DNA of 59,186 bases, counting the filler, from Sphacelaria rigidula (lineage: Eukaryota): the NCBI GenBank assembly GCA_964200075.2. It is 10 parts of 10 records of this genome, joined end to end, with 100 filler letters (N's around TTAATTAATTAA, not from the genome) between each part and the next. Parts side by side here need not be neighbours in the genome. Positions count along the whole stretch, not along the records: positions 53,359 to 59,186 come from CAXNAA020024147.1; 9 more parts are not named here. One strand, 5' to 3'. The notes below the pieces were generated by a model that was not told the origin of the DNA, ran no database searches, and saw nothing but the letters and a program-made list of their open reading frames with translations. This document shows, one piece after another, positions 1-59,186 of this stretch; within the stretch, counting starts at the first letter, position 1; every line of letters starts with the position of its first letter. The position numbers and the translations under genes were made by a program.

Positions 1-90
1 GTGCTCCGTCCCGGTTTTGTGGGGATGCGAGGTTAATGGTCTGATGACTATGGCATGCATGATCATGAGTACACCCTCCTCCCCCCCGCC
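1..90 (+). repeat. Dispersed repeat fragment (LINE-associated ~110-bp unit)
   Basis: Reverse complement of ~46505-46590 (gtgtactcatgattatgcatgccatagtca...cgggacggagcac). Confidence 0.75.
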
Positions 91-1074
91 ACCGCCGCCC
101 CGAGGTCACTCTCGGATATCCCTGCACTGTCAGCTTGTGAAGTTATTTTGAGGCAACGCTCGCTGTTGCAGGGCTAAGACCATCGTTTATGGCAGCCAGC
201 GAACTCGATTTTTACGCAGATGGGGAAACACAATCGGGGAACGTACGTTATGGACCCCGATTTAGGGGAAAATCATGGTGTCACGATTTTAGAACCATTT
301 CATCCGATTTTTCCGGCGGAAATCGGAGGTCCCCCAGATTTCGAGGAGGTGAAGCACGGGAACTGACGTACAATGGTAGAGTGCGAAGCGTTCGATATTT
401 TTGCAAACCGTAGCAGAAGCCAGTCTCGTGATAGGGCGTGCCTGCCCGCGCCAGCTGCTGTGGCAGCTTGACGGGATTTGACGAATGGATAATAAGTGTT
501 GATGCCGCACCCTGTGACGGTGGTAATATCCTATGCTACACTGCGCTGCCATATGTATTACTATACCGAACGGTGCTTTACTCTCCTAGTCTGTTGTCGC
601 TGTATAGTTGCAGGGTTATGTACCGGACTGGCCTACTGAACTCTTCTTCGGCACTGATTGTCACTTTTTTCGCAATACCGACAGTACCATAATGTACTAT
701 CACACGGCATTATCATGTACTGTGACAATGGAGTGTCATGCACTGTATTACCCCAGGGTACCATGGTACGGCACAGTACTCGAAGGGTTATTCACCGCCT
801 GCCTGCTCTTCGGCTTCATGTACGAGTACGCAATACCACACTCATGCAGAGAGTGACTGTGTGCCAAATTCTTCCACAAACCTGTGATACCATAAGGCGG
901 CCTCCCCGATTTTGACTTCGCGAACTTGAGTCCCCGTCTAAAAAAATCGAGATATGTTGCCATAAAAGATGGTCTTACACATCGTCTCATCGACGGGCAA
1001 CAGTGATTTCTACGTTTGTTCTTCATATTATCGATGCTGCCATATGCCTTCATAGGTAGTTCTTGGGTTGGCAG

Positions 1075-1425
1075 GATCAGTGTCTTCTGCGTCGCTGAGA
1101 TTCTTCATCTTCGGTCGAGTTTTGTCTATGTTTGAAGGTTGAAATGAGTTCATTTTGGGCAGATATCTCAGACGGATGTTGGGCGGTAATTTGCGGTTAT
1201 TCTTTATTATAGCTCTGTACGATCAGTGTCTTCTGCTTCGTTTCGATTGTTGATTTTCCTTCGGGGTTTGTCGTTTTCTGAAGGTTAGGTGCGTTTATTT
1301 TGCGTAGATTTCTCGGACGGAGATCGGATGGAGCCTCACGGTCACCTTTCTCGTTGTGCAGGACCAGTGTCTTCTGCCTCGTTTCGATTCTTTTTCGGTC
1401 GGGTTTTGTCGTCGTCGACGCTCTT
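1075..1425. repeat. Diverged ~145-bp tandem repeat, about 2.5 copies
   Basis: ga(t/c)cagtgtcttctgc recurs at ~1076, ~1221 and ~1362 with similar downstream sequence; the minus-strand peptide repeats IETRQKTL/IETKQKTL. Confidence 0.7.
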
Positions 1426-4414
1426 TGAAAGTCCAAAGCGACGAAAAAGAGGAGAACGAGTCATCTCTGAATAACATCTCCGTGCCAAAAGAGTTATCTC
1501 TGACTCATATCTTCGCCTCTGAGCACTCCTGTATGTGGGCGACGGCTGATGCCGGTAGGAACACTCCTCAGTATCCTTTGCCTTGGGAAACGCTCCATTG
1601 AGCGGTGGTGCGAAGCGCCAATAACCTTGTAGAGATCATATCAGTTACAACTGTTCTGAGATTCGTTTGCTGTAGACAGGTGTCTTGATGCTGCATTTCT
1701 TCACTTGTAGTGAGTACTTACTAGGCCAGAGGTCAAATGTCGGCTTCATGAAGGAATGTATGATTCTTCGAAGAGTACCGCCATGAATGCATAATTTGTC
1801 TCCCGGGTCGCGCCCCCTCGCAAGCATACCCGTTCAAGGCCCACATTCCGTTAACAACGAACCATGCTCGGAAGCCGAACCCCACGTCTCTTGCTCCTCA
1901 CGAAGGCGTTTGATCTCTACAGCACTGAGGGTCTCCGCTGTAGGAACAGCGTTAAACTACTCTGGGATCACCTGGAGTCGCCCGATGTCTCGCCGAGTAA
2001 CGGTTCACAAACTAAACTTGATAAGATGGCGTGGTGCTTGTGACACAAGAAATAAAGCAACCCTGAGGGAGGTCGCGGAGGAGAGAGGAGGGGGGCACGG
2101 CAGCCTCGCCTCTGATCCCCGATATATTCGGACATCCTCCCAAAGGCCTCAGCGGTCATCACATCAACATACCTCGAACGGTCGACTATATTCCGGGAAT
2201 CATCCCTCAATGATGTCACGCGGTATCACGCCAGCTCATCCCCAAACAGCCGAATACAGTCGCAAATATACAAGTACACAAATGCTGCGTGCGTTACACC
2301 GTGTTTTACAGGAGGTAGCCAATTCGCCTGTTTGAGTCCACACAAGCCGCGATGCTGTCCTTCCTACGGCTCTGCTAGCCGAGCGTGTGACTGTTGTCGA
2401 CCAATCTCAGCACTCAATATGAGGAAGGCATACTCCGCACGTACTGTCCACCGTTGGAATTGAATGACAGTGATCCACACCCTTTCCTTCGAAGCGTCGT
2501 AGCCTCAAGGCAGACATCTGAACCTCCCCATTCCGCCGGGCTCGACACTCATCCCCATCTTCCTGATATCTACCATATTGCAGCAGGGTTTTTGTCCCTG
2601 CACGTGATTTCGAATCGCTTCCCTGAAGTTGGAGACGACAGAAGACGCTGCCAGTCGCTGTACGCGAGACCATTCGGTCACGCCAACACCCGAATCAACG
2701 AGAGCCACCGCTGTAGTGTACACCAGCACCCATCATACACGGATGTATGAGTTCTACCAGCCACCGGTAGTGTAATGTTGCACGGTGGAGTACGGGGTTG
2801 CATGGAATGGTCTTGAGTTGCACGGCTCTCTGTTCGGCGCACGCCGCGAATCCACCCAACGTGTGCACATGTTGGGGTATGCAGCGCAACATCTGTGAAT
2901 GACGACACAAGTCAGCTACCGACTTTAAGAACGTGTGAATGCCCCCTACAATTCGTCCCACAGACTCCGGTGCACCTGCCAAAAAATGACAAAGGGTGCA
3001 ATAACGACACCTCGAAACAACTTTTGATTGTGCGCACTACCTAATGCTGCCCCTTATTCTTCCGTACTGTGTCTCTCGTGTGTCTGGAAGGCTACGGCGA
3101 TTTACGACCATCTGGAAGCGCTCCTCCGCACAGCGTCCGAAGGAGATCGATGGACGTTTGAGCACACCGTCCGCCCCGAGTTTGAGGCAAGATGGTGAGA
3201 GCGCAAGGTCAACGAGCCTAAATATCTACGATGGAAACTGCGAGACTCTGGTTCGGTCGAAAATATCGCTTGCTCGTAGCCCGTGCTGTTTGCTCTGTCT
3301 TGAGATTGTAGTGTCGACGCAAAACAATTGGTAGTAGGTGGACAGTTACACGCAGGCCGTGTGCCAATCGGCATTGGTTACATGTTTCAAAATACATTCG
3401 AACTTCAGTCGCATCTAGCACCCATACACCGTAATGCGTACAGTAGCGGCTGCGCTATCGCTGTCCGCATTGTGATCACGATCACGCCGTCGAAACACCG
3501 ATCCCCGTCGCTTGTGTGTAGATGAATATAGCGCATTGAGCGTGTACGACAGCATTGCTGCAGTGATGACGCCGACAACGCTCGCAGAGTCTACCACATC
3601 AGAGAATGTGGAGCAAACACTGCGAAGAACGTCGTGGATGAAGACGGAGAGGTCGGTTGACTACGTGGTGCACTAAATGCCGTACTTCTGGTGGTGTTTC
3701 GAACGATTTAAAACTAAATAATCCTCCTCGTTCTCTACGACGCACGCTACCAGTACATGTGCACCTACTCGAGCTCCCACAAGACATTTGGCAAGTTCCC
3801 ACAACCACATAGTGTGATCTAATCGGCACGAAACGATTGTGCGCGACCGTGGAACACATACAGCCTCAAAACATTGTTCGTGAACGCTTGGGGAACGGTG
3901 GAATGTGCAATGACGACAGCCTCTGCAACAAGACAGCAATGCAAGAAATACAACCGAAGATCAATGCACAAATACAAGATTAACGTCGGCGCCAACCTCG
4001 CTTGACCCTTTCCACCCCCTCTGTGTTCATGTTTTCATCGTGAATACCTTCTAGGCGTGACCCGGAGTACCTCGACCTCATCACCGAGAACGTCGAGTCG
4101 CACTTCGGCGTCACTATTATCTACCCCCCTGAGGACCATGAGTGCTGAGGGATCCCTAACGTCCCAGCGGGGGATTGTACGACACCGGGCATACGCGCGA
4201 GTCGGTTTTGTGATTTATTTTTACATACCTCGACCTAAATATCTGTGAGAGTGTCGCCTGGTCGGGCATAGAAAAAAAGAGAAAAAAACATTATACAAAG
4301 AGCCGCGCGGCTTAAGATACCTGTCGGAGTTCGGCCCTCGGAGGAGGTACACCAGCCGATGGAAACAATTCTCCCGTGCGATCGCCGACAACGATAAACC
4401 CGGGCCCCGGGGTA

Positions 4415-5829
4415 CCGACAACATGGGGCATGATGGTGCCCACCTACTGTCGTGCAGCAACAGGACCAGGCACCTGTTGAGGACAACTCCGACGCCATGA
4501 CCGCACAGTGCCTAGATGTCATTTTGTTTTTATTCACCTCTAAGTCAGCGGGACCGGGCCCCGGATTTTTGGCAACATGGGGTTCGATCGTCCCCTACCT
4601 ACTTCTACTCAGCAACAGCCCCGGACACCCGTTGGCAGCAACTCCGACGCCATCATCGGACGGTGACCGCATGTTTTCATTTGTTCTTTCACCTCGAACG
4701 CGGCGCGACTGGGCCCCGCGTTATCGGTAACATGAGGCTCGATCGTGCCTTACGTACTAGCGTGCAGCAACCGGACTAGACACCTGTTGGCAGCAACGGC
4801 TACGCTACATCGGACGGTGGCTGCATGTTTTCATTTGTTAGTTTACTCGGAACGTGGCGGGATGGGACCCCGCATTGCCGATGGTATGGGGCTCGATCGT
4901 GCCCTACGTGCTGGCGTGCAGCAACCGGACCAGACACCTGTTGGCAGCAACTCCGACGCCGTCACCGGAGGGTGACTGCATGTTTTCATTTGTTATATTC
5001 ATTTCGAGCGCGGCGGCACCGGGCGCCGCGTCACTTGTAACATGGCGCCTGATCGTGCCCCACGTACTGGCGTGCAGCAACCAGATCAGACATCTCTTGG
5101 CAGCAACTCCGACGCCATCATCGGACGCTGACTGCATGTTTTCATTTGTAAGTTTACTTCCAGCGCGGCGCGACCGGGCCCCAGGTTCGCGGCAACATGG
5201 CGCTCGATCGTGCCCTACGTACTGGCGTGCAGCAACCGGATCAGACGCCTGTTGGCAGCAACTCCGACGCCATCATCGGAAGCTGACTGCATGTTTTCAT
5301 TTGTCTTTTCACTTGTTACGCGGCGGAATTCGATCCCGCATCATCGGCAACATGGGGCTCGATCGCGCCCTACGTACTCGCGTGCAGCAACCGGATCAGA
5401 CACCTGTTGGCAGCAACTCCGACGCCGTCATCGGACGGTGACTGCATGTTTTCATTTGTTAGTTTGCTTCGAGCGCGGCGGCACCGGGCGCCGCGTAACT
5501 TGCAACGTGTCTCCTAATCGTGCCCTACGTTCTGGCGTGCAGCAATCGGACCAGACACCTGTTGGCAGCAACGGCTACGCCATCATCGGACGGTGACTGC
5601 ATGTTTTCATTTGTCAGTTTGCTTCGAGCGCGGCGCGACCGGGCCCCGCGTTATCGCAACATAAGGCCCAATCGTGTCCTACGTAGTGGCGTGCAGCAAC
5701 CGGACCAGACACCTGTTGGCGGCAACGGCTACGCTATCATCGGATGGTGCCTGCATGTTTTCATTTGTTAGTTTGCTTCGAGCGCGGCGCGACCGGGCCC
5801 CGCGTTATCGCAACATAGGGCCTAATCGT
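4415..5829. repeat. ~155-bp tandem satellite, about 9 copies, running off the contig end
   Basis: cgtgcagcaa anchor at 4451, ~4606 (degenerate), 4761, 4915, 5071, 5226, 5381, 5536 and 5690; conserved core cagacacctgttggcagcaactccgacgccatcatcggacggtgactgcatgttttcatttg. Confidence 0.97.
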
Positions 5830-5929
5830 NNNNNNNNNNNNNNNNNNNNNNNNNNNNNNNNNNNNNNNNNNNNTTAATTAATTAANNNNNNNNNNNNNNN
5901 NNNNNNNNNNNNNNNNNNNNNNNNNNNNN
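5830..5929. other. Artificial contig linker (N44-TTAATTAATTAA-N44). Identical linkers at 11759-11858, 17688-17787, 23617-23716, 29546-29645, 35475-35574, 41403-41502, 47331-47430, 53259-53358
   Basis: Nine identical 100-nt spacers, each with a six-frame stop cassette, separate segments of 5829/5828 bp, as expected for length-sorted contigs that were concatenated. Confidence 0.99.
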
Positions 5930-6168
5930 TGGAATCTGAAGCACCCGAAGCTGGGGTGTAGTAGGGTATTGAAATCGTACGTGACGATACCCAGATTGTG
6001 GGTAAAGCAAAGTGTTCGTATTAGTACCACCCCTTACCCAATGTTTGGGTAGAGTATTGCGATCGTACCAAACCCTGTCCAATATTTAGGTAAAGGTTAG
6101 AGATCGGACCATCGCAACTCAAACATTTGGGAGAGTAATTACCCCCCGGGTATTCACCTTGCACCCAA

Positions 6169-6170
<2 letters not shown>

Positions 6171-6213
<43 letters not shown>

Positions 6214-6215
6214 AC
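6171..6215. repeat. (CA)n microsatellite
   Basis: About 22 CA units read directly. Confidence 0.98.
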
Positions 6216-8374
6216 GCTCTTGATATTGTCCTCTGTGTTCCCGCTGTTGTTGCTCTCGTTTCGCCGAAAATCAGCATGAGTACGACCATTTGGATGGTGT
6301 GGTGTACATCGATCGATTGGACGAGGGCGAGAGAGCAAAGGTGACCGGTTATTTTTTTGGAGTACAGTGCGCGCATTTCTCTTGCCGCTTGGGTTTGCGA
6401 CGATAACGCCTCCCCGGTAGGCAGCCACAGTTAGCTATTCCACTGGAGTGTCGTGTCAATCCTACCCTTCCCAGCAAACGGTATAGCCTACTCACTGTAC
6501 TGTACCAAAGTTATGTTATTTTATGTTGTTTTACGTTTTGTTACGTTGTGTCCCCGATCATTTTTCTTCCCTGTCAGCTTCATCATTGCTTCACTTTCTT
6601 ACGGCATTGTGCGTTTATGTGGGTCGGTCAGAGTTCCTCGAGATAGAGATTTGAAAGAAGAAAACACTTATCCGAAATGACCCGTCACGTTTCAGGATTA
6701 CTTGACTCCAAGACTAGTCAGTTGGCGGTGGGGTGTAGGAGTAAGCACTTGCCGCAGCAGTCACGCTCAGCAGTCTAGTGTTTCCTACTCCCTTCCTCTC
6801 TTTGTAGTGGTACTGTAGCGTTATTTTTTCCGCAAATCTGAGCACAGTGCAATACTCGTATCCTAGACATGGTCGCACATTTCCCCCTCTCCAGATGTCA
6901 GTAACCCACCCGTGTTCCAACTATGATGTGTTTGGCTCTCTAGTTCATGGTTAAGCAACCTATTTATCCCTCTCATATTTACCTACCCCACCAGTCGTGT
7001 CAACTGTTTTTTTACTTTTCTTCGAAACTTGAAAAACCAAGGTTCAGACGCATTAGATTCCTCTAAACATTACTTGCTTTCAGCGCAATCGATTCGTCCC
7101 GTAAAAGTCGGTCCTTGGGCTTTACTTTCAACGTTGCACCCAAGATGGGCACGTGGAATAGCGTAAAACTTGCGTATATATATTTTCTTGACCCGCGATC
7201 AACCTTTTACCTTTTCCCCTCTTTCGAGCCATCAGGCCTCAGAGATCTTAGATTTGGTTTTTCGAACCCGTGATGATTCTTGTCCGGCCATTGGAAAGTT
7301 TGGACCAGCGCATCATCCCCCCCCCCCCTCCCCCCCAGTCCTCAAAATTTTCGATCTTCGCCGTCCAGTACGTACGTAAGTAAGGTGCCAAGTGGTGGTA
7401 CGAGGGAGTTACATGAATTCTGCCCGCCTTCACGCTGCACTCAGATGGGGACTTGTTTTTGGACGCCGATTTACTGATGTATCGTATCAGATCTGGCGTT
7501 TGTTGTTCGTGTGTTTGTTTGTTTTTCTTTTCTTTTTTCCTCTCCCGGTTGAACTCGGGGGAGCTACTTCTCACTGGTTTTCGTGGCGTCTCTCTTCTTA
7601 TTTTTACTTTTGGTTATGTGTCTTGTAAGGAATAGCAGGAAACGGTATTGGAAAGGCGAGCCTACGTCTGTGACCATGGGTTCGCGAGATCGGACTAATG
7701 TGCGGAAATAATAATAATAATGATGATATTAATATTAAATCGTTGCTAAGTTCGCGGCATCAAGTGGCCTGGTGTATTTTCTGATGCGTGTGCTTTCAGC
7801 CAATCAACGAACAAGCCCTGGTCGCGTTTTTGTGCCGTGTTACCTATTTTTTACACAGGTTCAGCCAACGCTGGACAAACTCGTTGAGGCCTATGGGGAA
7901 GGAGGAGCCTTGTGATGCCGCCTGCAGTACAATAGTCTGTCGAAGATCGTACGCAAGTGTGTGAAATCACGTTCGAGTACGATCGGCTCCATGCGCCGGG
8001 CCCTGTTTTTTTTTCTGTATTTGTTCAAGTTGTTTCGGTTTTTCATTTTGTGAATCAAGACCGGCTGTGCGGGGGACATTCAACATACGTACATGTATGT
8101 CGCCACGGCCATGCTTTTCTTGCTTGTATTCTTGCTGCAGGATAGCATTGGCATCATTCAGATAATATTTGTGATCAGTTGTCGCCTGATTCCGCACATT
8201 GGACCACATGAAACGTTCTAATATTTTTTGCCTGCACGATACACGTACGAGTACTCGCCGAGTACGCTGAATACTCGAGATGTAGGAAATCTTCACACGT
8301 CGGACGACTTGAGCTATGGTTATTTTCATGTGTGTGGCGTGAACAAATCAATCACACGAGTTTTTTTTTTTCGT

Positions 8375-8665
8375 CACAATTCCTACCCCTGTCCTTCCTC
8401 AGGACGACCCCTAGTTGGTCTCAAGGAATCGACCCATCTCTCCCCGGTATGCACGCCTTACATTTTGGTCTCGGGGATTGGATCAGCACTCCCGCACCGC
8501 GTCAACTCACGTCGCACGAACCCAGTCGAACAAACTGTTTCATCTGCTCGCGTCCCCCCGCTTTAAACGGCGGAAATAAGATGCTTGAGAGAAAAAAAGC
8601 GAAATGCATCGAGCGTTAATCGAAGCCGCATTTCTCTCCACCCTCACACCACCGGGGGGGCGGCG
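8375..8665 (-). mobile_element. Degenerate copy of tRNA-derived SINE
   Basis: Aligns by eye with 21930-22258 (ggtctcaagg...catctctcccc...cacgcctt...ttggtctcg...gattggatca; end ttctctccaccct...acaccaccgggg). Confidence 0.75.
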
Positions 8666-10029
8666 ACTTGTCTCGAATAAATTTGACATATATGCTGGCA
8701 CACACAAGAGTAATCACTTGAAAACTTGTCACGATTGGTTACTTGGATAATGGAACCGGGGTCCGTCGCAAATGTTGACTTGATTGAAGAACCGAAACCT
8801 GTTTTTTCTTGGCGAAACACATAACCGGAGCCACGAGCAAGGTACTTCAGGACTAGGTCTCGGAAAGTCGACAGCCGTTCAGTTGCCGATCATGGCACCA
8901 GTTCAATCACAGCACCCCATTTATTTTCGATTACATTGTTCTCGAAAAGGAGACGCTTACCGTAACTCCAACTCGAGTGCGACAGGTGCATACGATACCC
9001 TCGGCAAAGCGTTTTGTTTTGGATCAAATCGGTGCATGTGGGGACCGTTACGTTCTGCCGCGTTCCTCTTCGGTGGATGCGAGCAATCGTCCTGAAAAAT
9101 GTTTTTGATCCAAGGTTCGTACAAGCACGACCATGTCTGGTTGACCTGTGATGTACTGGTGCGTTCTCCAGAGGCGGCCTCAGGGTTGGCGTTATAGTTT
9201 TTGTTAACGAAATCCGTGTACACGCCGAACGTGCTCCGTCAAGAGCTTCAAGTCGGTGTGTGTGGGCGATGTTGCATCACGAGCATGCCCCCATGGCGTA
9301 GGTGCAGGTCCAGAGCTGCCTAGTGCGATCCACTTCGTCATCCATCATCTTCAAGTAGGGCTGCACCCACCATTCCTGAGCCCGAATGCATCGTGGAAAC
9401 GCGCGGCAAGGTGGCGGTGCGCAGTGTGAACGGTAGCCCTTTCTTCCGGTTCAGTTCAGCTTACCATCCCACGGAGTCACCTTTTCCCTCCGGTTGTGCT
9501 CAGAGTATGCCTCTGTGTGGCTCAACCCTGGTACTCGTACGCCAGGACACTCGTCGTGTGACATCGCAGGGGATGGCCCCGCCTGCGGTGATGGGAGAGA
9601 TGATCACAAGCCATCTCACGACGTACGTAATGCGCGACAGCAACCTGATTTACCCTGCCACCCTGTTCCACGCCAGCTATCATGAGCACGCGTACAGCCC
9701 ACCGTCGAACGAGCTACTCTCGCTGCCCGTCCGTCTCCGCGAAGTGGATGGGTGCTGAGGCAGACGTACATCCCCGGGCAAGCTTCGGCTCCGCCAAACT
9801 ACCGACAGCGTGCCCCACACGGTCCCGTACCAATCCACGCATGTCGCCGAGAATGGTCATGAATAACGCCAACGTCACGACTGTTGGTTAAAACCCAAGA
9901 CGGTTGCAACACAACATGCGCTATGCCTTTTATGCCAGACGACCCGGAAGCAGGAATCCAGGCGTGCCGCTGAGCCAAATAATCTCAACGCGTGCTTACG
10001 ACAATTCGGCAGCAAGAATTCACCCGACA

Positions 10030-10640
10030 ATGCAAAACCATCATCGCTGTTGCGATTGCCGCCGACACGGATATCACGCGTGCCGCTAAGGCAAAGTGAG
10101 CCCAATGCGTGACTGCGATACACTGGTCGTGTTAATCCCCCCAACGGCAAGGCAATACCGCCGTGCAGCGATCACCACCGATTATAACAACAGGCGTGCC
10201 GCTGAAGCAAAGAAAGCTACAAGCGTGGCTGTGACATGCTAGCAGCCGCAGTTCAGGCGACAACAAGGTGATAGCAACGCCGCTGCCATCACCGCCGATG
10301 CTAACAAGCGTGCTGTTGGCACAAAGAAAACCGTAAGCGTAGCAGCGACACGGCTGTGGCGATGATTCTCACGAAGGCAACGCGATAGCAGCGCCCCTGC
10401 GTTCACCGCCGATGCCAACAGGCGGACCGCTGAGGACAACGAAGCTCAACGCGTCGCTTTACCACATCGACAGCCGGTATAATATAGGTGACGATAACGC
10501 GACAACACCGCCGCCGTGACAATCACCGATGCCAACGAGCGTGATGCTGAGACAAAGCAGACTGCTCGCGTGGCTATGACAAACAGAAAGCGGAAGTCAG
10601 GCGAAGACAAGGTGACATCACAACTGCTGGCCGGCACAAG
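10030..10640 (+). repeat. Diverged ~114-120-bp tandem repeats (about 5), possibly a decayed ~38-aa repeat-coding region
   Basis: (a/t)tcaccgccgatgc(t/c)aac motif at ~10171, 10288, 10402 and 10522; + strand reads ITADANKR / FTADANRR / ITDANER with stops between. Confidence 0.65.
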
Positions 10641-11163
10641 AAAGATAGGTGCCAACGACGCGAGCACGCGGCGGCTGCCACCCGAGTCGTGAACAAGATC
10701 ATTATTGTATCGCCACATATAGTTCTACGGATATTGCATTTTTTGGGTAACGTGCATGGGCACTGTGGATAGCATTTCAGCGTGCATGATGAGTTGAGCA
10801 TGACAAACGCTGGGATGGCTTCGTCCAAGCAGCGTAGGCGTTGTGGGCAGCGTTGAGCGTGCTGCAACTGAACGTGATCGTGATGCAGCACGGGAACCAA
10901 AAGCACAATGTCATTGGACCTTGTTCCTTGCCTTTGCTGGAAGGTATATGAGCTGGGCCAGTCTGAAAACGGAGTCAAACTGTCACAGTCACCTCACCCA
11001 CGCAGACGAATCGGGCCGTAATCTGCATAGTATCTCGTTCATCGTCCAATAATCAAGGGGAAGATACCCAACTAATCAACAGTTTGGCCACATGTCTTCT
11101 TGTCGACTAAAAGCCATGCCCGGGAAATCCCGCGACGTAAGAAGGTACCTCTCGATAACTCCA

Positions 11164-11368
11164 GACACTTTCAATGGTTATACAGTACCTGATGGTGGGT
11201 TTCAGGCTGCATGAAGCGCCTCATATGAGCGACATTGGCGAAAACGAACCCAAGCGTGAGATTTTTGTAGATGCTTGTTGTGCTCGGCTTTTTTCATTTC
11301 GATTCACGTGTGGATCTTGCCTCCTCAAACCACCCTCTTTTTGGGGGGGGTCTATCGTAGAAAGTGTC
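11164..11368. mobile_element. MITE family A copy (left terminal inverted repeat (TIR) partly deleted)
   Basis: Internal gtttcaggctgcatgaagcgcctcatatg..cgacatt shared with 15150-15400 and 21830-22400; right TIR ttggggggggtctatcgtagaaagtgtc. Confidence 0.75.
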
Positions 11369-11635
11369 TCAAGTCTGTACGAAATCTCGTCGCAATACAG
11401 TCAGCGGGTGGCGCTGATTTTTTTGTTTGAGAGTGTTCCTTGGGGCACGGAAAAACGATCGAGGTCTCCTCCTTCCCCCAATTCGCTATCTACCGACGCG
11501 CATAACATACAATACTAACGTCAAGATATTACGTGGAGATGCACTAGATGTCGATTTAGCACCTCAATTCTGAGAGTCGTGTTTCAAAACTCAGTATGGA
11601 GTCCCCAAGGGGCTTTGCGAAACAACAACCTGTTT

Positions 11636-11758
11636 AGGGTGGAAAGAAAGAGGGTTCGATTCCCGATGCGTTGGGTGCTTTTCTTCAGAGTATCTGATTC
11701 CCACCGTGGAAGACACTTTCTACGATAGCCCCCCCCCCAAAAGTGCATGGTTTTGGGA
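11636..11758 (+). mobile_element. SINE fragment (B-box region) directly followed by a MITE-A left TIR at 11712
   Basis: agggtgga...ggttcgattcccgatgcgttgggtg matches the SINE at 27817-27890; gacactttctacgatagcccccccccaaaagtgc matches the MITE-A TIR. Confidence 0.75.
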
Positions 11759-12670
11759 NNNNNNNNNNNNNNNNNNNNNNNNNNNNNNNNNNNNNNNNNN
11801 NNTTAATTAATTAANNNNNNNNNNNNNNNNNNNNNNNNNNNNNNNNNNNNNNNNNNNNAACCAAACAAAATTTCGCGAAAAACGTGCACCCCTACCGTAG
11901 CATTGCTCTTCTAACATTAGTATGTGACATCAACACTTACCATGCGGTTAATGTTACCGCACCAACCATCGGGGAAACATTAATCACACATCATCATGGA
12001 GAACACTACATACAGAAGGTAGGGCACATTTGCAACCACTTGAATCTGCATGCTCTTCCCTCTTTTAACTATTTTGGAACCCGCTGACGTTTTTTGTTTT
12101 CGTGAATCGGCATCATTTTGACTTGAAAATGACTGAAAACGATGCCGATTCACAAAGACAAAAAACGTCGATGGGCTCCAAAAGGGTTGAGTGCTCTCTT
12201 TCGGAACGAACAGGTCGTCTGCAAACTCCACCCGTGTCCAATTCGTGAGATCCTTACAAGGCTTGTATAATTCGCTGCTACTGTTGTACAGGCAGGCAGT
12301 CAAACAACGAAAGCTATACCCGGGCTTGTTTGAACTACTGCCAACTACGCTGCTATTCTCAGGCAAGACATTTGCGGTCGGCGCTTGACGATGTGGGTCA
12401 CAAATGCAACGGCAAGTGGTTGATCATAGAACATCCTTGTTCCTGGTGAAACCATGACCATATCTCGCCTCAGCTTAGGATGTCCTCACGAGGCAATTTG
12501 TTTGCCCTTGCTACAGACACAAACGACACCCTGCTGAGCACGCGACCGGTTGTACATCAGAATAGCTCAGATTACAGCATGGCAGCCCCCATACGGGTCA
12601 CGCCAGCACCAGTTAGGTCACCGCCAGAGGTATCTTTTTTCTCTCCGCATGCCAAGAAGGTCTCCGCGAG

Positions 12671-12941
12671 TGTTTAATCTCTCATACATTCCGTCAAACG
12701 GGTATTCTGTGGCCCGTGGCGAAGGATAAATGGTTTAATATTTGCATTATGTGAAAGTGCCTTGACAGAGTCGAACCTCGTTAGTAGGGATCAGACGAAG
12801 AGTGAGAACAAGCGGCAGCGTCTGCTGAGCATGGTATCGCAGTGACGCATACTCGACTACCAGTACCCGTGCGTCAGCATAAATCTATGCGCACATGTAC
12901 AATTTACTCATCAGTACCTGTCCACATGAACACCCCCTCTG
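12671..12941 (-). mobile_element. Candidate 3' LTR of the Copia remnant, with polypurine tract
   Basis: The minus strand reads AGAGGGGG then TGTTCATGTGG at 12932, about 300 bp past the RNase H stop. The distal end (TGTTT at 12671) is a guess from the terminal dinucleotide and short TIR. Confidence 0.5.
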
Positions 12942-13234
12942 AACTGGAACATCAGTCGTCATGGCTATCTCTCAAACACAAAATCTAGAGGAGGAAACTC
13001 GGCCATCCGAGCAACCCCCCCCCCCTCCTCAGCTGCTTGTGCTCCATCTAGATAATCCACGGACGCCGGCCAAGACATATACACGTCATGTCGGGAAAAC
13101 GCCCTACAAAACCCATGTCCCTCAAAGTAGCGTGGGTGGCTTAACCCAACATGCGCGTAAATGCATTACAAACACCAAGACCTGAAAAAAAGCCCTGAGC
13201 TAGCATAACATGGGTATACACAAAAACGTGTCTA

Positions 13235-13783
13235 CTAGTCACCTTCCAAATTCATCAAGACCCGTCTGTTCCTCGCAAACAAGTTGATCGAGGGAGGCTT
13301 CGTCAAAATATCAGCACGCTGCCATCCCGAGTATACATGCACGACCCTGATCTCTCCCGTCCCCAACAGCTCTCGAATGACGTGATACCTCACATCAATG
13401 TGCTCCTTTCAGAACTGAGGGGGTTTTCAGCCAGAGCCTTGGCTCCCTCGTTGTCCTCGTACAAGAAAATACGGTGGTCCTCTCCGCACCCCGACACAGT
13501 CAGGGGTCGCAAAAACGTCAACACTACCTTCACGAACAGTCCCTCGTTTCCCCTTCGGTCATTGCGACATACTTCGCCTCAGTGATTAGTAGAGTCACAC
13601 AGTGTTGTGTGCGACTTGTTGTCGACACTACCACACCTCCATACGTCACAGCTACGCCCGAGACTGAACGCCTGTTGTCGGTTTCCTTCTTAGAGTAGTC
13701 TGCGTCACAGTAACCTCAAAGCCTGTCGTGATCTCTCTTGAACATAAATCCAAATTCCTTCGTCCCATTAAGATACTTCATAT
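13235..13783 (-). pseudogene. Ty1/Copia pol remnant (RT C-terminus and RNase H), with a stop and frameshifts
   Basis: Manual translation: KYLNGTK...GYCDADY..DNRRSVSG...SRTQHCVTL..TEAKYVAM...YEDNEGAKALAENPLSSER/HIDVRYHVIRE...RADILTKP...LEGD*, which are canonical Copia RNase H motifs. Confidence 0.92.
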
Positions 13784-14069
13784 AGACCCGTCCTGCACTC
13801 AGAACAATATCACAAGACTGCTCCAAGGGCTTTCTCCCTCACTGGGGCTTGGAGACTTCAAGAAAGATTTTGTTCACAAAACACAGCCTTCGTTATCGGG
13901 AGTAACCTGTGCACCTCCGTAGACACATATAATGTCAAGCAGTCATAGTCATACTCCAGAGAATATCTCATTGCCTAATATCATAAGGCAACCATCATAT
14001 CCGCATGTCCTGCACCAACCTGCATCTCATCATGTACCTGTACGTGTACTAGAGGTGGACTACACTACA
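13783..14069 (-). repeat. LTR copy (3' LTR, truncated) of small gag-bearing LTR element
   Basis: Direct repeat of ~15795-16103; begins TGTAG on the minus strand and is preceded by purine-rich aaagaggaaatgaggag. Confidence 0.8.
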
Positions 14070-14229
14070 GCAGCCCCAAAACTCCTCATTTCCTCTTTTT
14101 CCACGCAAATGCCCTCAGATTGAAAACCTGATACCTGACCCGGTTTAAGCGATCTCCACGACGACATCGCCTCAGATGTCCAGCCCAGGACTGTTTCCCC
14201 CGACACGGCCTGCTGTACGCCACCAGAAG

Positions 14230-15149
14230 AAACGACCGGTGCTGGCGGCAGTATCGCTCCACCGCTGGGAGCACCCCTCCATCGTTGAAAATGCAGTCCT
14301 TGTAGGGGCGGGACTCTTGCCCCCTCCTCCAGGCACCTGTCCAGCGCCCTGCGACAGCTGCTTCTGTTATTGCTGCGTGTCGCCGGCCTTCGACTACCCA
14401 CCTGCAGTACGATGGGGAGCAGCAGCTTGGTTTTGCTGCTTTCAAGCTTTCACAAAGTGGCCCTTGTCTCCACATGAGAAACATCCAACCTGCATCGCTT
14501 GGGCCCGGTTTCCGAGATTTCCCGGAACTGGCAGTCTCACTGGCAGTGGTCATCGTTTTCTCACCATTCGGTTGGCACTTGGACCCGGAGGTCCCGCTGC
14601 CGCTCTTCCGTTTCAGTTGCGGCTGCTGACGGCTCTATTTATCAGCTGCTTCAACCGTCTTCCATGCCTCCGCTGCTTCGCAAGCCGTATCATACACGAG
14701 CCCAGGGTCCTCTTTCCACCCCGCCCCTTCATGTATTGAGCACTTTTGTCTTGAGTTCAGGGGGAAAATGCCGGTGAGCATTTCTCGCGTGTTTATTTGA
14801 GCGAGTCCTGCTTTAAGCGTCTCGTCCTCGTGGAACGCACGCTTGATGCTCGCATTTTCGGCAAAACCTCCTCGAGGGCACCCCACTGTCCCTCGATTCT
14901 ACCCATGGCAGTCGGCTCCTTGCGAGTGGCCAACGCCTTCCGCATACCAACTGCAGCAACTGAAGGATCGATCTCTGTATCAATCCAACATTTTGCATAT
15001 CGGCCTAATGTCTCCTTCAGATGTTCATCATCGAGTATCGATCCGTCAAATATTGTACGTGACAGACTAGCGCGAATGTGCTTAGGCACAAGTTCTGTCA
15101 CGGTTAATAGAGCGACCTGTACTGTACGCCCCTTATTGCTCAATTGCAT
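14230..15149 (-). pseudogene. Degenerate gag-like ORF with CCHC zinc knuckle
   Basis: Helical ORF 14793-15149 lies between two LTR-like direct repeats; downstream (~14445-14495) the minus strand reads MQVGCFSCGDKGHFVKA* (Cx2Cx4Hx4C with the last Cys changed to a stop). Confidence 0.7.
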
Positions 15150-15400
15150 GACACATTCGACGATAGCACCCCCCCCAAAAAAGTGCCTGGTTTAGGGAGT
15201 CGAAATCTTCACGTAATTCGAAATAGAAGATGCCGTGCACCACGAGCAGCTGCGAATTCCCACGCTTGGATCCGTCCTCGTCAATGTCGCCCATATGAGG
15301 CGCTTCATGCAGCCTGAACCCAAACATCAGGCGCTGTATGGCCATTTTTTCGTGACACTTTTTGGCTGTTTTTTGGGGGGGGGCTTTCATGGAGAGTGTC
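15150..15400. mobile_element. MITE family A, complete ~250-bp copy with ~32-bp TIRs
   Basis: Left end gacacattcgacgatagcacccccccaaaaaa versus reverse complement of right end gacactctccatgaaagcccccccccaaaaaa. Confidence 0.85.
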
Positions 15401-15794
15401 TATAAGGATTACGAAGAAACTGTGTACAGTTTCTTCGTAATCCTTGCACAGTTTCTTCGTAACCCATATAATTTTGAAAAAAACGTCTGGGCATCTTCAC
15501 TGAAATGCCGTCCGTACTCCGGTGCTTTTAGCGATCCACTGGCATAAGCTCAGTAAATGTGAACGTCACCTCATCGCCTGCATCGCTGCCACCACACTCT
15601 CCTGCGCGCTGCCATTCTTCCTGAGCTGCACGCAATGCTTCAAGCCAACGTAGCCGTCCCTCTATTGTTCAACGAGCTGCCTCCCGTTACTGGCTGCACA
15701 CGTCTCTGTGTACAATGAAAAATATTTCTGCAGAAATTCTCCGCAGCTGAAAAAACCTTTCCCAGAAATTAGCGGGTTGCCTGGATAAACGTTT

Positions 15795-16103
15795 ATGATG
15801 GACCCCTCCTGGACCCAGAACAAGGTCACAAGACTGCTCCAAGGGCTTTCTCCCTTACTGGGGCTTGGAGACTTCAAGAAAGATTTTGTTCACAAAACAA
15901 GTCTTCCTTATCGGGAGTAACCTGTGCACCTCCGTAGACACATATAATGTCAAGTAGTCATAGTCATACTCCAGAGAATATATCATGGCCTAATATCATA
16001 ACGCAAGCATCATATATATATATATCCGCATCTCCTGCACCAACCTGCACCTCATCATGTACCTGCACATGCCTGTACGTGTACTAGAGTGGACAACTCT
16101 ACA
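15795..16103 (-). repeat. LTR copy (5' LTR) of small gag-bearing LTR element
   Basis: Direct repeat of 13783-14069 with substitutions and small indels; TGTAG start on the minus strand. Confidence 0.8.
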
Positions 16104-16245
16104 TTCAGTACCTTTACTACTGATGTCCAGTGTCTCTCGCACGGGCCATGTGACTCGCGTGCGAGGGCCCGTACTGCATTTGCCAGCCACATCAGCCTCC
16201 CCACTGTTTTACGGTGTGGACGATTCCAAGGGCAGGTCGAGAAAG

Positions 16246-17270
16246 TATACTCAATACTCAGTATTTTCGAGGATTCATACGTTTAGAACTCAAAATTTAT
16301 TGAGTAGAGTATTTGAGGTCGTACTCATTCTAACCAAATTTTGAGTAGAGTACTTGAGATCACGAGCAATGCTACGGTAGGGGTGTACTTTTTGCACGAA
16401 ATATTGTCAGGTTCCGAGGATCTCAACGGTTCAAGATGTACAAGAATATGGGTCAGGGCATTCCGGCTCCAAATTAAGTCGGGATATCGCCAGCACATTG
16501 AAATCGTAATCCTGGCGTACCCTCGTATAATTTCATAAGTCGTGTTTTGGATGAGATCAAGGGCTCCTAATGGTTCTAACCTCAGAAAATATTTGTGCAC
16601 CCCCACCGTAGCATCACCCTCATACTCAATCAACCCAAAATTTGAGTAGAGTAGTACTGACTTCATACCCCCGTGATACTTTATGGTCAAGAATTACTGA
16701 GAGTGCCTACTCAATATTTGAGTAGAGTTTTTGAGGTCGTACTCGATCTACTCAATATTTGAGTAGAGTATTGGAGGCCGTACTCATTCTACCCAAAATC
16801 TGAGCAGAGTTTCTGAGGCCGTGCTCGACCTACTCAAAATTTGAGTATTGAGGTCGTACCCAAGTGATACTCTATAGTCAAGTATTATTTAGAGTGCTCG
16901 CTCAATATTTGAGCAGAGCATTTGAGGTCGTACCCGATCTACTCAAAATTTGAATAGGGTGTTTGAGCCGTACTCGATCGACCCAAAAATTGAGTAGAGT
17001 ATTTGACGTCATACTCGATCTACTCAAAATTTGAGTAGAGTATTTGAGGCCGTACTCGATTATCTCAAAAATTGAATATAGTATTCGAGGTTATACCCGA
17101 CCTCCTCAACATTTGAGTAGAGTATTTGAGGCCAAACCCAATCTACCCGAAAGTTGGGTAGAGTATCTGAGGCCGGACCCGATGTACTAATATCTTTGGT
17201 ATGACTTTAACTTTAGTATTCAAGTTCGTACGCAAGATACTCAAACTCGGGCAGAGTAAATACCAACGTA
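16246..17270. repeat. 41-bp palindromic minisatellite array (about 12 dense units at 16700-17200, scattered units from 16250)
   Basis: Consensus TACTCAAAATTTGAGTAGAGTATTTGAGGCCGTACTCGATC, which in tandem gives an 8-bp stem CTACTCAA-aat-TTGAGTAG. Confidence 0.92.
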
Positions 17271-20200
17271 TTCCGAGAGTTTCCTACTCATGATTAGTGC
17301 TGATTCCCGATCAAACTTCAGCAAACATTCAGATACAGTATATTCGAGAAAGCATTTGGATCAAAACCAAATGGGCCGCCTCTACAACACGGACCGCCGG
17401 AGTCTCTTTTGGGGTCAGGTCTATCAATCCTGACCCCGCCGCGCCTTTTTATGCTCCTTCCTCTGGCGACTGTTCCGATGTTTCCGCGTCTTGCGCTGTT
17501 TTCACCGCTGACTCTTCCATGAAGGAGTCACATATGCGGCGAGTAGAGTCGCTCATTTTGATGTTACCTCCCCGACTACCCGTCTACTCGATTACTCAAT
17601 GGTAATGAGTACTGCTCTGTACTGAAAACAGCCAATCATCTATGTTGAGGATGGTGCTTTTGATTGAGGATGAGAACCCGGAGGATTNNNNNNNNNNNNN
17701 NNNNNNNNNNNNNNNNNNNNNNNNNNNNNNNTTAATTAATTAANNNNNNNNNNNNNNNNNNNNNNNNNNNNNNNNNNNNNNNNNNNNATCCCGATTTCCT
17801 CTCAGGCCGCAAAAGCGCAGACCCTATCGCAGCATCACTCTACACTGTACAAAAAACATACCTTTCCGCCGTCGGGACTTCGATTTAGGAAGAGGGCTGG
17901 CCGTGGTTGTGGGAAAAACGCAAAAAGTATATCCACCTACATCGGGAGAAATAAGAATCCACCCACCCACACCTTTTATTGTGACCGATCCCGCGTCGTT
18001 TTTTTTATTCTGGAGCGCAAGTTTTTTCAATCTGAGGCCCGTTAGGTATGTTCGCAAACAAAGTAAAGCCTTCACGTGTACCGTAGTGCAGGCAGTAGTC
18101 AGTAGTTATATCCTCTCCATCTGCATCCATTGCCATGTCCGTGCATCTGCATGTAGCCTCGAACCCTACAGTGAAGACGGTATAGTACTGTACTGTATTG
18201 GCAAATCACGGCTACCTACTGTGCTCGCGAGTACAGCCCGTACTTGTCACCTTGCACTACTGTACTGTCTGTGCTTGGAGAGTACCTGTACTTGTCACCT
18301 TGCACTACTGTATTGTGCGATCACTTTTATTAGACGTTCAGAGTCATACGAAGGGGGGTTGCCCATATGGAATGCGGTTGATTGAGTTCATTCTATGGCA
18401 ACCAACTCTCCGGTTCTAAAAACTTCTAGCAACTCTGTTGGACTTCTGTATTGTATTCAGGGTATTGCTCTGTACTATCTATGATACTGCTCTGCATTGT
18501 GCTGCGAAAGTTCTTAAAAAACGAAGTTTTCTGTCATAGATTTTCCGTCACAAGAAATCAATGTGACATGAGAAAAGGCCCGAGACAACATCATTTTTCA
18601 TGCTGAAAATTGGAATCTTCTAGCGATTCTCCATACCAAATTTAAAGGACAACTCTCAAAGTTGAGACGCGAAATCCAGATTTCGTGCATTTAGCACTTC
18701 TGTTCGTAATATATATGTTAATATTAGTCTGGAATACTACGTGCTCCATAACATAACACCAGATATATAACGAGTAACTATGCTAAGGTGAGGGTATCGA
18801 ACAATTCCCCGTTCTCCAGGGAGTTTTTCCACCAAAAATCGTCACCATCCGCTGTTTGTATCGCTCGGGGTTTCATGAAGACTTGAGTATGGATCCTATC
18901 TCCGTACGTACGGTGTACGAATCACACGACATAGCGTTTAATCAACGAGAAAAGTTGGTCAGGGCTTTTGAGCAGTTGGACGTCGTCCCCTTGATCGGAC
19001 GATAAAAAAAGATATGCAGATCACGGCCCGATTTGTCTCTGTCGATAAGATATGACTGTGAGAGCTTAAATTCGTATTTAGGCTGGCCAAGTTTGTCAAT
19101 CATATTTCCCCCGGGGGAAATACTCTTCGCTGGTCTTTCAAACGCCGATATTCGGCCCGGACGAAGTTGCATGGATGAATAAGCATTTGGCCAAAAACCA
19201 TGCAGAACGGTTGTACACAGACCGCATTACAATCAGTAAGATACAAACGAAACTGGTACAAGGACAAGATACAGCACTACTTGATATGCATCATGCTGCA
19301 GTCTGCATGAAGAGATAGGTGCCGCATGGCAATATTTCGCTCAACGGAGTGCCGTAGAGTGCAAGCCACTGTTGACGGAGTGGAGATGCTGCTGCAAACG
19401 GTCATGACAGTTGTCAGATCCTTCGTGTCTCCGTATGACCCGATCTACCCCGATCGTTCTCTGTGCAGGGGTTTCAGAAAATGCTTCGTACACGAAAGAA
19501 AGGTCGCTGTGAATAGACTACGCACAACAATTTACACGGCGCTGAAAACCTAACCAGCAAACACAACTCTCCCCTACAGGCAACTTGCGCGCTGTGCTTC
19601 TTGGGTTGCTACAATCGCGAGCTACATCAAGGATCAAACACCTCAAAAATAAACCGCAGGCGCAAGACCAACGCTCGTGAGACTCGCGTGGTGACATTTA
19701 CACACCTTGCCCGGCTTTATGTAACTTTCAATTGATGGGTGGTCTGAGCACAACGATGCTGGGGAGATACGACACGATTCAAAAGGGGACAGACCGCAAA
19801 ACAAGAACATGGTATTCGACAGTGCTAAAAAAAGCAAATCTAAATAAAAATCACGACCCACGTGTTCAGTCCGAAAGCAAAAAACGTACCACGTACGTGT
19901 GTATGCACGCGATAGGCCACAGAGGTCTGACGACTCGGAAACCCCATCAACACTGCCCTACAGTACAGGAACTGAATTCCCACCAAATCTTAGCAATACA
20001 TACAGAGAACAATCAGGCAAACATGATAAATTTAGTCAATGAAGAAATATGAGCCCCTCCTTGCGTGATTCTTCACCCCGTCTTTCGTAGGACGCGCGGT
20101 AGATCTGCGCCCACTCGACGCATCACGCTGAAGCTTGGCACTACTCACTGCGATGATATGGCCTCACCCAAACGATGAACCCTACGAGCGCCCAGTCAAA

Positions 20201-20929
20201 TCGGCGTCATTTTCGTTTGCAAAAAAATGACCTCGGACTCAAGCGAGCATCTGCGGGCATCTGGAAGGTTCATTCGTTGAAGTCAGTTGACTTCACACAG
20301 ACACCGAGTCATACGCGTCATAGTACTAGGAGGTCACTTCAACTTCACAAGGTTGACGCAAGACTTGTCTTCGCGGATAAGCATACTCTATTCTCGTCGT
20401 GTATTCCCCTTTCCCTGCCTGTGCGGAGGAGAGTGAACGAAAACCTACTTCTCCCCGTACATGTCACGAGAATAACGATACCTGCACCCCGACCAACACA
20501 CCAGCCTTCGTACATCGCAGGTACTCACGTTGCGCTAGATCGACCAAGCAGTGTGAAACAGAACGTGGAAACTATATCTCTACCCAAAAGTATGGAGCAC
20601 CTAGTCGAGGCGGGCGACGGCAGTCCACGTGGCACACGACCATCAAGTATTTCAATGCGGTATGAGAGACTTACGCCACTTGACCGCAGTCGAACACTGA
20701 CGACCACTTGATCGACTGAGAATAGTACGAGGACAGGGAGCAACCGGCCACACGCCTACTACTTTCACGCTCCATTGATCCACTGCAGAAACACGACGGC
20801 GACATTCCAAGAAATGCCACTGCTGCACACCATGACCGCGGGTGCAATGTTTAGACACGAAAGCTTTTATTTTGGACATACTCGAAGATTTCCTTCTCTT
20901 TTGAAAAAGTCACGAAAAAAAATACAACC

Positions 20930-21076
20930 CTATTTTTTATGCTTCCAGACGTTAAGGGCCAACATTATGATGATGAGGACTACGAGGATCGCGATGCACT
21001 TGATCGGGAGAGCAGACTTTTGGTGATCTTCCGCCTTTTGTAACTGAGACACTCCCTCTCTCGTGTGCTCCACCAC
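20930..21076 (-). CDS. STX16: Syntaxin-16/SYP4-type Qa-SNARE, last exon (SNARE C-terminus and TM anchor)
   Basis: acag|VVEHTREGVSQLQKAEDHQKSALPIKCIAILVVLIIIMLALNVWKHKK*; phase-0 join to the previous exon; not shown as a Met-started ORF in the track. Confidence 0.9.
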   Translation of the reverse strand: MVEHTREGVSQLQKAEDHQKSALPIKCIAILVVLIIIMLALNVWKHKK

Positions 21077-21539
21077 CTGTTTGTTCCGTTTTACACCATG
21101 GACATGAGGGTGAAAATTGCGATGTTATTCGGAATATCATCAAGACACGATATATCCAGATAGGCACCCGACAGTTGGTCGGCCCGAGCCCTCATAATTG
21201 GCGTTCACGTTTCCGCCAGAATCGAAAATAGAACTACAACAAATTTCGCTTTTCGACTCCCATCGCATTTATCGCCTGGTGGAGAGTACGAACTGGGCAA
21301 TCCAAACACATGGTTGAAGACTGTCCCCCACGCCGAAGTGCCGTTACTATACCATACCTTGCGTCGTGTACCTGAAAACACGTTGCGTGTCCACATATTG
21401 CACATGTGCGAACGCCACATCGGGTAAGTATTTGAAAAACTTTTTCTGCACTTCAAAAGTCAACTCGACAAGATCCCCTCGGAGACGGCCGTTTGGATAT
21501 GGGGGCAGTCCATTCTACATACATCCAAACGATGTATAC

Positions 21540-21640
21540 CTGTTCCATGTTGAAGTCGATTCGGTCGAGAATGGTCCCCTGGTCGATGACAAGGATCGCT
21601 AGTTCCTTGAAGATAGTGGACAGGTCTTCAATGCTTTTCA
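21540..21640 (-). CDS. STX16: Syntaxin-16/SYP4-type Qa-SNARE, SNARE-motif exon
   Basis: gcag|(V)KSIEDLSTIFKELAILVIDQGTILDRIDFNMEQ|gtat; VIDQGTILDRIDFN is the syntaxin-16/Tlg2/SYP41 signature with the 0-layer Q. Confidence 0.93.
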
Positions 21641-21829
21641 CTGCGACGAAGAACAGGATACAGTTTACAGCAAGGGTTCAGGAATTGCGAGTTAGGGATG
21701 TGGACTCGGGTGTGAATTACACAAACGGGAACGCAGGCAAATGCGTATTCGGAGAAATATGACGGAGAAAAACTGCGCGTACCAGTTCCCGTGTTTCGAA
21801 ACACAGCACCGATGGGTGATGCCGCGATC

Positions 21830-22400
21830 GCCTCCTCCCCCTCCCCCCCAAACCAGCTCCGAACCTGTCACGAAGAAAATGACCATACAGCGCATGATTG
21901 CTGGTTTCAAACTCCATGAAGTTCCTCATTGTTCTTTATTACTATCATCATTATTATTTTGTTTCATTTGTCGCACTTTGAACCCCTCCCCTTCCTCGGG
22001 GCGAGTCCGTGGTCTCAAGGGATGAACTCATCTCTCCCCAGGTACACGCCTTGCACCTTGGTCTCGCGGATTGGATCATGACCATCAGCACTCCCGCGTC
22101 GACTCACGCCAAACAAACTCAGTCGACTATTTCGTTCTCACGCTTTCCACTGTAGAAATCAGATACTACAAGAAAAAACCCGACACATCGGGAATCGAAC
22201 CTCCGTTCTCTCCACCCTGATCGCGACAGTTGGACCATTACACCACCGGGGCGCTGCATCATATGGGCGACATTGGCAAAAACGATCTAAAGCATGGGAG
22301 TTCCCAGCTGCTCGGTATCCTCGGCTTTCGTCATTCTGGTTTACATGTACATTTTGCCTACTCAAACCAGCCCTTTTTCTTGCGGGGGTTTTCGCGGCAT
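21830..22400. mobile_element. MITE family A copy interrupted by a SINE, inside a syntaxin intron
   Basis: gaccatacagcgcatgattgctggtttcaaactccatgaagttcctcat ...[SINE]... tcatatgggcgacattggc rejoins the MITE-A core. Confidence 0.75.
21930..22258 (-). mobile_element. tRNA-derived SINE, full length (~330 bp)
   Basis: Minus strand: GCCCCGG-TGGTGTAATGG (Pol III A box) ... GGTTCGATTCC (B box), a body shared with other copies, an A-rich tail, and TCAT duplicated at both ends. Confidence 0.88.
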
Positions 22401-22863
22401 TACTCCAATGTGCCATTTGGATCTCGTCGGTAGCATGCCAACCCACAAAGGTACGCTCGCGAAGCGTTCGAAAGACTATTCGGCGCGTGTTGGCAAGGGG
22501 TCAGCTACTGTACAGCACGTACCTGCAGTTAGCAGTAAGACTTTTACGCCAAGAAGACACAAAACAAAACTGTCCAGAGTGCTGTGCATCATCCGATAGT
22601 CTCCACACCGAAAAAAATAACTCAAAACGAAAAAAGTACGCCGAGGTAAGCACACCATGCATTCTGTAAAACTGGAAAGGTAAAAACATGCCGTTGAATT
22701 AGCACTCCTCGCTCCATGAAACCTCACCAGAGTGACATGCGTTGGTATTTTGTTTTCTTCAAGATTAGAGATGAACAAGAGCAGCAGGACACTGCACGCT
22801 TCACCCCCAAGCTAAAACAAAGCAAGTAGATAACAAGCATCACGGCATCATCTGAACACCTAC

Positions 22864-23017
22864 CGATGTTGTTGATCTCCGCATCTCGTTGCCCCACCAA
22901 CACCTCCGTGTCTTCCAGTACGGCTAGCTGTTGCTCGTTGAATCCTGGATCCAATCTGCCCTTGGCGTGCTTTGCAGCCCTCTCCTCTTCTTCCAAAAAC
23001 TGGAAAGCTCCATCCCC
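22864..23017 (-). CDS. STX16: Syntaxin-16/SYP4-type Qa-SNARE, linker/SNARE-start exon (more 5' exons not found in the contig)
   Basis: ccag|GDGAFQFLEEEERAAK...GFNEQQLAVLEDTEVLVGQRDAEINNI(G)|gtag; the phase-1 join gives INNIVKSIEDL. Confidence 0.88.
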
Positions 23018-25021
23018 CTGGTGTACATAGCAGCATATGCAAAAGCAAAAACTCAATATGCATCACATTGAAAGCCTTGGCTTGGCTCCAATCACATACG
23101 TAGTGTGACGAATCGGTCTCAACGTTGGCGCTTTTCTTTCAACCATATGCAGTCTTGCCATTTGTTATCCTCCTAAAAAATCTGCCAGGATTGGTCCTGC
23201 TCCAAGAACTGGAACGCTGTACGCCCCCTCAAATAAAACATAAAATGACTGGCAGCTAAGCACCTAACAAGCCCAGCACCATATACACGCTATTAGTAGC
23301 TGGCTATGTCCAATCATCTTTCAATCAGTCAGCGGTGGTGTTCCTTGGTAACTGTGAGTAACGTGTGGTTCATCTCCTCTGCTCCGGGAACTAGAGCGCC
23401 CCGTCGTCCTCATCTACACACGACAAGCTATGCTGATTTCGGATGCATCATGACCCAAACGTAAAGCGAAGAACGCATGCCGCGGTTTATGATGTATATA
23501 CTGAATGGAGCGATTGAAAAAAAAAACGCACACACATCCACACTTTGCCTGGAAATGAGGTCCAACCCTGCCATAAAAACCCGTTCACCTCAAATTCTGG
23601 GCGGCATAGCTCCCCCNNNNNNNNNNNNNNNNNNNNNNNNNNNNNNNNNNNNNNNNNNNNTTAATTAATTAANNNNNNNNNNNNNNNNNNNNNNNNNNNN
23701 NNNNNNNNNNNNNNNNGATATGTGCGAAAGCACACTTTTGCCTCGATTTCAGGGTGAAAAAAGCACGTTTTTCGGCCCAAAAACCGTGCTTTCGCACATA
23801 CCCTTTGGAGGGATGGAAGGCTAAAACCCCCCCGAAATAGTTTTAGCCAGGTCGGGAGGGATGGGGTCGTCCATGTAAAAGTCATTTGTCATGAATTTAG
23901 GTCAGGGTAAGCACAGCTTTCGAGTTGAACCTTATTTTGCTTTTTAACCCCATTTTCGAGAATCCACTGTTAAGCGGTTTCTATACCCCTGAAGTCCTGG
24001 AATGCTCGTGACAGTATATGCCGATGCCTAGTGTCGCGCAGGGGCATCGGTTACCTGGTCAGGCTGTTCCGAAACAGTCTGCTGCAGTTTGAACGCTGGC
24101 TACTTGCTGGGGGCATCCTCTACTGATATGGTTGATTTAGCACCAGGCGGAACATGTACGACAAGGTTTTCGGTGGCTATCACCACGACGCTTAGTAGAT
24201 CAATGCAAAGATGCTTGACATACATGCAGGAAGATCGTTCCTCGTCCAATCCCTGTCGCATGGCTCCCTCTAACTGTTGGTAAATTACTCATTCGCGTAA
24301 AATATGGCGTTTTCTGGAACGAATACCTAAAACAGGCAGGGTCTGTTCTGTAGTTTGTGTGGTATTTCTGGTATCTCGTTCCCTCGGTATCTCGGAATAC
24401 TTGGTTTCTTCGGCAGTCGGTATCACGGGTAACCTGGAATGCTCAGTATTTTATCAACATTCGATACCCTACATACCCTGGATCCCTCGACACTGCAAAT
24501 ATTCATGCGGTAGACGTTTGTCATCTCAGCATTCGGTGTTTGTAAGTAAACGAGAGCAGTTTTGTTGCCATGCTATTATTGTCTGCAACTGTAGCGGCGC
24601 TGCACGCAATCACATGGGTATACGTGCGCACAAGATCAAAACAGGAAAGAGGCGCCTGTTTTGAGGAGAACTCTACTCCCCCTACCCCCAGTATCGAACG
24701 CTGGGTTTTGTCGCCCGACATGTGCACCGTACTCTTCTTGCTTGCCCCACAGGAAATCAGCGCACATAATCCAAAGTACCCCCTCATCCCTGAAGCAGCT
24801 GAGTCGAGCCATCGATATTGTCGTTGCGTCGCCAGGCGTCGAGCGAGCAAGCAACTTATGTATCGTGTTGTACCGTACCGCACCGTACCGTACCGAACCC
24901 AACCCAACACGAACAGCAGACCACGATCGCCACACCAAGACGACAGTCGCCATCAACGTGAGCAATATCACCGGCATCATCTTCATAGCTCGCGATCATT
25001 CGATCATGAACCGGATGGGCC

Positions 25022-25312
25022 ATGGCCATCGCACACTTCGTTAGCGGTACTTATTCGGACGATGCCGTCGTCACGCCTGGGCATACGGAGTGCACGAGGA
25101 CGCATGAACACAGCAGCTGCGGCTGCGGGGGCGATGACGGCAACCGGGACGATGGCAGGGGCTCCAACGCGATCATTGGAGAGTGGAGTCAGGGGGAGGT
25201 GCTGGGCCGTGGTGCGCACGGAGTGGTGCGCAAGGGTGTTGTGGTTCAGACGGGTCAGATCATCGCGGTTAAGCAAATTTACACGATCGGCATGAGGCAT
25301 GCGGAACTGAAG
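25022..25312 (+). CDS. Ser/Thr kinase, MAP3K (STE11/NPK1)-like, exon with subdomains I-II (5' boundary uncertain)
   Basis: WSQGEVLGRGAHGVVRKG...TGQIIAVKQI...ELK|gtatgc; Gly-rich loop and AVK lysine. Confidence 0.85.
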
Positions 25313-26539
25313 GTATGCGTTATTTTTGCTTTCTTGTCCTATAGAGAGTCGGAGATGGGGGCAGGAATGGTTGTGTAGTTGTACACCTGCAGGTAAGTAC
25401 AGAAGGCTGACGCTGAAAGATGTGAAGCTATTGATCTAGCTATTCACTGCTACGTCGAAAATGGAGAGCGATGTTGACACAGTATTCATATGGCTAACAA
25501 AGACTCGTGAGTGAGGAACAAGGGACGCTGGAGACCCAGATGAGCAGGTGCAGATATCTAGAGCGCGAAAATAAAGGGTTCGCAGTGTAGTCGTGAACCA
25601 TCTCTTGCTTTTGGTGTCGAACCGGCACAACTTGACGGTCTGACGTTCCCATTCCTCACTAGGTCGTCCCTGAGAAACGTTCTTTATCGTTCCGATTCCT
25701 TCCACAAGGACGTTATTCGGGATAGAGAACCCCATTTTGACCGGCAGCGATCACTTCGCATCGAGCCAAGAGAAGCACGCACTCTGCGCTATGCGACTGA
25801 ATTTTACCTAGATGGATCGGGTAACGCACAACCCTTACAGGAGAGGCTGAGGGCTTATGACCGAAAATCAAGGTTAGCCAGTGGCCGAGATAGCAGGTAC
25901 ACTCTCCTTTGTACAGAGGAAGCGCACCCTTGATGTGTCTTGTCAGCGCAAGTGTACTGCGCATGTTGATTGACTGATTGATTGTCGCACTTTAACTGAC
26001 CCCCCAGGGGTACAGCCGTGGTGTCATGATAGACGTACCCAAAAAAAACGAAACTGAAACACGCTCTGAAAAAAAAAAAGAAGGAACAGACAAAAAAAAA
26101 AGAGGGGTCGAACAGAACGACAGAGCAGACTAAGTCGTGGCAGAAAAAAGAAAGTATTTCGGTGAATTGTCTTTTCATCATGCGGTAAATACGAGAGGAT
26201 ACACATCACCAAATGTGTAGTACCTACCCCCTGACTCGTGGAAGCTAGCTTGTGATGCATATGTACGGTAACGGCTACATGACAATGGCTGAGACTTAGC
26301 GCCGAGGGTTCCTCCACACGTTGACAAGTCGTACTTTCCGAATATTTAGATTTAACATTCGCTGCGTTCCCACTGAACCCACGTGAGTGCGCGTCCCCAC
26401 GTACACATACAGCTCGTGAATATTGACATCTGTATAATCGAATTTCATGAACAGAAAGCCTCCGGGAGAGTATTTTCGAGACTACTACGACCGTTAAACG
26501 ACGGGAAATGACTTTTCGAATGTGCATACTACGAGCCCA

Positions 26540-28375
26540 AGGGGTGTTCTGGGCGGGGCGTACTCGTTTCTTGCTTGCCTTAGTCGTTCGGTCATTGACC
26601 GCGCGCCCCTTGCGAGACGGAGCACCGCTCCTACCCCTGATGCAAGCACCTCCAACATTTGGGCACTCATTACCTTTCTTCCATACATTACGCAAATACC
26701 TTTTACATATATTATCCCCTTCCTGAGTCGCCGCCTGTGGCCACCATCTATATCTCCTAGTATAACCATCGTTTCTCCCCACTGTCTAGTGCGTCAAACG
26801 ATTTCATACCACCTCCGTTTATTTCCCACATTTCTCCCTCCAGCATGTCCCGTTCCTCCTTGTATAGTGCATATTCTGCCATTTTATGAGTTCTATTCCC
26901 TATTGCTTTGCCACAGGGGCAATTTCTGTGCATTTTCTTCCTCCTCCTCGCGACTACTGGTATACCTCTTTCATCTTTCTGATAGGTCCAGGTCTCCCAC
27001 CCGAAATCGTACTTTCAATTTTTTCGCCATTGGGCCATACAGATATGTTTTCATCCCCATCCCCTCTCTCAATCCCCCATATATCTTCAGGTGTTCTTCT
27101 CCGTCTACTTCCCGTCTTAGCGCTTCCTTTCCCCTTCTTTTCATCATGCCTCTTGCTTTTGCCTTGTACCCCTCGCATTTACCCATGAACGGTATTTCGT
27201 CTTCGTTTCCTCCTATCTCCTTCCATACTTTCTCGACTACGCTATCCCACCTTATTCCAGCCTGCCTTTTCGTCATTTTCCTCCATACAGCCCTCTCAAG
27301 TATGACTGGCAATCTCTTTCTTGGCATATCTGTTACGCTATGTTGCCATTTTCAGTTTTCCCATGTCTCCATTCGTTTCAAGTGGATACAATCCCAACTC
27401 TGCTCCCAATGCTTTATCACTCGTCGTTTTCAAACATCCAAGTATTTTCTTAGCTGCTGTCATCTGTGCCGTTTTCAAAATCTTCCCCAACTTCGCGTTC
27501 CCCTCCTATACTCCCCTTGCATATTCCAGATTCGGCACAATCACATTTATCGGAATACATCTCTCAGTTCTAGTATCTAGGTGCGAATCTCGTACGATCA
27601 CGTCCATCTTGCCTATCTGTGCCTTACCCGTTTCTAGTACTTTATCCATCTGTGCATCCCAAGAACAGTATTTTGGTATCTCCACACCAAGGTATGTATA
27701 TTACTCTACGATCGGCAATTTCTCTTTTCCCCACTTATATTTGAACTATAACGGCTTTTCTTTATCTTCGTTGCATACACCGCCGCGCCCCGGTGGTGTG
27801 ATAGTCTGACTGTCGCCACTAGGGTGGAGAAAACGAGGGTTCGATTCCGGATGCGTTGGGTGTTTTCTTCGTAGTATCTGATGTCCACCGTGAAAAGCGT
27901 GAGAACGTGAGTAAACAAAAGTAGTTGACTGCGTTTGTTTGAAGTGAATTGACGCGGTGCGGGACCGCTGACCCCATCCGCGAGGCCAAAATGCAAGGCG
28001 TGTATCGGGCAGAGATGGGTTGATCCCTTGAGACCACGGACTCGTCCCGAGAAAGGGGAAGGGTTCAAAGTGCGACAAATAAATAAAGTAAATGAATGAA
28101 TAAATAAAACAAAACACAAGTACCGCGCATTCGTTCACATGCGCTGCCACTCTCCATCTCCTAGTGTAGTCTAGCGCCTTCTCTATTTAGTTCTGCAATC
28201 CTTCTGGTGTTTCTGATATCCCCGCGAAATCATCCGCGAACATCAATTCCGATACCGTATCTTGCCCCGCCTTGACTCCTTGCTTCGCTGCTTCTACTGC
28301 TATTATCAGGTCATTAGAAGATACTTTGAATAAAGTGGGTGATAACGTACATCCTTGTGCAACCCCGACCCTCAC
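26540..28375 (-). mobile_element. 5'-truncated, degenerate LINE (RT C-terminal half and C-terminal domain), antisense in a kinase intron
   Basis: GVAQGCTLSPTLFK...LMFADDFAG (RT motifs), YTYLGVEI, IRWDSVVEKVWKEIG; stops and frameshifts; homologous to 45190-46470. Confidence 0.92.
27780..28115 (+). mobile_element. tRNA-derived SINE, full length, nested in the LINE
   Basis: gccccggtggtgtgatagtc (A box)...ggttcgattcc (B box)...aaataaataaa tail; the flanks rejoin as cttcgttgcatacaagtacc, matching the uninterrupted LINE at ~46370-46390. Confidence 0.9.
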
Positions 28376-28522
28376 CAACCTAGTGTGTACCACCTTACTA
28401 GTCTGTTAGCCTCAGCGTTGAGCGTCCGCATCCTCATTCATCCCTTCCCCCACGTTCCCTCTACCGCACCGTGTGACGATCATCGGGCTTGTTGTTGCGT
28501 GCGACGTAATGCTTTTTTTCAG

Positions 28523-28597
28523 GCTGCGGAGCACGAGATTCGCATGGTCCGGCCCTTGCGACATCCTAACATCGTGCGTTTCCTGGGGACAGAGCAG
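28523..28597 (+). CDS. MAP3K-like kinase, exon with subdomains III-IV
   Basis: tttttttcag|AAEHEIRMVRPLRHPNIVRFLGTEQ|gtaggc; 75 nt, phase 0/0. Confidence 0.92.
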
Positions 28598-28975
28598 GTA
28601 GGCGAGTTTCCCCTGACCATATTGCGTGCGACTGTGTTAGTACTATCTCACTCGTTTTCGCCGCCAACGGTGCTATTTGCGTCGTTTGAGTATAGATTGT
28701 TGGCACCAGCGTTGACCTCTTTTGGATTGTCACGAAGCCATCGTCCGCGCTGTTTTCTGCTCTGTGTGACACAAGACGGGACCCTGCATGTGCATCATGT
28801 TGGAATAACAATGCTGCAGGTACTATCACCCGCTCGAGGAAGCAGTTGCTATAGTACCTGTCTGTGACCTTGCGCCCTGTATTGTATGGCACCGGTCGTC
28901 ATGGTTTCTTCCGTGTACTCTGACCTGTGCTTATTGCGTGATCCCTTCTCACGACCGTTCATCTTACCGCGGAAG

Positions 28976-29146
28976 GCCAAGGATCATCTTAATATATTCC
29001 TCGAGTATATGGACGGTGGTAGCCTGCGCTCTCGATTGAAAAGCGAGGGCCGCATGTCAGAGAAAAAAACGGCGAACATCACGAGGGAACTCTTGACGGG
29101 ACTTCGCTACCTCCACTCCCAAGGCATCACACACCGAGATATTAAG
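28976..29146 (+). CDS. MAP3K-like kinase, exon with subdomains V-VIb
   Basis: aag|AKDHLNIFLEYMDGGSL...GLRYLHSQGITHRDIK|gtgggt; 171 nt, phase 0/0; LNIFLEY..GGSL and HRDIK are typical of the STE11 family. Confidence 0.92.
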
Positions 29147-29469
29147 GTGGGTTGGTGGCAGGATAAGGAGGGAAGATAAAATAGGCAGAAAGTGTTGATG
29201 AAAGTAGGCAACTGCTGTTTGTTCTCCGAGTCCGTGCTATTTAGCCAGAGAGGGGGCAGTTCTGCACAATCTAGCACATGGTTGGTTGCTTGGTTGGTTG
29301 ATCTGTCATCTCAAATTGCATTCTTCGGAGAGCAACGTGGAGATCCTGTAGCTGGTGCGTAGCCCATGTCGTGTCGACAAACACCGTAGCGTACATCAAG
29401 GGGATGCACAATATATCGCTTCCGCCCCTTCTTCGACCCTCCGCAACAACCAGAAGGAGTAGATCCCCC

Positions 29470-29545
29470 CCCTCCCCCCCGCTGGTGACGCACCCATGAG
29501 GCAGTGTGTAAGCCGTGGCTGTCTCTGGAAGTGGCGATACCAGAA
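29470..29545 (+). repeat. Dispersed repeat fragment
   Basis: Reverse complement of ~46757-46830 (ttctggtatcgccacttcca...cactgcctcatgggtg..tcacca). Confidence 0.7.
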
Positions 29546-29729
29546 NNNNNNNNNNNNNNNNNNNNNNNNNNNNNNNNNNNNNNNNNNNNTTAATTAATTA
29601 ANNNNNNNNNNNNNNNNNNNNNNNNNNNNNNNNNNNNNNNNNNNNGACCAAACCTTCTACAACGTCCCCTAGCTCGACTCTGTACACGAGTCACCCTACC
29701 CATCCGGGGGTCGGTCCTCAAGGCGACGC

Positions 29730-29953
29730 GCTCGTCGTCCAAGGGTTAACCCTTCGACAAGCAGGGTAGTCCATCTGAATCATGCATAATTTTCTCAAGT
29801 AAAATTGATGCCGTTTCAATGGATCACCTACTCTCGCGGTCTAAGGGTCAACCCTTGGGCGGCGGCAGTAGGTCATCCATTGAATCGGCCTCAATTTCAC
29901 TTGGGAAGGCAATGCATGATCGAGATGAACTACCCTCGCGGTCTAAGGATTGA
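29730..29953. mobile_element. Abutting ~98-bp TTAA-type (piggyBac-like) MITEs: 29750-29847, an inverted copy at 29852-29949, and the end of a third
   Basis: ...aaggg|TTAA|ccctt...ctaaggg|TCAA|ccctt...ctaagga|TTGA; CCCTT termini. Confidence 0.75.
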
Positions 29954-30675
29954 AGACTAAATAGTGAAATCACCACGTTCGGGTGATCAAGCAAACTCTC
30001 AACATTTTGCATCTAAAATATATAATTGCGTTAGAGTCTGTCTGACTGGAATCATCACAGCCGAAGGCTTGTTCAAATCTGTAACAGACAGTTGTACTTG
30101 TCTACTTGTACCGGTTCAGGTACCGGTCAAACCACAATTCACAAGCTGGCAGTTGAAGTTCGACGGTTCACACTTGAATCTCAAAAAAGTGGAAAGCAAC
30201 GCAATCTCCACAATTTTTTCGAGCGGTGTGCCCCGAAGAGCGACGCCTCGATCATTACGACTCTCATGCGATGCAGATTGACTGCAGACCATGCACAGCA
30301 CGGCAGCGTAACAGCACGGTAACCTCATGACATAGATCACACATGAAACACCACCCTTGACCTGTACTGTACTGTGGACGAACACCTACCATACTTACGC
30401 ATGAGAAAGAGACCAGAGAAACTTTCGTGTTGGAAAGACTGCGCTCACTGCTGACTGTCAACAGTCCTGTTGTTATTACAGTAGTAGCCCTAGCTCCACA
30501 GGTCGCGAAAAATTCCGCGTAAGCTCTCCCAAAAGCCAGGTGCTAAGCAAGTGAAGATATCGCGAGTACGCAACCACATCTTGACACCCTTCTGATATTG
30601 GACCCAGCTACCGTCTGTGAAAAGTCGCTCCAACTCACAGTCGAGCCTAACCACACGGACATCATTTCTCCTCAC

Positions 30676-31066
30676 ATTGAGCATCGATACCACCCAAGGG
30701 AATTCCAAGAATCCGTTTGTTGCCGCTTGATTTTACAGTGTCGTCAATGTCCGTCACCACGCGTACCCTCTTTGGAGCGATGCCAGATGTAAATGCCCGC
30801 AGCGCGCCCAAGGCACCGAGCCCCAGTAATCCTGCCCCTGTCTCTACTCCTAGCAACATCACCACTTGTGTTTCGACAGGCGATATCGCCCTTTTTTTCG
30901 GCTTCTTGTAGCAGTTTTGTCGTGGACATCGAGATCCCAGTTGCCACAGTAGTGTCGCAGACGAGCGTGGGCGTAGGTGCGGCCTTGTGACAAATGCATA
31001 CGCAGGAAAGGAAATACTAGACATACTGACCAATACCGTGGTGAATATTCTTAGTGACCTCGCCAT
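30676..31066 (-). CDS. First coding exon of a plastid-targeted HAD/APP1-like (DIDDT motif) putative phosphatase
   Basis: MARSLRIFTTVLVSMSSISFPAYA|FVTRP (signal peptide, A|F cleavage motif, Arg/Ser-rich transit peptide) ... RVRVVTDIDDTVKSSG..ILGIPLGGIDAQ then phase-1 donor |gtgag. Confidence 0.75.
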
Positions 31067-32321
31067 TGATCCCCGCCTCCCTCCACCTCTGCTACCCTTC
31101 CGCCCTAAACCAAAAACTGTGGACGGCCATGCATACTTGATACTCCTAGTGCCTCTAGGTTTTTCAACATCACAGTAGGCTCCAGGGCTAGGCAGATCCC
31201 GTTGATCCGAATGCGGGTACGAGGAATCTGATGTTGGTACTATGGTACATACCAACAAACAGAAAACGTGCATTATCAAGGTAAGGTTCAGCAGGCAGGT
31301 CGCCATTCAGCACCCCGCTACACCCTAGCTGAAGAAAGGCTGAAAGAGACGGCTGGATAATGAACACAATGTACCCCCCTCAAGCGGACTGCGCGGTTGA
31401 CGGTAAGAAGAATGAATGTGCGTGCGTGCGCGTGTGCGTGAGAGAGACGGAACGAAAGAGAGGGAGGGAGAATTATTATTGAGCGAAAAACGGCGGAGAG
31501 AAAATCCAGGAATGGTTTGGCAACTCTTCTTTCCGTTATGACCCTGCGCTGCAGGCTCCGGTAGCTAGTACAGGTGATGCAATAAAAACCACGCCGATTA
31601 TTGACGGGGGCCAGCTGGTCCACGTGTAGCTGTTGTGCATAGTTAAAGAGGGCCACCATGAATTAGTAGTGCACGATGCTGTCATCAAGTTTCTCGCGAC
31701 ACACCATGCGGCATTTGTTGTGTTATCTGGTGCGGAGTGTCTCCGTTACACGTTCGCATGCCACATTTCTTTCAAGTTCATTTTATTCAAGTTGAAAGTG
31801 TTTCGATCACTTATTATCGATGACTCCCGATCGTTCCGAACACAAAGTTTCCGAGTAGCAGGTGTCAATTCCCCCCCTCGTTATCCTGTACTTGAGCACA
31901 TACCCAGAGCGATGGTCTCGCTATCTCGAAACCCATGCTGTTTTTGTACGACGTGTTCGCCTCTACTTTGTGAGCGACATCGGTTGAGTAGAGCTTACGG
32001 TAAACACGTCGTTGGTCGGTTGTCTGCGGACTGGTGAGTATTTCGCAGCTGTTGTGTAAGCGTTGCGATAAAAGTGTACGCGACAACCTCGGACCTTGCG
32101 CAAACAGCGGTGCGGTACGCGTCATTGTGTCTGTCGTGCCTAAACGGCAAAGGTACTGTGTGGTGCATCGCCTGGCCAAGGATCAAAATGCGTGTATCAT
32201 GTTGTGGAGAACCACAACACAACAGAGGACAACAGTGGTCTCTATCAAACTTACACCCGTCAAAATGATGGCGGTAATAAACGGTTAACAATCAGGTCTG
32301 TGCGGGCGTCGCTGGCGACTA

Positions 32322-32527
32322 ATGAACACGAGTCACTCAGAGCAAAACGGCAACAGCAACACATCTGGGTACCACCACGACGCAACCCCGTATCAAGATG
32401 ATGCTGAAGGGCAGACGTTTGCGGCCGGGGTACGAGCTATCTGGCAGCGACCCACCTTTGCAGGGAGCTTGGCTAAGGACCTTCCGCGCCTAGCGCGACG
32501 CATAACGGTCAGGACCCGCACCGGCAG
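32322..32527 (+). CDS. Possible first coding exon of an unknown gene, divergent from the DIDDT gene
   Basis: ATG follows an acceptor-like aatcag; strong donor cag|gtgggt; phase 2 is compatible with the acceptor tttgcgtag at ~34009 (TRTG-S-ALWSGSSVFPAMHIMR); no recognised domain. Confidence 0.35.
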
Positions 32528-33075
32528 GTGGGTTGTTATTTTTCCGTGTTTTCATTCTTCGGTGGATCGCTCTAATCGTAATGTTCTTCTGTTACGCAGT
32601 ATCCACAAACTACAACAGCAGCACCGCACACGCTCTTGTATATCGGACTATTCACACCATTGCAAAACGTTCGCGCGCCCTCTTCAGAAGATCCCATCAA
32701 GTGTCCGATATAATATCCTCAGTTTCAGATGTGGTTACGCTCCGCTGCAGCACTGCTGTTCATTGCTGTACTGTGATGCGTTGTCTCTGCTGTAATAATG
32801 TAATATTTAACGTGTTCAGATTCGTAGCGTAGTAGTCGGTGTAGAGTTATGGTACGGTATACGGTGCTCGTATTGCATGTACTACACTGTACTCGGCAGT
32901 CCAAACTTGCCCCGATTTCGATTGGTCCACTCAACTGACTATTCCGAGTTCCTGTTATGGGATGTACAGGTAGATGAAGTTGTACTGCATACTATACGTA
33001 CGAACAACCCTTGTTTACCGTCTCGAACAAACGAAGACGCACTCGGACTTACGAATGCGGTGTACTTGCTTAGAA

Positions 33076-33672
33076 TTAACACTTTGACGGCGAGGGGAGG
33101 TCACCTGCTGCATCGGCATCAATATTCACTGTAAACAATTATGCGTGGGTCAGGTGATCTACCCGCATCGTGGTCTAAGGGTTGAGTGCCTAACATTAAT
33201 TCTGATGTCCAATTTCCTTAGTTTCGCCACGTGTTGTAAAATACCTGCAGCTCGTTGAACTTGACCCTTGGACCGCGATGTGGGTAGTCCATCTGGATCA
33301 CCCACCAGCGACACGTTTTTGAAGTGAACATTGATGCCGATTCAGCAGGTGACCTACCTCGCGGTCAAAGGTTTAATGCGTCCTTGGAATGAACCCTTGG
33401 ACGGCAAAAGTAGGTCACCTGTTGAATCGGCATCAATTTTACTTGAAAGTGTCCGTGATCCAGGGACTACCCTCCTCGCGGTCGGGTCAAGTTCTCAACT
33501 ATGCGTAAATCATGCATCAAGTCCGATGTCTGATTTTCCTTGTTTTGCCACAACGTGTTGCAAAAGATTTGAAGCTCTTTGATGACGAGCACAGGTCATC
33601 AGTTTAATCGGCTCCAGTTTCATTTGAAAAAACTACCCATGATCCAGATAGACCACCTTCGCCGCCAAGGGA
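33076..33672. mobile_element. Cluster of about 4 degenerate TTAA-type MITE copies in mixed orientation
   Basis: Repeated cccttggac(c/g)gc...gtagtccatctggatca / gaatcggcatcaat / gcggtc(t/a)aagg motifs at ~33076, 33261, 33391 and 33575. Confidence 0.7.
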
Positions 33673-34294
33673 TACACGTTTTTTTTCAGGCAAAATGTGA
33701 CAGCGTATTTCCGTGTCAGGTCAGGTAATAAATCAAGTTATATGACTACAGGGGAGTCCGAAAATCTAACGTCGACGTTTTTTTCAGTGTTTCTATTTTG
33801 GAGAAGTTGGGAACAACGTCATTTTTGGGGGAAAGTCTGAAGAGCCTGAAATTAAAGTTTCGTTCATGATCCCTCTATTACTGCATTACTCTCTGTTACC
33901 CCCAATGGTGCGTTCTGGCTGTACTCTTGAAACCGAAGGAGGCATTCTGTAAAACCAAGCTCGTTTGTTGAACGTGCATCCTCCCTCTACCACCCCATTG
34001 TTTGCGTAGTGCACTGTGGTCGGGATCGAGCGTCTTTCCCGCGATGCACATCATGCGTCTCACATACTCTGTAATGGGTGATTCAAAGTCTTCCCGGCGG
34101 GGAGAGATTAGGCGTGTTTCCATGCCTCACCGATCACCTCAGGTGAAGGTCAGGTATACGTCGGTTTTACCGTATCTTCTGCGGAACCCCATTGTGATAT
34201 ATCTATGCCCATGGTCAAAATGCTCCGGGACCGCGGTGCCGCAGAAGTAAGATGGGTAGACATGAATTTATGTGGATGAGTCCTTTAGCTCGTA

Positions 34295-34506
34295 GTAGGC
34301 GTTGCGGTGGATATTTCTTTTACGTTGGTATCCGCACGGCACAAGTCACCGTTGCAGGTGAGGCAGAAGGTGTTGCTGTTCCGCCGTGCAATAGCAAGCC
34401 GTAGGCGTTGCGGTGGATATTTCTTCTACGTTGGTGTCCGCACGGCACAAGTCGCCGTTGCAGGTGAGGCAGAAGCTGTTGTTGTTCCGCCGTGCAATAG
34501 CAAGCC
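34295..34506. repeat. 106-bp tandem duplication (2 near-identical copies)
   Basis: gtaggcgttgcggtggatatttc...gcaatagcaagcc at 34295 and 34401. Confidence 0.95.
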
Positions 34507-35089
34507 TGAGCTAGCCTGTACCTTACGTACAGTAGACGACGGAGATGGACCCGGTGTCATGAGCTTCATTCTCAACATAATCGAAAGCTGCGCAGGACAT
34601 GCCACCCGCAGTTGCACATTGGGATGATTGTTAAGTCGCTTGAACGGTTTTGCATTGTCCATTTTCGTACATGTCTACAAAGTTGAGTTTGCAACAGCAT
34701 GGACCAAAGAATCATTTTTTTCCCTAGAAGTTGAGGGGAAAATATCTACTTTTGCTTGATTTTAGAACAACCTCGGGATTCAAAAGTGTGGAGTAAAATT
34801 TTCGACTTGACGGTCGACAAAAGAGACGGCTGAACCCTTCCCGCGATAACACACAAGACGAGCACCGCAGAAGGAAGGTGGACTCCTGGAACAGAGTAAA
34901 AGTAAAATGAACCTCCTGTGTTGACCTTCTCCCTATGTGACCCCCGCTGATGCGCCCACATATACCGAAACACGTAGACTGGTGTCCGGAATAGATTCGA
35001 TGAAACAACCACCCTTGGGGCAAGGTACATAATCAGAGTAAAGGATATAATTGCCGCGTCCCGGTGGTATAATGCTCTGACTGACAGCT

Positions 35090-35195
35090 TTAACCCTTGA
35101 ACCGCGAGATTAGTCTTTCTGGATCATGCATACATTTTTCCACTTGAAATTGATGCAGATTCAACAGAAGACTAACGTCGCAGTCTAAGGGTTAA
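35090..35195. mobile_element. TTAA-type MITE (35094-35191) with intact TTAA on both sides; SINE-head fragment just upstream (35054-35087)
   Basis: TTAA|cccttgaaccgcgag...gcagtctaaggg|TTAA. Confidence 0.8.
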
Positions 35196-35804
35196 CCCTT
35201 CTGAAACCGTTGATGGAAAAATGACGATTTACTAGAGCTCGGAAATGGTTTGTCTAACCATCAACCAGTTGAATGGTTACGCGTAACGCACTTAATAACC
35301 CTTTGGAAACCCTCCCGTCCTGTCCCCGTGCCAGATGCCTCATTATGAGAAGCCCTGACAAATAAGAAAAGATGGAAACAGAAAAGACCGACGGCAAACA
35401 TTTTCACTGTGGAAGACCAAAGACGACTGCAGACGCACACGTCATGGATGTACTGAAAATGAAATCCCGGAACGNNNNNNNNNNNNNNNNNNNNNNNNNN
35501 NNNNNNNNNNNNNNNNNNTTAATTAATTAANNNNNNNNNNNNNNNNNNNNNNNNNNNNNNNNNNNNNNNNNNNNTACCTGCGGACTGGCAGAGTAACACA
35601 ATATTATCGTACAACAGCCGTCAGGGTTCTATATCTAACACCATACTACACTGTCATTAGAGCGGTGAGTGTCGGCTGTAACATAAGTTACCCATTAACA
35701 TAGCACAAGTAGACCTCGTTGTAGTATATGTTTCTCGTGTTACAATACCCGTCAACCAAGCCAAATAACGTAACATAGGTAACATACCATACTACGTTAT
35801 CCGA

Positions 35805-36951
35805 GGTGTGGAAACTTCTAAGAGTTGAGGCTCATCGGAAAGGGTGACACCAAAACTGCCAGTGTACCAAAGGTGGTAAGCCGCTCCGGTAGCCTGCTCA
35901 TTCTTCTTGAAGGCTAAGGCACCATTGAGGGTACCAAAGTGTTCTAGGAGAAGTTCTCCACGAGGCGCCGACTTGGGAGATAAGGTTGGAAGGGTGCGGT
36001 ATGTGCGTTGGTCGAACCGCATCCAACTGTCTCTGCCAAGGAGGAGAGCATGATGCATGGTGCTGTCAGGGACGATGTAAACCCAGACTGCGAGGCTAGC
36101 CGAACGTGTATCGTGGTGGAAACATTGCACACTAAGACGAACAGATTTTCGTGTCAAGGGTGAATTGGAGTCGCCGAAACCGCCCCCAACGCGAGGTTGG
36201 GTGGTGATTTCGCAGACATCGGAAGCAGCGCCAGTCTGCTTCATATGATTCCACATGGATTCTTTGATGAAGGTCTGTGGACTTCCGCTGTCTAACAATG
36301 AGACGCACTTGGCACGCGCGGTGGCGTAAGGGCCGCGGTGTAATGTTACGCGGGTAGTGAAGGTGGCAGGATCAACGGACACCTTACCACCAACAAGGTC
36401 AGGGCCATGTTCAGACAGGGTGAATTGGTCAGGATTAGTTGGACTGGCCGTGAAAACGGATGGCGGGTGATCCGCGGGGGGTTCGAAGGTATCGGTAGAC
36501 ATCGTGGGGTCTGATCCGATCGTGAAGGGCAGCGTGTATTATGATTTTGATCAATCTCGTAGATCACTGGCTTGGAAGTACAAGGATCATTGTTGAATAG
36601 AGATTGCTGCGAAGTGCGACAGGGGTCATCGGTGGAGGATGTGGTACTCTCTGAAAGGTCCGATTTGGATTCCTCTGGGATGCCTGGCAATGTCATCGAG
36701 CTCAAAGTCACCGCTTTTTGGGGAGAATGAGGTCGGAATTTTCCGCTGACGGGAGGGGGATATGTCAATGCTCGCGCTGCCATGGGGACATGACAACGAG
36801 GCTTCCTCTCGTGCCATGACAAATGACTGGGAACTTCCAAGACTTCTTGGGAAACTGCAACTGCGTCCAGTTGAGGTGATGCTGTCAACATCGGGGCATG
36901 CTCGGCCGAGACTTGTGGACTGTCCGCTGGCAAGTTCGGTACAACGGGCAC
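35805..36951 (-). pseudogene. Ty3/Gypsy pol 5' part: aspartic protease and the following domain, frameshifted and truncated before RT
   Basis: VSLLDSGSPQTFI ... LLLGRDSW retropepsin motifs; collinear with the RT-bearing ORF 49234-51717 (VIYEI/AVYEI, SVRLSVQ, EPQL). Confidence 0.88.
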
Positions 36952-37381
36952 GGCTAAATGTGAAAGGGGACGAGTGTTGTCCGCTGTATGTCGGGGTAGT
37001 TTCGCAGTAGAAGTGTGGCGCGAAAAACGACTACGATCAGGCCGGGTGGGAGTCGAAGTGTTTGAAGCGATCAGTTTCGAACCATCAACACCAGAACCAG
37101 GTTAAGGAAGTCTGCTACAACCGGTGCGTGCGGTCGTTGAGGAAAGCCTGTGCCTCAAGGGTCCGCGATCGGTCTTCCGACACCTCAGATTTATACTTAG
37201 TTCCGGAGGATCAATTCTGCGTACATAAAGAAGAAGACGGGGGTCGAGAAGAGCGACCGTCATTAGATCTCCTGAATAATGATGGGTGAGAACGTTTTGT
37301 CACCCGAGCGGTGGTGTGTGTTGGATGAGTGTTTGATTCTGCTATCGGCGGCGCCAAAGACTTCACGCCGTCGTCGGCGTG

Positions 37382-38800
37382 TCATGGGTCATGGCGATCC
37401 GTTATGAAAGAACCAGGGTTTCTGGCATTGGGATTAGAGTGGTTGCTAGTCGGCCTGGTTTGCTGGTGATGACCATGCGGAGACTGAGAAGGGCGGAAAG
37501 CACTATCTCTATGGCGAGTACCTGAGACTGTGTTAGTGGTGTGGCGGCGGTCGCGATTCGAGCGAGAGTCGCTATGAGTTTGGTAAGGCTGGCGAGGGTG
37601 GCGAGAAGGTGGAGTGTACTCGCGCATGCGTTTTTGCCATCGGCGCCACGCCTGCCTGTTGCTCTGAAGTTCAGGGATCATGAGCGAAAAAATATTGATG
37701 CAAGGTTCAGGACAATCTTGCATACTGTGGCCAGTACCATTGCAGTTAATGGATGTGTTAGCATGGCGACGGAAAGCATCCCTGCGAGCCGAAGGCGATA
37801 GCAAGGGGGTCCACAAATATGGGTAATCGGTGATGAAAGCAGTCGTGGAAACGACATAAACGTCATCAAACGTATCTGCCGAAAAAGGCCAAGCACCGAA
37901 GCTTGCACGGAACGGGTCTCTTTTGTTACGAACAGGCATGAACGATCCACCAACAGAGTTTGGTGTCCAAGTATTATTGGACAAGGTCTGAGTGCGTCCA
38001 CGAGGCCCGGAGGTACTCGTTGAAGCGACACGCAAGGTCTGCGAAGACCCGGAAGAACACTGTGCGCCACGAATGGCAGGCGTTAAATTATGGTCCTGAT
38101 CTACAAATGCATTCCACATCGCGTCTACGGAGGCATAAGGCACTTCTTTGTGCGTCAAAGCGCCCGGAAACAAAGACGGCATCAGCGTCGGAAATTGCTG
38201 AGCGATACTATTGCGAACGTATGTTTGACACATAGCATCACTGGGGCCATTCTGTCGCCTGGTACCAGTCACACTCGACACCAAAAGCTTGAATTCGCGG
38301 AGGTAGTCAGCAAAGGGCACGTCTGTCGCGACGGCGAAGGAAGTGAGGCGCTTGATGGCGTCTGCCTGATCAGACTTATCGAGATACCCTATGAAACGCC
38401 TTTCCAAATTGCTGAATAATAATGGCGCTGGTTGCCCGCGGGCACGATCTTGGTCCGCGGCGGCGAAGAAGGAATCGAGAATCTGCGTCGAAGAGGCAAC
38501 CACGTCAGGGGAGCGACGGCTGATTGGGCGGTGCAAAGCCTTATGCAGCGGTGTTTGCCAGCCATCGATCCAGTCAGAGTCTTCGAAGCGCTGTTGACCA
38601 GTTGCATCGGCCAACTCAAGAATATTGCGCATCGTTCAACGCATAGAGGAAATGAGAGCGGACGTAAACTGACCAGAGCCCTCATTGTCTGCAGCAGGCA
38701 TGGTTTTGATATGCCATAATTTCTTAACATCCATCGCAAGTATTCGCGCTTGATCGCGGCGAAGCTTCTCTACGAGTATCAGCAGCGGCTTTGTCAGCGG
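37382..38800 (-). pseudogene. Gypsy gag (capsid-like region and zinc knuckle); open 37382-38632, extends upstream through a stop
   Basis: FADYLREFKLLVS (major-homology-region-like) and SINCNGTGHSMQDC (CCHC knuckle with the first C changed to S); lies directly upstream of the protease. Confidence 0.8.
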
Positions 38801-39053
38801 CAGCTTGTTGTTTAGCGGCAGCGGCGGCAGCTAGTGACCGAGTCGAGTTGGAAGACAATGGGCGAGCCGAATGATCACTATCACTATCCGTGAGACCAAA
38901 GATGCGAGCAGACGCATCAGGTAAAGGAGGCGTTACTTGCCTGACGGCCGATCAGGGCCGGTCGTACCGCGTTGAGGCATGGTGGCGGTGTCGTGCAGTC
39001 GACGAATCCGAAGACTGGTTGCCAGCCCATTTGTGAGTGCCGCGGATCGATCG

Positions 39054-41350
39054 TCAATTGTTGTTGTTAGTGCGGTGGGTCCCGTGCCCACGGCGTGGTG
39101 CAGCACCTGAAGGGTCGTCGTCAGAGTCGTCTACGTCACGACGATGGCGAGGGGGGTGCGGGGTGATCCAAGCTCCATCATCATCGGGCGGCAGTGTGTT
39201 GCGGGCTGCCCGCATGGCGGCAAAGAGGGCGGCGACGGCGGTCTCATAATTAGAACGAGCGTCCCCGGCACCAATCGTGAGGTAAAACACGATCCGTTCG
39301 ATGGTGAGAGCACGGGGGTCGTTGTGCGGGAGCTGTCCACCTTGTTGGAGGAAGGGGACGATCACACCGTTGACGGGCAGGATGAGGGAGTTCCAAGCCT
39401 GCTCAGAGGCGCGAAGGACGTTGTTGCAGGTGTATTCTTCCGAAAGTTGGCGGAGCGTCCAGCCGAACCAAGCACGTTCGCTGCTCTGCAGGTGCAGCCC
39501 GGGCGTGGCGGCGGGGGGCGCCAAAGCCCGAGGGACCTGCAGTGGTGCAGGCGGGGGAAGCGGGAGCGAGGCCGCAGAAGCCGCGGCAGTAGCGCGTAAG
39601 CGCGAAGGCTGGCGGTCTGCTCGAGAGCCAGGAATGGCGGCGGCAGATGCAGGCTCTACAGGCGTGGTCCGGAGCAGAGGAAGCCGTAGTCGCAGTTTCG
39701 GTCGCGGTCTCGCATTGACGCAAACGATGTTCATCGCGGCGTACGGAATCCTGTACCTGACCGAGCGTAGCGAGGCGTTCATTGAGGGTACGTTGAGCCG
39801 CCCGCTGGCGGCTGGATGCCGAATCAACGACCTGGCGTTGGCGCACCAGTCGTTCCGCGAGGTCATCCGGAATAAGACGGGGAGCAGCGTTGTCCACCGG
39901 TTGTCGGGATGAAGGTGGCGCCAGGGCCGTGGCCGGTTCGAAAGCTTGATATTCAGCCAGAACTTGTTCCTAGTCTGCTCGGGCGCCACGAAGCCAGAGC
40001 CGGAGCGGAAGGCCCGATGGGCAATGCTCGACGCCTTACAGGGGGCGATCGTCCGTGTTGGGCTCGGGGGCAGGCGCCGGAGCCGAGCCCGCGGCAGTAG
40101 AATTTGGCGGCGAAGGGCCGATGTCGCCGAGGCGGCCGTGGCAGGGGTGCGGCCCTGATCCGCCGTGGTGAAATCCGTTGGAGCCGCCGCGCGGGGAGCG
40201 GGAGGCGTGACACGGGTGCTCTCGGCATCCGTATCGATGTCGGCTGCTGTGGAAGGGGCAGGGGCTACGATGGGTGCAGTAGTCGAAGGTGCAGGGGCAT
40301 TGGCCATAGTTGCAGCGGAGCGTAAGTAGCGACGAAGATCTGCAATTTGTTGTTCGACAGAACGCACAGTGGCAGCATCGGGATGAGGCGGAAGGGCACG
40401 GTGAGTGCTATGTCTGCTGCGCAAAGGTGCGTGAATATTAGCCAACGAAGGATCAACGGGCAGACGTGAGCTCACGTGTGTCTGATCGACAGATTTAGGC
40501 CGTGAGGATACCGTGGCTGAAGATAGTCCTGATAATAGAGCACGTACATCATGGGCATGGGTGGTGGTATCACCGTGGTGAACAAGGTCGTCATGATCCA
40601 AATCAAAATCAGAAGCAACATCTGAGGTTGAACGTACATCATCAGGGTCTGCAGCCAGTGGTGCAGAGGCTCGATGGTTTATATTACTGTCAAAGTGAAC
40701 ATGATCAGAAGACGTTGAATGCCTAATGGCTGTGTGGAACGCGGTTGCAAGCGCTTGTGAAAGGACAGTTGTCGCCGAACCGTCAGAAATGGCAGCCGGT
40801 GATGAACGAAGCAAGTGCTCAAGAGCCGTTACTAAAGGCAAGTGCTCTGCGGAAGGCGCTTCGGAGCGGTCAAGACGCGAGGAGGATGGTCGGCGCGAGG
40901 TGCGGTGAACAGAAGTGTCCTCACGATACATGTCTTGTCGGCGCTGGCGCTGGGAGGCGGCGTAACCCTCAACACCGCGAGCGCGGGATGAGTCAATAAC
41001 CGTGGTAGGAGCCTGAAACCGTTGGCGTTCCACAACAGTGGCGACGCGTGGCGACTCATCAGACATATGGGATCCCCGAGACTGAGCCTGTTGCACAACA
41101 GAACGAGCGCGTAGCGACTCGTCGACCATGTTGGAAGTCTTGGACAGTGTAGGTTCCGCGACAGAGCGAGCGCGGAGCTACTCGTCGATAATGCCGGGAG
41201 TCTTGGACAGTGCACAGTCCACGACAGAGCGAGCGCGTAGCGACTCGTCGATAATGTCGGGAGTCTTGAACGGTGTGAGGTTCGCAACAGAGCGAGCGCG
41301 GAGCGTCTCGTCGATAATGTTGGAAGTCTTGGGCAGATGGCGGTCGTGGT
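39054..41350 (-). pseudogene. Long low-complexity ORF upstream of gag (extra ORF or N-terminal gag extension)
   Basis: 691-aa ORF on the same strand as gag/pol; continues upstream past one TAG through 21-aa repeats; probable internal frameshifts. Confidence 0.55.
41098..41335. repeat. 63-bp tandem repeat, about 4 copies (21-aa IIDESLRARSV repeat on the minus strand)
   Basis: acagagcgagcgcg..gc..ctcgtcgataatg..gg.agtcttg at ~41098, 41161, 41224 and 41287. Confidence 0.9.
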
Positions 41351-44300
41351 CACCAGAGTCATCCTACGATGGGGGGGGGGGGGGGGGGGGGGGTGGTTGT
41401 AANNNNNNNNNNNNNNNNNNNNNNNNNNNNNNNNNNNNNNNNNNNNTTAATTAATTAANNNNNNNNNNNNNNNNNNNNNNNNNNNNNNNNNNNNNNNNNN
41501 NNCCCTTGCTAAGTGGGGGGAAAATATGTCCCCCAACTACCCCCCCCCCCCCCCCCTATGAGCCTCTTTGTATGTTCTTCGACAAGAAGAGAGTTGTACA
41601 AGCATACCAAGTCTTTTATGCGATTTCAAGCGGCGAGAATATTTGTTGTGGATTTGAATCAGAGCCATCCTGCGGGGGGGGGGGCACTTCTTCCACGAAG
41701 GATCCACTTTGGAGTCAATCTACGGCAGGAAGGAGAGTGTTTTGGGCTTCTTCTTGCGCAAAGCAGTCGCTTTGAAGCGTTGTTGCAAGCAGCGAAGTAC
41801 GTAACAACACTCTTATTACCAACAGCACATACCTGTCTACACGATAAGATCCCCTTGTTTCGCTGAACGCAATACCCCGCCCCCCCGCTACCGTAGGATT
41901 GCTCATCACCAGGCGCCAGGATCGGGCTGATATAATATTTGCAATCGCGATATATCGATATGTCAAGCATAATCTGCCAACTTTTCGAGGCTGTGTTTTG
42001 GGGTTCGGTATGGTTTGAAATTTCGTGCAAAATCTGCAGAACAGTCGGGTATCTGCATGGAATTCTTACAGAACGCACATAACTCAAAGCTACATAGCTA
42101 CAATACGTCGTGAAACTCGAACGATTCAGAGCAGTGGATAGCAAATTCGAAATCGAACGCTTCTGTTTATGTTTTTGATTGCACATCTCATCAACGTTTC
42201 TGCATGGTCCCAGGCCTTGGGAATCGAGAGGAGAAAAATATGGAATATATGGCCATTTATTTTGTGAACGAGATATGGTCTCACCGGTCTTTATGGGTCC
42301 CACGAGTGTACAGCCCCCGGTGCTCGCTCTTCAATATTTTCGTTCGAGCGAACCGATCCGGATCGTCATAATGTACAAATGATTCCATGACTTGAGTTTC
42401 TCTCCTCCCTTGATATTTATTGCGCTACGGCCGAACAACCACCGTATTTTGGGGACCATGCGCAGTCAACAGCACCTCCTCGACAAACTGGGTTTTGCGC
42501 TGTACATCACGAAATGGCGAAATGTGTCCTCATGACGACCTGCTTCTGTTCCAACGCCCACCGTCTCTCAAATTCTCGAGTAAAGGTGACACATCGTCTA
42601 TGATGAAATACAGATCAAGTCAATACTATCAAGTTTGGCAAACACCCTGCTCTTTACACAACATACAATAACCCGAATTCGGCGCGCACGTGGGGAGTCT
42701 CAGTACTGTCAACTATGTTGCCAGACTCAGTCAGATCTTCGCGGCTGAAATGGGTTCGACGGATTATCGATCCCTTCTCCGGACGGCGGAGTTCTGACGG
42801 ATGCCAAAAGGACAGTTGTTCAAGGCGAGTCAGAATATTCGTTTTTGATGTGGAAGAACGGTCATGGTATTGTAACACATATGCCACGCGTCATGTTTAT
42901 TCGTGCGGAAGTCTTCGGGCATTCTTGCTCCTGTCATGGCGATAGCTGTGCGCCTTTTCCCACGTGTCTCTTGCGTGGATTGGAGTGCCAAGCCACCAGT
43001 CTTCTCAGAGGACTTCTCCGTGCGTCCGTGAACCCCGCTTGCTTACTTTTCACCCACCAGTTCTCTCGTTTCACACCAAATTTACGTCATGTTTTCAGTA
43101 CCCTCTCAACTCCGGAGGATAAGTTCGACTTTGTCGTGGGGGGCACGAGTCGAACCCGAAAGCCGGATATCCTGCTTATGGAGCATACAGAGTCATCTGA
43201 TCCGCGTTCGTTTTATTTTTTGGTTGCACTTTACGAGATAGGTGCACCAACGGCAGGAGCTAATCATTCATACAAACAAAGATCCAAGATGATCTCGTGT
43301 ACGTCCTCAGGTGCACGCCGCATCTAAAGCTGTCACAGTCAAGGCACCACAGAGACACGGCCAATTTCAAGATACTTCCCCCCCCCCCAAAAAAAAAAAA
43401 ATTGACGTTCCCGACTGTTGCATCGCTTGTACATTTATTCGTCCTATGATGACATGGGATAAATGTCTGTCGTAGCTGCACGACGCATCCACCCCGGAGA
43501 GGAATCCCGCAATCCAAAATTTTACGAAGGAACAGTTGCAAGATGACAAGCAAGTCACAATGCTCACAGCCCAGTGAACATATCTCCCACGAGAGTGTGT
43601 GTCTTCTGCCTCAATGATGCACAGATCCGGGAGAAAACGCTGCACCATTGACTATCCTCGCCACTTTTGAAAGTAGATGAAAAAACAAAACGGGGGGACA
43701 ACACGGATGACTCTTTTTCCAAACTCGATTCCAACGCAGGAACTCAAATCGGCCAGGTCGAGTATTGGGGAACGACACTCAACTCCAGACAGTACCACCC
43801 GTCGCACAAGGATAATTCACATTTCCTTTTCGCACGCGTTGCCCTCGGTATCATTGACATCACGGGCGATTTCTGACAAATAGCTCTTTCGAAAATATTC
43901 GCAGTCCGGTATATGCCCTCTGTTTATTTACGGTAGGTTGATGAAGCGGCACGTGCCCGAAATGATTCTTGTTTCACGGTCATCGTCACGATGAAGGTTC
44001 CCGCGGGCCTAGTGACAGCTGCTCCAATAGTAGCTCGGCATCACGACCCTTTGCACCGACCACAATGCAGTAATGGCGCTGCACGGTGCATCCAAAACGT
44101 GGTAGGGCCGATGAGAAGGGAGGGGGGTGAGGGGATGAGGGGGGAAGGCATCGAAATCAATGAATCGCCCTGCATCCTGCTCACTGCACGCCAGTACCGT
44201 CGGTTGTGACGTTCGGGCAACCTCGCAGGCAAAGCGAATCTCGGTGAAGCTCCATGTCTGAGACTGGGGGATAATAAGTCTCTTTCAAGCCTCAACTATA

Positions 44301-44984
44301 GAATGCGCCCACACTGTATAAGATGGTCACTCATTCATCGCCACTCACCAGTAGTGAAACTGGTACGAATAATGTTTTCGTGAGATTGAGAGTAGAAGAT
44401 ACGATTGAGAGTGAAAAGCGGTCAATTAGTGAATGAATCGTTTCAGTTCCGAAAAGCCTCCCCCACGAGGCTCGATATACTTTCTGTAGTACGGTAGCTT
44501 GCCACTGAGGCCCTCGATATCCCTGAGTACGATATCGACGCGTAGCTGTAAGCACACACTAGTGGTGGAGGAAAATAGAACCACACACGGGAGGAAAAAA
44601 TGGCTAAGTTAAAGCGAATGATCGAAGGCACTCTCAAACAGCGCTCTACTCTCAACCTCACGAATACGCTGTTTACTGTAGTCGACGCTACCTCGAGAGG
44701 ATCTCGTGTGTTCAAATTCCTCGAGGTGAGCTTCTCCAGATTGTTCCGCTGTCGCAATACGTGACAACCAGAGTTGACAAAAAAAATCGGTGCGCTTTGA
44801 CGTGCTGTCACTGGTTCCATACTCGATAATGAACAAAAGCGGGTGCGAGAGGAGGGGGGAGAGAGGGAGCCGGGCGATGTGTTGGCCATGTGAGACTACG
44901 GACTCGTCCTTAGCTCAACGAAGGAGCTCAACCATCAACCGGATGTATGAAAACTAGTCTTGAACTTCTCGCAGGAGCTCTGCG

Positions 44985-45185
44985 GTGACGCCATAATACC
45001 ATCGACCTCGCATCAAGCCGGGACGGAACACGCCGGGGTTTCGCCGGACCAGGCTGCGGGGTGGGTGGGGTGGGTATACTCATGATATTACATGCCGTAG
45101 TCATATGATCATTGACCCCGCATCCCTGTAAGGCGGGACGGAGCATGCCGGATTTTCGTCGGACCACGCTGCGGGGGAGGGGGGC
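44985..45185. repeat. Two diverged ~100-110-bp units adjoining the LINE 3' end
   Basis: cgcatc...cgggacgga(a/g)ca(c/t)gccgg..tttcg(c/t)cggacca repeated; third copy at 46515-46620. Confidence 0.7.
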
Positions 45186-45189
45186 ACTC

Positions 45190-46470
45190 ACTTTTTGCTC
45201 TCCTTAGTCGTTCGATTATTGACCACGCATCCCTTTCGAGACAGAGCACCGTTTCTAACCCTAATAGAGACACCTGCAACACTTCGGTGACTATTACTTC
45301 CTCCAGGTATTACACAAAAACGTTTTACATATCTCATCCTCGTCCTGTTTCGCCGTCTGTGGCCACCATTTATCTCCTCGTATAACCATCGTTTTCTCGC
45401 TACTGTCTAAAGTCCCTAACGATTCCATGCTACCTTCGTTTATTTCGCGCATTTCCCCCTCTAGCACGTCCCAGTCTTCCTTGAATAGTTAACATTCTCG
45501 CACTATATGGATTCTACTCTCTATTGCTTCACCACAGGGACAAATATGCGCATCTTCTTTCTCTACTGGTCACCTCTTTCTTCTCTCTGGCAGGTCCAGG
45601 TCCCCCACCCGGAATCGCAATTCCATTTTTTTCGCGGAGTCCACTGGGCCATGCAGATACGTTTTCACCCTTATCCCCTCTCTCAACCCCCCCGTATACC
45701 TTAAGGTGCTCTTCCGCGTTAACTTTTCGTCTGAGCGCTCCTTTTCCCCTTATTTCCATTATGTCTCTTACTTTTGTCTTGTACCCCCCGTCTTCACCTA
45801 CGGAAATTATCTCGTCTTGGTTCCCTCCTATCTCCTTTCATACGTCCTCGGCCACTCCATCCCACCTCATTCCAGCCTGCCCTTTCGTCATATTCTCCCA
45901 TACAGCCCTATCAACTATTGCTTGCAATGTCTTCCCCTGGATGTTGTTCACGCTATATTGGCATTTCAATTTTCTCACAGCTCTGTTTGAAGTGGGCACA
46001 TTCCACATTCTGCTCCCAGTGAATTGCTCGTCGGTTTTGACCATCCAGGTATTTTCTTGGGTGCCGTCATTTTGTACGGTTTCCAATTTCTTGATCAGCT
46101 TCGCGTTCCTCCCCCATACTTCTGCATATTCCAGCTTTAGTACGAGCACATCAATCGAAATACATATTGTAATCCTGGTATCTAGGTGGGGGTCTCTGAG
46201 GACCCCGTCTATCCTGCCCATCTGTGCCTTACCCTTTTCTATTAGTAAACTAATGTCTGCATCGCAAACAATTTCTTCAGGTCTCCACGCGCCAAGCTAT
46301 GTATACTGATCTACAATCGGCAGCTCCTCTTCTTCCCACTTCCATTTGAACCCTACCGGGTTTTCTTATCTTCGTTACGTACAAGTACCACGCACTTGTT
46401 TACGTTCGCTGTCATGCCTCATTTCCTAGTGTATGTATTCTAGCGCGTTCTCTATTTGTTTCTGCGATCC
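45190..46470 (-). mobile_element. Second 5'-truncated degenerate LINE copy (same family as 26540-28375)
   Basis: RDPHLDTRI...LEYAEVW..NAK..KKLETVQ...DRAVWENMTKGQAGMRWD...EEHLKVYGG; collinear with copy 1. Confidence 0.9.
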
Positions 46471-46499
46471 TTCTCGTGTTTCGCGGGGAGAGGGGCGGG

Positions 46500-46840
46500 G
46501 AGGGGCGGGGGGGGGGTGTACTCATGATTATGCATGCCATAGTCACAAGACCATTAACCTCGCATCCCTACAATGCCGGGACGGAGCACGCCGGGTTTTC
46601 GCCGGACCAGGCTCGCACTCAGTCACCAAGCGCAAAGCGGCGTGATGTGTTCGGCGTGTCGCATGGTTGGTGACCTGCATCCTGGTAAGATTGTTCGGTC
46701 CAGAGCGTGCTGATTATCTTGCATTTGGATGACAGCCTACAATGAGCTGCTTGATTTTCTGGTATCGCCACTTCCAAAGACAGTCACGGCTTTTACACTG
46801 CCTCATGGGTGTCTCACCATGAGGGGGGGGAAGGGGGGGC
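46500..46840. repeat. Dispersed repeat bounded by G-runs; parts match 1-90, 29470-29545 and 44985-45185
   Basis: Direct sequence matches seen by eye. Confidence 0.65.
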
Positions 46841-49233
46841 GTTCAAGTCAGTCACGCAGTGCCTCGCTCGATATAGATATGCAATTCCAGTGAGTGACAT
46901 GGCCGTTGGGAGACTAACAAAGAGAAACCTATGACATTTTTACCGTGGGGTAAGTGAAAAGTGAGGGCTGGAGGGTCAGAACTCAAATCCCGACAATATT
47001 TTTTCTTGAAATAATCTGGTCCACGCTGTTACCAATACATTATGACATGAGCAGCAAAGGAACATTGATCACGAGTCAGTGCGGTTCGGGAGGGGGTGAT
47101 GCAATCTCTGACACAAAAAATGTTGGGCAGAATTATACAGGGAGAGACACGAGTTGATCCGTCAACACCACGGAGTCGTCCCGAGGAAGAGGAAACGCAA
47201 TTGAAATATTGCAAGGGCCGGACAAATCAATGTTTCGTCTGGAAATTACTTGGTTTCAGTGTAATTGATTCGAATCGTACGAATCAATCCCTAGGCTTTG
47301 TTTTCAGCAGTGCAACCCAGGTACACGCAGNNNNNNNNNNNNNNNNNNNNNNNNNNNNNNNNNNNNNNNNNNNNTTAATTAATTAANNNNNNNNNNNNNN
47401 NNNNNNNNNNNNNNNNNNNNNNNNNNNNNNCATTCGGCTCTTTTCCCGCTCATTCGCCGTTCACGGTCGCTACAACGACCACGCCCCTTTCTCCCCGAAA
47501 ACGGCTCCCGAGTCTCTCCGCATCGACAAAATAACTGGACTCATAACTCACAACGCGTCGGTCTTTTGTGATACCGGGGTTTATGAAACACCTTACTGTT
47601 CCGATCTCGGGGCTGGTTTCACGCGGTCAAGCTAGGCTCTTCCGTTACGAACGGGCGGTTGTCACGTCATCGATGGTGGGTTTAAGCAAGGGATATGCCT
47701 TGTAACTGAAAGCTGCACAGAAAAGCACGAGGACTACGGTAGAGTTTGGTATTTCGTTTGATTAGACCTTGTCGGATCGGAGTGCTACGTGGATTTGAAG
47801 ACAGGCACTGAGTTGCCGATTACCACGATGTGTCATAGTAGTAGGCTAGTTTACCGGAGTTGGGCACAAATGTTCATGGTCGACACATTTTACAAGCATC
47901 GCTACCCCTACCCCTACACCCAGAACCCTAACTCCAACCCATCGCGAACCGAAACCCTCGGACAAGGGCGGCACATAACATTCCCTTGGCAAAGTGTGGC
48001 CTTTGTAGACCCCAAATCAGCTCCTGTGGCGTCGGTTTCGACGAAAACTGCGCACACGAGGAGCACACGGGACCGTCAGCCGTACTTGAAATCCGATTCT
48101 CGTTGTGCATACTCTAATCAAGTAATATCAACGATGGACATTTGTAGACCAACGCTGGTTATCTCTCCTGGCACAACTCGGAATACATCGTCAGTTCGAA
48201 CGAGCTGAAGAAAAGTGAGCTTCTTAGGCGGCCCAACCGCTACTACATTATGGTGACAGCAGAGGAGGAGGGAAGAAGATGGGTGTCATGATGTTCGGGT
48301 TAATTGAGCAGTTTGAAGTGCTACCAGGGACGATTCACGCGGGCTCGGCGGGGTGTGCGTGCGTTCAGCGACTTACGCCCATTAGAGTTTTGTTCCTGTT
48401 TCTACAGTATATGCCTAACCACCAGTACTGTACCGTGCACCGTTGCATGGCTATCAATTGAGCAGTGACCAAACCCAACGTTTTCATCCTGGACTTGATC
48501 ACCCAGTTTTACATGCATCCGGTACTAACATATTCAACCGAAGCCCTTCTCTTCGGGGGAAAGGAAGTCATGTAGTGCAGTTTCTAACGCATCAAGAGCC
48601 GAACTATCTTCTGGTATGGTATTCGCTGTCCCTTCGCCTGTTCAGTGGAGGACGCGAAATTCAAAGCCACACACTCAAGCACCCCCCAACTGCTCAAGTG
48701 CCCGGCTAACCACCCTACCGAGTTCCGCAAAAACTACAGTACCCGGTTTCCTTTTATTTGATGAGCGTAATTATTCCTTGAAGGGTCGCAACCGCAAAAG
48801 AACCCATGCTTTCCGTCGCTTAACAGGTTGGAATGGAACCCCAAGTGACAGCGACTCAGATGGTGCGCCAAGAGCGTGACCTGGGTTCGACTGTCCGAGA
48901 ACTCATTTCAATAGCTCCTGGAGCTGCTGACCCTTTCGTGCGCTATACGCGTCACCCTAGGCGGGCTCCTCCAGATGATCATGTAGATAACCCTGATGTA
49001 GCAAGCGCACGTGAACTCCAAGGAGGAGATTGCGTGTGGGCTCAGACAGATGAAAACCTTAGAGTGGAACAGGCCGGCACTCCCTAGATTTTGAACAGAT
49101 AGTTACTGCTCCCTGACCACCCCTCGGGCACTGCGTTAGAACCCATTTCCGATGAAGCGTTGCCGTCTGTAGGGACAGAGGCTTCGCCGACTCGTGGACG
49201 TTCGCATCCTAGTCATAAAGAGGCACCTCGATC

Positions 49234-51717
49234 GTGTGTTCGTCACCAGGCAAACAACGTGTTACGCAAGACGACTCGTCTCCTAACTCGCCCACGTTGG
49301 CCCCTTTAATCAACGCCGGGTTGAACAGTACAGCTTTACCAACCCCGCGTCCTGACGAATCGTCTCCAAAACCTCCCATGTTGACCCTAACTAGTGATGT
49401 TAATGAGTTGATTGGCGTATCAAACTCAACACCGCGCCCCGATGGCTCGTCCCCTGTTCCGACCAAGCTGGATAATGTAATTGATCCCGCTTTGCACAAC
49501 GACGACTCGCCCCCTCCGTTGGCCAATAAGGGTGAAACACCACGCACAGACCAGTTGTCGGGTCCAACCACGACAACTGCCCTTCCCTGGCATCGCCCCT
49601 CCGTTGCAGTATATGAGATTCAACCCTCGACTAATGAGATAAATATTCCAGGCACAAACACTGACACTCCATGCACGCACCATCCCTCCGACAAAAAGCA
49701 TGCCCCACAGGATCATCAACGGGTGTATTTTAGCACCTTCGTTCAAAACGCAAAGCAGGATGTGTCAGATGTCTTACCCGAATTCGGGCGCGATCTTATC
49801 AGTGGTACTGCAACTATGGATGATGCTTCTTTTACGACCAAGATAGGTTTACATAATCGAACGCGTGCAAACTGTCATTCGATAGCTCTTGCACTACCAT
49901 ACTCTGGTTCACCTCAAACGTTCATTACAGCCAGCTACTGGCAACAGATCATCAACGCGGGTGCGGCGGACGAGCATTGTCCGTCCACCGTGTGCCCTCC
50001 TGTTTTTGGTGAGTTTGGTTCCTCCACATCTCTTACGGTCAATCAATCGGTGAGACTAAGTGTACAATTCTACCAGGATACTACTCCCACTGCTCGGTTG
50101 TCCGTATGGGCACTAATTGTGCCCGACGGTTCCATGTCTTTTGACGTTTTGCCGGGTCGAGATAGCTGGCTTTGTTTTTCCACACACACGTACACGACGG
50201 ACACACCCGTCCCGAACCGTCCAGTCACAGGCAAACTATCACTGGGTCACTTCGACACTGATTCGGGAGCTCATGCTTATCAGGATGACCCCACGAAAAC
50301 AGGTAATGCTTTCCGTCTGTACTATGCTGGTGAACCTGTAGTCTCGCTTTCTTGTGAACCCCAACTAATACAAGTGAACCTCGTGAGACGCAAGGGATCG
50401 CCCGCCCTCACAGGACATTATTTGGTCGAATTTCTCAAACCTGACCAAGCACAGGTTGGTCCGTTTGAACGGACGGAGGTCTTTGTCCACAAAGGTAGGC
50501 AGGCCATTTACCTCACGTCCCCTGCGTGTTTCGATATACTCAAGGGTCAGTTGTTGGGTTATGCTCAAGCGCCTCTCATACGAGCCGCCCCGTCAGATTT
50601 ATGCCCGCCTGCGAACAACAACTCGCCGACCGACCCCCCGAAATCCACGGGCCCCCCTCTGCTACACATGCGTGACCCCATGGTGGTGACAAATCCACCG
50701 GGTGCGCCTGAACCTCAACCCCCAACTGCATTACTGGATAGATTTTCCCCAGAACAACGCGCCAGTTTTCAAAAGCTGTGGGATGACATTCCCCCTCACT
50801 TACGGCATATTGTTTTTGATCTATCTGGCGATGGTTGGACACCCACTGTAATCGATAGATTGAGATCCATCTTGATTAGATACTTTGAACGGTTTTCTAC
50901 TGCACCCTTGGATTTAGGTCGATGTACCACGACACTGTGTAAGATCAAGATTCCGGATGGCACTCCGCCTATCGCTATGCGCCCGTACCGTACGAACCCC
51001 CTCTTAGCGGATAAGATCCAGGTCATTCTCGATGGTTACTTATCCGCCGGTGTGATTCGGCACTCGACGTCTCCGTGGGCCTCGCCTTTAGCAGTCTTCC
51101 GTAAGAAAAGTGGCAAAATCAGACTGACGGTCAATTATCAACGATTGAACGCTGTCACCAAAATCGCCCGGCTGCCACTTCCACGGATTGATGAAATCAT
51201 TGACTCTCTTGGCGGGGGTAAGGTATTTTCGAACTTTGACTTGCAGTCCGGCTACCACCAGCTCGTGATGGATCCAAATTCCGTTGAACTGACAGCGTTT
51301 TGTACGCCATCAGATTTGTACGAGTGGCTGGTTACACCACAAGGTGCCGCCGGAGCTCCAGGTGCGTTTCAACGTGTAATGTTCCGAGTAACTGATGGAT
51401 GGCACAAATGCCATATGTACCTTGATGATGCGGTGTGCCACGACTCCGCACCGGCTGAACACGTCAAACAGTTGGCATCATTCTTTAATCGGTTTAAACA
51501 ACACAACTTGAAACTCGCCCACTCCAAATCCCGCATTGGCGCCACGAAGAGTGAGTTCTTGGGTCATTGCATCACCCCCGAAGGTCGTAGCCCAAACCTC
51601 GACAAGGTCGCCGCCCTCTCCGATATGCCCATGCCACGGAACATTTCTCAACTGCGTTTCTTGTTGGGAGGTCTCAGGTACTACAGACAGTACTTGCCAG
51701 CCTTGCCCACACGCTAA
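49234..51717 (+). CDS. Ty3/Gypsy pol: protease (catalytic D appears mutated), linker domain, reverse transcriptase
   Basis: ALPYSGSPQTFI, RPYRTNP, STSPWASP, RLTVNYQRLN, FSNFDLQSGYHQ, TAFCTP, MYLDD, EFLGH. Confidence 0.95.
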   Translation: MCSSPGKQRVTQDDSSPNSPTLAPLINAGLNSTALPTPRPDESSPKPPMLTLTSDVNELIGVSNSTPRPDGSSPVPTKLDNVIDPALHNDDSPPPLANKGETPRTDQLSGPTTTTALPWHRPSVAVYEIQPSTNEINIPGTNTDTPCTHHPSDKKHAPQDHQRVYFSTFVQNAKQDVSDVLPEFGRDLISGTATMDDASFTTKIGLHNRTRANCHSIALALPYSGSPQTFITASYWQQIINAGAADEHCPSTVCPPVFGEFGSSTSLTVNQSVRLSVQFYQDTTPTARLSVWALIVPDGSMSFDVLPGRDSWLCFSTHTYTTDTPVPNRPVTGKLSLGHFDTDSGAHAYQDDPTKTGNAFRLYYAGEPVVSLSCEPQLIQVNLVRRKGSPALTGHYLVEFLKPDQAQVGPFERTEVFVHKGRQAIYLTSPACFDILKGQLLGYAQAPLIRAAPSDLCPPANNNSPTDPPKSTGPPLLHMRDPMVVTNPPGAPEPQPPTALLDRFSPEQRASFQKLWDDIPPHLRHIVFDLSGDGWTPTVIDRLRSILIRYFERFSTAPLDLGRCTTTLCKIKIPDGTPPIAMRPYRTNPLLADKIQVILDGYLSAGVIRHSTSPWASPLAVFRKKSGKIRLTVNYQRLNAVTKIARLPLPRIDEIIDSLGGGKVFSNFDLQSGYHQLVMDPNSVELTAFCTPSDLYEWLVTPQGAAGAPGAFQRVMFRVTDGWHKCHMYLDDAVCHDSAPAEHVKQLASFFNRFKQHNLKLAHSKSRIGATKSEFLGHCITPEGRSPNLDKVAALSDMPMPRNISQLRFLLGGLRYYRQYLPALPTR

Positions 51718-53258
51718 AACCTCTCACCACCCTCCTCAAAAAAGGGATGACATTTTGTTCACATTGGAAATGGAAAAAACGGTCCACCGTCTTCTTGACA
51801 CCCTTTCGCGCCCGCCGATTCTCGTCTTCCTCGACTGGTCGGCAGCGGAGCAGGGTTCCCGCCCTTTCCGGCTCCACGCAATTTCTTCCAAAATTGGGTT
51901 TAGCTGCACATTAGAACAGGAGCACGTCGATGCTACTGTTCGTCCCATTGTCTATCGGAGTCGCACAACTTTTCCGAATGAATAGAATCGGTCTGTCATG
52001 GAACAAGAGGCCGGCGCAGTTGTTTGGGGCGTGCGACGTCTGCGCCAGTATTTGTATGACATCCCGTTTGTGATTTATACCGATCATAAGTCTTTGGGAA
52101 GCCTTGCCAAAATGGCGGAACACAACGCTAGGGTCCAACGCTGGTTCGAAATCCTGTCGTCTTACAACTTCAACTGAAGTACCGCACAGGTCCCCAGAAT
52201 GCAAACACCGACTTTCTGTCACGCTTGCCCACACCAGCTTAAGCTATCGATGAATCCCCCATGGGACGTATCACCGATGCCGCCGAAGACATTGTATATT
52301 TCATAAGCAGGAATGGACAGAGGTCTCTACACACCACTTTCACTAAGAGAAACGCCGGCTTTAGGCACGGGTGGGCTGACGACCACAGCCCACGCATCAG
52401 TCCTAGGCAGCTTGCAACCTCAATCGTTGTACTCAGTTTGGAATGGACTGTCTACGAATACTGTTGGCTATGATCATTTTCGTGCAACTGGCCAGCGCAT
52501 GGTTTTCGCAGCAGGTGTACAACCGTCCTTTGCTGACTCCGTCTTACTAGTTCAAGTTCGAGATTTGATTTCGAGTAGGACTCGTGGACGGCGAACCACC
52601 AAAACGGCCACCAAATTAGCCGTATCCGGTCCTGACCTTCCCCTCCCTGCCCCCACCCCGGTCCCCGATAGTTTCCTTGCGCCTCCTCAACCTCCACGAC
52701 GCAAGGCCCCCCGAAAATCGACCCCGACCGTGCCGCTCCTGCCAACCATAGCCAAAACCACGGCTGTGCCCCCCTTCCTTGGTGATGATATTGCAAACAC
52801 CACCACAACACCCTCCACGCTAACCGACGCAGGAGTCGCCGTTAACGTTCCGTCTGAGAGTACACCAACTAACTGGTGGGCTCACCCTTGATTCCGAAAT
52901 CACCGCTTCGTGCCAGCCCCGCCCCGAACCGACCCAACACGAAGTAGACGCTTCAAAAGATGGTGTATTCAAGGAACGTTTGGCTCTCTTCTCCCACGCC
53001 GATTGGGCCCGGGAACAACAGGCAGAACCTGCTTGTAAATCAGCTATCCATTATCTACCGAAAGGTTGTCCATGTTCATTCTCAGAATCCGAATTCCTTC
53101 TGCCAGTCGGAAATCTCAAAGCGCCCACACGGGATGAAGTTACTGAACTTTCAAGGAAAGGTATGCTACATACGGATGATGATGGTATAGTTCTGTTAGT
53201 TCGCCGGCCCACAGCAGCCCTCCCCAGGGGGAAGCCTACAAGTCGACATGCCCGCTTG
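51717..53258 (+). pseudogene. Gypsy pol continuation: RNase H (frameshifts and stops) and the spacer toward integrase, truncated by the contig end
   Basis: PPILVFLDW...RPFRLHA..SKIGF..TLEQ...RPIVYRSRTTFPNE*NRSVMEQEAGAVVWGVRRLRQYL...IYTDHKSL...RVQRW; later DWAREQQAEPAC. Confidence 0.88.
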
Positions 53259-53426
53259 NNNNNNNNNNNNNNNNNNNNNNNNNNNNNNNNNNNNNNNNNN
53301 NNTTAATTAATTAANNNNNNNNNNNNNNNNNNNNNNNNNNNNNNNNNNNNNNNNNNNNCGCCGCTGAATTGCACCCGCTGGCTCCCATCGAAACACTATC
53401 GCCGTAACCAGCCGCACTCGACGCCT

Positions 53427-54220
53427 CTACCGCCGTTTCCGTGTCCACCGCCCCCCCGGCAGCTCGCCCATCACCACTGTCGCATCCCACTGCCGGGCCC
53501 CACCCCCCTCTGTGCGTCCAAGAGCGTCGGCGCGTCCCACCGCGTATGCCATAATCGCCGCCGGTGTCGCGGCCCCTGCTTCGCCCGGTAACACCGCCGC
53601 CGCCGTCGCCAGCGCCTCTTCTTCCGCCGCCGCCGCCACCACCGCTTCTTCCACCGCTGCCGCCACCGCCGCCAACACCACTGCCATTTCTTCCACCGGG
53701 AGCGCTGGCGTGGAGCCGCTTCGGGCGGGCGGTATTTCACTACCGTACGTCACTATCAAGGGTTCATAGTGATTTTCGACCAATGCTCGCTCGAATACAC
53801 CGCTAGCCAGATAGTTCCTCGCCTGTTTGCTGTTTTCCCGCAGCCAGCTCTGGAAGCCTGACCCTCGGGGCAGGGGCTTGGTCGATGTGGGACGGAACTT
53901 CGTCTGACCCTTTCGCATCTTTTCTGTCCGCCCTCGCTGCTCATGGGCCTTGATGATTCCCACGGCATCGGGGTCGTCGTGGGCAACTATTAATAGCTCG
54001 GTCCCGGCGTCGGTCCATTCGGTATGCACCTTGTCGACATGGTAGCTTTCCACTGCTGGATAACCGCCCTCAGTCGCGGCCTGAGGAGGTTCGCGGTGGA
54101 CCTCCGTCGCGTAGTCGACGGCATGACCCTGAGCTACGTAGAACGGGTCGAGCTGCTCGGCATCGGGACAGGCGGATCGTACCCACTGATTCGCGACGCT
54201 CTTGTTGGAATGCCCTAAAC
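53427..54220 (-). pseudogene. Academ-like transposon protein, exon 3: start of XPG/FEN(PIN)-like region, then Ala/Glu-rich low complexity (3' boundary uncertain)
   Basis: Acceptor ttgcctacag|; the phase-1 join gives PFSMLNSNGG-LGHSNKS; motifs HAVDY, LLIVAHDD...IKAHEQRGR, FQSWLRENSK. Confidence 0.6.
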
Positions 54221-54501
54221 CTGTAGGCAACGTGGGGGTGCGGTGATAAGAGGAAAGGGGTGGTGTGGCAGAAGATGACTGTGCGTGAGGGTAGAAACAA
54301 AATCGATCTGACGGCCGTTGGGAATGATCACTACAAATATGTGCGAAAGCATCCGGCGCTAGTGTACTGACGGTAAGAAAAATCCCCAGGGTTAGACACA
54401 GCCAAACTGCAAGTTGTCTACGGCCGAGTGCGATGTGAATGTGCTCGTTTCCCGGTATTGTGTCCACTGCAACTCTGGTCAGCAGTAGGTATTCCTCTCA
54501 C

Positions 54502-56711
54502 CTCCGTTGGAATTGAGCATGCTGAATGGGACGGACCCTCCGAGCTTGAGAAGTACCCTCTCCTTCTCCTCCTGAGAAATTTCGGGCGCCCCCACAATCC
54601 CTCTCAAAGCGGTCAGCAGCTCCTGCGTGTACATGGTGTTGTTCTTGGTGTTGGACTTCAACGTCGACTTCCGGCCTTGAGTCACCGTCGGTGTGGTTGT
54701 TGTGTTCTTTGGCGGGATGGTATATACCTTCTGCTTCGTTGCCCCCTTCTTGGTCTTGTCGCCCAACACATAACACGCGATGTTGTCCTCCAGCTTCTGC
54801 TGTGACACGTCGGAGCAAGACAAAATGGCCGCCGCCTGCGGACCGCTGACCACTCGCCCGTCCAGGGCATGCAGGACCTCTTCGCCGGCCGGCGTGAAGG
54901 CAGGAGTGTAGTGTAGCTTCTGATACGCCTTCGTCACGTGGGGCTGATGTTTGAGGAACAACTCTCTTTCACGGTTCCGCCCGGCACCCTCCCCAAAGAA
55001 CAAGTGTTCCTTCACTGCTGCTTCCGCCATATCCCGGCATTCTGCGATTGGAGCAAGTTTCTCCAGTGCAGTAGGCGTCTTCTTGTTCGTGACTTTTTTG
55101 AAGAACCTGTTCGCCATCTCCTGCCGCTCATCGAGTCCCACCCTTGCCCAGTATCTGTTGTCGCGCAACGATACCGAGAAGAGCTGTTCCACGAACTTCA
55201 GGTTCGATTCCGGCATTTGCGCCATGTGCATAAGGTATAGCACCACCAGCCACTGGTAACGGTCTTTACCTGTTACACAGAATATGAATGCCATGCGGCG
55301 AAGCCCTGCCAGCCGAAGGAGGAAGTTGCCTGTGCGCAGGCCCGTTCGGAATGCCATATACGCGGGGCAGTAGTGAAGGACGAAGCTCTCCCACACTCGG
55401 AAGCTCTTGTGGTTTTCCGCCCGGGCCCGAACCCAAGATCGAATGGCAGGAATGTCTTCCCTCCTCGCATGCACCTTCACCTTGTTAGCTATATCGTGAA
55501 ACTTTTCTGCCAGCTGCTCCACGGTTTTGTCGAAGGGTTCATGGTCGTCACTGCCACTGACGTCGGGCGCCGCCGCCGCCGCTGCTCCTGAGGTGGTGGT
55601 CGCCGCTGATGCCATGCTGGAGGCGGATCGTATTCGGCTGCCGGCGCCCGCCACTGGTGATGTGCCGAATGTGGGAGATGGCCCCATATCGGCGGCCACT
55701 GCTTCGCCGTCGGCGCGGCCGCCTACCCCGCCGCCGCCGCAGTCCGGCGCGGACGGTTGTCCTCTGTCGGTATTGAACGACAACAGCCCCGTGCCATATT
55801 CGCGGAAATCTATCAGTCCTGCGCTGGCGTGGATTACGCAGAACATCGGATCTCTCACGTCTCTGATTCCGTGCGTCGCCGCCGATGTGCAACCCTCGCC
55901 ACGACATTTGCGTTGTTCAGCCCCTGCAGTGCTTGGAGACTGCAGGCCCCGCGGACCGCTTGACTGTTGACCCGCGTCGACATGCTCTGTCACCCCCGCA
56001 CCGCCTCGTGTTGTTACCGTAGCGGAAGGTGCCTCCGTACGAACGCCGATTGCAGGCGCTGCCATACTGTTTATCTGCAGAGATGATGCTGCGGCGGGTC
56101 CCGCAGGGTGCAGTATTGTCTGGGCGTCCGGTGGCATGGGTGGCGTTGTCGCCGCACCAAGTGCTGGTGCTGATGCTTCCGCGGGATCCGATCCTGGTGC
56201 TGTGGCAGTCTCCGGCACCTCACCGGCATCACTCGCCGCGGCTCCGGCGTTGGTCACTTCCGTATCGCCGCCATGCTCGGTACATGGCCACTATTTTATC
56301 CCACGTTGCTTCGAAGAACACGCTGATGGTATGGTGTGCCACCCGATAGTTGGTAGCCTCCGATGCTTTTGTTCCGTCCACGCCAAGCGCCGCTGCGATG
56401 AACTCTATCCTTGCCCCCCCAAACCGGTTCATGATGACCTTCGCCATGTGGTACAGAAGGTGCCAGTCACCCACGTATATTCTGAGCCAGTGATAGTGGC
56501 CGGGGTTACTCCGAATCAGGTGATACATGAAGCGAAATGTCTCCTCATCACCGGCAACCATGCATGCCGCCGCCGCGCCCCTCTCGTCCACTCGGCGTAT
56601 ATCGGCAAGACGGTCGATGGCGGCCTTGGAGTCGGACCAACTCTTTGTGGTGCCCAGTTGCATGAAGAGGTACTTGAACACCTGCGGCTCCCTCTGCATC
56701 ATCGGTATCGC
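54502..56711 (-). pseudogene. Academ-like transposon protein, exon 2: DDE core with an inserted low-complexity and EsV-1-7 segment; one frameshift near 56280
   Basis: cccccatcag|AIPMM...AGDEETF...YVGDWHLLYH...[frameshift]...LRTGNFLLRL...GKDRYQ...GLDERQEMAN...PFSMLNSNG|gtgaga. Confidence 0.75.
55805..55909 (-). other. EsV-1-7-type cysteine-rich motif
   Basis: KCRGEGCTSAATHGIRDVRDPMFCVIHASAGLID fits C-x4-C...(F/H)G...FC-x2-H-A-x2-G(M/L)(V/I)D. Confidence 0.8.
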
Positions 56712-57238
56712 CTGATGGGGGAAGTCGAGGAAAAGAGCACACAAGCGCGGATGATGTAGGGTTTACACCCCGTTAGGCATTTGTTCACCCTCACACCTTC
56801 AATCCATGCCACTCTGCGAGGTGCGCACGTCGGAAATAGGATAAGCACTTGTGCATTCCCTGAAATGTTTCCACCGACTCTTCTTCTCCTAATCTCTTAT
56901 TCCTGAATTGTTTACGATGCAGAGTCAGTACCGGGTAGGAAACGCGGCAACGGCATCTGTAGGGCTTTCGAATCCGCACCTTGCCAAACTACTCGGTGCG
57001 AGCAAATACACTTGGATTACCCGTGCGCGGCGTCCGCGCGGAATTATGTCATCACCTAACCCTAACCCTGGCTCAAGTGTAAACAGCCTGATGGTGATGC
57101 GAGCTGAGCTCCAAGATCTTGATAGTATCATGCCAAACGCAACACTGCGCCCCACGCACAGTTGCGTGATCCCGCCGTCTTTCGACATTAATTTCCCGAC
57201 CAAGTACTGCGCACCCAAAAGTTGCCGGCTCTGTTCAC

Positions 57239-59173
57239 CTGTCTGAGTTCGATCTCCAAGCAAGTTTCGATGTCGCCACCTCCACCTGCGATCCTCGCCA
57301 CCGCGCAACGGAATGCTGCATCCTCGAATACGGAGAGGAAACGCCCCCATTGCTCACCGTCCCTGTGCCAGGAGGGTCCCGTCGTGATATCCACGGCCAA
57401 AAGATCACCTTGCCGACGGTGCGCGTGCATGAGCGATAAATGCCCAGGCAGAGTCTCCACGGCCACGCAGGTGGCCGCGATAGTACTTTTATGTGCCCCG
57501 ACCCCCGTGACACTTGTCGTCGGCCGAAAATCGCAGTTGTCCCAAGGAATCGCAGCAACCCGTAATGCGAGGGCCATGATATGTCTGTCCATCCTCCACT
57601 TCACGTGGAACTGTTCCCGCTTGTACCGCATCGACTCTGTCATGCAGAATCCATAGGCGGCGACGTAGTCGATGACAGCCACGGGTGTGCCGTGCGTTTT
57701 CAACACCTGCGCCAGATGGAAGTCGTGCATTGCTCGAAAACCTCGGCCTGAAACAGTTTTGACGAGGTTTTGCACGAGCATATACAGTCTCCCAATCCGT
57801 CTCTTCCTCTTCTTCATCTTATTGCGCAGCGCCTTTTCCCGCGGGGTCGATCCGTGTCTTCTTGCACTGGCGCGGAACATCGCCGATCCCCCTTGAGCTG
57901 CGCCCCCGTTTTCCTGTTGCGCCGTTCCACCACCAGACCCGCTTGCGGTGCCCATCAAACCCGCCTCGCCATCCCGCGCCACCGACATGTCGTCATCATC
58001 CGCCCCAGCAGTGCGAGGCGCGTGAAGAGAATCCCCTCGCCTACCGCTCCTTGCTTCATCCCCTGTCGGAAAAAGCAAGTCCGGATCATCACGCGACACT
58101 TGCAAATGGCACAGACTGCTCAGCAACGCCAACAGTGCCGGCGGCGTTTCATCCCTTAGAAATTGCTTCATGGATCTCATATTCCTCGATATGTCGGCGG
58201 CGTATTTCTGGTCCCTATCCCCCGATACGTTCCTCAGTTCGTGCGCACTTTCGATGTCCACCCTCACGATAGACCCAGCCGCTGTGACCACGGCCCGTTT
58301 ATCCTTCTTCGAACCGGCAGCTATCACCCGCTGGAGTGCGTGTTCATTAGGCTGACCAGTCTTGATCTCGGCAGTGAGGCGGGAGACAGAACGCTCCAAC
58401 TCTTGTACCCTCGTACGCATGTTGCGAACTTGAACGTCGGCCACAATGGCTACCTCGGGCGCCACCACCGACGGAACGAGATAGATGAACTTGCGTCGCC
58501 CATCGCATACAGCCGCATCAACCCCGCTCCTCTTCTCAAGCTTGGCGTCGACTGCGCCGTCCGCGACCACTGCATCGAAAATTCTCAGCGCTTGCTCCCT
58601 GGTGCGCATGTCTAGAACAGCCCGAGCGTTAACTGCGGTTCTGGCTTCGATCAGCCAGGATTGAACACCCTCCACACCCACTGAACGCCCCTCCTCAACG
58701 GTCGCAATCACTTTTTGGCGTACCTCTGCAACAAAGTCTGGCTCGGCAGGGGTAGGGGAGGGTGTTAAACCGACAGTCGCGGGTGTGCAGCTAACAGGAG
58801 GGGGGGGATTTGCCTTCCGCCTAGTACTCCTTATCCTGTGTCGATCGATGGAGCGCCACAAACAATCATCCCGGTTGCACATGCAGTCTGAACTCAGTTA
58901 ATAGTTTTTCACAAACGCAGCCGGGCGTACACTGCCATCATCCGTACACGCCTCCAGAAATTGCCGAGCCTCCGTGATTCGCGCAGCGCCAATATGACGC
59001 CAGTCACTGCCTTCCCCGGGCCCTGGTCGATGGCAGGCGAAGCACAGTCGCGATGCCGGGTTGTGTACCTGACCACAAGAAGAGCACGTGTTGCATTCCT
59101 CGTCGAAGACGGGGAACTGCATGCCACACACATCACGATTGCAAACCCGCTTACGTCCTTTCCCCCTCCTCAT
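57239..59173 (-). pseudogene. Academ-like transposon protein, exon 1: Cys-rich N-terminus, coiled coil, first catalytic motif; one in-frame TAA at 58898-58900
   Basis: ORFs 58898-59173 and 57188-58882 are in the same frame; FHLAQVLKTHG..VIDYVAAYGFCMT, IPWDNCDF; donor cag|gtgaac in phase 0. Confidence 0.72.
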
Positions 59174-59186
59174 TCCACTAACCGGG

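Follow-up and report, generated by a model that had tools for sequence, protein, structure and literature searches.

Academ is among the least studied superfamilies of cut-and-paste DNA transposons, and we know of no Academ transposase with a solved structure or with shown activity. The superfamily is said to go back to Kapitonov and Jurka in 2010 (Repbase Reports) and the treatment of its catalytic domain to Yuan and Wessler in 2011, and its hosts, according to the abstract of Kojima 2020, reportedly included animals, one red alga and fungi. Within fungi, one survey places Academ in most taxa, with the highest level in Pucciniomycotina (PMC5751038). Target-site duplications (TSDs) are given as 3-4 bp for AcademX and 9-10 bp for AcademH in another source (PMC10045372). 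Here we describe a contig of Sphacelaria rigidula, very probably one copy, inactivated not long ago, of a transposase gene that belongs to a multi-copy brown-algal DNA transposon of the Academ superfamily (Pfam DUF6589-type).

The window, i.e. the whole stretch of 59,186 bases that was analysed, joins ten pieces, each about 5,829 bases long, by way of N spacers, and flanking genome is absent around the element contig. The element copy makes up one entire contig of 5,828 bases (53359..59186; P0002), both ends of which fall inside the element, so that terminal inverted repeats (TIRs) and TSDs, the direct marks of transposition, would lie beyond it; the contig spans the transposase gene only. Five ORFs are present on the minus strand (58898-59185, 57188-58897, 56229-56762, 54479-56290 and 53427-54497). 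The sequence-only reading had joined them into one frame by means of two introns, one stop and one frameshift, and direct reading of the sequence confirmed this arrangement; every motif that it had listed was found in the translations of the five ORFs. The resulting gene has three exons and two GT-AG introns. From its ATG at 59173 to its TAG it measures 4,936 nt, which together with five missing bases gives about 1,647 codons. Its parts are as follows.

57239 to 59173, minus strand: exon 1, from the ORF translations; homologue P0056 starts with M at 59173
56712 to 57238, minus strand: intron 1, GT-AG, phase 0, 527 nt, GTGAAC...CATCAG
54502 to 56711, minus strand: exon 2, 79-83% identical to S. 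rigidula protein P0001 across the exon
54221 to 54501, minus strand: intron 2, GT-AG, phase 1, 281 nt, GTGAGA...CTACAG
53430 to 54220, minus strand: exon 3, 53-94% identical to relatives P0141-P0145, followed by the stop TAG at 53427-53429

The putative start codon (59173-59171) lies 13 nt from the contig end, where the frame is still open. Exon 1 encodes an N-terminal Cys-rich (CxxC) region resembling a zinc ribbon, a helical region and the first catalytic block; the Pfam match to Zn_ribbon_RanBP was weak (E 0.022), and the Cys pattern is kept in relatives P0124, P0063 and P0027. In exon 2 the second Asp block is accompanied by the W-L-x-P-x-x-G-x-W-H, GAGIE and YRR..HH blocks; the exon also includes a long linker, the D/E block and a helical region that is conserved. 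The motifs HAVD ... IVAHDDPD ... IK-x2-E-x2-GR ... WLREN are found in exon 3, ahead of an Ala/Glu-rich tail.

Both introns had been proposed earlier with the same borders and phases, and the same junctions were recovered in gene models of relatives: P0001 of S. rigidula shares the two of them (ELRQ|AIP and GGE|..HSNKS), and P0141 has that of intron 2 (SNGG|LGHSNKS). ORF fragments of five further relatives (P0133-P0136, P0138) end no more than about ten residues past GG(E) at the intron 2 site. The position of this intron is conserved in the family. The element gene appears to be transcribed and spliced, as seen from spliced contigs in two runs, X6 and X7, which are probably RNA (the RNA nature of runs X6-X9, these two included, was guessed, and the listing for this stretch names no RNA run). 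Loose ends at 54222 and 54500 in X6 and X7 spell exactly the end of the opposite exon (junction 54502|54220), and in X6 the depth of the contig spliced at intron 2 was 440 as against 22 for the unspliced one. The exact junction of intron 2 was thus obtained from these probable RNA runs; a contig cleanly spliced at intron 1 was not seen among the contigs of the runs. Summed depth across intron 1 dropped about 10-100 fold in X6/X7 as compared to about 2 fold in X1/X3. Joints were also seen near intron 1, at 56708>57283 in X7 and at 56703>57240 in X1 and X3, the intervening sequence not being given.

The translated core was compared with the RNase_H_Academ profile of Muszewska et al. 2017 (Supplementary File 1, PMC5751038), of which 227 of the 465 states (1-23, 127-279 and 407-457) were compared. 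Four hand-picked ungapped blocks were turned into log-odds matrices and scored against all six translated frames of the window as a whole, which is not a full hmmsearch.

57521 to 57544, minus strand: catalytic block 1, WDNCDFRP (D-N-x-D-x-x-P), HMM states 2-9, first catalytic Asp at 57541-57539
56535 to 56564, minus strand: catalytic block 2, CMVAGDEETF, HMM states 186-195, second catalytic Asp at 56549-56547
56460 to 56489, minus strand: block 3, WLRIYVGDWH (family W-L-x-P-x-x-G-x-[FW]-H), HMM states 214-223, H223 near-invariant
55118 to 55150, minus strand: catalytic block 4, WARVGLDERQE (W-A-x-V-x-L-D-E-x-x-E), HMM states 444-454, D450 and E454 invariant

Block 1 scored 17.2 bits and ranked first among 88,372 six-frame positions (runner-up 11.5), and block 4, with its catalytic Glu at 55120-55118 and invariant Asp at 55132-55130, scored 17.6 bits and ranked first among 79,901 (runner-up 14.3). 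Blocks 2 (11.3 bits, rank 16 of 82,610) and 3 (9.6 bits, rank 61 of 82,610) were not discriminating alone; as a pair they ranked third of 541,027. The four blocks sum to 55.7 bits, and they lie on one strand, in one gene and in the order of the profile. Two more, G-[AS]-G-[IL]-E and G-S-x-Y-R-R...E-A, are in register by eye: the former stands exactly 17 residues past the His, as in the profile, and the interval from Tyr to Ala is likewise 13 residues, while 29 residues were counted from Asp to His as against 32 profile states. As judged from the primary sequence, the core belongs to a DDE transposase of the Academ superfamily; it is RNase H-like and collinear with the 227 of 465 states compared.

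With described Academ elements the brown-algal copy shares, in order and with close spacing, D-N-x-D-x-x-P, G-D-x-x-x-[YF], W-L-x-P-x-x-G-x-[FW]-H, G-[AS]-G-[IL]-E, Y-R-R...E-A and W-A-x-V-x-L-D-E-x-x-E, as well as a transposase of more than 1,500 aa, multiple copies and introns. It differs in its stramenopile host, in an additional linker of this subfamily that bears an EsV-1-7-type Cys motif, and in the absence of a recognisable XPG nuclease or helicase.

A second relationship, to the uncharacterised Pfam family DUF6589 (PF20231), emerged from the relatives. When the ORFs of the element itself were scanned one by one against Pfam, no DUF6589 match was obtained; such a match appeared only in spliced or longer relatives. 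Eight of the nine members of alignment A3 matched at E<=0.001 (best 4.7e-11), relatives P0063 and P0001 scored 27.7 and 23.4 bits against a gathering cut-off of 27, and precomputed PF20231 annotation was carried by 5/9 relatives from one homologue search. In these relatives the region from GDEETF to YRR..HH aligns to DUF6589 profile positions of about 80-230. On these scores the relatives count as members of DUF6589, and the present copy is tied to that family by homology. The Atlas model of P0001 resembled DUF6589 clusters of Basidiomycota (TM 0.59-0.73), and further look-alike clusters came from Cnidaria, Mucoromycota, Arthropoda and Chordata. The GDEETF-YRR..HH region and the predicted structure are thus shared with DUF6589 proteins of Basidiomycota and other eukaryotes, whereas the brown-algal proteins taken singly lie near or below the curated cut-off and have long N- and C-terminal extensions. 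Both profiles match identical residues, from which we infer that DUF6589 and Academ may be the same; our literature search on DUF6589 / PF20231 returned nothing relevant, and none of the papers searched states this equation. An uncharacterised Pfam family would thereby be linked to a named transposase superfamily.

The locus might instead be a DUF6589-type DDE element of a different or unnamed superfamily, resembling Academ only near the catalytic residues. The partial set of profile states, the choice of blocks by eye, a comparison made with the Academ profile alone among those of its supplement, and the individual ranks of blocks 2 and 3 leave some room for it. We consider it quite unlikely, as six blocks are collinear (two of them in register by eye), the two most specific ones are top-ranked in 59 kb of six-frame translation, and look-alike clusters from Cnidaria, Basidiomycota, Mucoromycota, Arthropoda and Chordata fit the fungal Academ range reported in PMC5751038. 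The earlier proposal of an intron-containing DDE transposase of Academ/DUF6589 type is upheld by the profile blocks together with the DUF6589 matches of the relatives.

Contig pieces from the four runs of one organism numbered 1,560, 913, 204 and 127; their identity was 90-100%, spread over the bands of 99% and above, 95-99% and 90-95%. With exon 1 alone, 118 cluster representatives were retrieved at E<=0.001, mostly fragments, at 26-100% identity and across brown algae, and S. rigidula itself has four different paralogous proteins on four contigs. Contig pieces, clusters and paralogues all reveal repetitive copies in the host, a character of the Academ superfamily. These copies mark the locus as part of a transposable element and not as a gene of the host. 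The many copies expected of such an element were thus found, and so was the suspected brown-algal source, the named relatives being exclusively Phaeophyceae, with diverged copies in several brown-algal orders. Among metagenome contigs, pattern searches with P0001 (77 matches) and with alignment A3 (599 matches) gave 0 confirmed relatives. A literature search on Academ in Ectocarpus or Phaeophyceae found nothing relevant, and the type seems to be undescribed in brown algae before now; supplements on brown-algal transposable elements (e.g. of preprint 10.1101/2024.02.19.579948) may list 'DNA/Academ'.

The copy on this contig carries, in its assembled sequence, three lesions that are specific to it.

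58898 to 58900, minus strand: in-frame TAA in exon 1, a copy-specific nonsense codon where homologues read Q
56279 to 56280, minus strand: 5-base deletion causing a frameshift; sibling contigs have five extra bases
56409 to 56411, minus strand: Gly to Arg missense, hitting a Gly that is almost invariant in the G-[AS]-G-[IL]-E block

At the stop site, both homologues that span it (P0011 and P0056) have Q, in a context, VKNY-Q-PSSD, conserved on both sides. The five-base-longer form was present as one contig in X1 (depth 434.7 of 1038) and one in X3 (106 of 282); by codon arithmetic the five extra bases join the frames of ORF 56229-56762 and ORF 54479-56290, and relative P0001 reads VAMYYSE across the deletion site. 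The mutated Gly, which corresponds to G240 of the Academ HMM, does not vary in alignment A3 and reaches 90% conservation or more in A1, and at position 56411 every matched contig in all four runs has another base. Both the stop at 58898 and the frameshift near 56280 noted in the sequence-only reading are thus present in the assembled sequence, and its view of a recently disabled transposable element agrees with the copy number and with lesions private to this copy.

That reading had also allowed for a domesticated gene with assembly errors. A single-copy host gene in which stop and frameshift are mistakes of assembly would account for the long near-intact frame, the conserved introns and the apparent transcription, and the TAA at 58898-58900 is known from assembled sequence. 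Hundreds to thousands of contig pieces per run at 90-100% identity, 118 diverged clusters and several paralogues in one named species speak against it; moreover, independent Logan contigs hold both the five-base-longer and the shorter form, and a near-invariant Gly is also hit by missense in this copy. The domesticated-gene alternative is contradicted because of this copy number and these copy-specific defects, and we regard it as highly improbable.

Between the second Asp and the Glu of the predicted catalytic core lies a linker specific to the subfamily.

55470 to 56279 (low end approximate), minus strand: subfamily-specific linker of about 270 codons between second Asp and Glu
55808 to 55906, minus strand: single EsV-1-7-type cysteine-rich motif in the linker (PF19114, ORF residues 129-161)

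The linker is absent or short in the relatives of alignment A1, and in X1 its summed depth was 0.6-1.9k as against 2-7k and 15-41k in the flanks. Its frame is open for about 290 codons in DNA of 58% GC. The possibility that it is a third intron was rejected as the main reading, as sibling contigs with the five extra bases are open for about 290 codons; in other subfamilies it may be one. The EsV-1-7 match (E 2.5e-4, 21.3 bits) is under the cut-off of 25. Integrated phaeoviruses are common in brown-algal genomes, and with such a motif in the linker the gene could belong to an integrated, phaeovirus-like giant virus rather than to a cellular transposon. EsV-1-7 repeats, however, also form a large cellular family in brown algae, the introns are spliceosomal GT-AG introns at conserved positions, the copy number is very high and uneven, and a search of IMG/VR viral contigs with P0001 gave 8 pattern matches and 0 confirmed relatives. 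A viral origin is therefore the least credible of the alternatives weighed here.

The C-terminal domain had been read as XPG/FEN-like, and the whole protein as of AcademX architecture. Neither XPG_N nor XPG_I was found in Pfam at E up to 10 in 6 domain members, or for P0001, and NCBIfam and PHROGs gave no XPG/FEN match for this domain. A family profile searched against all PDB sequences returned 9 weak rows, with FEN1, XPG and EXO1 absent; rows of the A1 and A2 profiles were at chance level, and phmmer of P0001 against PDB gave no match. The AlphaFold model of the domain (6 sequences) had a pLDDT of 39 and was unusable. Atlas feature look-alikes reached 0.90 at best with low shared counts, and the nuclease-like leads DUF559 and DUF2726 among them (0.88-0.90) were treated as chance level. 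The domain may thus resemble the N-terminal half of XPG at the level of motifs only. With no profile match, an unusable model and a likeness confined to N-half motifs, the XPG/FEN-like domain was not supported, and consequently neither was the AcademX architecture.

A true AcademX element, whose transposase would be fused to a nuclease of XPG/FEN type (PIN-like) that makes the second-strand cut, is accordingly rather unlikely, though less so than the other alternatives. In its favour, motifs and spacing resemble the XPG N-domain when set beside FEN1: some 47 residues separate A-V-D-Y-A from I-V-A-H-D, after which come D-x8-K-x2-E and K-x6-R, and the distant relative P0124 retains the first Asp motif in the form AYDWAT. 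A nuclease is reported for the AcademX lineage and a helicase for AcademH in PMC10045372. Set against this, Pfam, NCBIfam, PHROGs and the PDB-sequence profile are all without XPG/FEN, the weak Atlas leads point toward other nuclease-like families, and no acidic motifs of the I-domain are visible before the TAG. Contigs of the probable RNA runs are continuous between 53429 and 54222, so that a further downstream exon is not indicated. Literature joining Academ and XPG was searched for and nothing was found. One long protein with a conserved domain C-terminal to the transposase, and a motif-level likeness to the XPG N-domain, are shared with AcademX, whereas profile or structural support for XPG and the I-domain motifs are absent from the brown-algal copy. 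With AcademH it shares the superfamily of the transposase core; no helicase domain was found by Pfam in the five ORFs of the contig, which spans the transposase gene only.

On the preferred reading, an Academ-superfamily transposase gene, the intact protein would bind the element ends through its N-terminal Cys-rich zinc-ribbon region, and the DDE centre of RNase H fold would cut and rejoin DNA by cut-and-paste, like that of other DDE superfamilies. In this reaction the C-terminal domain fused to it would play an accessory part, perhaps as a nuclease of the kind encoded by AcademX.

We tentatively suggest, as a possibility somewhat short of even, a separate brown-algal (stramenopile) Academ lineage that would combine N-terminal zinc-ribbon repeats, a host- or virus-type EsV-1-7 motif captured in an insertion loop, a C-terminal domain representing half of an XPG nuclease in extremely diverged form, or else a new domain in place of XPG or helicase, and both intron-bearing and intron-less subfamilies, and that would be transcribed, spliced and perhaps still mobile alongside a far more abundant deletion derivative. 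A young, transcribed, high-copy brown-algal family would widen the host range of Academ to stramenopiles, and its near-intact copies could reveal the termini, the TSD length and what the accessory domain at the C-terminus does. It may also aid the annotation of a sizeable unclassified repeat in brown-algal genomes.

One further feature concerns the relation between this copy and the abundant ones.

54827, strand not assigned: recurrent breakpoint, with a loose-end consensus identical in all four runs

In X1 the summed depth drops more than ten-fold slightly above this position, at the bin boundary 54918/54919. The abundant copies have 53359-54827 in common and then continue into other sequence; limited in this way to the 3' 1.5 kb, they are probably non-autonomous derivatives that arose by internal deletion.

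The finding (53359-59186, minus strand) occupied one entire contig of 5,828 bases. Runs of N recurred every 5,929 bases in the window (1-59186), with spacers of N44 + TTAATTAATTAA + N44 delimiting ten pieces of ~5,829 bases; thus, the window comprises several loci, and adjacent pieces are not genomic neighbours. The five minus-strand ORFs and all the motifs named in the sequence-only reading were present in the finding, and the protein fragment P0002, recorded from a contig of this same length, was 100% identical to its product. From the ATG at 59173, which is also the start of homologue P0056, to the TAG at 53427-53429, the three exons summed to 4,936 nt; with five missing bases restored, the gene had 1,647 codons. 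The introns were as follows.

Introns of the transposase gene
57238-56712, minus strand: intron 1, starts GTGAAC; its 3' end is a pyrimidine-rich tract followed by CAG
54501-54221, minus strand: intron 2, starts GTGAGA and ends CTACAG

Both GT-AG introns, as proposed earlier, had the same junctions in gene models of relatives. When the conserved stretch of ORF four (54479-56290) served as query, one longer protein was recovered, P0001 of the brown alga Sphacelaria rigidula, with 81% identity over 97% of the query, whose sequence (...ELRQ/AIPTMQ... and ...GGE..HSNKS...) corresponded to both window junctions. P0141, another Sphacelaria model with 94% identity, read ...SNGG/LGHSNKS... at the intron 2 junction. 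Five ORF fragments of relatives in alignment A1 (P0133-P0136 and P0138, ~40% identical) ended within ~10 residues past the GG(E) preceding intron 2, and the position of this intron is therefore old in the family. P0124, a 1,302 aa protein from a Logan contig, was a single uninterrupted ORF across both intron positions; its identity was 26-40% to the window in tblastn and 29% to P0001 in A1. Hence, subfamilies both with and without introns occur in the family.

Contigs of four public runs, from 'organism A' and an algae metagenome, were aligned to the finding at at least 90% identity; X1 and X3 were DNA-like, while X6 and X7 were only guessed to be RNA. When letters were compared with the intron 2 sequence, X6/X7 loose ends at 54222 and 54500 spelled the exact end of the opposite exon; these contigs therefore carry the junction 54502/54220, thereby supporting splicing of intron 2 in runs guessed to be RNA. 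In X6, the spliced contig had a depth of 440 as compared to 22 for the unspliced one. Depth in the intron 1 bins dropped ~10-100 fold in X6/X7 but only ~2 fold in X1/X3, and no clean intron 1 joint was found among the joints listed for the four runs. One contig each of X1 and X3 joined 57240 to 56703, skipping 536 bases in a near match to intron 1, and was marked 'between: not known'. Some DNA copies may lack intron 1.

The window ORFs, scanned singly, gave no Pfam transposase match. Against DUF6589, P0001 scored 23.4 bits, and the homologue P0063 reached 27.7 bits and so passed the cut-off (27); matches at E<=0.001 were obtained for 8 of the 9 members of alignment A3 (best 4.7e-11). Look-alikes of the ESM Atlas model of P0001 included DUF6589 clusters from Basidiomycota (TM 0.59-0.73); other clusters came from Cnidaria (TM 0.70), Mucoromycota, Arthropoda and Chordata. 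No statement on the nature of DUF6589 was found in the literature searched. Muszewska et al. (2017) provide an RNase_H_Academ HMMER profile of 465 states from 44 sequences (Supplementary File 1, PMC5751038), derived from Yuan and Wessler alignments and Repbase entries. Our comparison covered 227 of the 465 states, with blocks picked by eye. As a control, four blocks were converted to log-odds matrices and scanned over the six-frame translation of the entire 59-kb window.

Blocks shared by the Academ profile (227 of 465 states) and the window or its family, with six-frame window scores
57521-57544, minus strand: block 1, profile f-D-N-w-D-i-k-P, window W-D-N-C-D-F-R-P; 17.2 bits, rank 1 of 88,372, next best 11.5
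56535-56564, minus strand: block 2, profile v-v-l-t-g-D-q-p-l-y, window C-M-V-A-G-D-E-E-T-F; 11.3 bits, rank 16 of 82,610
56460-56489, minus strand: block 3, profile W-l-v-P-f-l-G-f-f-H, window W-L-R-I-Y-V-G-D-W-H (family Y.WL.P.PGDWH); 9.6 bits, rank 61 of 82,610
17 residues past His in both: profile g-s-G-l-e-e-l-a....g, family G-A-G-I-E-x-V-A....G
Tyr to Ala 13 in both: profile g-s-h-[a/Y]-r-r....a-A, family G-S-x-Y-R-R....E-A
55118-55150, minus strand: block 4, profile W-a-y-v-h-l-D-e-a-l-E, window W-A-R-V-G-L-D-E-R-Q-E; 17.6 bits, rank 1 of 79,901, next best 14.3

Blocks 2 and 3 by themselves would not be convincing; as a pair they ranked 3 of 541,027. All four blocks lay on one strand, in one gene and in profile order (sum 55.7 bits). 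The proposed Academ/DUF6589-type transposase was thus upheld by four collinear blocks and by the DUF6589 matches of the relatives.

A domesticated host gene had been offered as the alternative. With exon 1 alone as query, 118 representatives of protein clusters matched at E<=0.001, of which 76 reached <=1e-10 and 16 reached <=1e-30; most were short fragments of 26-100% identity. Named sources of relatives were Sphacelaria rigidula, Ectocarpus sp., Nemacystus decipiens and Ascophyllum nodosum, with four distinct Sphacelaria proteins on four contigs. The four runs yielded 1,560, 913, 204 and 127 contig pieces, falling in identity bands of at least 99%, 95-99% and 90-95%. These clusters, paralogues and pieces speak against a host gene; the element is a transposable element.

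Summed X1 depth was uneven, being 15-41 thousand at 53359-54918, 0.6-1.9 thousand at the linker (54919-56283) and 2-7 thousand at 56284-59186. At the recurrent breakpoint 54827, an identical loose-end consensus, with the same foreign sequence joined, was seen in all four runs. The pattern probably reflects an abundant derivative that has an internal deletion and shares the 3' 1.5 kb, beside which we infer a rarer subfamily carrying the long linker. Summed depth of the 3' 1.5 kb exceeded that of other parts ~5-40 fold, varying with the part chosen for comparison, and, judged by depth, the linker occurred in a minority of copies only. Several contigs, including those of X6 and X7, left the window right after the Tyr codon 56282-56280 for unrelated sequence with TTAGGG-like repeats; linkers therefore differ in other subfamilies. 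One in-frame EsV-1-7-type cysteine-rich motif was present in the linker at 55808-55906, minus strand (PF19114, E 2.5e-4, below cut-off).

The in-frame stop noted at 58898 was a TAA (58898-58900), where both homologues spanning it, P0011 and P0056, read Gln within the conserved VKNY-Q-PSSD. The frameshift placed near 56280 proved to be a 5-base deletion: sibling contigs of X1 and X3 had five extra bases between 56279 and 56280 (one X1 contig, depth 434.7 of 1038; one X3 contig, 106 of 282). These five bases with base 56279 make two codons, followed by the frame of ORF 54479-56290; P0001 reads VAMYYSE across the site. A third lesion of this copy is Arg in place of the near-invariant family Gly in G-A-G-I-E; at 56411, every aligned contig of all four runs carried the other base.

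The XPG/FEN-like domain suggested for the C-terminus rested on the motifs A-V-D-Y-A ... I-V-A-H-D ... K-x2-E-x2-G-R, whose spacing is XPG-N-like by comparison with FEN1. The first Asp motif was retained in the distant P0124. Pfam XPG_N/XPG_I gave no match for the ORF (E<=1), P0001 (E<=10) or six domain members (E<=10); NCBIfam and PHROGs returned nothing for the domain; and no FEN1, XPG or EXO1 was among the rows when the family profile was compared with PDB sequences. No I-domain acidic motifs occurred ahead of the stop codon, probably-RNA contigs covered 53429-54222 unbroken, and the AlphaFold model of the domain had a pLDDT of 39. The domain assignment thus found no support.

On the pattern of other DDE superfamilies, we propose that the intact protein would bind the element ends, plausibly via an N-terminal CxxC zinc-ribbon-like region, and would cut and join DNA at a D/D/E centre, with the C-terminal domain as a putative accessory part of the reaction. 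The zinc-ribbon-like region gave a weak Zn_ribbon_RanBP match, and its Cys pattern was kept in the homologues P0124, P0063 and P0027. The window copy cannot perform these steps.

Academ comprises AcademH (helicase, 9-10 bp TSDs) and AcademX (nuclease, 3-4 bp TSDs) (PMC10045372). The element is filed in the Academ superfamily but in neither lineage. Kojima in 2020 reportedly knew Academ from animals, fungi and one red alga. No paper linking Academ with Ectocarpus or Phaeophyceae was found in the literature searched, and the brown-algal genomes preprint nowhere uses the word Academ in its main text. The XPG domain, the distinctive part of the earlier proposal, was not confirmed; the element adds a brown-algal member to Academ.

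The other nine window pieces gave no tblastn match with nine family proteins. One piece had ORFs of 417 and 707 codons (37382-38635 and 39054-41177, minus strand), with no Pfam match at E<=1e-5. The piece next to the finding contained a reverse transcriptase domain (RVT_1, E 3.6e-24) in an ORF of 832 codons at 49219-51717, plus strand, and the ORF downstream of it included ...FVIYTDHKSL..., which may be retrotransposon-like.

What the first reader, a model, noticed from the sequence alone, without database searches (positions are those of the whole stretch)
55540..56270. Phaeovirus-associated EsV-1-7 motif inserted inside the transposase catalytic core
Seen: between the putative second Asp region (GDEETF/GDWH) and the LRTGN/DERQE region lies a ~240-aa Ala/Gly/Pro-rich insert holding one C-x4-C...FC-x2-H motif. 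Established: EsV-1-7 repeats occur in Ectocarpus siliculosus virus-1 and in an expanded brown-algal gene family that includes the developmental regulator IMM. Inference: a transposase carrying this motif offers a route for its spread among virus, TE and host genes, or may use it as a DNA/chromatin-targeting zinc finger.
Basis: partly seen in the sequence, partly recalled or inferred. Interest (0 to 1): 0.8.

Follow-up and report, generated by a model that had tools for sequence, protein, structure and literature searches.

The report
EsV-1-7 zinc motif inside algal transposase
A family of jumping genes in a brown alga has picked up, in the middle of its enzyme, a long floppy protein segment carrying one copy of a small cysteine-rich motif otherwise known from brown-algal viruses and developmental genes; this particular copy is broken, and a similar capture by another kind of jumping gene is already in print.

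Summary
A minus-strand, intron-containing gene (59185 to about 53427) encodes a DUF6589-type protein, a putative DDE transposase, of a high-copy brown-algal repeat. Between its GDEETF/GDWH exon and its LRTGN/DERQE exon lies a 744-nt, 248-codon insert rich in Ala, Gly, Ser, Thr and Pro (55535-56278). It holds one C-x4-C-x16-C-x2-H unit (55805-55906).

Pfam EsV_1_7_cys scores below threshold (21.3 and 22.8 bits against 25). However, 54 of the 64 phmmer hits of the insert are true multi-repeat EsV-1-7 proteins, all matched on that unit.

The insert is coding. It is neither an intron nor private to this copy:
- it has 0 stops in 248 codons;
- its borders have no GT..AG;
- ten diverged unnamed fragments share it, some reading straight from the flanking exons into it.

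The window copy is dead. It lacks 5 nt at the 5' junction that sister copies have.

None of the 14 proteins found with the nearest named homologue (itself included) carries the motif, and no viral relative was found. The virus-TE-host route is therefore unsupported.

An EsV-1-7 domain on an Ectocarpus Tc1/mariner transposase is already published. This is a new variant: a different transposase type and an internal position. Function, possibly a tethered zinc knuckle, is only inferred.

The parts
58898..59185 (-). 5'-open Cys-rich ORF upstream of the main ORF, cut by the window end and in a different frame from the next ORF; possibly the N-terminal zinc-ribbon part of the same protein
   Evidence: ORF list; weak Zn_ribbon_RanBP, E 0.022, 14.4 bits, below cut-off
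57239..58882 (-). Long N-terminal exon/ORF; holds WDNCDF (57527-57544), the candidate first acidic motif
   Evidence: (P0001 residues 1-152 align to 57730-57239)
56712..57238 (-). Intron 1, 527 nt, GT..AG
   Evidence: read from the sequence; homology to P0001 resumes at 56714
56280..56711 (-). Exon with GDEETF (56535-56552) and GDWH (56460-56471); ends ...IVAMY
   Evidence: (GDEET invariant, GDWH nearly invariant in 15 sequences)
56279..56280 (.). Site where this copy lacks 5 nt that sister copies have; the loss puts the upstream exon and the insert out of frame
   Evidence: table 4 ('put in behind 56279', X1 depth 434.7 of 1038, X3 106 of 282, one contig each)
55535..56278 (-). Insert core: 744 nt, 248 codons, Ala/Gly/Ser/Thr/Pro-rich, GC 65.3%, open in the frame of the downstream exon
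   Evidence: 0 stops in frame, 1-9 in the other five frames; P 0.0094; homologous fragments
55805..55906 (-). Single EsV-1-7 unit (34 residues; C-x4-C-x16-C-x2-H = 55829-55906)
   Evidence: (PF19114, 21.3 and 22.8 bits, cut-off 25)
55484..55534 (-). 17-residue helical linker found only in the insert-bearing subfamily; absent from the nearest named homologue
   Evidence: present in P0006 and P0016; helix 243-259 of the model
54502..55483 (-). Exon with LRTGN (55325-55339) and DERQE (55118-55132)
   Evidence: (D419 E420 Q422 invariant, R421 E423 nearly invariant)
54221..54501 (-). Intron 2, 281 nt, GT..AG
   Evidence: loose ends of X6 and X7 contigs at 54222 and 54500 match the opposite exon ends exactly over 12-14 letters (table 7)
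53427..54220 (-). Last coding region seen (homology to P0001 down to 53916), followed by Ala-rich low-complexity sequence

Best explanation
The gene is one copy of a high-copy, intron-containing brown-algal DNA-transposon gene. Its product belongs to the DUF6589 (PF20231) type, a putative RNase-H-fold DDE transposase with a large all-helical insertion domain between the second acidic strand and the DERQE helix. In the ancestor of one subfamily, a 744-nt GC-rich coding segment (plus a 17-residue helix) was inserted in frame. The insertion point is a naturally hypervariable surface loop of that helical domain. The segment encodes about 250 residues of low-complexity, probably disordered chain, with one divergent but genuine EsV-1-7 Cys-Cys-Cys-His unit in its middle. 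The element kept multiplying afterwards, so the insert is now found in several diverged copies. The window copy has since lost 5 nt at the 5' junction and is a dead copy. Inferred, not shown: in intact master copies the unit folds as a small zinc knuckle held on long flexible tethers. There it would add a nucleic-acid, chromatin or protein contact to the transposase, in the way accessory zinc fingers do in other transposases. My confidence is about 0.85 for the anatomy and history and about 0.45 for a functional zinc knuckle; the figure given is for the whole statement.
For: Anatomy: homology to P0001 breaks at 56280 and resumes at about 55534, with canonical GT..AG introns elsewhere. The insert is coding: 0 stops in 248 codons against 1-9 in the other five frames, P 0.0094. 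Its borders have no GT..AG. Sister contigs carry 5 nt that make one frame, AMY-YSE-HGGD... (table 4). Unnamed fragments P0008 and P0019 read from the upstream exon into the insert, and P0006 and P0016 read from the insert into the downstream exon. It is not private: 10 of 64 phmmer hits are homologues of the insert itself at 39-58% identity. Contigs of two runs from different studies cover it with variants, including one piece with 15 of 185 letters different (tables 3, 4, 8). EsV-1-7 identity: PF19114 matches profile positions 1-33 of 35. 54 of 64 phmmer hits (best E 4e-13) are proteins with 2-11 EsV_1_7_cys repeats scoring 81-513 bits, all aligned to query residues about 109-156. Against 300 canonical repeats the unit matches at C1, E4, G5, C6, A10, G13, F22, C23, H26, A27, G30, I32 and D33. 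Host family: P0004, P0074, P0076 and P0077 pass the DUF6589 cut-off (37.3, 33, 29.6 and 31.1 bits against 27), and the P0004 match spans the insertion point. GDEET is invariant; in DERQE D, E and Q are invariant and R and the last E nearly so. The linker at the insertion point varies in length and is not conserved across the 15 aligned sequences (my reading of the blocks: about 17-45 residues). In the model of P0001 the insertion point is a loop (299-308) between two confident helices. Strands 202-206 and 228-232 end at the D of GDEET and at GDWH. The only hit covering the core is the P element transposase, 6p5a_A: Z 5.2, rmsd 4.8, 221 residues aligned, model 53-403. High copy number: word depth is in the thousands across the gene (table 2). 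Hint of constraint: across the 10 fragments the motif is 59% identical (95/160), like the flanking exons (37/63 and 42/64), whereas the rest of the insert is 42-47% identical.
Against: The Pfam score is below the gathering cut-off (21.3 and 22.8 against 25). There is only one unit, whereas the 54 true family members hit have 2-11. The unit lacks the commonest basic residues K8, K18 and K19 and the G16 of canonical repeats, though position 18 is Arg, the second commonest there; position 31 has L where 85% have M. Of the 4 homologous fragments that cover all four ligand positions, only P0006 keeps all four; P0007 and P0009 have lost two each and P0021 has lost one. GC3 of the insert (0.59) is lower than that of the flanking exons (0.71-0.72). 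That the host protein is a catalytic transposase is not shown. DUF6589 has no assigned function, Foldseek found no PDB match at E <= 0.001, and Z 5.2 is within the range the tool calls common. The low-depth zone (54944-56294) extends about 590 nt beyond the insert into the conserved exon, so depth does not measure the share of copies with the insert (table 2). The identity contrast comes from related, non-independent copies, and low-complexity sequence is hard to align.
Confidence: 0.5

Rival explanations
1. Neutral passenger. The insert is real, coding and shared, but it is merely tolerated in a loop that accepts any length. The EsV-1-7 unit does nothing for the element. It was captured by chance from one of the hundreds of host EsV-1-7 genes and is decaying.
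For: The linker at this position varies in length and is unalignable among the family members aligned. Ligands are lost in 3 of 4 fragments that cover the whole unit. The unit is single and lacks the usual basic residues. Insert-less relatives exist, such as P0001 and all Ectocarpales homologues.
Against: The unit is as conserved as the transposase exons and more conserved than the rest of the insert: 59% against 42-47%. The frame stayed open over 248 codons in this copy and in several diverged fragments. The subfamily diversified after the capture.
Confidence: 0.35
2. The host gene is not a transposase. DUF6589 proteins would then be some other multi-copy gene family, for example an accessory gene of giant transposons or a domesticated gene, so the insert is not 'inside a catalytic core'.
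For: Pfam gives DUF6589 no function. There was no significant fold or sequence match to any solved transposase. The window ORFs themselves hit no Pfam transposase family at E <= 1. The Ectocarpus TE paper says, in the passages I read, that giant elements carry additional transcribed genes.
Against: Acidic residues are invariant in a pattern of strand-D, strand-GDWH, helical domain, then DERQE. The one hit covering the core is a DDE transposase. Word depth is very high and many copies are decayed. Look-alike clusters are scattered over Cnidaria, Arthropoda and Mucoromycota, as is typical of mobile-element proteins.
Confidence: 0.15
3. The insert is an unrecognised or retained intron, or is alternatively spliced, and is absent from the mature protein.
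For: The gene has at least two real introns. The gene model of the nearest named homologue lacks the segment. The insert differs in base composition from the flanking exons.
Against: There is no GT..AG at its borders. It has 0 stops in 248 codons in the downstream exon's frame, P 0.0094. With the sister copies' 5 nt it is also in frame with the upstream exon. It contains a recognisable protein motif. No joint across it appears in the joints table of the four runs, which is a weak point because the table is filtered (table 5).
Confidence: 0.07
4. The Cys/His pattern is a chance look-alike and not homologous to EsV-1-7.
For: The Pfam score is below the gathering cut-off. A second, evidently meaningless match to the bare pattern exists in the window.
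Against: 54 of 64 library-wide phmmer hits are true EsV-1-7 proteins, at E down to 4e-13 over 1.84 billion sequences. The unit agrees with the consensus at 9 non-ligand positions. The organism belongs to the group in which this family is expanded (passages).
Confidence: 0.03

Closest known systems
TcMar-2_Ec32 transposase of Ectocarpus with an N-terminal EsV-1-7 domain (Genome Biol 2025, PMC12477816; passages read)
   Same: A brown-algal DNA-transposon transposase that has acquired an EsV-1-7 domain. The authors also suggest an uncharacterised zinc-finger role.
   Different: It belongs to a different superfamily (Tc1/mariner against DUF6589-type). There the domain is N-terminal, where transposase DNA-binding domains usually sit. 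Here a single unit lies on long low-complexity tethers inside the helical domain between the acidic motifs. I did not have the TcMar-2 sequence, so the two units were not compared.
EsV-1-7 repeat proteins of brown algae and phaeoviruses, including IMM (Pfam PF19114; bioRxiv 10.1101/2024.02.19.579948 and 10.64898/2026.04.27.720984, passages read)
   Same: The ligand spacing C-x4-C-x16-C-x2-H is the same, as are the consensus positions E4, G5, A10, G13, F22, A27, G30, I32 and D33.
   Different: Family members hit here carry 2-11 tandem units. The 2026 preprint states that no Ectocarpus EsV-1-7 gene has another Pfam domain. Here there is one unit, without the usual Lys residues, embedded in another protein.
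DUF6589 (Pfam PF20231) proteins
   Same: Brown-algal homologues of the window gene pass the family cut-off, and the P0004 match spans the insertion point. They share the GDEET, GDWH and DERQE blocks.
   Different: The family has no assigned function. The window's own split ORFs do not reach any Pfam hit at E <= 1. None of the 14 proteins listed has the insert motif.
DDE transposases with an insertion domain between the second Asp and the Glu, e.g. Drosophila P element transposase (PDB 6p5a)
   Same: The order of elements is the same: strand-Asp, strand, a large inserted domain, then a helix with Glu. It is the only solved chain aligning over the core (Z 5.2, rmsd 4.8, 221 residues).
   Different: The match is weak, and there is no sequence similarity (7% identity in that alignment). 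The inserted domain here is all-helical in the model, whereas in the P element it is, from my recall, a GTP-binding domain.
Giant KDZ (Kyakuja-Dileera-Zisupton) transposons of Ectocarpus (PMC12477816, passages)
   Same: They are brown-algal DNA transposons with very long, often pseudogenised transposase genes and high copy numbers.
   Different: No window ORF or homologue hit any KDZ Pfam family at the E-values asked. That a Pfam KDZ model exists is my recall. Membership is therefore not supported.

Membership tests
EsV-1-7 cysteine-rich motif (PF19114) | Ligand pattern C-x4-C-x16-C-x2-H | tested here: met
   exact spacing at 55829-55906; the same pattern extracted 300 repeats from the 54 true family members
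EsV-1-7 cysteine-rich motif (PF19114) | Pfam HMM score at or above the gathering cut-off (25 bits) | tested here: not met
   21.3 bits, E 2.5e-4; 22.8 bits, E 8.6e-5; profile positions 1-33 of 35
EsV-1-7 cysteine-rich motif (PF19114) | Reciprocal sequence similarity to accepted family members | tested here: met
   54 of 64 phmmer hits carry PF19114 at 81-513 bits, all aligned on the unit; the other 10 are copies of the insert
EsV-1-7 cysteine-rich motif (PF19114) | Tandem array of several units (usual architecture) | tested here: not met
   one unit only in the insert; the family members hit have 2-11
EsV-1-7 cysteine-rich motif (PF19114) | Zinc binding and a compact fold | not testable with these tools
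   the AF2 model gives pLDDT below 50 over the unit; no metal modelling was available
DUF6589 (PF20231) | Pfam HMM score at or above the cut-off (27 bits) | tested here: inconclusive
   the window ORFs, split by introns, the insert and the frameshift, give no hit at E <= 1; P0001 scores 23.4 bits; homologues P0004, P0074, P0077 and P0076 score 37.3, 33, 31.1 and 29.6 bits
RNase-H-fold DDE transposase | Conserved acidic residues at the ends of core strands and on a later helix | tested here: inconclusive
   GDEET is invariant and DERQE invariant or nearly invariant in 15 sequences; strand 202-206 ends at D207 and the DERQE lies at the start of helix 417-440 in the model; the first-Asp region (WDNCDF) is modelled at low confidence
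RNase-H-fold DDE transposase | RNase-H-like fold | tested here: inconclusive
   Foldseek found no PDB match at E <= 0.001; VIA-align gives 6p5a_A at Z 5.2, rmsd 4.8, 221 aligned; model mean pLDDT is 60.6
RNase-H-fold DDE transposase | Terminal inverted repeats and target-site duplications of the element | not tested
   the gene runs off the window end at 59186, no genome is held, and there is no second copy in the window
RNase-H-fold DDE transposase | Many dispersed, partly decayed copies | tested here: met
   1525 contigs of X1 laid at 90% identity or more, word depth in the thousands, many variants and length variants. Dispersal to separate loci itself was not seen
KDZ transposase (Kyakuja-Dileera-Zisupton) | Match to the Pfam KDZ transposase model | tested here: not met
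   no such family was listed for any window ORF or homologue at E <= 1 or 0.1; HMMER filters limit sensitivity

The most novel reading that the evidence does not exclude
EsV-1-7 units have been recruited independently by at least two unrelated DNA-transposon superfamilies in brown algae: Tc1/mariner in Ectocarpus and this DUF6589-type element. That would mean the motif is a portable nucleic-acid- or chromatin-targeting zinc knuckle that helps transposases find or hold their substrate. It would also mean that transposons have been one of the vehicles, by capture, amplification and later domestication, behind the remarkable expansion and dispersal of EsV-1-7 sequences in brown-algal genomes.
Probability: 0.15. 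Interest if true: 0.65.

Novelty: new variant of a known kind. Interest (0 to 1): 0.4.

Why it matters
The EsV-1-7 family is among the most strikingly expanded gene families of brown algae and includes the developmental regulator IMM. Its biochemical function is still unknown (passages).

A second, independent case of the motif on a transposase, in a different superfamily and at an internal position, would strengthen the idea that it is a self-contained binding module. It also offers a simple test bed: a single unit, with natural copies that have and lack it.

It also flags that motif-based censuses of EsV-1-7 genes may include or deliberately exclude transposon-borne units. The Phaeoexplorer methods left out a transposon-rich orthogroup.

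On the other hand, capture of zinc-finger modules by transposases is a common theme. This copy is dead and no function is shown, so the finding is of moderate, specialist interest.

Tried and rejected
Genome and earlier findings:
- No whole genome is held.
- Earlier findings of the scan: nothing for this genome or sequence. One unrelated bacterial note came up by words.

RNA:
- No RNA holder is listed for the stretch. X6 and X7 are only guessed to be RNA.
- Cover of the insert bins 55716-56294 in X6 and X7 is 0-16, against about 100-400 in neighbouring exon bins. That is similar to the cover of intron 1 (0.6-21.5). From contigs this says nothing either way about expression or splicing of the insert (table 2).
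- No joint across the insert is listed, but the table is filtered (table 5).

Structure:
- AF2 of the 592-aa ORF with 23 rows has mean pLDDT 50.9, and nearly all of residues 1-240, including the motif, are below 50. The fold of the unit and its disorder are therefore not established.
- Foldseek of the P0001 model found nothing at E <= 0.001 against PDB or BFVD.
- A profile of the family against PDB sequences gave only E >= 0.54.

Relatives elsewhere:
- Viral contigs gave no confirmed relative of the insert (10 pattern matches) or of the family (34 pattern matches).
- Metagenome contigs gave 562 pattern matches, none confirmed.
- The N-terminal ORF found nothing among longer proteins and no usable Atlas hit. 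The Atlas for P0070 gave only unnamed or DUF6589 clusters.

Insert borders and other copies:
- I looked for a nested mobile element. No terminal inverted repeats or flanking direct repeats lie at the insert borders.
- There is no other copy of the element in the window.
- The second match to the Cys/His pattern at 40216-40293 was rejected as chance.

Organisms and literature:
- The 10 insert-bearing fragments are unnamed Logan singletons, so their organisms are unknown.
- Iyer et al. 2014 on KDZ elements is not held.
- The supplements of PMC12477816 held as text contain no 'EsV-1-7', 'DUF6589', 'PF19114' or 'PF20231'.
- Supplements of the two bioRxiv preprints, such as Table S17 listing EsV-1-7 proteins, were not seen. 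They could show whether transposon-borne units like this were already catalogued.

Alignment:
- MAFFT misplaced four fragments in the first insert alignment. I redid it on trimmed sequences and pairwise.
Full report
**Observation**

The feature is there, at the stated place. On the minus strand a 592-codon frame (54479-56257) begins with about 250 residues rich in Ala, Gly, Ser, Thr and Pro. It then runs into a conserved region holding LRTGN (55325-55339) and DERQE (55118-55132). The frame just upstream (56229-56744) holds GDEETF (56535-56552) and GDWH (56460-56471).

The Cys/His pattern C-x4-C-x16-C-x2-H lies at 55829-55906. The bare pattern occurs twice in the six-frame translation of the window. 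The mean in 100 Markov-1 simulations was 0.05, with a maximum of 1. The second match (40216-40293) sits in an alternative 123-codon frame and has no Pfam hit, so I treat it as chance.

**Gene anatomy**

tblastn with the nearest named homologue places four blocks on the window. That homologue is P0001, an unnamed partial protein of Sphacelaria rigidula, 79-83% identical in the two central blocks.
- Block 1: 57730-57239
- Block 2: 56714-56280
- Block 3: 55534-54458
- Block 4: 54212-53916

Between blocks 1 and 2 lies a canonical GT..AG intron (56712-57238). Between blocks 3 and 4 lies another (54221-54501). Between blocks 2 and 3 lies the insert.

The borders of the insert have no GT..AG. The gene runs off the window at 59186, so the element's ends are not visible. 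No genome is held, and no second copy lies in the window.

**The insert is coding, and this copy is broken**

The 744 nt from 56278 to 55535 have no stop in the frame of the downstream exon and 1-9 stops in the other five frames. Simulated sequences of the same first-order composition stayed open in 0.94% of 5000 trials.

In the window the upstream exon is one base out of frame with the insert. When public contigs were laid on the stretch, one contig in each of two runs carried 5 extra letters behind 56279. The depths were X1 434.7 of 1038 and X3 106 of 282 (table 4). On the coding strand these 5 letters make a single frame reading ...IVAMY-YSE-HGGDTEV.... The 'YYSE' is exactly what P0001 has at that point. 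So the window copy carries a 5-nt deletion, and sister copies are continuous from exon through insert to exon.

**The insert is not private**

A phmmer search of the insert alone (259 residues) against 1.84 billion representative proteins gave 64 hits at E <= 0.001. Ten of them are homologues of the insert itself, at 39-58% identity. All ten are singletons from unnamed Logan assemblies.
- P0008 and P0019 read from the upstream exon straight into the insert.
- P0006 and P0016 read from the insert, through a 17-residue helix (55484-55534), into the downstream exon.

The laid contigs of X1 and X3 also cover the insert, with variants and one piece differing at 15 of 185 letters (tables 3, 4, 8). 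The insert is therefore older than the diversification of a subfamily of copies.

The gene model of P0001 lacks it (..AMYYSE|PDKVK..). A 13-letter loose end in X3 at 56280 reads like an insert-less junction (table 7), which is only a hint. The Ectocarpales homologues have an unrelated short linker there. The insertion is thus most simply derived, but the polarity is inferred.

**EsV-1-7 identity**

Pfam EsV_1_7_cys matches residues 118-150 to profile positions 1-33 of 35. The score is 21.3 bits on the whole ORF and 22.8 bits on the insert alone, both below the gathering score of 25.

The reciprocal evidence is much stronger. The other 54 of the 64 phmmer hits all carry 2-11 EsV_1_7_cys units at 81-513 bits. 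All are aligned to the query's residues about 109-156.

Measured against 300 canonical units taken from those proteins:
- The window's unit has the four ligands.
- It also matches at E4, G5, A10, G13, F22, A27, G30, I32 and D33.
- It lacks K8, K18, K19 and G16, though position 18 is Arg, the second commonest residue there.
- It has Leu at position 31, where 85% of canonical units have Met.

It is a genuine but divergent and solitary unit.

**The host protein**

The window's split ORFs hit no Pfam family. Homologues P0004, P0074, P0077 and P0076 pass the DUF6589 (PF20231) cut-off at 37.3, 33, 31.1 and 29.6 bits against 27. The P0004 match spans the insertion point.

The 14 proteins listed for P0001 include P0001 itself. 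The named ones are from Sphacelaria, Ectocarpus, Scytosiphon and Pylaiella; six are unnamed. Nine of the 14 carry PF20231 in the precomputed column, and none carries PF19114.

In the alignment of 15 sequences:
- GDEET is invariant.
- GDWH is nearly invariant.
- In DERQE, D, E and Q are invariant and R and the last E nearly so.
- The stretch where the insert lies varies in length and is not conserved; by my reading of the blocks it is about 17-45 residues.

An AlphaFold2 model of P0001 has mean pLDDT 60.6 and a confident core at about 90-400 and 470-560. It shows:
- a strand ending at the Asp of GDEET;
- a strand ending at GDWH;
- an all-helical domain;
- a helix starting with DERQE.

The insertion point is a loop (299-308) between two confident helices.

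Foldseek found nothing in the PDB at E <= 0.001. VIA-align's one hit covering the core is the Drosophila P element transposase (6p5a_A): Z 5.2, rmsd 4.8, 221 residues aligned, model 53-403. By the tool's own notes that is weak. 'Transposase catalytic core' is therefore a reasonable inference, not a demonstration.

No KDZ family was hit.

**Copy number and transcripts**

At 90% identity, 1525 contigs of X1 and 885 of X3 lie on the 5.8-kb stretch. Word depth is in the thousands.

Depth is 5-20 times higher over 53400-54943 than over 56295-59186. It is lowest over 54944-56294. That low zone extends beyond the insert into the conserved exon, so depth does not give the share of copies with the insert.

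Loose ends of X6 and X7 contigs at 54222 and 54500 match the opposite exon ends letter for letter over 12-14 letters (table 7). Spliced forms of intron 2 therefore exist in those runs.

**Origin and the virus idea**

The insert is richer in GC (65.3%) than the exons (55.5-58%) and the introns (52%), which fits a foreign origin. No donor was found: outside the unit, the insert matches only its own copies.

The searches that bear on a viral link or a nested element gave the following.
- IMG/VR viral contigs held no confirmed relative of the insert or of the family.
- JGI metagenome contigs held no confirmed relative of the insert.
- BFVD held no fold match at E <= 0.001.
- No inverted or direct repeats mark the insert's borders.

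The proposed virus-TE-host route has no support here.

**Mechanism**

Shown:
- a single in-frame capture in a variable surface loop;
- carriage through later diversification of the subfamily;
- death of this copy.

Inferred: a zinc knuckle on flexible tethers that adds a contact to DNA, chromatin or a partner protein.

In favour, the unit is as conserved among the ten fragments (95/160, 59%) as the flanking exons (37/63 and 42/64). The rest of the insert is less conserved (282/596 and 144/339, 42-47%).

Against:
- there is a single unit without the usual lysines;
- ligands are lost in 3 of the 4 fragments that cover the whole unit;
- the compared copies are not independent.

I put a functional module at about 0.45 and a neutral passenger at about 0.35.

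**What is known**

The full-text searches for 'EsV-1-7' with 'transposase' (1 paper) and with 'transposon' (3 papers) lead to one relevant report. [quoted passage not shown] Its supplements held as text do not mention the motif or DUF6589.

A 2026 preprint states that no Ectocarpus EsV-1-7 gene has another Pfam domain (passages). The Phaeoexplorer methods excluded a transposon-rich orthogroup from the EsV-1-7 census (passages).

'DUF6589' occurs in one held paper, without a function.

The present case is thus a new variant of a known kind: the same motif, another transposase type and an internal position.

**Limits**
- Only contigs could be laid, not raw reads.
- The organisms of the insert-bearing fragments are unknown.
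- Supplements of the bioRxiv preprints were not seen.
- The motif's fold could not be modelled with confidence.

Noticed in passing
window 49234-51717 (+): An 827-aa ORF with a reverse transcriptase domain (RVT_1, 86.1 bits): an unrelated retroelement about 1.7 kb from the 3' end of the transposase gene.
   Followed up: partly
window 53400-54943 versus 56295-59186: The 3' part of the gene has 5-20 times the word depth of the 5' part in X1 and X3 (table 2). This suggests many 5'-truncated or internally deleted derivative copies.
   Followed up: no
window about 57050-57066 (intron 1) and loose ends at 56280 in X6/X7: Telomere-like TTAGGG units occur in intron 1. They also occur in the short sequence that replaces the insert in other, about 92% identical, copies (table 7).
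   Followed up: no
window 58898-59185 (-): A Cys-rich 5'-open ORF with a weak RanBP-type zinc-ribbon hit (E 0.022), in a different frame from the next ORF. It is possibly the N-terminal DNA-binding part, separated by another frameshift or a small intron.
   Followed up: no
P0080, P0081 (Ectocarpus homologues), C-terminal 400-500 residues: The longer homologues carry a further conserved C-terminal region that has no Pfam family above its curated cut-off. The window's frame 53427-54220 aligns only to its beginning.
   Followed up: partly
window 39054-41177 (-): A 707-codon open frame of low complexity with no Pfam family. A meaningless match to the Cys/His pattern lies in an overlapping frame at 40216-40293.
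   Followed up: partly
window, every about 5929 nt (e.g. 53259-53302, 53315-53358): Paired runs of 44 N at regular spacing, 792 N in all. These are evidently masks rather than assembly gaps.
   Followed up: no
window 55556, 55587-55718, 56208-56283: Length variants among insert-bearing copies: a 3-nt insertion, and skips of 130 and 74 nt in single contigs (tables 4, 5). This is typical of unstable low-complexity coding sequence.
   Followed up: no
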